Assembly: GCA_001000035.1 (NCBI GenBank)
Contig: LCGX01000001.1
Location: 1-26,566 of the forward strand
Direction of reading: 5' to 3'
Source: Candidatus Nomurabacteria bacterium GW2011_GWF2_43_8
Lineage (GTDB): Bacteria; Patescibacteriota; Minisyncoccia; Phycocordibacterales; UBA9973
DNA length: 26,566 bases
The notes beneath the pieces were generated by a model, which worked only from the letters and a program-made list of their open reading frames with translations, was not told the DNA's origin and did not search any database. A program made the translations under genes and the position numbers. Below are positions 1 to 26,566 of the stretch, in pieces; position 1 is the stretch's first letter, and each line of letters opens with the position of its first letter.

Positions 1-2
1 TT

Positions 3-92
3 TATCTCAGGCAAGCAAGAGAGGTTTTACCTAAATTAAAAAATCCATTTGCTAAAGAAATACTTGAAAAAGTAATAGAAAAATATAAATAA
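3..92 (+). CDS. 3' end of an upstream CDS (partial, product unknown)
   Basis: Open frame from window edge: YLRQAREVLPKLKNPFAKEILEKVIEKYK, TAA at 90-92. Confidence 0.6.
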   Translation, partial: YLRQAREVLPKLKNPFAKEILEKVIEKYK

Positions 93-98
93 AGGTTG

Positions 99-127
99 TT
101 GCGTGCTTTTTCTCTTTATATTATAAT
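99..127 (+). promoter_or_regulatory. sigma70-type promoter of the atp operon
   Basis: TTGCGT (99-104), 17 bp spacer, TATAAT (122-127), upstream of the first atp gene. Confidence 0.65.
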
Positions 128-190
128 ACCCTAAAGGTGTAATGCCTTTTGTTTTTGCTTGTCCCGTAACGGCTTTGCCTAATTTTTGAT

Positions 191-478
191 ATGGATGAAA
201 ACAAACAAAATTTAAACGGCAACGGCCCATGGTGGAAGCCGGGGGTCCAGTTGCTTTCCGAGGTTTCGACCTGGATTGTGGCGCCTATCGTGCTGGCGCT
301 CGTTTTCGGCAAAATGTTGGACGCGCGCTATGGAACGAAGCCGACCATCTTTCTTGTCCTCGCAGGAATCGGATTTTTAGTCACTTGTTTTGGCATATAC
401 CGAGTTATGAAGAATTATATGAAAAAATTTCCAGACCAGAGTCGGGATCCCGACAAAGGTCGGGAAAAAGAAAAATAA
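191..478 (+). CDS. AtpZ/AtpI-family ATP synthase accessory membrane protein
   Basis: 95 aa, two hydrophobic helices around GKMLDARYGTKP; first gene of the atp operon. Confidence 0.8.
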   Translation: MDENKQNLNGNGPWWKPGVQLLSEVSTWIVAPIVLALVFGKMLDARYGTKPTIFLVLAGIGFLVTCFGIYRVMKNYMKKFPDQSRDPDKGREKEK

Positions 479-479
479 T

Positions 480-1346
480 ATGGAAGAAATATCCCACAAC
501 ATAACACTTTTCGCCGAGCCCATTTTTCACTTTGGAAATTTTATCGTTACCAACGCGCTTCTGACCAGCTGGGTAGTCGTCGCCATCATCGCTGTCTTGT
601 CTTTGGTTTTACGCTCAAAAATCTCGGTGGTACCGGGCAAATTGCAGAATGTTTTTGAAATAGCGGTGGAGGGCGCGCTTGGTTTGTGCGATCAGGTGAC
701 AGGCAGTCGGGCACTTTCTGTGAAAATTTTCCCGATTGCTATTTCGGTTTTCTTTTTTATTCTTATAAACAATTGGCTGGGAATACTTCCGCTCGGGGGA
801 TTCGGAATCGTGGAAGAAGGCGAGCATGGATTGTCCTTCATTCCGTTCCTGCGCGGAGGCACGGCTGATATCAACACTACTCTGGCGCTGGCGATCATGG
901 CCGTCCTAGGCGCGAATGTCTTCGGCATTTTTTCCGTCGGTTTATGGAAAACTTTCAATAAATATGTTAATCTGAAAGTATTGGGGGGAATTTTCACGAA
1001 AATCCGCCATGACCCGACGATTGTCATCGTCGCCCCGATTACGTTCTTTGTCGGCCTGATTGAGATTGTTGGCGAGTTTGCCAAAATCGCTTCGCTCTCT
1101 TTTCGTCTTTTCGGCAATGTCTTCGCCGGGGAGGTGCTTTTGGTTTCCATGGCCGCCCTGGTGGCCTATGTGGTTCCGATACCTTTTCTTTTTCTGGAAC
1201 TGTTGGTCGGAGTCATTCAGGCGCTTATCTTCTCGATTTTGCTTGTCGTTTATTTTACGATTTCTTCGAGCGACCACGACGAGCACGATATTCGCGCGGA
1301 AGGAGACAAGGAATTAGTCGAAGAATTCGTCAAAAAATTGGCATAA
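480..1346 (+). CDS. atpB: F0 ATP synthase subunit a
   Basis: TADINTTLALA; SLSFRLFGNVFAGE with the essential Arg; ELLVGVIQALIF. Confidence 0.97.
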   Translation: MEEISHNITLFAEPIFHFGNFIVTNALLTSWVVVAIIAVLSLVLRSKISVVPGKLQNVFEIAVEGALGLCDQVTGSRALSVKIFPIAISVFFFILINNWLGILPLGGFGIVEEGEHGLSFIPFLRGGTADINTTLALAIMAVLGANVFGIFSVGLWKTFNKYVNLKVLGGIFTKIRHDPTIVIVAPITFFVGLIEIVGEFAKIASLSFRLFGNVFAGEVLLVSMAALVAYVVPIPFLFLELLVGVIQALIFSILLVVYFTISSSDHDEHDIRAEGDKELVEEFVKKLA

Positions 1347-1391
1347 ATTTTATTAAAGGTCAAAATTATTATTAATTAATCAAAAAATCAC

Positions 1392-1567
1392 ATGACAGAA
1401 TTTTTTGCAAAAGCAATCGTAATGGCCGTCGGAGCCCTGGGTCCTGCCATCGCCATCGGTATGATTATCCGGAAGCGGCAGGCAAAATCCTGGTGCCGAT
1501 GCTTTTGGCCTGCGCCTTCGCGGAAGCCATCGCCATTTACGCGTTGGTTATCGCGTTTTCGATTTAA
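1392..1567 (+). pseudogene. atpE: F0 subunit c, frameshifted by an internal deletion as written
   Basis: Helix 1 MTEFFAKAIVMAVGALGPAIAIGMI (1392-1466). Helix 2 PEAAGKILVPMLLACAFAEAIAIYALVIAFSI* is in a different frame (1469-1567). The intervening loop (G-x-K-A-x-E-x-x-G-R-N type) is missing. Confidence 0.85.
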
Positions 1568-1611
1568 GGAGATTTGAAAATTTAAAATAGCTTCTCTCGA
1601 AAAGCGCACAT

Positions 1612-1667
1612 AATTTTCTACTGAAAATTTGTTATGCTCGGCCCAGTCGGCCTGCGCAAATTTTCAG
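1612..1667. repeat. Nested inverted repeats in the atpE-atpF spacer
   Basis: CTGAAAATTTG (1621-1631) pairs with CAAATTTTCAG (1657-1667); inner GGCC-cagtc-GGCC; alternative AATTTTC-tact-GAAAATT (1612-1629). Confidence 0.7.
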
Positions 1668-1683
1668 AGGGTTTTTTAAAACA

Positions 1684-2145
1684 ATGGATTCAATCATTTC
1701 CACATTTCACATAGATTGGAAAATTATTATTGCTCAGGCAGTCAATTTTGGCGTTGTTTTTGTGGTTCTGTACATTTTTGCCCTAAAACCGCTTTCCAAG
1801 CTGATGGCGGAGCGCAGTGAGAAGATTGCCAAGGGAATTGATGACGCAAAGGCCAACGCGAATCTTTTGGAAAAAACTCGCGCGGAATACGACGAAGCTC
1901 TGCAGAAAGCCCGCCTCGAGGCGAACAAAATTTTTCAAGACGGAAAAAAAGAGGCTGAAGCCAAAAAAACACTGATGTTGGAAGAGGCGAAGAAAGAAAC
2001 AACAACCATCATTGAAAACGGGAAAAAAATGCTGGAAGCGGAAAAGACAAAAATGGTGGAAGACGCAAAAAAAGATATTGTAAACCTCGCTATGCTGGCT
2101 ACGGAAAAACTACTCAGCACCAAGCAGGATTTAAATAATTTATAA
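1684..2145 (+). CDS. atpF: F0 ATP synthase subunit b
   Basis: N-terminal TM (QAVNFGVVFVVLYIFALKPL) followed by a charged coiled coil; operon position. Confidence 0.95.
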   Translation: MDSIISTFHIDWKIIIAQAVNFGVVFVVLYIFALKPLSKLMAERSEKIAKGIDDAKANANLLEKTRAEYDEALQKARLEANKIFQDGKKEAEAKKTLMLEEAKKETTTIIENGKKMLEAEKTKMVEDAKKDIVNLAMLATEKLLSTKQDLNNL

Positions 2146-2146
2146 T

Positions 2147-2551
2147 ATGGCGACTTTATCAAACAACAACATAGCGCAGGCCATATATCTGGCGTCAAAA
2201 ACAGAGGGCCGTTCGGAGCAATTTTTTTCAAACGTGGTCCGATTTTTATTTCGCAGAAGGTTGCTGTCCAAAGCTCCGGACATACTTTTGCGTTTGGATA
2301 AAATAATCAACGACAAAGAAGGGCGAGTCGTCGCCAAAGTATCAAGCCGGAGCAATTTAAATGAAAAAATGAAGGAAGAGCTTGTTCACGCCCTGGCTAA
2401 ACGTTATGCCGCCAAAGAAATCGTACTGGACGAGCATTTGGACGAAAAGTTACTGGGCGGATTTAAGGTGGAAGTGGGGGACGAAGTCATAGATTTAACA
2501 ATCAAAAATAGAATAGGAAAATTACAAGAATATTTAACAAGCCGAGTATGA
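2147..2551 (+). CDS. atpH: F1 subunit delta (short form)
   Basis: C-terminal [26 protein letters not shown] motif; between atpF and atpA; 134 aa. Confidence 0.9.
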
Positions 2552-4050
2552 GCACACACCACATCATAGAAAGTTTAAAAAGGGAGATAGAAAATTTTTC
2601 CACCCAGATAAAAGTCGAGAAAGTGGGTAAAGTATTGGAAGTTTTCGACGGCATCGCGAAGGTCTCGGGCCTTTCGGATATCAAGTCCTCTGAAATGGTA
2701 GCTTTCCAAAACGGCGAAACAGGTGTCGCGCTCAATCTGGAAGAGGATACGGTCGGAGTGATTATTTTCGGCGATTTCTCGAAAATCAAGGAAGGTGATG
2801 AAGTAAAAGCGACCGGCCGAATTTTGGAAATTCCCGTCTCTGACGATATTTTAGGACGAGTCGTAAACGCCATCGGCATTCCGATTGACGGCAAGGGGAC
2901 GATAAAGAGCGCTAAGACCCACCCGATTGAAAAAGTTGCTCCCGGCGTTATCACCCGCCAGTCCGTTTCCGAATCGGTTGCCACCGGCATCAAGGTTATC
3001 GACACCATCATCCCGATTGGCCGGGGACAGCGCGAGCTTATCATCGGCGACCGCCAGACCGGCAAAACAGCCATTGCTGTCGATACGATTTTGAACCAAA
3101 AAGGGCAGGATATGATCTGCGTTTATGTTTCCATCGGCCAGAAGGATTCCAAATTAAGAAAAATCGAGGCGCGGCTGGAAGAAGGCGGAGCGATGGATTA
3201 TACGGTTATCGTATCGGCCGGCGCGTCGGAAGCAGCTTCGTTGGCTTACGTTGCGCCCTATACCGGCGTGGCAATCGCGGAATATTTTATGGAACAAGGC
3301 AAGGATGTTTTGATTATTTATGACGATCTTTCCAAGCACGCCGTTGCCTATCGGGAAATTTCTCTTCTCTTGCGCCGCCCGCCGGGCCGCGAAGCGTATC
3401 CCGGAGACGTTTTTTATCTCCATTCCCGCCTGCTCGAACGCGCTTGCCGGAGAAGTAAAGAATACGGGGGCGGATCCATCACCGCTTTGCCGATCGTCGA
3501 AACACAGGCCGGCGACGTGACCGCCTATATTCCGACCAACGTCATTTCCATTACCGACGGGCAGATTTTTCTGGAAACCGATCTTTTTTACAAAGGTATC
3601 CGCCCGGCAGTGAACGTCGGCTTATCGGTGTCTCGTGTCGGTTCCAGCGCGCAAATCAAAGCAATGAAAAAAGTAGCCGGGACTTTGAAGCTCGACTTGG
3701 CGCAGTTCCGCGAGCTCGAGGCCTTTGCCCAGTTCGGTTCCGATTTAGACGATGCCACTAAACGCCAGCTCGAGCGCGGCAAAAGAGCCGTAGAGGTTCT
3801 CAAACAGCTTCAATACGCGCCGGTCAAGACCGAGCATCAGGTGGTTACCCTCTATGCCCTGACCAAGGGGTTTATGGACGATGTGCCGATTGAAAAAATA
3901 AAAGAATTTGAGAATGGGCTGGTTGATTACAGCGAACGCAACGCGAAAGTTTTTTTCAAAGAGATAAAAGAAGCGAAAATGTGGAGCGACAAAGGGGAAG
4001 AAGAATTAAAAAAAGTGATTACTGATTTTAAAACATCTTTTAGTAATTAA
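2548..4050 (+). CDS. atpA: F1 subunit alpha
   Basis: [17 protein letters not shown] Walker A; [24 protein letters not shown]. Confidence 0.99.
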
Positions 4051-4062
4051 TTTTATAATAAA

Positions 4063-4947
4063 ATGGCCGGAACAAAGGAAATAAAAAGGAGAATAAAAAG
4101 CGTAAAGAACACCAAAAAAATCACCAAAGCGATGGAACTGGTGGCGGCTTCGAAGATGAAACATGCCATTTCTTCTACTTTGGCATCCCGTCCGTATGCT
4201 AGATACTCGTGGGAGGTTCTCGAAGCTCTGACCCAATACATAGCGGAAAGCACCCATCCGCTTTTTGTTGTGCGGGAACCGCAAAAGCTTCTGATTATCT
4301 TGCTTACTTCCAATCGAGGGCTATGCGGTGGATATAATTCCCAAGTAATCAAAAGCGCTCTCTCGACCCTGAAAGAAAATAAGGACAAGAAAATTGATTT
4401 TATATCAGTGGGGAAAAAAGGAGAGGCAATGCTGCGGCGGCTGGGGCAGAATATAATCGCTTCCTTCAATCAGCTTTCCGAAAAACCCAGGTTGGCGGAA
4501 ATTCTTCCGGTTATAAACATGGCGACGGAGTCCTACAAAAAAGGAGAATATGACAGGGTTTTGGTCGCTTCGACCTCTTTTGTTTCCGCGATTTTCCAGA
4601 AAGCGGGCATGGAACAGCTGTTCCCGGTGGAAAAGAAAAAAATTCTGGAAACTTTGGAAGAAATAAAAAAACAAGCTCCGCGAAACGGAACTGAATATAT
4701 TTTTGAGCCGAATTATGGAGAACTGATGAACATTATTGTCGAGAAAATTGTCCGCACTAAATTTTATCAGCTGATTTTGGAATCGAACGCTTCGGAGCAG
4801 TCATCCCGCATGGTGGCGATGAAAAATGCCAGCGAGGCCTCCGGCGAAATGATCGATGATTTGACTTTGATGTTCAACAAAGCCCGGCAGGCGAATATCA
4901 CCAGGGAGATATCAGAAATCAGCGCCGGTATGGCCTCAGTAAATTAA
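4063..4947 (+). CDS. atpG: F1 subunit gamma
   Basis: KITKAMELVAASK; NRGLCGGYN; SRMVAMKNASE; NKARQANITREISEI. Confidence 0.98.
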   Translation: MAGTKEIKRRIKSVKNTKKITKAMELVAASKMKHAISSTLASRPYARYSWEVLEALTQYIAESTHPLFVVREPQKLLIILLTSNRGLCGGYNSQVIKSALSTLKENKDKKIDFISVGKKGEAMLRRLGQNIIASFNQLSEKPRLAEILPVINMATESYKKGEYDRVLVASTSFVSAIFQKAGMEQLFPVEKKKILETLEEIKKQAPRNGTEYIFEPNYGELMNIIVEKIVRTKFYQLILESNASEQSSRMVAMKNASEASGEMIDDLTLMFNKARQANITREISEISAGMASVN

Positions 4948-4987
4948 AAGTAATATAGTAAAAAATTTATAAAGTTATAAATTATAA

Positions 4988-6349
<1,362 letters not shown>

Positions 6350-6354
6350 CAGAC

Positions 6355-6412
6355 CGCTAGGCGCTAGGCGCTAGGAAACTAGCTAAAGCCTAAAGCCTAA
6401 GGCCTAAAGCCT
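6355..6412. repeat. Heptamer tandem repeats forming an imperfect hairpin in the atpD-atpC spacer
   Basis: (GCGCTAG)x~3, then GAAA, CTAG, then (CTAARGC)x4, ending at the atpC ATG. Confidence 0.8.
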
Positions 6413-6862
6413 ATGAATACCAAACAATTGAAATTGAAAATAGTTACGCCGGAACGCATAGTTCTGGAAGAAATGGCGGACCAGGTAAGTTTGCCGACTT
6501 TGCTTGGCGAGATTACGGTTTTGCCGGAGCATATTCCTTTAGTGGCTGGTTTGGCCTCCGGCGATGTGGTTGCCTATGTTAACGGTGAACATGTGCCGAT
6601 GGCGGTGGTCGGAGGATTTGTGGAAGTGAAACAAAACAAGAAAGGCGAGACGGAGGTGGCGGTGTTGGCTGATTTTGCCGAACATGTTTCCGAAATTTCC
6701 GAGGGAGCGATAGCCAAGGCCAAAGCCCGCGCGGAGGAATTAAAAAAACAAATGGAAAATAAAGAAGTTGTGGACTTCGAGCATTTTGAAGCCGAACTCG
6801 AACGTTCGCTGACCCGCGTCAAAATCGCCGACAAATGGCGCAATAAGAAATACAGAAAGTAA
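6413..6862 (+). CDS. atpC: F1 subunit epsilon
   Basis: LKIVTPER; GEITVLPEHIPL; VVGGFVEV; C-terminal helices. Confidence 0.96.
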   Translation: MNTKQLKLKIVTPERIVLEEMADQVSLPTLLGEITVLPEHIPLVAGLASGDVVAYVNGEHVPMAVVGGFVEVKQNKKGETEVAVLADFAEHVSEISEGAIAKAKARAEELKKQMENKEVVDFEHFEAELERSLTRVKIADKWRNKKYRK

Positions 6863-6866
6863 TTAC

Positions 6867-6884
6867 ACTACGATATATCGTAGT
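6867..6884. repeat. Perfect 18-bp palindrome
   Basis: ACTACGATA-TATCGTAGT between the atpC stop and the rsmI start. Confidence 0.85.
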
Positions 6885-6893
6885 AAAACTATA

Positions 6894-7589
6894 ATGCCAA
6901 AATTTTACGTTGTAGCGACGCCAATCGGGAATATGGGAGACATTACGCTTCGAGCAATCGAGACGCTGAAGAGCGTTGACATGATATTGTGCGAAGATAC
7001 TCGAGAAACAAAAAAAATTTTGGATAAATATAATATCAATAAGCCGACGATGAGCTATCATGCGCAGAGTAAACTTTCAAAGACGGATAAAATTTTTGAG
7101 CTTTTAGAAGAAGGGAAAGATTTGGCGCTGGTTTCCGACGCCGGCACGCCCGGGATTTCCGACCCTGGTGCATTATTGGTTTCCAAAATAAAAGAGCATC
7201 TCAGCCATGGCGTAGATGTAATTCCGATACCGGGCCCTTCGGCTGTTATTACTGCGCTTTCGGCTTCAGGATTACCGATTCATGAATTCACTTTTTTGGG
7301 TTTTCTCCCGCATAAGAAAGGAAGGGAAACTTTATTTAAAGAAATTGCGCAAGCGAAAAGGACGATGGTTTTTTATGAATCTCCGCATCGGATTTTAAAA
7401 ACTTTGGAATCACTTGTGAAGTTTTGCCCGAACAAAAAAGTTTGTGTCGCTCGCGAGCTGACGAAAATTTATGAAGAGTTTAAAACTGGCACGCCTGAAG
7501 AAATTTTTGAATATTTTAAGCCCAAGGCTGACCAGCCTCTGGCTGGTAATAAAAAGATAAGAGGGGAATTTACGGTAATTGTCGCCTAG
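6894..7589 (+). CDS. rsmI: 16S rRNA C1402 2'-O-methyltransferase
   Basis: YVVATPIGNMGDITLRA; CEDTR; LVSDAGTPGISDPG; FYESPHR; RELTKIYEE. Confidence 0.96.
   Translation: MPKFYVVATPIGNMGDITLRAIETLKSVDMILCEDTRETKKILDKYNINKPTMSYHAQSKLSKTDKIFELLEEGKDLALVSDAGTPGISDPGALLVSKIKEHLSHGVDVIPIPGPSAVITALSASGLPIHEFTFLGFLPHKKGRETLFKEIAQAKRTMVFYESPHRILKTLESLVKFCPNKKVCVARELTKIYEEFKTGTPEEIFEYFKPKADQPLAGNKKIRGEFTVIVA
7520..7546. repeat. Short imperfect palindrome inside rsmI, in frame (PKADQPLAG)
   Basis: GCC-ca-AGGCT-gacc-AGCCT-ct-GGC, a GC-rich patch in AT-rich coding sequence just before the conserved RGEF motif. Confidence 0.55.
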
Positions 7590-7590
7590 A

Positions 7591-7646
7591 ACGAAGAAAG
7601 CCCGCCGGTGAAGCAAGGCTAAGGCCTTCTTCTGCCCGGTCGGGCT
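7591..7646 (-). terminator. Long GC-rich hairpin followed by a U-rich tract on the minus strand
   Basis: AGCCCG-CCGG..GAAG.AAGGC-taag-GCCTT-CTTC..CCGG.CGGGCT (7599-7646); minus strand continues TTTCTTCGTT; lies between convergent units. Confidence 0.65.
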
Positions 7647-7666
7647 GTCGTTGATGTGGGCTGCGG

Positions 7667-7735
7667 TTACGAGATGAACGGCTCTTTTTTGGGGTCGAGG
7701 CCCCCGGGGAGTTTATCCCCACTACCGGAACTCAT
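7667..7735 (-). CDS. Putative 22-aa micro-protein MSSGSGDKLPGGLDPKKEPFIS
   Basis: AAGGAGAG Shine-Dalgarno-like motif 5 nt before ATG; follows the 69-aa ORF and precedes the terminator hairpin. Confidence 0.3.
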   Translation of the reverse strand: MSSGSGDKLPGGLDPKKEPFIS

Positions 7736-7760
7736 TTTGTCTCTCCTTTTCTCTGTGGTG

Positions 7761-7970
7761 TTACCCCGCAAGGATGCGAGGAAGTGGCTTGTCCTCGATC
7801 ACAACAAGCCGCCCAAGCCCGTAGTGCTCACTAGCGTATCGTTCGCCCTCCTTTTGAACCTCCCAAGGGAGGAGGTTGTCGTTTAGGTTGAGTTCGAAGT
7901 GGGCGGGGCGCAAGACCCCCCTCAAGGGTCTACTGACATCGTGCCGGATGTAGCAAAAACGCACCTTCAT
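7761..7970 (-). CDS. Putative 69-aa hypothetical protein (MKVRFCYIRH...PRILAG)
   Basis: Internal ATG of the listed 7761..8120 ORF; GGAGGG 7 nt upstream; starts 22 nt after the priA stop. Confidence 0.55.
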   Translation of the reverse strand: MKVRFCYIRHDVSRPLRGVLRPAHFELNLNDNLLPWEVQKEGERYASEHYGLGRLVVIEDKPLPRILAG

Positions 7971-7992
7971 GTCGTTTCCCTCCGTTAATTTT

Positions 7993-9936
7993 TTACAACA
8001 AATCTTCCGGATCCACAAGGATTTCAAAATTAGACGGAAGATATAGGAGTTTGTCAAGTAGAATTTCATCGATAGACGAATTATGGGAAATTTCAGGCAG
8101 GGACCATTTTGAAGGATCAATTTTTAAAAGCGCGTTGGTCACGTATTTATTTTTCAATTGCGCTACAAATCCGCTGAAAATCTCCGGAGAATATTCCTTG
8201 AAAATTTCTTTCAGAGTTTCTTTGGCTTTTTTCGTCTGTTCTTTGTCCCCCAGGTATGTGATTTTTATAAAACGTTTGAAAGGCGGATAGCCGAATTTTT
8301 TCCTCTCTTCCAGCTCTCCGCGCACGAAAGGCAGGAAGTTCTCCGATTCAATAGCACGGATTACTTCATCTTTTTCATTCTTGGTTTGAATAATAAGTTT
8401 CTCCGATGTGTTGCCGATCATTGAAAACACGATTTGTATGATTTTTTCGCTCATTCTGAAATTCGGAATGCTCCAAAGCGAGTCAAAAGACGCGATGATG
8501 GACAGCGGTATTTTGTTTTTCAGATAAAAAAAAGCCATTTCCGTGCCGATTAATATCGAGCCCGGGTTTGATTCAAATTCTTTGATGATTTTTTGGGCGC
8601 CTCTGCCTGTTTTGGCCGATTCTTTATCCAATTTAAAAATTTTTATTTTTGGAAAAAGTTTCTTGGCTTCTTCCTGCACGGTGTCCGTACCGATGCCGAG
8701 AGGCACGAGATTCCAGCTCCCGCAAGAGGCGCAGGCGGTGTCTCCGCTTTTTTCTTCCCCGCACCGGTTGCAGACGAACATTCTTTTTTTGCCCCGATGG
8801 GACAAGTATAAAACCAGAGGAGTTCCGCATTTACCGCAACTTACCGTCTCGCCGCAATCCCGGCACAGAGTTTCCGTTGCCAGCCCCTTTCTCAGGGAAA
8901 AAATAAACACGCTCTTTTTGTCTTTCAGGGCCGATTTTATTCCTTCCGTGCTTTGACTTTTGAGTACCTGGAATTTTTTTCCGTCTTCTTTTTGCCCTTT
9001 ATTTGAAATTTCTATTTCACCCAAAAAATCGATTCTGAAAGACAGCGGGTAGAGGGGGTTGAGGTTTTCCATATCTTTTCTTCCGATTGTCTCAAAACGC
9101 AGCATTTCATCGGCTATTATGAGTTTGGCGTTTATTTTTGAAGCATAAATTTCCGTGAAAACTCTCAGGTCTAAATGAGGCCTTCTGATTGTTTTATAGG
9201 CGTTCGAGTTTTCATGTTCCAGAATTATAGTGCCTATATCTTTTTTAGGGATAGACAAAAACGGCGCGGTTCCCAAAATAAGAACCGGATGGGAAGAAGC
9301 CATTATTTTTTCATAGATCGCCAGGTTTTTTTGGGGGCTCATTCCGCTCGATACGGCAAAAACGAACTGTTCTATGCCTTTTGATAACTGTTCGGCGAAA
9401 TTATTTATGTCGATTTCGGTCGGCAGAACCATAAAAACCGACTTACCGCGGGCAAAAGATTCGCGGATTAGGGTTTTGTAGACGGATACGCGATCAGAGA
9501 ATGGATATTGGAACAGCAATTTTTCGGTTTTCAGGGAAGGGCGGTCCTTAAGAGAGTTTCCCCAAGGACCGTCCTTGGCAGAAATATTTTTTATCTTATC
9601 GTATTCTTCCAAAAAAATATTTGGAATCAGGGACGCAACTGCGTTGTTTTTATTTTGCGTAAAATATTTTCCGGTATCAAAAATCGTGTCCATAAATTCT
9701 TTCAAGAAAACGGAACTCCCTTTATTTTCCGTTACTTTTCTCAAACTGAAATCCATCCCCTTGACATTACTTTTTCTATCTTTCAGTTCCTCGGAAGATA
9801 CCACTAGGGCCAGGGTTTTTTTGCTTTTTATCGGGATAGAAACAATACTGCCCGGAGATATGTCAAGAACGGTAAAATAAGTGAGGTCGCCCTTCGGGAT
9901 GCCTTTTTTAAGCGGTATTACGGATATTATTTTCAT
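7993..9936 (-). CDS. priA: Primosomal protein N' with degenerate helicase motifs
   Basis: N-terminal 3'-binding-type domain; four CxxC pairs (CRDC, CGKC, CNRC, CASC) then LVPLGIGTDTVQEE; IPNFRMSE; FGYPPF. Confidence 0.88.
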   Translation of the reverse strand: MKIISVIPLKKGIPKGDLTYFTVLDISPGSIVSIPIKSKKTLALVVSSEELKDRKSNVKGMDFSLRKVTENKGSSVFLKEFMDTIFDTGKYFTQNKNNAVASLIPNIFLEEYDKIKNISAKDGPWGNSLKDRPSLKTEKLLFQYPFSDRVSVYKTLIRESFARGKSVFMVLPTEIDINNFAEQLSKGIEQFVFAVSSGMSPQKNLAIYEKIMASSHPVLILGTAPFLSIPKKDIGTIILEHENSNAYKTIRRPHLDLRVFTEIYASKINAKLIIADEMLRFETIGRKDMENLNPLYPLSFRIDFLGEIEISNKGQKEDGKKFQVLKSQSTEGIKSALKDKKSVFIFSLRKGLATETLCRDCGETVSCGKCGTPLVLYLSHRGKKRMFVCNRCGEEKSGDTACASCGSWNLVPLGIGTDTVQEEAKKLFPKIKIFKLDKESAKTGRGAQKIIKEFESNPGSILIGTEMAFFYLKNKIPLSIIASFDSLWSIPNFRMSEKIIQIVFSMIGNTSEKLIIQTKNEKDEVIRAIESENFLPFVRGELEERKKFGYPPFKRFIKITYLGDKEQTKKAKETLKEIFKEYSPEIFSGFVAQLKNKYVTNALLKIDPSKWSLPEISHNSSIDEILLDKLLYLPSNFEILVDPEDLL

Positions 9937-9968
9937 AAGTTCGTATGTTTCATTCTAACACGAAAATA

Positions 9969-9977
9969 TGCTATATT
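9969..9977 (+). promoter_or_regulatory. Extended -10 for mreB (leaderless-type)
   Basis: TG-c-TATATT ending 7 nt before ATG 9985. Confidence 0.55.
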
Positions 9978-9984
9978 ATTTCAC

Positions 9985-10998
9985 ATGGGATTTTTTTTAC
10001 GCAAATTGGGGATAGATCTGGGCACAGCCAATACCTTGGTATTTGTGCCGGGCAAGGGCGTGGTGCTGAACGAGCCTTCGGTGGTGGCGGTTTCCGAGCA
10101 GGATAATAAGATTTTGGCTATCGGTGTTGAGGCCAAAGACATGATTGGCAAAACCCCTGATTCGATAATCACTTACTGCCCGATGAAGGACGGAGTTATT
10201 GCCGATTATCGGGTAACCGAAGCGATGCTTCGTTATTTTATCGGGAAGGCAATGGGCAAATTCAGTTTTTTTAAGCCGGATGTTATGGTCTCCGTTCCGG
10301 CCGGGGTCTCGTCGACCGAGAGGCGGGCCGTGGTAGAAGCGGCCATTCGCGCCGGCGCCAAAAACGCCTATGTAGTGAAAGAGCCGATTTTGGCGGCCAT
10401 CGGAGCGGGAATTCCGATTTACGAATCGAAAGGGTATATGGTAGTTGATATCGGCGGAGGCACGACGGATGTGGCGGTCATATCTTTAGGCGGAATCGTG
10501 GCTTCCACTTCGGTGAAATGTGCTGGTAATAAAATAGACCAGGCGATAGCAGATTATATCAAGAAAACTTTTAATTTGGCGATAGGCGACCGAACAGCTG
10601 AAGAAGTAAAAATAAAAATCGGTGCGGCCGTACCGCTCGAAGAAGAACTCCGGGTAACGATTAAGGGGCGCGATTTTATTCAGGGGTTGCCACGTTCGGC
10701 GCAAGTCGGGACAAATGAAATAGTTAAAGCCATAGATGGTGAATTGAGGCAGATTATAAAAGCTGTCAAAGACGTCCTTCAAGAAACTCCGCCGGAACTC
10801 GCGTCCGATATCATTGACCACGGGATAATCATGACCGGCGGTTCGTCCCAATTGCGTAATTTCACCGATTTGGTTTATCGGAAAACTGGGGTCAAGGCGA
10901 CTCTGGCGGAAGATCCTCTTTTTTGTGTGGTTAAAGGGACCGGCATAGCTCTCGAGCACTTGAACGTTTATAAAAAAACGGTCTTAAGTAAAAAATAA
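9985..10998 (+). CDS. mreB: Rod shape-determining actin-like protein MreB
   Basis: GIDLGTANT; NEPSVVA; VVDIGGGTTDVAVISLGG; MTGGSS. Confidence 0.97.
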   Translation: MGFFLRKLGIDLGTANTLVFVPGKGVVLNEPSVVAVSEQDNKILAIGVEAKDMIGKTPDSIITYCPMKDGVIADYRVTEAMLRYFIGKAMGKFSFFKPDVMVSVPAGVSSTERRAVVEAAIRAGAKNAYVVKEPILAAIGAGIPIYESKGYMVVDIGGGTTDVAVISLGGIVASTSVKCAGNKIDQAIADYIKKTFNLAIGDRTAEEVKIKIGAAVPLEEELRVTIKGRDFIQGLPRSAQVGTNEIVKAIDGELRQIIKAVKDVLQETPPELASDIIDHGIIMTGGSSQLRNFTDLVYRKTGVKATLAEDPLFCVVKGTGIALEHLNVYKKTVLSKK

Positions 10999-11714
10999 TG
11001 ATCGGAAAGCATTTAAATAAAGACAATCCCCACCACGCATATTTGATAGAAGGCGCGCGGGACGAGATTGTGCCGGAGATTTTGAAATTTTGCGAGGCCT
11101 TGGGCGTAAAGACCGTCGGCAATCCGGATTTTTACCATATCTCCATCAATAATTTTAAAATAGACGAAGCGTTTGACCTGCGTTCGATGTCTTCCGATAA
11201 AAGTTTTTCTTCGGCTAAAAAAATTTTCATCTTATGCGTGAACAGTTTTTCTTTGGATGCGCAGAATGTCTTACTCAAAATGTTTGAAGAACCGAGAGAG
11301 AACACTCATTTTTTTATGATTGTGCCGGATGTGAACGCCTTATTGAAAACTCTCGTTTCTAGATTCTACTTAATTAAGCCGGAGCCGGGAGTAAATAGAG
11401 AACATGAAGCCGCAAATAAATTTATCGCTATGCCCTTGCAAAATAGGATAGATTTCATTAAAGAATTGTTAGTAGAGCCGGAGGAGGAAGATGAAGAGGG
11501 TAATGAAATTGCCGTGCTTGATTCTACCCGCTCAAAAGCTTTAAAATTTCTAAATGCGCTGGAATCCACTCTTCATAAAAAGCTGATAAAAAATCCTTCG
11601 AGTTTTACTTTTTTTGATCACTTTTTCAAAGTTCGGGAGTTTCTCCGCATGCCCGGCTCTTCTACGAAAAACTTGATGGAATCCGTGGCATTAATTGTGC
11701 CGGAAATAAAATAG
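10998..11714 (+). CDS. holB: DNA polymerase III delta'-like protein (reduced)
   Basis: HHAYLIEG; NPDF; AQNVLLKMFEEP; LLKTLVSR (SRC-like motif). TAATG overlap with mreB. Confidence 0.7.
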   Translation: MIGKHLNKDNPHHAYLIEGARDEIVPEILKFCEALGVKTVGNPDFYHISINNFKIDEAFDLRSMSSDKSFSSAKKIFILCVNSFSLDAQNVLLKMFEEPRENTHFFMIVPDVNALLKTLVSRFYLIKPEPGVNREHEAANKFIAMPLQNRIDFIKELLVEPEEEDEEGNEIAVLDSTRSKALKFLNALESTLHKKLIKNPSSFTFFDHFFKVREFLRMPGSSTKNLMESVALIVPEIK

Positions 11715-11718
11715 TTTT

Positions 11719-13395
11719 ATGCAACAGGAAACCAAGGTTTGTCAAAATTGTAAAAAAGAATTCGTGATTGAACCGGACGATTTTGGATTTTATGAAAAAA
11801 TAGGGGTGCTTCCGCCCAAAATGTGTCCAGAATGTCGTATGCAGCTACGTCTTTGTTTTAAAAATGAAAGGCGTTTTTATAAACGCATTTGTGATAACTG
11901 CAAAAAGGACATTATCGCTATCTACAGCGCGAATAAGCCTTATCCTGTTTGGTGCTCTGAGTGCTGGTGGAGCAGCGATTTAGATCCGCAGAAATACGCT
12001 GTGGATTATAATCCCAACAAATCTTTTTATGAGCAATTTAATGAGGTTTGGATAAAAGCTCCCAAGCAGGCCCTGGCTGGGATGAGAAATGTAAATTGCT
12101 TTTACTTGAACAACACAGCCGATAATAAAAACTGCTATCTGATTATAGAGAGTTCTAATAATGAAAACTGCATACATTGCTATTGGATACAGCTCTCAAA
12201 AGATTTAGTTGACTGTTCTTTTACGAACAAAGTAGAACTTTCGTACGAAGTTGATGATTGTTACGACTGTAATTCTCTTAAATTTTCTAAAGGGTGCCAT
12301 AGCTGTCTCGATAGCTCTTTTCTACTCGATTGCCGAAATTGTCAGAATTGCCTAGGCTGCATAAATTTGCGCGGACAAAAGTATATTATTTTCAATAAAC
12401 AGTATTCCAAAGAAGAGTATGAAAATAAATTAAAATCCTTCAAATTAGATACGCACTCAGGTGTAGAATCTTTTAAAAAACAATTTCAAGACTTTATAAA
12501 AGACAAGCCGAGAAAGTTTGCCGAGATTACCAATGCCGTTAACTCTACGGGAAATTACATGACGAATGTCAAGAATAACAGATATTGCTTTCATTCTTAT
12601 GAAGCGGAAGACAACGCTTACTCTATCCATGTTTGGCGAGGAGCAAAAGACTGTATGGACTGCAACACCGCCGGAAGGGCTGCGGAATTAATATATAATT
12701 CGCTCAATACGGGCATCGAAGCATCGAATGTGACCTGTTCCCAATACTGCTGGAGTTCGCAATTTATGGAATACTGCCTGAATTGCCCAGATTCAAATCA
12801 TAGTTTTGGATGCGCCAGTTTGGTCAAGGGGTCCTATTTTATTTTAAACAAGCAATACACCAAAGAAGATTACAAAAAATTGCGCGCGGAGATTATTGCG
12901 AAAATGAAAAAGGAAGGTATTTACGGAGATTTTTTTCCGAAGGAATTGTCTCCGTTCGGATATAATGAGTCCTTGGTAATGGATGAGTTTCCGCTCACTA
13001 AAGAAGAAGCGCTAGCAGAGGGTTTCAAATGGGAAGACACACCACGCGGAACATATGGCAAAGAAACAGTAGATTGGAAAAAATTCCCTGATTCTATTTT
13101 AGACTTGTCGTCGGATTTTGATGTTGGAAAAGAAGTTTTTATCTGCATGGAATGTAAAAAAAATTATCGGATTATCGAAGACGAACTTTCTTTTTATCGG
13201 AGAATGCAAATACCAATTCCAAGAAATTGTCCCGAGTGCCGGCACGATAAGCGTGTTAAAAATAGGGGACCAAATAAACTTTGGCATCGGAAGTGCATGC
13301 GAGAAGGTTGTCAAAATGAATTTGAAACGCCCTACGCCGCAGAAAAACCGGAAATAATTTACTGCGACGAATGTTATAAACGGCTGGTTTATTAA
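11719..13395 (+). CDS. Cys-rich multi-CxxC hypothetical protein, paralogue 1
   Basis: 558 aa; CQNC, CPECR, CDNC, CSECW at N-terminus; Cys/Asn-rich core; CPECR, YCDECY at C-terminus. Confidence 0.9.
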   Translation: MQQETKVCQNCKKEFVIEPDDFGFYEKIGVLPPKMCPECRMQLRLCFKNERRFYKRICDNCKKDIIAIYSANKPYPVWCSECWWSSDLDPQKYAVDYNPNKSFYEQFNEVWIKAPKQALAGMRNVNCFYLNNTADNKNCYLIIESSNNENCIHCYWIQLSKDLVDCSFTNKVELSYEVDDCYDCNSLKFSKGCHSCLDSSFLLDCRNCQNCLGCINLRGQKYIIFNKQYSKEEYENKLKSFKLDTHSGVESFKKQFQDFIKDKPRKFAEITNAVNSTGNYMTNVKNNRYCFHSYEAEDNAYSIHVWRGAKDCMDCNTAGRAAELIYNSLNTGIEASNVTCSQYCWSSQFMEYCLNCPDSNHSFGCASLVKGSYFILNKQYTKEDYKKLRAEIIAKMKKEGIYGDFFPKELSPFGYNESLVMDEFPLTKEEALAEGFKWEDTPRGTYGKETVDWKKFPDSILDLSSDFDVGKEVFICMECKKNYRIIEDELSFYRRMQIPIPRNCPECRHDKRVKNRGPNKLWHRKCMREGCQNEFETPYAAEKPEIIYCDECYKRLVY

Positions 13396-13407
13396 GTTTT
13401 TTATCTA

Positions 13408-13416
13408 TGATATAGT
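13408..13416 (+). promoter_or_regulatory. Extended -10 for frr (leaderless-type)
   Basis: TG-a-TATAGT ending 6 nt before ATG 13423. Confidence 0.55.
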
Positions 13417-13422
13417 AGAGCC

Positions 13423-13974
13423 ATGCAATATAATTTTTCCAATTTTAAGGCGGAACTCAAAAGAGCGGAAGAATTTTTGGGCAAGGAATACAGCCAGCTC
13501 AATATCGGCCGAGCGTCGCCGATGGTCCTCGACGGCGTGTCGGTGGAGTCCTATGGCTCTTACGTTCCGCTGAAAAATGTAGCTTCCGTGTCCATCGAAG
13601 ACCCGAAGACCTTGCGTGTTTCGCCCTGGGACAAGAGCCAGATCAAGGGCGTGGAAAAAGCGATTGCCGGCGCCAATTTAGGCCTTTCGGTGGTGGTAGA
13701 TGATTCAGGCATCCGGGTTATTTTTCCACAACTGACGACCGAAACCAGGCAGACCTTGGTAAAAGTTTTGAAGGAAAAATTGGAAGAGCAGAGAATTACC
13801 GTGCGCAAGGAGCGCGAGCGCGTCTGGGACGACGTCCAGGCAAAAGAAAAAGAAGGAAAGATCACCGAAGATGAAAAATTCCGGGCTAAGGAAGAACTGC
13901 AAAAAATCATCGACGAAGCGAATAGAAACCTGGAAGCGCATTTTACCCGCAAAGAGAAAGAAGTGATGGGATAA
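13423..13974 (+). CDS. frr: Ribosome recycling factor
   Basis: IGRASPMVLDGVSVESYG; SPWDKSQIKGVEKAI; FPQLTTETR; 183 aa. Confidence 0.96.
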   Translation: MQYNFSNFKAELKRAEEFLGKEYSQLNIGRASPMVLDGVSVESYGSYVPLKNVASVSIEDPKTLRVSPWDKSQIKGVEKAIAGANLGLSVVVDDSGIRVIFPQLTTETRQTLVKVLKEKLEEQRITVRKERERVWDDVQAKEKEGKITEDEKFRAKEELQKIIDEANRNLEAHFTRKEKEVMG

Positions 13975-13980
13975 ACCAAT

Positions 13981-15081
13981 ATGAGTATAATTATTTTTTT
14001 AATCATTTTATTAGTCCTTGTCTTAGTCCACGAGTTCGGACATTTTTTTACCGCCAAAAGGTTCGGCATCAGGGTGGATGAATTCGGCTTCGGCTTTCCA
14101 CCGAAATTATTCGGCTGGAAAAAAGGGGAAACGGAATATTCTGTTAACGCCTTGCCGTTCGGAGGATTTGTCAAAATTTTTGGAGAGAATCCCGACGAAG
14201 AAAATACGAGCGGTCCCGACGCAGGCAGAAGTTTTGTAAACAAGCCGAAATGGCAGCAGGCCATGGTGCTTTTTGCCGGGGTCTTCGCCAATTTTCTACT
14301 GGCCTGGCTTTTGTTTTCCGCGGGCTTCATATCTGGGCTTCCAACCTCCGCCGACAGCAAGCTTGCTAGCTACAACCTGGAGGATGTAAACTTGGTCGTC
14401 ATTTCCATTCTTAAAAATTCTCCGGCAGAGAATGCCGGGCTGCAGGTCGGGGATAAAATTGTCAGTTTGAAGAATAACAGCGATTTCACGTCCGAGATTA
14501 ATCCGGAAAAAGTAAAATCTTTTGTTTTAGAAAGCAGAGACAAAGAAATTGAAATCGGCTATTTACGCAGCCGAGACACAGAGATCAAGTTTGTGAAAGC
14601 GGTACCCGCGGTAAATGAAGTGACCGGCAGCCCGGAAATCGGCATATCGATGGATATGATCGGCACGGCTAAATTGCCCTTTTTTACGGCTTTGTATGAA
14701 GGAATGAAGCTCAACCTAAATGTCACTAAAAACACCGCTATTGGGCTTTTTACACTTATTTACGAGGGTATTTTAGGCAGGGGCAGTTTGGAAGGGATTG
14801 CCGGGCCGGTCGGCATAGTGGGTATCGTAGGGGATGCCTACCAGTTTGGTTTCGTTTACCTCCTTTCTTTTGCTGCTTTGATTTCCATAAATTTGGCGAT
14901 TATAAACTTATTTCCGTTTCCGGCGCTCGATGGCGGACGGCTTTTGTTCCTGCTGATCGAAAAAATCAAGGGCTCGCGCATAAACTTGAAATTTGCCAAC
15001 GCGGCCAACATGGTCGGTTTTTCCCTTCTGATACTTCTGATGCTCATCGTCACTTACCACGACATAATTAAATTGTTTTAA
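13981..15081 (+). CDS. rseP: RseP/RasP-type site-2 metalloprotease (M50, PDZ)
   Basis: HEFGH (HExxH); LPFGGFVKI; SPAENAGLQVGD PDZ; NLFPFPALDGG. Confidence 0.94.
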   Translation: MSIIIFLIILLVLVLVHEFGHFFTAKRFGIRVDEFGFGFPPKLFGWKKGETEYSVNALPFGGFVKIFGENPDEENTSGPDAGRSFVNKPKWQQAMVLFAGVFANFLLAWLLFSAGFISGLPTSADSKLASYNLEDVNLVVISILKNSPAENAGLQVGDKIVSLKNNSDFTSEINPEKVKSFVLESRDKEIEIGYLRSRDTEIKFVKAVPAVNEVTGSPEIGISMDMIGTAKLPFFTALYEGMKLNLNVTKNTAIGLFTLIYEGILGRGSLEGIAGPVGIVGIVGDAYQFGFVYLLSFAALISINLAIINLFPFPALDGGRLLFLLIEKIKGSRINLKFANAANMVGFSLLILLMLIVTYHDIIKLF

Positions 15082-16841
15082 TGAATAAACAAGACGAAAG
15101 CCGAACATGCCAAAACTGCAAGAAAGATTTCACGATAGAAACCGAAGATTTTAATTTTTACGAAAAAATGAAGGTACCGGCTCCGACCTGGTGCCCGGAG
15201 TGTCGCCTACAAAGGCGCTTAACCTTTCGCAATGAACGAACTTTATATAAACGTTCGTGCCAATTGTGCGGGGCTGATACACTTTCCAGATTTGACCCGG
15301 ATAAAAAAATAGTGAATTATTGCGGCGAATGCTGGTGGAGCGACCGCTGGGACCCAAAAAATTACGGGCAGGACTATGATTTTTCCCGTCCTTTTTTCGC
15401 GCAGTTCAAAGAACTGTTGAGAAAAGTGCCCCAATACAACTTGATAACCCTGCACAACACTCTCATCAATACCGATTTTACGAATATGAATCACTACCTG
15501 AAAAACTGCTATTACATTTTCAATTCGGACTACAACGAAAGGTGTTTCTACGGGGAGGAAATTGAGCACTGTTCGGATTGCGTGGATGTAACTATGTTTG
15601 AAAGCTCGGAATTGGCTTATGAGAGTTTAAATTGCGTCAAATGCTACCAAATTTATTATTCGGTTGATTGCGAAAGCTCGCACGACATTTGGTTTTCCAA
15701 GAACCTGGCGGGTTGTTCGCATTGTTTTGGTTGTGTAAACTTGCGCAGCCAGCAATATTGCATTTTTAACGAAAAGTACAGCCGGGAGGAATATCTGAAA
15801 AAACTGGAAGAGTTTGAACTGGGCTCGCATCAGGCCGTACAAAAGATTAAAGAAAAAGCCGGAAATTTTTGGTTGGAATTTCCGAATAAATATATGCACG
15901 GGGTCCAGAACGTAGGTTCCGATGGCGACTACATTTATAACTCCCGATATGTAAAAAATTCTTTCATCGTGCAAGGCGGGGAATATTGCAAATACTGTAT
16001 GTGGCTGATCGTAAAAAATAATAAAGATTGCTATGACTACACGCAATTTGGTGAGAACAACGAACTTGTCTATGAATCCTTATGTTGTGGAAAAAACACT
16101 TACGATATTATCGGTAGCATTAATGCCATTGAAGGAAGAAATATACGATATGCGACATATTGCTACAACAACATCAGTAATCTTTTTGGTTGTGTCAGTA
16201 TGAATAACCATAGTTACTGCATTTTAAACAAACAATACAGCAAGGAAGAATATGAAGAAATGGTGCCCAAAATCATAAAACACATGAACGATGTACCTTA
16301 TGTTGATAAAAAAGGGCGCACTTATGTTTATGGCGATTTTTTCCCGACCGAGACTGCCCAATTCGACTATAACGAAACATCGGCGCAGGAATTTTTTCCT
16401 TTAACAAAAGAAGAAGTGGAAGAGCAGGGTTTTTCCTGGAAAGAACCGAGAGACAGGAATTATAAAATAAGCATAGAATCAAAAGATTTGCCGGATGACA
16501 TCAAAGATGTGCCGGAGAATATCGCCTCGGAGATAATAGGTTGCGCGCATGCGGGAGAATGCAAGGAACAATGCACGACGGCTTTTCGGATAACGGAATT
16601 TGAATTTAAGTTTTACAAGCTTCACAAATTGCCGCTTCCGCGCCTATGCCCAAATTGCCGGCACTACCAACGGGTACTAAAGAGAAATCCGAACAAGTTT
16701 TGGGATCGGGAATGCATGTGTGATAAGAAAAATCATTCTCATGGAGAAGAAAAATGCAATATTCCGTTTAAAACTTCTTATTCTCCCGATCGACCGGAGA
16801 TTGTGTATTGCGAGAAATGTTACCATCAGGAGGTTTACTAG
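15081..16841 (+). CDS. Cys-rich multi-CxxC hypothetical protein, paralogue 2
   Basis: 586 aa; same motifs as paralogue 1; TAATG overlap with rseP. Confidence 0.9.
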   Translation: MNKQDESRTCQNCKKDFTIETEDFNFYEKMKVPAPTWCPECRLQRRLTFRNERTLYKRSCQLCGADTLSRFDPDKKIVNYCGECWWSDRWDPKNYGQDYDFSRPFFAQFKELLRKVPQYNLITLHNTLINTDFTNMNHYLKNCYYIFNSDYNERCFYGEEIEHCSDCVDVTMFESSELAYESLNCVKCYQIYYSVDCESSHDIWFSKNLAGCSHCFGCVNLRSQQYCIFNEKYSREEYLKKLEEFELGSHQAVQKIKEKAGNFWLEFPNKYMHGVQNVGSDGDYIYNSRYVKNSFIVQGGEYCKYCMWLIVKNNKDCYDYTQFGENNELVYESLCCGKNTYDIIGSINAIEGRNIRYATYCYNNISNLFGCVSMNNHSYCILNKQYSKEEYEEMVPKIIKHMNDVPYVDKKGRTYVYGDFFPTETAQFDYNETSAQEFFPLTKEEVEEQGFSWKEPRDRNYKISIESKDLPDDIKDVPENIASEIIGCAHAGECKEQCTTAFRITEFEFKFYKLHKLPLPRLCPNCRHYQRVLKRNPNKFWDRECMCDKKNHSHGEEKCNIPFKTSYSPDRPEIVYCEKCYHQEVY

Positions 16842-16902
16842 CTCGTGGATAGTTTACTAAAATAACATACCAACAAACTGGAGTTTGTAAGGATGAAAAA
16901 TT

Positions 16903-18609
16903 ATGCAAAGCGAAACAAAAAACTGCCAGAATTGTAAAAAAGATTTCATTATTGAGCCTGATGATTTTGGGTTCTACGAAAAAATCAAAGTCCCTCCACC
17001 GACTTTTTGCCCAGAGTGCCGGCTTGTTCGTCGTCTTGCAAGCACCAACGAACGTGTGTTGTATAAAAGAAAATGTGACTTTTCCGGAGATGAAATTTTT
17101 TCTATGTATCCGGCGGATGCGCCTTTCCCGGTTTATAATACTGACGATTGGTACTCGGATAAGTGGGATTCATATCAATACGGGATGGATTATGATTTCT
17201 CACGACCGTTTTTTGAGCAGTTCCAAGAACTTTTAAATAAAGTTCCCAAAATGGCTCTTGTCCGGCAAGGACTTTCCGTAAATAGTCCTTATGTGCATCG
17301 TGTGACAAATCCTAAAAATTCGTACATGGTTTTCAGGGCGACCGACCCAATTGATTCTTTTTATTCGTATATTGTGGAAGGGTTAAAAGATTCGAGCGAT
17401 TGTGTTTGGTCCAATAAAATGGAATTATGTTATGAATGCATTAATTGCGAGAATTGCTACAATCTTCGTTTTTCTCAAGAGAGTGTAAACTGCCGGGATT
17501 CCTCTTTCCTTTATGCTTGCAGAAATTGTTCTAATTGTATGGGTTGTGTGAACCTTGTGAATAAGGAATTCTATATTTGGAATGAACATTATTCCAGGGA
17601 AGAATATTTCAAAAAGCTGGAGGAGTTGAAATTAGATAGTTTTTCCGGAATAGAAAAAATGGAAAAAGAATTTCAGGTATTCAGGAAAAAGTTTCCTCAA
17701 AAAGCGGTTAATTCCATAAAATCAGAACAGATTTCCGGTAACGGGTTTTCTAATTGCAAAAACGTACATCAGTCTTTTGATTGTATAAATGTTCGCGACG
17801 GGAAATTCCTCTTTTCGATTTTTGATACGCAGGATAGTATGGACTATTTTGAGTGGGGGAATAAATCGGAATTGATATATGAATCTGAAAATTGTGGAAT
17901 CAATACTTCCAGAATTTCATTCTCCACCCAGTGCTGGACCGGTGCCCATGATCTTAAATATTGCGATTCTTGCCCAGGATCGAGTAATTGTTTCGGTTGT
18001 ATCGGCCTGAAGAAAGGAGAGTATTCGGTGCTGAATAAAAAATATAACAAAGAGGAATATGAAAGTCTGGTACTTAAAATTATTAAACAGATGAAAGAGA
18101 TTCCCTATATGGATAAAAGGGGAGTTCAATATAGGTTTGGCGAACATTTTCCAGATGAGCTTTCTGTGTTCGGCTATAATGAAACTGCCGCTTTTGATTT
18201 TTTTCCACTAACCAAAGAAGAGGCAATAAAAAGAGGATATAAATGGAGGAATAGAGAAAAGAAAAATTATAAAACAACTGTTGTAAGTAAGGACCTTCCT
18301 GAAACCATCAATGAAGTTAATGATTCGATATTAAAGGAAGTAATTGAGTGTGGGGAAAAGAATAGTCCCTTTTCCACGGGTGCATACCGTATTGCTCCCA
18401 ATGAATTAGCTTTTTATCGAAAGATGAATTTGCCCCTTCCGCGAGTTTGCTTTGATGTCAGGCATATGCGTCGTATTTTCAAACATCCCCCTTTTAAATT
18501 ACTAAAACGAAATTGCGCGAAGTGTGGCGCAGAAACAGAAACAGTTTATCCAGAAGACTACGCGCCGATAATTTTTTGCGAGGATTGCTATAAACAGGAA
18601 GTTTACTAG
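16903..18609 (+). CDS. Cys-rich multi-CxxC hypothetical protein, paralogue 3
   Basis: 568 aa; same architecture with several CxxC pairs degenerate. Confidence 0.9.
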   Translation: MQSETKNCQNCKKDFIIEPDDFGFYEKIKVPPPTFCPECRLVRRLASTNERVLYKRKCDFSGDEIFSMYPADAPFPVYNTDDWYSDKWDSYQYGMDYDFSRPFFEQFQELLNKVPKMALVRQGLSVNSPYVHRVTNPKNSYMVFRATDPIDSFYSYIVEGLKDSSDCVWSNKMELCYECINCENCYNLRFSQESVNCRDSSFLYACRNCSNCMGCVNLVNKEFYIWNEHYSREEYFKKLEELKLDSFSGIEKMEKEFQVFRKKFPQKAVNSIKSEQISGNGFSNCKNVHQSFDCINVRDGKFLFSIFDTQDSMDYFEWGNKSELIYESENCGINTSRISFSTQCWTGAHDLKYCDSCPGSSNCFGCIGLKKGEYSVLNKKYNKEEYESLVLKIIKQMKEIPYMDKRGVQYRFGEHFPDELSVFGYNETAAFDFFPLTKEEAIKRGYKWRNREKKNYKTTVVSKDLPETINEVNDSILKEVIECGEKNSPFSTGAYRIAPNELAFYRKMNLPLPRVCFDVRHMRRIFKHPPFKLLKRNCAKCGAETETVYPEDYAPIIFCEDCYKQEVY

Positions 18610-18618
18610 CCATTGGCT

Positions 18619-18644
18619 AAGTTTATTAATCTATAAATAAACTT
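18619..18644. repeat. AT-rich inverted repeat after paralogue 3
   Basis: AAGTTTATT-aatctata-AATAAACTT; weak terminator or protein-binding site. Confidence 0.45.
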
Positions 18645-18659
18645 GCAAGAAGAGGGAAG

Positions 18660-18668
18660 TTATCCACA
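18660..18668 (+). promoter_or_regulatory. Consensus DnaA box
   Basis: TTATCCACA exact match, 6 bp upstream of the ddl -35 element. Confidence 0.6.
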
Positions 18669-18674
18669 GGTTTT

Positions 18675-18703
18675 TTGACTTTGTGGTTTTTATTCTATAA
18701 AAT
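18675..18703 (+). promoter_or_regulatory. sigma70-type promoter for ddl (leaderless-type)
   Basis: TTGACT, 17 bp spacer, TAAAAT ending 6 nt before GTG 18710. Confidence 0.65.
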
Positions 18704-18709
18704 AAGGGT

Positions 18710-21106
18710 GTGTCAAAAACCATTTTTCGCAAAAATATAGAGAAAAAGTTCAAAATCGCCCTCCTGACCGGCGGGCCGTCCCTAGAGCGCGGAATATCCT
18801 TAAATTCGGCTAGGTCCGCTTTGGATCATCTAGGGAGCGACAACGTGGAGATTGTTCCCGTTTATTTTGACCAAAAGAAAAAGGCTTATCAGATTTCCAT
18901 CGATCAGCTTTACTCGAACAATCCTTCGGATTTTGATTTTAAACTAGCCGAGCATTCATCTTCTTTGAGCCCCAAAAAGTTGGTGGAACTTCTGCGGTCG
19001 GTTGATATTGTTTTCCCCGCCATGCACGGGCCGTTCGGCGAAGACGGGCAAGTACAGGCATTTCTGGAAAAAAATAAAATTCCTTTCGTTGGATCGGGCA
19101 GCCGGGCCTGCAAAAAGGCCTTCGATAAATACGAAGCGAATAAAATTATCAGTCAAAAAGGTTTTTTTACCCTACCGGACGCTCTGCTTAAAATTTATTC
19201 GAAAGACAATACAAGGATAATAGAGAATTTTTTCAGGAAACATAAGATAAAAAGGGCCATTGTCAAACCGGCAACCGGCGGTTCCAGCATTGGAACTTTT
19301 TCCGTATCCAGTATTGCCGAAACCCTGGAAAAAGCAAACCTGATATTCAGGAAGAGAATGGATACGCGGGTGGTGCTGGAGCCCTTCGCCCGAGGGCGGG
19401 AATTCACCGTCATTGTCCTGCAAAATAGTTTCGGCCTGCCGGTCGCTCTCATACCTTCGGAGATTGAGATGGCCTACCACGAAGGCAGGATTTTTGATTT
19501 CCGAAAAAAATACCTGCCGACCAACCAGGTCAAATACCATTGCCCGCCGAAATTCGAAATGGAAACAATCGAAAAGATAAGAACGGAGGCAGCGCAGATT
19601 TTTTCTCTTTTTGGCCTGAATGACTTCGCGCGCTTCGACGGATGGGTCTTCCCGGACGGGAAAATCTGGTTTTCCGATTTCAATACGGTCTCCGGCATGG
19701 AGCAGAACAGCTTCCTTTTCCAGCAATCCTCTCGCCTCGGCATGAGCCATAGTGATCTTCTCCATTACGTCGCCAAAAATTCGTGTGCCAGGCAGAAAAT
19801 TGATTTTCCTCGGCCGGAGAAAAGCGGCAAAGAAGGAAAAAGAAAGCCCGTTTCGGTCATATTCGGCGGGCAGACCTCCGAGAGGCAGGTATCGCTTATG
19901 AGCGGAACGAATGTCTGGCTCAAACTGTGGAAGTCAAAAATTTACGAGCCCGTTCCGTATTTGCTTGACCCGGAAAACAATGTCTGGAAGCTCCCTTACG
20001 CTCTTATTTTAAACCACACAGTCGAAGAAATAACAGAAAACGCTGAAAATGCCGCCAAAGAAGAGGGAAAAAACGAGAGTTTGATTGGTCGCGTCAAGGA
20101 GGAGCTCAAACTATCCGAAGAAGAGGCGACGGAGCCTTTTTTCCTGCCGGAGAAGATGTCCTTCGGGGAATTTGCCAGGCGGTCAAAATTTGTTTTCCTG
20201 GGGCTCCACGGCGGAGACGGAGAGAACGGTAATTTTCAGAAACTTTTGGCAAAATCGGGGGTGAGGTTCAACGGCTCCGACGAGAGCGTTTCCCGCCTTT
20301 GCATGGACAAATTTAATACGGGCGAATTTATCAGAAGTTTAAATATAAAAAATTTAGGAATTTCTAGTCAGAAAATCATCAACCTTTCTGTCTTTGAGAA
20401 ATTGGATTTTAATGTTTTTTGGAAGAATTTATGCAGGGAATTTAATTCAAAAACTTTGATTGTAAAGCCGCGTTCTGACGGATGTTCAACAGGCGTTGCT
20501 CATTTATACAATTCAGATGATTTAAAGAATTACGTGCATTATTTAAAAAACGGAGAAGCATTTATTCCGGCCAATGTTCTTTCCAATCATGGAATAGTGG
20601 AGTTACCGCACGAAAAAACTCATGAAGTTTTATTTGAAAAATTTATTGAGACCGATCCTGTGCATGTCAAAGGGAATAAACTAAAATATACGAGGAAAAG
20701 TGGCTGGGTGGAGATTACTATCGGCCTGCTTGAAGAAAATGGAAAAATGCGCGCTTTTAATCCAAGCATCACCATTGCCGAGGGTGAAGTGCTTTCAGTG
20801 GAAGAAAAATTTCAAGGGGGGACTGGAATCAATCTTACTCCTCCACCAAAAGAAATAGTTAAACAAAAAGCGGTTTTAAAAACTCGTAAGTTAGTGGAAA
20901 AATTAGTTACAAAAATTGGCATAAAAGATTATGCGCGGATTGACGCATTTATGAATGTAACTATTGGAGCGCTTATTGCGATAGAGGTTAACACTTTGCC
21001 GGCCCTTACTCCTTCCACGGTGTTTTACCATCAGGCGCTGGCGGAGAATCCAAAAATTTTTCCGCTCCAGCTGCTCGAGAAAATAATCAAAAACAGCGGG
21101 TACTGA
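18710..21106 (+). CDS. ddl: Tandem two-domain D-alanine--D-alanine ligase
   Basis: Two Ddl modules: GGPSLERGIS..HGPFGEDG..KPATGGSSIG..RFDG..DFNTVSG and GGQTSERQVS..HGGDGENG..KPRSDGCSTG..RIDA..EVNTLPA. Confidence 0.93.
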   Translation: MSKTIFRKNIEKKFKIALLTGGPSLERGISLNSARSALDHLGSDNVEIVPVYFDQKKKAYQISIDQLYSNNPSDFDFKLAEHSSSLSPKKLVELLRSVDIVFPAMHGPFGEDGQVQAFLEKNKIPFVGSGSRACKKAFDKYEANKIISQKGFFTLPDALLKIYSKDNTRIIENFFRKHKIKRAIVKPATGGSSIGTFSVSSIAETLEKANLIFRKRMDTRVVLEPFARGREFTVIVLQNSFGLPVALIPSEIEMAYHEGRIFDFRKKYLPTNQVKYHCPPKFEMETIEKIRTEAAQIFSLFGLNDFARFDGWVFPDGKIWFSDFNTVSGMEQNSFLFQQSSRLGMSHSDLLHYVAKNSCARQKIDFPRPEKSGKEGKRKPVSVIFGGQTSERQVSLMSGTNVWLKLWKSKIYEPVPYLLDPENNVWKLPYALILNHTVEEITENAENAAKEEGKNESLIGRVKEELKLSEEEATEPFFLPEKMSFGEFARRSKFVFLGLHGGDGENGNFQKLLAKSGVRFNGSDESVSRLCMDKFNTGEFIRSLNIKNLGISSQKIINLSVFEKLDFNVFWKNLCREFNSKTLIVKPRSDGCSTGVAHLYNSDDLKNYVHYLKNGEAFIPANVLSNHGIVELPHEKTHEVLFEKFIETDPVHVKGNKLKYTRKSGWVEITIGLLEENGKMRAFNPSITIAEGEVLSVEEKFQGGTGINLTPPPKEIVKQKAVLKTRKLVEKLVTKIGIKDYARIDAFMNVTIGALIAIEVNTLPALTPSTVFYHQALAENPKIFPLQLLEKIIKNSGY

Positions 21107-21125
21107 TCCCGCCGAGGGCAGAAAG

Positions 21126-21154
21126 TTGCGTTTTTTAACTTTTTATATTAATCT
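21126..21154 (+). promoter_or_regulatory. Putative promoter for rpmG (leaderless-type)
   Basis: TTGCGT, 17 bp spacer, TAATCT ending 6 nt before ATG 21161. Confidence 0.45.
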
Positions 21155-21160
21155 GTAAAT

Positions 21161-21319
21161 ATGTCACAAGATAGACTTATAAAACTCGCCTGCGGAAACT
21201 GCAAGCGCATAAATTACTGGTCAAGCAAGAACAAAAAACTTGTAACCAAAAAAATCGAGCTCAAAAAGTATTGCAAATGGTGCCGAAAACAGACCAAGCA
21301 CAAGGAGGCAAAAAAATAG
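21161..21319 (+). CDS. rpmG: 50S ribosomal protein L33 (Zn-ribbon form); below the ORF-track length cutoff
   Basis: MSQDRLIKLACGNCKRINYWSSKNKKLVTKKIELKKYCKWCRKQTKHKEAKK; CxxC...CxxC; next to tRNA-Trp. Confidence 0.96.
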   Translation: MSQDRLIKLACGNCKRINYWSSKNKKLVTKKIELKKYCKWCRKQTKHKEAKK

Positions 21320-21339
21320 CTTTATTTTCCGCAATATTT

Positions 21340-21348
21340 TGTTATAAT
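21340..21348 (+). promoter_or_regulatory. Extended -10 for tRNA-Trp
   Basis: TG-t-TATAAT about 21 nt upstream of the mature tRNA. Confidence 0.5.
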
Positions 21349-21369
21349 CAATTTGCAACAAAATGTTGT

Positions 21370-21440
21370 GGGTCTATAGTTCAGTGGTAGAATAGCGGTC
21401 TCCAAAACCGTTGACCGAGGTTCGAATCCTCGTGGACCCG
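21370..21440 (+). tRNA. trnW: tRNA-Trp (CCA), 3' CCA not encoded
   Basis: Acceptor GGGTCTA/TGGACCC; anticodon arm GCGGT-CT-CCA-AA-ACCGT; T loop GGTTCGAATCC. Confidence 0.96.
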
Positions 21441-21441
21441 C

Positions 21442-21714
21442 ATGGAAGAAAAAGTACAAAAACTGGAGAGAGAAGTCGAAGAAATACAGGCCAGAAATTC
21501 GAGGGTGGAAGCGGACAAAGCATGGGAAGTCAGCTGGGCTAGGCAGTTGTTTATTGCCGTCAGCACCTACATTATCGCGGGCATTTGGTTGGTAGTGATT
21601 CATGATACCTTTCCTTGGTTAAAAGCGTTCGTTCCTTCGGTTGGATATCTGTTATCCGTTCAATCTTTACCTTTTATTAAAAAGTGGTGGGCAGCAAACT
21701 ATGGAAGAAAATAG
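21442..21714 (+). CDS. Small membrane hypothetical protein (coiled N-terminus, hydrophobic C-terminal half)
   Basis: 90 aa; RNSRVEADKAWEVSW followed by hydrophobic segments. Confidence 0.75.
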   Translation: MEEKVQKLEREVEEIQARNSRVEADKAWEVSWARQLFIAVSTYIIAGIWLVVIHDTFPWLKAFVPSVGYLLSVQSLPFIKKWWAANYGRK

Positions 21715-22156
21715 AGCCAAATTTACAATTGGAGTATTTGGAATAATTTTTAATGAGCAAAGAAAAGTATTGCTAGTTCATAGAACAGATTATGACTTAT
21801 GGAATTTACCTGGTGGTGGTTTAGAAAAAAGAGAACCTCCGTGGGAAGGAGTAAAAAGAGAAGTTAAGGAAGAAACCGGATTTGATGTCGAAGTTAAGAA
21901 GCTTGTCGGTTTTTATAGCAAAAAAGATCAAGACGATTTAGCTCTTTCTTTTTTATGTAAAATTATCGGCGGACAAGCTACTTTAAACAACGAAGCGGAT
22001 AAAATTGAATATTTTGAAGTTGATAAATTGCCGCTTAATACAATACCCAAACAAGTAGAAAGAATAAAAGATGCTTTACAAAATTCTGATATAACTATTC
22101 TAAAAATACAAACAGGAAAATCCTCAATTGAACTCGCTAAAGAAGGAAAATTATAA
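21701..22156 (+). CDS. NUDIX hydrolase
   Basis: Nudix box GGGLEKREPPWEGVKREVKEETG; likely start is the internal ATG 21701 (MEENRAKF). Confidence 0.9.
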   Translation: MEENRAKFTIGVFGIIFNEQRKVLLVHRTDYDLWNLPGGGLEKREPPWEGVKREVKEETGFDVEVKKLVGFYSKKDQDDLALSFLCKIIGGQATLNNEADKIEYFEVDKLPLNTIPKQVERIKDALQNSDITILKIQTGKSSIELAKEGKL

Positions 22157-22158
22157 TT

Positions 22159-22500
22159 CTATTCCTCTTTCTCAAACCTTTCCAAAACCCAACTCACGAT
22201 TGCAAGAACTATGCCAAATAGAAGTGCCCACCAAAAACTGGCTACAGTAAATCCGGGTACGATATAACTCGCGAGCATAACGAGAAGGCCATTGATAACT
22301 AATATAAAAAGTCCGAGGGTTACGATTGTCAAAGGCAAAGTCAAAAACACAAGTATCGGACGCAAGATTGTATTAATGACGCCGAGGACGACTGCCAAAA
22401 CAAGCGCCGCGACTATTCCGTCCACATGCACTCCGGGTAAAATATAAGCTGTTACTAATATAGCGAGAGCTGAAACAATAAAATGTATTAATGTTTTCAT
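22159..22500 (-). CDS. Four-TM holin-family (YvlD-like) membrane protein
   Basis: INTILRPILVFLTLPLTIVTLGLFILVING; VPGFTVASFWWAL; ATGA overlap with miaA. Confidence 0.85.
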   Translation of the reverse strand: MKTLIHFIVSALAILVTAYILPGVHVDGIVAALVLAVVLGVINTILRPILVFLTLPLTIVTLGLFILVINGLLVMLASYIVPGFTVASFWWALLFGIVLAIVSWVLERFEKEE

Positions 22501-23339
22501 GGTTTTTTAATTATATCATAAACTTTTACCTTTGACGCATCGAACCACTTGATCTCTTTATCTCGCTTGAACCAGGTCATCTGGCGCTTGGCGTATTTTA
22601 AGGTTTCTTTTATTACTTTTTCCGGAGTTGGTTTGTCATATCCAAAACCGAATTCTTTTAACCTTTTATCGGATACCCCAGCGCGCTTTAATTTTTTAAT
22701 TTCACCCAACAAGCCAGCTCTAAACATTTTTTTGACTCTTTGTTCATTTTTTTTCTTCAACAATTTCTCCGGCAAATATAAACCAATTTTTATAAATTTA
22801 TAATCTGGCTTTTTTTCTGTCAGGTGGGGGACTTTGCCCAGGGCTTTAACTATTTCAATGGCTCTGATTAATCTGACCTTATTTTGAGAATCAATATTTT
22901 TAGCCCTTTTGGCGTCTAATTTTTTTAATACTTTAAATAATGCGATCGCAGATTTTATAGTAAGTTCTTTCCGCAATTTAATATTTGGCGGAACTTCTGG
23001 AAATATTGTTCCTTTAGTTATCGCGTCAATATAAAATCCCGTGCCTCCGCAGATAATCGGTATTTTACCTCTTTTTATAATCTCCGCTATAGCGTAGATT
23101 GCTAATTTTTGGTATTCAGCGACGGTAAATACGCGCCTGGGATTCGCCATATCAAGCAAGTGATGCGGAATGCCCCTCATCTCTTTCTGGGTTATTTTCC
23201 ATGTACTGATATTCAGGCCTTTATAAACCTGTCGCGAGTCGGCGGAAATAACTTCACCCCCCAATTTTTTAGCTATTTTAACCGCTAAATCGCTTTTGCC
23301 GGTTGCTGTTTGGCCCAGAATTACACAAACTTTTTGCAT
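22497..23339 (-). CDS. miaA: tRNA dimethylallyltransferase
   Basis: GQTATGKS; ISADSRQVYKGL; GGTGFY; RLIRAIEI; YAKRQMTWF. Confidence 0.96.
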   Translation of the reverse strand: MQKVCVILGQTATGKSDLAVKIAKKLGGEVISADSRQVYKGLNISTWKITQKEMRGIPHHLLDMANPRRVFTVAEYQKLAIYAIAEIIKRGKIPIICGGTGFYIDAITKGTIFPEVPPNIKLRKELTIKSAIALFKVLKKLDAKRAKNIDSQNKVRLIRAIEIVKALGKVPHLTEKKPDYKFIKIGLYLPEKLLKKKNEQRVKKMFRAGLLGEIKKLKRAGVSDKRLKEFGFGYDKPTPEKVIKETLKYAKRQMTWFKRDKEIKWFDASKVKVYDIIKKP

Positions 23340-23345
23340 AACATC

Positions 23346-23373
23346 AGCATATCATAAATGAAAGTGATATAAT
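23346..23373. promoter_or_regulatory. Back-to-back extended -10 promoters for miaA (-) and DUF296 (+)
   Basis: Minus strand TG-a-TATGCT (23354-23346) and plus strand TG-a-TATAAT (23365-23373), each 6 nt before its ATG. Confidence 0.6.
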
Positions 23374-23379
23374 AAAATT

Positions 23380-23802
23380 ATGAAATATAAAAAAGTAAAC
23401 GCGGGATATTTTATAAAACTTGAAAAAGGCGAGGAAATAATACAAGGACTTACACAATTCTGCGAAGACAATAATATTAGATCGGGTTCGATTTCCGGCG
23501 TGGGCGGTACTGATAATGTTGCCATAAAATACTATGATTTAGAAAAAGGGGAGTATCTTCCCAAAAGATTCAGTGGCCAGAGTTATGAAATAGTTTCTTT
23601 AAATGGGAATATTTCCTTGGTGGAAGATAAACCCTTCGTGCATCTCCATATTATGCTAGGCGATTCGGATTACAGGACGTTCGGAGGGCATCTCGGGTCG
23701 GCGGTCGTAGATATTACATGCGAGATAGCCATAAATATGTCTGACAGCGTCATTAACCGAAAATTCAACAATGAATTTAAGGTAAATTTTTGGGATTTTT
23801 AA
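23380..23802 (+). CDS. PPC/DUF296-domain protein
   Basis: IKLEKGEEI; SGVGG; YEIVSLNGNIS; VHLHIMLGD; GGHL. Confidence 0.9.
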   Translation: MKYKKVNAGYFIKLEKGEEIIQGLTQFCEDNNIRSGSISGVGGTDNVAIKYYDLEKGEYLPKRFSGQSYEIVSLNGNISLVEDKPFVHLHIMLGDSDYRTFGGHLGSAVVDITCEIAINMSDSVINRKFNNEFKVNFWDF

Positions 23803-23811
23803 CTGGATTTT

Positions 23812-25149
23812 TTATTTCAGAATCTTAATGTCCGCCCCAATAGAATTGAGCCGCTTGGCTATTTCTTCATACCCGCGGTTTATCATATAGACATTTCGTA
23901 GAATTGAAGTGCCTTCGGCGGCCAGCATAGATACCAAAATAACCATAGATGGACGCAGGGCCGGCGGGCAAACAACCTGCGCGCCCCGCAATTTTGTTCC
24001 CCCATTTATATAAACCCGGTGCGGATCAGCAAGAGTAACTTTTGCACCAAGCCGATTCAGCTCAGTAAAATATAATGCGCGATCCTCATAAACCCAATCA
24101 TGGATCATTGTTTGCCCTTTTGCCCGTATTGCAATAGGTACAAAAAATGGAAGATTGTCTATGTTTATTCCCGGATAGGGATTGGAGTGGATCTTGTCCG
24201 GAAGGGCTGTGAGCTTGCTCGGAAATATCTCGATATCGGCCAGCTTGGTTCGCCCGTTGTATGAGTAATACTTTTTTAGAATTTTATACTTCAAATTCAT
24301 TCTCTTTAATTTTTCCAGTTCGAGCGCGAGAAAATCGATCGGGCACCTGGTAACGGCCAATCTTGAATCCGTCACAATGCAGGCCGAAATGAACATCATT
24401 GATTCAATCGGGTCCTCGCTGTTCCAGTATTCGATATCTTTGTTTATTTCTTTTATTCCGTGAACTGTCAGGGTAGAAGTACCGATGCCGTCTATTTTTA
24501 CGCCCAGTGTTTCAAGGAAAAAACATATTTCCTGCACCATATAATTCGCGCTGGCAAAAGAAATAATCGTTTTGCCAGGAATCAAGGCAGAAGCGGTTAA
24601 AACATTCTCGCAGGCCGTATCTCCGGATTCATACATCACGATTTCGGCTGGTTTTAATTTCGGCGCTTTTATCTCATAATTTGAGGTTATTGTTTTTATT
24701 TTTACGCCGAGCTTTTCCAACGCGTAAGTGTGCGCGGCAATCGTGCGCTTGCCCAAACTGCACCCTTGCGGGTGGGGAATGGCGAATGACTGCAAAAAGT
24801 GAATCATCGGCCCGATCAGCATGACGACCGAGCGGGTCTTGACGGCCGAATCGGTATTTATGTTTTTTAAATTGAATTGCTTGGGAGGAGCGATAACTAC
24901 CGTATTTTTCCCTTTCCATTCGACTTTTGCGCCGATACTCTCCAAAATCTCGATTACCCGGTAAACTTCTTCGATGCGGGCGATGCCGTGAAGCGTAGTC
25001 ACCCCCTTATTAATCAAAGAAGCGCAGAGCAACCCGACCGAACCATTCTTAGAAAAATTCGTTTGGATAGTTCCGTGGAGCTTCCGTCCGCCGTTGACTT
25101 GAAAATCAATCGAAGGTGTATGAATAGGTTGTGACTTTTTGTTTTTCAT
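23812..25149 (-). CDS. murA: UDP-N-acetylglucosamine 1-carboxyvinyltransferase
   Basis: SKN lysine motif; QGCSLGKR with the active-site Cys; PYPGINID; YEDRALYFTELNRLGA; INRGYEEI. Confidence 0.92.
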   Translation of the reverse strand: MKNKKSQPIHTPSIDFQVNGGRKLHGTIQTNFSKNGSVGLLCASLINKGVTTLHGIARIEEVYRVIEILESIGAKVEWKGKNTVVIAPPKQFNLKNINTDSAVKTRSVVMLIGPMIHFLQSFAIPHPQGCSLGKRTIAAHTYALEKLGVKIKTITSNYEIKAPKLKPAEIVMYESGDTACENVLTASALIPGKTIISFASANYMVQEICFFLETLGVKIDGIGTSTLTVHGIKEINKDIEYWNSEDPIESMMFISACIVTDSRLAVTRCPIDFLALELEKLKRMNLKYKILKKYYSYNGRTKLADIEIFPSKLTALPDKIHSNPYPGINIDNLPFFVPIAIRAKGQTMIHDWVYEDRALYFTELNRLGAKVTLADPHRVYINGGTKLRGAQVVCPPALRPSMVILVSMLAAEGTSILRNVYMINRGYEEIAKRLNSIGADIKILK

Positions 25150-25162
25150 AATTTTGTTCCTG

Positions 25163-25246
25163 TGCCGCGGGAGAGAATTGAACTCTCATGAGGTTGCCCT
25201 CGAACGATTTTGAGTCGTTTGCGTCTACCAATTCCGCCACCGCGGC
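25163..25246 (-). tRNA. trnL: tRNA-Leu (CAA), 3' CCA not encoded
   Basis: Acceptor GCCGCGG/CCGCGGC; anticodon arm AACGA-CT-CAA-AA-TCGTT; long variable arm; T arm GAGAG-TTCAATT-CTCTC. Confidence 0.95.
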
Positions 25247-25305
25247 AATCCACACATTCTACACAAAATTATGCCCAAAATCAATTATCTTAAAAAAAAT
25301 CTTTG

Positions 25306-25314
25306 TGCTAAAAT
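25306..25314 (+). promoter_or_regulatory. Extended -10 for parB (leaderless-type)
   Basis: TG-c-TAAAAT ending 6 nt before ATG 25321. Confidence 0.55.
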
Positions 25315-25320
25315 ACACTT

Positions 25321-26298
25321 ATGTCCAACCTGTATTCCAATTCAATTTTCTGGATTGACACCGATAAAATCAAACCGAACCCTTTTCAGCCGAGGCGGGA
25401 TTTTGACGAGGTAAAATTGCAGGACTTGGCGGATTCCATAAAGCAATATGGGGTTCTTCAACCGCTTATTGTTTCTCGGGTGGAAGTGGAAAAAGAAGGC
25501 GGGGGAATCGTGACGGAATATGAATTGATTGCCGGCGAGCGCCGACTCCGGGCCGCCAAGCTCGCTCAAGTATTGCAAGTCCCGGTTGTCATCCGCACCG
25601 GAGACACGGCCATAATGAAATTAGAGCTTTCAATTATTGAAAACTTACAGCGCGAAGATTTGAATGCTGTTGATCGGGCTCGAGCTTTTTTCCGGCTGGT
25701 TACTGAATTTAAATTCACTCACAACGAAATCGCAAAAAAAATGGGCAAAAGCCGGGAATATGTTTCCAATTCTTTGCGTATTTTAACCTTGCCGGAAGAT
25801 GTTTTGAACGCTCTATCCGAAGGAAAAATCAGCGAAGGGCATACTCGGCCGATTTTAATGCTGGCCGACCATCCGGAAGAACAGATGGTTTTATTCAAGG
25901 AAATTTTATACAAAAAAATTACCGTGCGCGAAGCTGAACGATTGGCGCGGAAAATCGCTTATGACCGCGTGCGCAAGAAAGAATATATGCCGGATCCGGA
26001 AATTACCGAACTGGAAGAAGAATTTCAGGAAAAACTTGGCACTAGAGTACACATCGACAGAAAAGAACTGGGGGGGCAGATTAAAATCGATTTTTTCTCC
26101 ACGGAAGACCTGCGGACAATTTTGGATCTGATTCACAAGGTAGAACTAGAAAAAAAGCCGGACGACATGCTGGAAAAACACATAGCGCAGAATAATTCAG
26201 AAACAGAAAAAGCAGAGGAAGTCGTCGATGACCGGAGTAAAGAAGAAGTAAAACAGGACGACGCCGAGCTCTATAATATTTCCAATTTTAACGTCTGA
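25321..26298 (+). CDS. parB: ParB/Spo0J partition protein
   Basis: NPFQPRRDF; GVLQPLIV; LIAGERRLRAA; ENLQREDLN; HTH IAKKMGKSREYVSNSLR. Confidence 0.95.
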   Translation: MSNLYSNSIFWIDTDKIKPNPFQPRRDFDEVKLQDLADSIKQYGVLQPLIVSRVEVEKEGGGIVTEYELIAGERRLRAAKLAQVLQVPVVIRTGDTAIMKLELSIIENLQREDLNAVDRARAFFRLVTEFKFTHNEIAKKMGKSREYVSNSLRILTLPEDVLNALSEGKISEGHTRPILMLADHPEEQMVLFKEILYKKITVREAERLARKIAYDRVRKKEYMPDPEITELEEEFQEKLGTRVHIDRKELGGQIKIDFFSTEDLRTILDLIHKVELEKKPDDMLEKHIAQNNSETEKAEEVVDDRSKEEVKQDDAELYNISNFNV

Positions 26299-26355
26299 TT
26301 AGCTCCGGCCGAAGGACTCGCCTATAGGACGTTAGTTAGCTCCGGCCGAAGGACT
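26299..26355. repeat. 20-bp direct repeat x2 with 17-bp spacer
   Basis: TTAGCTCCGGCCGAAGGACT at 26299-26318 and 26336-26355; spacer contains palindrome CCTATAGG. Confidence 0.85.
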
Positions 26356-26566
26356 TGAGCTTGGAGAGCAAGCTATTTTTTTCCAGATACGACTTGATAT
26401 GTTTTTTGGCAATGGAAGTTTTTACATAATCAAGCCATTTATTTGACGGCTTAGCATCTTTTTTAGTTATTATTTCCACGATGTCCCCGTTCTTTAATTT
26501 TGAAAAAATCGGCGACATTTTACCGTTTATTTTGGCTCCGGAAGTATGATCTCCGATATCCGAGTG
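26336..26566 (-). CDS. relA: 3' end of a RelA/SpoT homologue (TGS domain), partial
   Basis: HSDIGDHTSGAKINGKMSPIFSKLKNGDIVEIIT then PSNKWLDYVKTSIAKKHIK; frame open to the window edge. Confidence 0.8.
   Translation of the reverse strand, partial: HSDIGDHTSGAKINGKMSPIFSKLKNGDIVEIITKKDAKPSNKWLDYVKTSIAKKHIKSYLEKNSLLSKLKSFGRS

Follow-up and report, generated by a model that had tools for sequence, protein, structure and literature searches.

Small zinc fingers of the zf_Tbcl type are the closest described relatives of the proteins considered here. The zf_Tbcl (PF13451), zf_Tbcl_2 (PF23477) and TIGR04272 models cover CxxC-x17-CxxC 'probable treble clef' fingers, and the likeness lies in their CxxC...CxxC, F/Y and P..C..CR signatures. 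In the literature on zf_Tbcl-type fingers, and on VirD4 and DnaK in Patescibacteria, one relevant paper was found, in which small proteins of Methanosarcina mazei (A00184 and A01980) bind zinc, as determined by ICP-MS (PMC12704099). Both are single-domain proteins of <100 aa and of unknown function. The family described below differs from them in that two tandem finger pairs cap a duplicated solenoid core of 370 residues for which there is no Pfam model.

The window, that is, the whole stretch of DNA analysed, comprises 26,566 nucleotides from Candidatus Nomurabacteria bacterium GW2011_GWF2_43_8. Three genes of the family lie in it:

11719-13395, forward strand: P1, open reading frame with translation, 558 aa
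15081-16841, forward strand: P2, open reading frame with translation, 586 aa
16903-18609, forward strand: P3, 568 aa, fingers 2 and 3 degenerate

All three reading frames are intact. A preliminary description of this DNA had reported a shared N-terminus and a Cys-containing C-terminus, and comparison bears this out: pairwise identity is 40-44%, and the proteins have in common the N-terminal motif CQNCKKxFxIExxDFxFYEK..P..CPECR and the C-terminal ...YCExCY..EVY, the extreme C-terminus being strongly conserved. The reported gene junctions are likewise correct: the ATG of P1 follows the holB stop (TAG, 11712-11714) after 4 nt, with frr beginning 27 nt past the P1 end, and the ATG of P2 overlaps the TAA stop of rseP as TAATG. 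The gap between P2 and P3 is 61 nt, with an AAGGA box upstream of P3, and a scan for promoters and terminators around the three genes gave nothing clearly above shuffled sequence. No 19-residue window exceeds a Kyte-Doolittle value of 1.21, so the proteins have neither a transmembrane segment nor a signal-like N-terminus, in support of the soluble, cytoplasmic type first proposed. Their composition is rich in Cys (4.4-6.9%), Asn (5.7-9.0%) and Ser (5.9-9.7%), with an overall pI near neutral (5.8-8.3).

The three paralogues are real, but their number was underestimated. In the 658 kb assembly (79% complete) there are 19 family loci, namely 16 intact genes, one truncated at the edge of a contig, one interrupted by a 15-N scaffold gap and one with a frameshift, which together occupy ∼32.5 kb, or 4.9% of the assembly. 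A mixed-bin artefact was rejected as the source of this copy number for most copies: the core genes on the family contigs are 66-89% identical to those of a congener, G284, with the exception of contig C14 (three copies, pur genes), where the median is 34%. The preliminary description had also mentioned similar hypothetical proteins in Patescibacteria, and the family indeed forms 4739 clusters at 50% identity, unnamed and every one labelled 'hypothetical'. Searches against Pfam, NCBIfam, PADLOC and PDB sequences gave no full-length family match, only sub-threshold finger or LIM matches; none of the three proteins of the window matches a PADLOC defence profile at E ≤ 0.01, and PHROGs returned one weak match (phrog_15341, function unknown, E 8e-5). 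P1, P2 and P3 belong to a soluble Paceibacteria family, hitherto undescribed, with at least 19 ancient paralogues in this genome.

The family architecture consists of a zf_Tbcl plus zf_Tbcl_2 finger pair, solenoid B, solenoid B', an acidic segment and a second zf_Tbcl plus zf_Tbcl_2 pair. In P1 its parts are located as follows:

11740-11835, forward strand: finger 1 (C8, C11, C36, C39), zf_Tbcl type, PF13451 at 22.7 bits against a cut-off of 24
11890-11964, forward strand: finger 2 (C58, C61, C79, C82), zf_Tbcl_2 type, facultative in the family
12073-12438, forward strand: solenoid B (residues 119-240), built of 12-residue coils that carry a Cys/Ser ladder and end in the cap motif FGCxNL...NKQYSKEEY
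12505-12915, forward strand: solenoid B' (residues 263-399), internal duplicate of B
12916-13053, forward strand: conserved acidic segment (residues 400-445; GDFFP..SPF.YNE....FPLTKEEA...G..W)
13144-13239, forward strand: finger 3 (C476, C479, C504, C507), zf_Tbcl type, facultative, with a PF13451 match at 13135-13260
13294-13374, forward strand: finger 4 (C526, C531, C549, C552), zf_Tbcl_2 type, followed by the conserved C-terminus

The terminal halves A and A' are internal duplicates (hhalign E 8e-29), finger 1 being homologous to finger 3 (hhalign 99.5%) and finger 2 to finger 4 (97.7%). As in the zf_Tbcl/zf_Tbcl_2 superfamily, two CxxC knuckles stand 17-24 residues apart and are kept or lost together. 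All four Cys of fingers 1 and 4 are invariant in 16/16 intact paralogues, and among 271 family members the full CCCC set is present in 254 for finger 1 and 260 for finger 4. Finger 2 has the pattern CCCC in 189 of these members, C... in 52 and .... in 27, and is therefore lost as a unit, as in P3; finger 3 is CCCC in 226, and otherwise mostly C.... Several copies reach the Pfam cut-offs: finger 1 of P2 lies at that of PF13451 (24.4 vs 24 bits), and further copies in this genome reach 29.7-36.2 bits where 27 are required; those of P1 (22.7 and 16.4 bits) and P3 (19.3 and 16.7 bits) lie below. At E ≤ 0.01, C-terminal halves match PF23477 in 42/104 cases and PF13451 in 16/104. A LIM domain was considered for the C-terminal half of P1, which scores 25.9 bits with PF00412 (cut-off 22.9), and was rejected. 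LIM domains are two contiguous fingers with eight ligands, spaced C-x2-C-x16-23-H-x2-C-x2-C-x2-C-x16-21-C-x2-C/H/D; the match covers only residues 509-555, that is, one finger, and the last Cys of finger 3 (507) is separated from the first of finger 4 (526) by 18 residues where a LIM domain needs 2.

The Cys residues of the core behave differently from those of the fingers. Solenoids B and B', narrow and beta-solenoid-like, are duplicates of one another (hhalign probability 99.9%, E 4.5e-36), and Cys frequency along them has autocorrelation peaks at lag 3 (0.69) and lag 12 (0.65), a spacing consistent with a solenoid ladder that faces inward. The share of Cys in the core Cys columns is 27-90%, with replacement mostly by Ser, then by Val, Ile, Leu or Ala; because these positions swap freely with Ser, Val and Ile, they are not conserved metal sites. 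All-or-none Cys tetrads are absent from the core, unlike fingers 2 and 3, which are lost whole, and a zinc ladder was rejected on the absence of covariation between i/i+3 Cys pairs (phi -0.15 to 0.42). From these sequence patterns, it is plausible that zinc is bound only at the four terminal Cys4 fingers, and the earlier proposal of a multi-metal family is not supported for the Cys-rich core.

A related proposal is that the proteins are thiol or zinc buffers, or redox-switch chaperones, in which Cys and Zn(Cys)4 centres sense or absorb oxidants or metals as in Hsp33 and pass clients to DnaK/DnaJ. Each protein has 22-47 Cys (median 38), a total that stays high while single positions vary, and the four Cys4 sites and the linkage to all three Hsp70-system genes (see below) agree with such a role. 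Set against this, the free exchange and ladder spacing of the core Cys look structural, searches of Pfam and NCBIfam gave no Hsp33 or metallothionein match, and bulk buffering would not need nineteen diverged, individually conserved paralogues. Metallothioneins are small proteins with 20-30% Cys in Cys-x-Cys and Cys-Cys clusters that are conserved as ligands; proteins of 556-593 aa in which Cys is far scarcer and core Cys vary without all-or-none sets do not make a store of this kind. Complementary loss of other chaperones was also sought and rejected: a small heat-shock protein is encoded in 5/5 genomes compared and a ClpB-type gene in 4/4 complete ones, whether or not the family is present. 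A buffer or redox switch is on balance quite improbable.

Structure prediction followed by a Foldseek search, as the preliminary description had suggested, gave a confident AF2 model of P1 (pLDDT 88.4, pTM 0.90), with little regular DSSP strand, and no significant relative in the PDB (Foldseek E ≥ 0.1; best VIA Z 3.5). The weak fold matches of the solenoid core are to beta-solenoids only. Modelled separately (pLDDT 92.8), the C-terminal half finds nothing but generic treble-clef fingers (Foldseek E ≥ 0.12; best VIA Z 2.9), and a BFVD search returned only phage 'putative zinc-ribbon' proteins, each matching a single finger. None of these searches points to a function. The model suggests that a 12-residue Cys/Ser-ladder solenoid with double treble-clef finger caps is a fold class absent from the PDB. 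The acidic segment has a pLDDT of 94-97 and near-invariant residues G403, F405, P407, S411, Y415, N416, P425, G435 and W438, and residues 400-470 of P1 have a net charge of -9.

Conservation is distributed unevenly along the proteins: the 16 paralogues have a mean pairwise identity of 0.60 in fingers 1 and 4, against 0.27-0.29 in the solenoid coils. The explanation preferred here, tentatively, is that its members serve as adaptors or scaffolds, their zinc-finger ends being constant and their bodies variable. The invariant end fingers would act as docking heads for a ligand common to all paralogues, either nucleic acid or the machinery of the ancestral locus (the dnaK/dnaJ/grpE system and a finger-bearing VirD4/HerA-like ATPase), and the fast-diverging solenoid faces would give each paralogue a specificity of its own. 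Rather than a metal store, the family would then be an accessory set of adaptors or scaffolds. The conservation of the ends may, however, reflect only the structural demands of zinc sites.

Alternatively, the proteins could be bivalent nucleic-acid binders, independent of the chaperone/ATPase locus, that bridge or measure RNA or DNA, the finger pairs gripping two segments held apart by rigid solenoids. Conserved Arg/Asn-rich helices after the second CxxC of fingers 1 and 3 (conserved non-Cys residues of the finger helices are R40, R44, N49, R508, R512 and R524) speak for this, as do the occurrence of the same finger on an FtsK/HerA/VirD4-type ATPase, a class of mainly DNA-moving enzymes, and the automatic label 'Zn ribbon nucleic-acid-binding protein' that one source gives to a relative. 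Copies also sit beside rsmE, hpf, cca, frr and fmt, although genes for translation are in any case frequent in a genome of 0.7 Mb. With charges of +2 and +5 the finger modules are no more than mildly basic; together with the near-neutral pI and a conserved segment that is strongly acidic, this is a weak profile for a protein that binds nucleic acid, and the closest finger structures, all weak matches, are the protein-binding fingers of PHD, HPV E6/E7 and A20. Stand-alone nucleic-acid binding is accordingly judged unlikely.

Orthologues of P1, P2 and P3 in other genomes are 65-80% identical, which indicates purifying selection. Those of P1 (76-80%) occupy the same holB-frr position in related Nomurabacteria; those of P2 reach 78%, one of them after rseP in GCA_000995945.1; and one of P3 (66%) adjoins a P1 orthologue in a dnaK-ATPase array of GCA_013565735.1. 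For P1 and an orthologue, pN is 0.134 and pS 0.80, similar to holB and frr. The earlier view of old duplications kept intact is therefore upheld. The placement within core operons, which had been read as a functional clue, is by contrast not deeply conserved, since in G284 (AtpD 91% and MreB 95% identical) holB-frr and rseP-ddl are directly adjacent. G284 has no family member anywhere in its genome, and congeners with the same synteny have 0 or 1 copies. The same slots are empty in congeners, the ancestral home being the dnaK locus, and the genes in the window would be copies that have moved away from it and are expressed by way of core operons. With 19 copies here and none in a sister species of the genus, the family is conserved yet dispensable. 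Phylogenetic profiling against G284 was too noisy to use, 322/682 ORFs lacking a counterpart.

The grpE-dnaK-dnaJ chaperone locus contains nine of the 19 copies, which adjoin soluble VirD4/HerA-like ATPases. The order (FAM, family gene) is grpE-FAM-FAM / FAM-paaX-dnaK-ATPase1-FAM-FAM-rsmE-FAM-FAM / ATPase2-dnaJ-FAM-FAM, and the distant genome GCA_013565735.1 carries the same dnaK-ATPase array. Of 79 loci in other species, 23 have a VirD4-like ATPase within 10 kb (22 of these within 1.3 kb), and 18 have dnaK, dnaJ or grpE within 10 kb. Outside the family, the finger type is found in this genome only in ATPase1 (55.7 bits) and in a single ORF of 61 aa, a stand-alone finger protein for which no fused forms were found. 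ATPase1, which matches mad8/HerA profiles in PADLOC, has no membrane anchor, its ATPase domain starting at residue 32.

The proteins might also be cargo of the VirD4-like ATPases, a diversified set of substrates or effectors that these recruit and export to a host cell by recognising the invariant C-terminus. A family gene directly follows ATPase1 in 9/12 loci (gap 1-66 nt in eight and 363 nt in the ninth), multi-copy diversified families are typical of effectors and the extreme C-terminus is indeed constant. Export is nevertheless highly improbable: the ATPase is unanchored and no secretion channel was seen next to it, the orthologues show the slow evolution of housekeeping genes and not that of effectors in an arms race, rigid proteins locked by zinc make poor export substrates, and the ATPases persist in genomes without the family. 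The last point also disposed of co-loss of the finger-bearing ATPase, or of its finger, with the family. Family-less congeners keep the ATPase at 82-88% identity with its finger and tail motifs, so the ATPase can do without the family, and their linkage may be a historical one. A complex prediction for the ATPase1-adjacent paralogue of GCA_013565735.1 with the finger/tail part of ATPase1 scored 0.00 and carries no weight either way.

A more specific form of the adaptor explanation, and an unlikely one, is that the family is the variable arm of a Paceibacteria-specific cytoplasmic machine of Hsp70 (DnaK/DnaJ/GrpE) and soluble, finger-bearing VirD4/HerA-type hexameric ATPases. The zinc-finger heads would then dock on the machine or on its nucleic-acid substrate, and up to ∼35 different solenoid bodies per genome would select cargo. 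If true, this would be a new protein- or nucleic-acid-handling system, discarded wholesale by some lineages.

Symbionts with streamlined genomes (0.6-1.4 Mb) would be expected to lose whatever they do not need. Here ∼5% of the DNA is spent on one protein family that nobody has studied, without a Pfam model or a solved relative; the conservation of each paralogue is as tight as that of housekeeping genes, and yet one congener has deleted all of them cleanly with the surroundings kept. The genus thereby provides a natural knockout series, with 0, 1 and at least 19 copies in its members, as a direct handle on the role of the family, and the recurring association with the Hsp70 locus and with orphan VirD4-like ATPases has a bearing on the question that those ATPases pose in CPR bacteria.

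Of the known systems that resemble parts of the proteins, the Tenebrio molitor antifreeze protein (PDB 1ezg) and other narrow Cys-rich beta-helices share the 12-residue coils, regular inward Cys and little regular DSSP strand. The insect protein is secreted and disulfide-bonded with a TCT ice-binding face; an antifreeze helix was rejected for the family, which has the 12-residue period but no signal peptide, Cys that swap with Ser, Val and Ile, and a structural match that is weak and not significant (VIA Z 2.5, rmsd 8.3 Å). Left-handed beta-helix hexapeptide acyltransferases and gamma-carbonic anhydrases (LpxA/LpxD/GlmU, PDB 3c8v), solenoids like the core, give the best Foldseek and VIA rows (E ≥ 0.1, TM ≤ 0.12, Z ≤ 3.4). 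Hexapeptide enzymes have [LIV]-G-x4 repeats with 18 residues per turn; the core has a 3/12-residue period and no Hexapep match at E ≤ 1, and a hexapeptide enzyme was rejected. Hsp33, a redox-regulated Zn-Cys4 holdase that works with DnaK/DnaJ/GrpE, resembles the family in its cytoplasmic Zn(Cys)4 centres and in the Hsp70 neighbourhood, and differs in sequence and fold, the family having four fingers, a solenoid and many paralogues. The conservation pattern of constant ends and variable body is similar to that of adaptor families in which the docking domain stays constant and the repeat body varies, such as J-domain and F-box proteins. The family has neither a J domain nor an F-box and the likeness is one of analogy only; large paralogue numbers are common to both, and the family is itself linked to Hsp70 genes.

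The three related genes of the window are intact open reading frames:

11719-13395, plus strand: P1, intact ORF, 558 aa
15081-16841, plus strand: P2, intact ORF, 586 aa
16903-18609, plus strand: P3, intact ORF, 568 aa

Their products are 40-44% identical in pairwise comparison and have in common an N-terminal motif (CQNCKKxFxIExxDFxFYEK..P..CPECR) and a C-terminal ...YCExCY..EVY; a scan of P1, P2 and P3 in 19-residue windows found none with the hydrophobicity that a membrane segment would need. P1, which begins 4 nt past the holB stop codon, lies downstream of the atp operon, rsmI, an unnamed 647-aa gene, mreB and holB, and is followed in order by frr, rseP, P2, P3, a double ddl, nudix, miaA, murA and parB. 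The rseP stop and the P2 ATG overlap as TAATG, and P3, with its own AAGGA box, lies 61 nt beyond P2. On all these points (three intact related ORFs, shared ends, the holB and rseP junctions, no TM segment) the ORF and sequence check confirmed the preliminary description. Downstream, the 798-aa ORF at 18710-21106 fuses two complete D-Ala-D-Ala ligase modules; a related Nomurabacteria MAG has a fused double ddl too (785 aa), and at this position in the congener G284 the match to ddl is only 27% identical. The 647-aa protein between rsmI and mreB (7993-9936, minus strand) has no Pfam or PADLOC match and is kept at that position in congeners (69% and 50% identity).

The count of three large paralogues is correct for the window, but understates a genome with 19 family loci: 16 intact (556-593 aa), one truncated at the end of a contig, one with a 15-N gap and one frameshifted. 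Together they span ∼32.5 kb, or 4.9% of an assembly of 658 kb in 56 contigs that is 78.6% complete, and paralogue identity is 27-57% (median 42%). Except for contig C14, the family-bearing contigs also hold core genes 66-89% identical to those of a congener, which rules out a binning artefact as the source of the high copy number for at least 16 copies. On C14, a single frameshift near 15620 interrupts the middle copy (15050-16721) of a purL-FAM-FAM-FAM-purQ array (FAM, any family gene); because the remaining C14 genes match G284 at a median of only 34%, this contig may be accessory DNA or DNA of another organism in the bin. A profile of P1-P3 compared with 1.84 billion representatives (E <= 0.001) matched 4739 clusters at the 50% identity level. 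Matching clusters at 90% identity number more than 6900; those with a name are all 'hypothetical', and their sources are Paceibacteria, Nomurabacteria or Parcubacteria. A literature search found no paper on the family, which is undescribed. Since an intact 567-aa member with 45 Cys lies on a 1.87-Mb contig labelled Bdellovibrionota (JAXLVP010000002.1, 9950-11653), the family may extend beyond Patescibacteria, or this copy, with 51% GC in surrounding DNA of 55-60%, may have been transferred.

P1 has orthologues of 76-80% identity in several genomes and of 65% in GCA_013565735.1, P2 of up to 78%, and P3 one of 66%. Against its 76% orthologue P1 gives pN 0.134 and pS 0.80, in the same range as holB (0.160 and 0.80) and frr (0.136 and 0.91). 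The orthologues specific to each gene and these substitution rates bear out the earlier view of old duplications kept intact, and show the copies to be under purifying selection. Among close, otherwise collinear relatives, the family positions form a mosaic.

Gene order from holB to ddl in the window's genome and its relatives
Window's genome: holB-P1-frr-rseP-P2-P3-ddl
Nomurabacteria MAG (AtpD 89%): holB-P1-x-frr-rseP-map-ddl
GCA_000995945.1: holB-frr-rseP-P2-ddl
Congener G256: holB-frr-rseP-[other paralogue]-ddl
Congener G284: holB-frr-rseP-ddl

The gene after rseP in G256 is a 65% orthologue of another copy in the window's genome (contig C49, 2105-3853), not of P2. G284 (AtpD 91%, MreB 95%, 100% complete, seven contigs) has zero family members genome-wide, as does a third congener, G591. 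The genes are indeed woven into core operons in the window, but the holB-frr and rseP-ddl slots of G284 are empty. The family occurs in 40 of 301 genomes sampled from the same class and 21 of 401 from the same phylum, with some taxonomic families in these samples at 10/10 and others at 0/12; candidate loci number from 2 to about 35 per genome. Given this patchy presence and the congeners without any copy, the family is conserved where present, yet dispensable, with repeated loss. Gene content differs between the window's genome and complete G284 by an unusually large margin for one genus: 322 of 682 ORFs (>= 80 aa) of the former, including purine-synthesis genes and rsmE, lack a G284 counterpart that spans 40% of the ORF.

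A single chaperone locus, split over three contigs, accounts for nine of the 19 copies and also contains two VirD4/HerA-like ATPases.

The chaperone locus in the window's genome and in G284
Piece 1: rpsI-grpE-FAM-FAM
Piece 2: FAM-paaX-like(-)-dnaK-104 aa-ATPase1-FAM-FAM-rsmE(-)-FAM-FAM
Piece 3: ATPase2-dnaJ-FAM-FAM-199 aa
G284, all FAM and rsmE absent: grpE-paaX-dnaK-ATPase1-ATPase2-dnaJ-199 aa

The array form recurs in one distant genome, where orthologues of P1 and P3 adjoin within it. P1, P2 and P3 look like relocated copies, and comparable slots elsewhere in the window's genome are secY-adk-FAM-map, purB-FAM-ftsI, hpf-FAM, cca / FAM and the purL-purQ array. In a survey of 79 loci from other species, 52 have at least two family copies within 10 kb, 18 have dnaK, dnaJ or grpE, and 23 have a VirD4-like ATPase, which in 22 of these lies <=1.3 kb from a family gene. 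The gene directly after ATPase1 is a family gene in 9 of 12 loci, and its subfamily varies. ATPase1, a soluble P-loop protein of the TrwB/VirD4/HerA type, bears a zf_Tbcl_2 finger (residues 450-484); finger and tail motifs are retained in G284 and G256, so ATPase1 is independent of the family. The family proteins are themselves soluble, and it is very improbable that they are exported cargo of the ATPases. In the window's genome ATPase1 is frameshifted just after the finger (contig C24, ∼7150-7720). The conserved tail (LGIEF..., ...LKEVLNK..., ...NEVPEDVLRKILE) is intact in the +1 frame and stops immediately upstream of the following family gene. The frameshift is either an error of sequencing or genuine, in which case the protein is cut to 560 aa against 669-866 aa in orthologues.

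The proteins consist of fingers 1 and 2, solenoids B and B', an acidic segment, and fingers 3 and 4. Sub-profiles cut from a 104-sequence alignment and compared by hhalign match the N-terminal to the C-terminal finger pair (99.8%, E 8e-29) and core domain B to B' (99.9%, E 4.5e-36). Between the two ends, fingers 1 and 3 correspond (zf_Tbcl type), as do fingers 2 and 4 (zf_Tbcl_2 type). The typing is supported by a six-frame Pfam search of the window's genome, in which both models match only family copies (of which four, P2 finger 1 among them, exceed the cut-offs), ATPase1 (55.7 bits) and one 61-aa ORF; PF23477 is matched by 42 of the 104 C-terminal halves. That ORF (contig C19, 5262-5447, minus strand) encodes a stand-alone zf_Tbcl protein, 47 bits to PF13451, on a contig of phage-like appearance with no ORF of >= 80 aa matching G284, and BFVD holds small phage 'zinc-ribbon' proteins with the same finger. 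Fingers 1 and 4 do not vary across the 16 intact paralogues. In fingers 2 and 3, either the full set of cysteines is present or three to four have been lost together (P3 is without both fingers), and such whole-unit loss is the pattern that Cys4 zinc sites would be expected to leave.

The earlier inference of a multi-metal family is not supported for the Cys-rich core. Cysteine makes up 27-90% of the core Cys columns, replaced by Ser and then Val/Ile/Leu/Ala; co-varying Cys sets were looked for and none formed; and the cysteines recur with periods of 3 and 12 residues (autocorrelation 0.69 and 0.65). For these reasons we read them as a putative ladder that faces the inside of a very narrow solenoid rather than as metal ligands; a thiol/zinc redox buffer or Hsp33-like switch is improbable. 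AF2 models P1 with confidence (pLDDT 88.4, pTM 0.90); PDB searches with this model gave nothing significant (Foldseek E >= 0.1), the best VIA rows (Z <= 3.5) being curli CsgA, left-handed beta-helices and antifreeze helices. When modelled by itself, the C-terminal half (pLDDT 92.8) gave only generic treble-clef rows (Z < 3), and a BFVD fold search returned single-finger phage 'zinc-ribbon' proteins. Solenoid B of P1 (window 11995-12369, residues 93-217) weakly matches phage family phrog_15341 (E 8e-5), and P3 does so more weakly still (E 0.0037).

Pairwise identity is 0.60 in fingers 1 and 4, the constant ends, versus 0.27-0.29 in the variable solenoid coils, and the family genes show linkage with Hsp70 genes and with an ATPase that bears the same finger. 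We tentatively favour accessory adaptor or scaffold proteins, at less than even odds: the invariant finger heads would dock on a ligand common to all paralogues, and the variable solenoid bodies would give each its own recognition. Conserved helices rich in Arg and Asn come after the second knuckle in fingers 1 and 3; the pI is near neutral (5.8-8.3), and a conserved acidic segment carries a net charge of -9 over residues 400-470. A pure bivalent nucleic-acid binder is an unlikely description of such proteins. The original observation is confirmed and was understated, and its interpretation is supported in part.

LIM proteins, hexapeptide-repeat enzymes, metallothioneins and known defence proteins are excluded, each by a defining feature that the family proteins fail. 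The only resemblance of the core to 12-residue Cys-rich antifreeze helices is its period. The fingers are members of the zf_Tbcl / zf_Tbcl_2 / TIGR04272 group, for which the sole experimental datum is that small Methanosarcina proteins bind zinc (PMC12704099).
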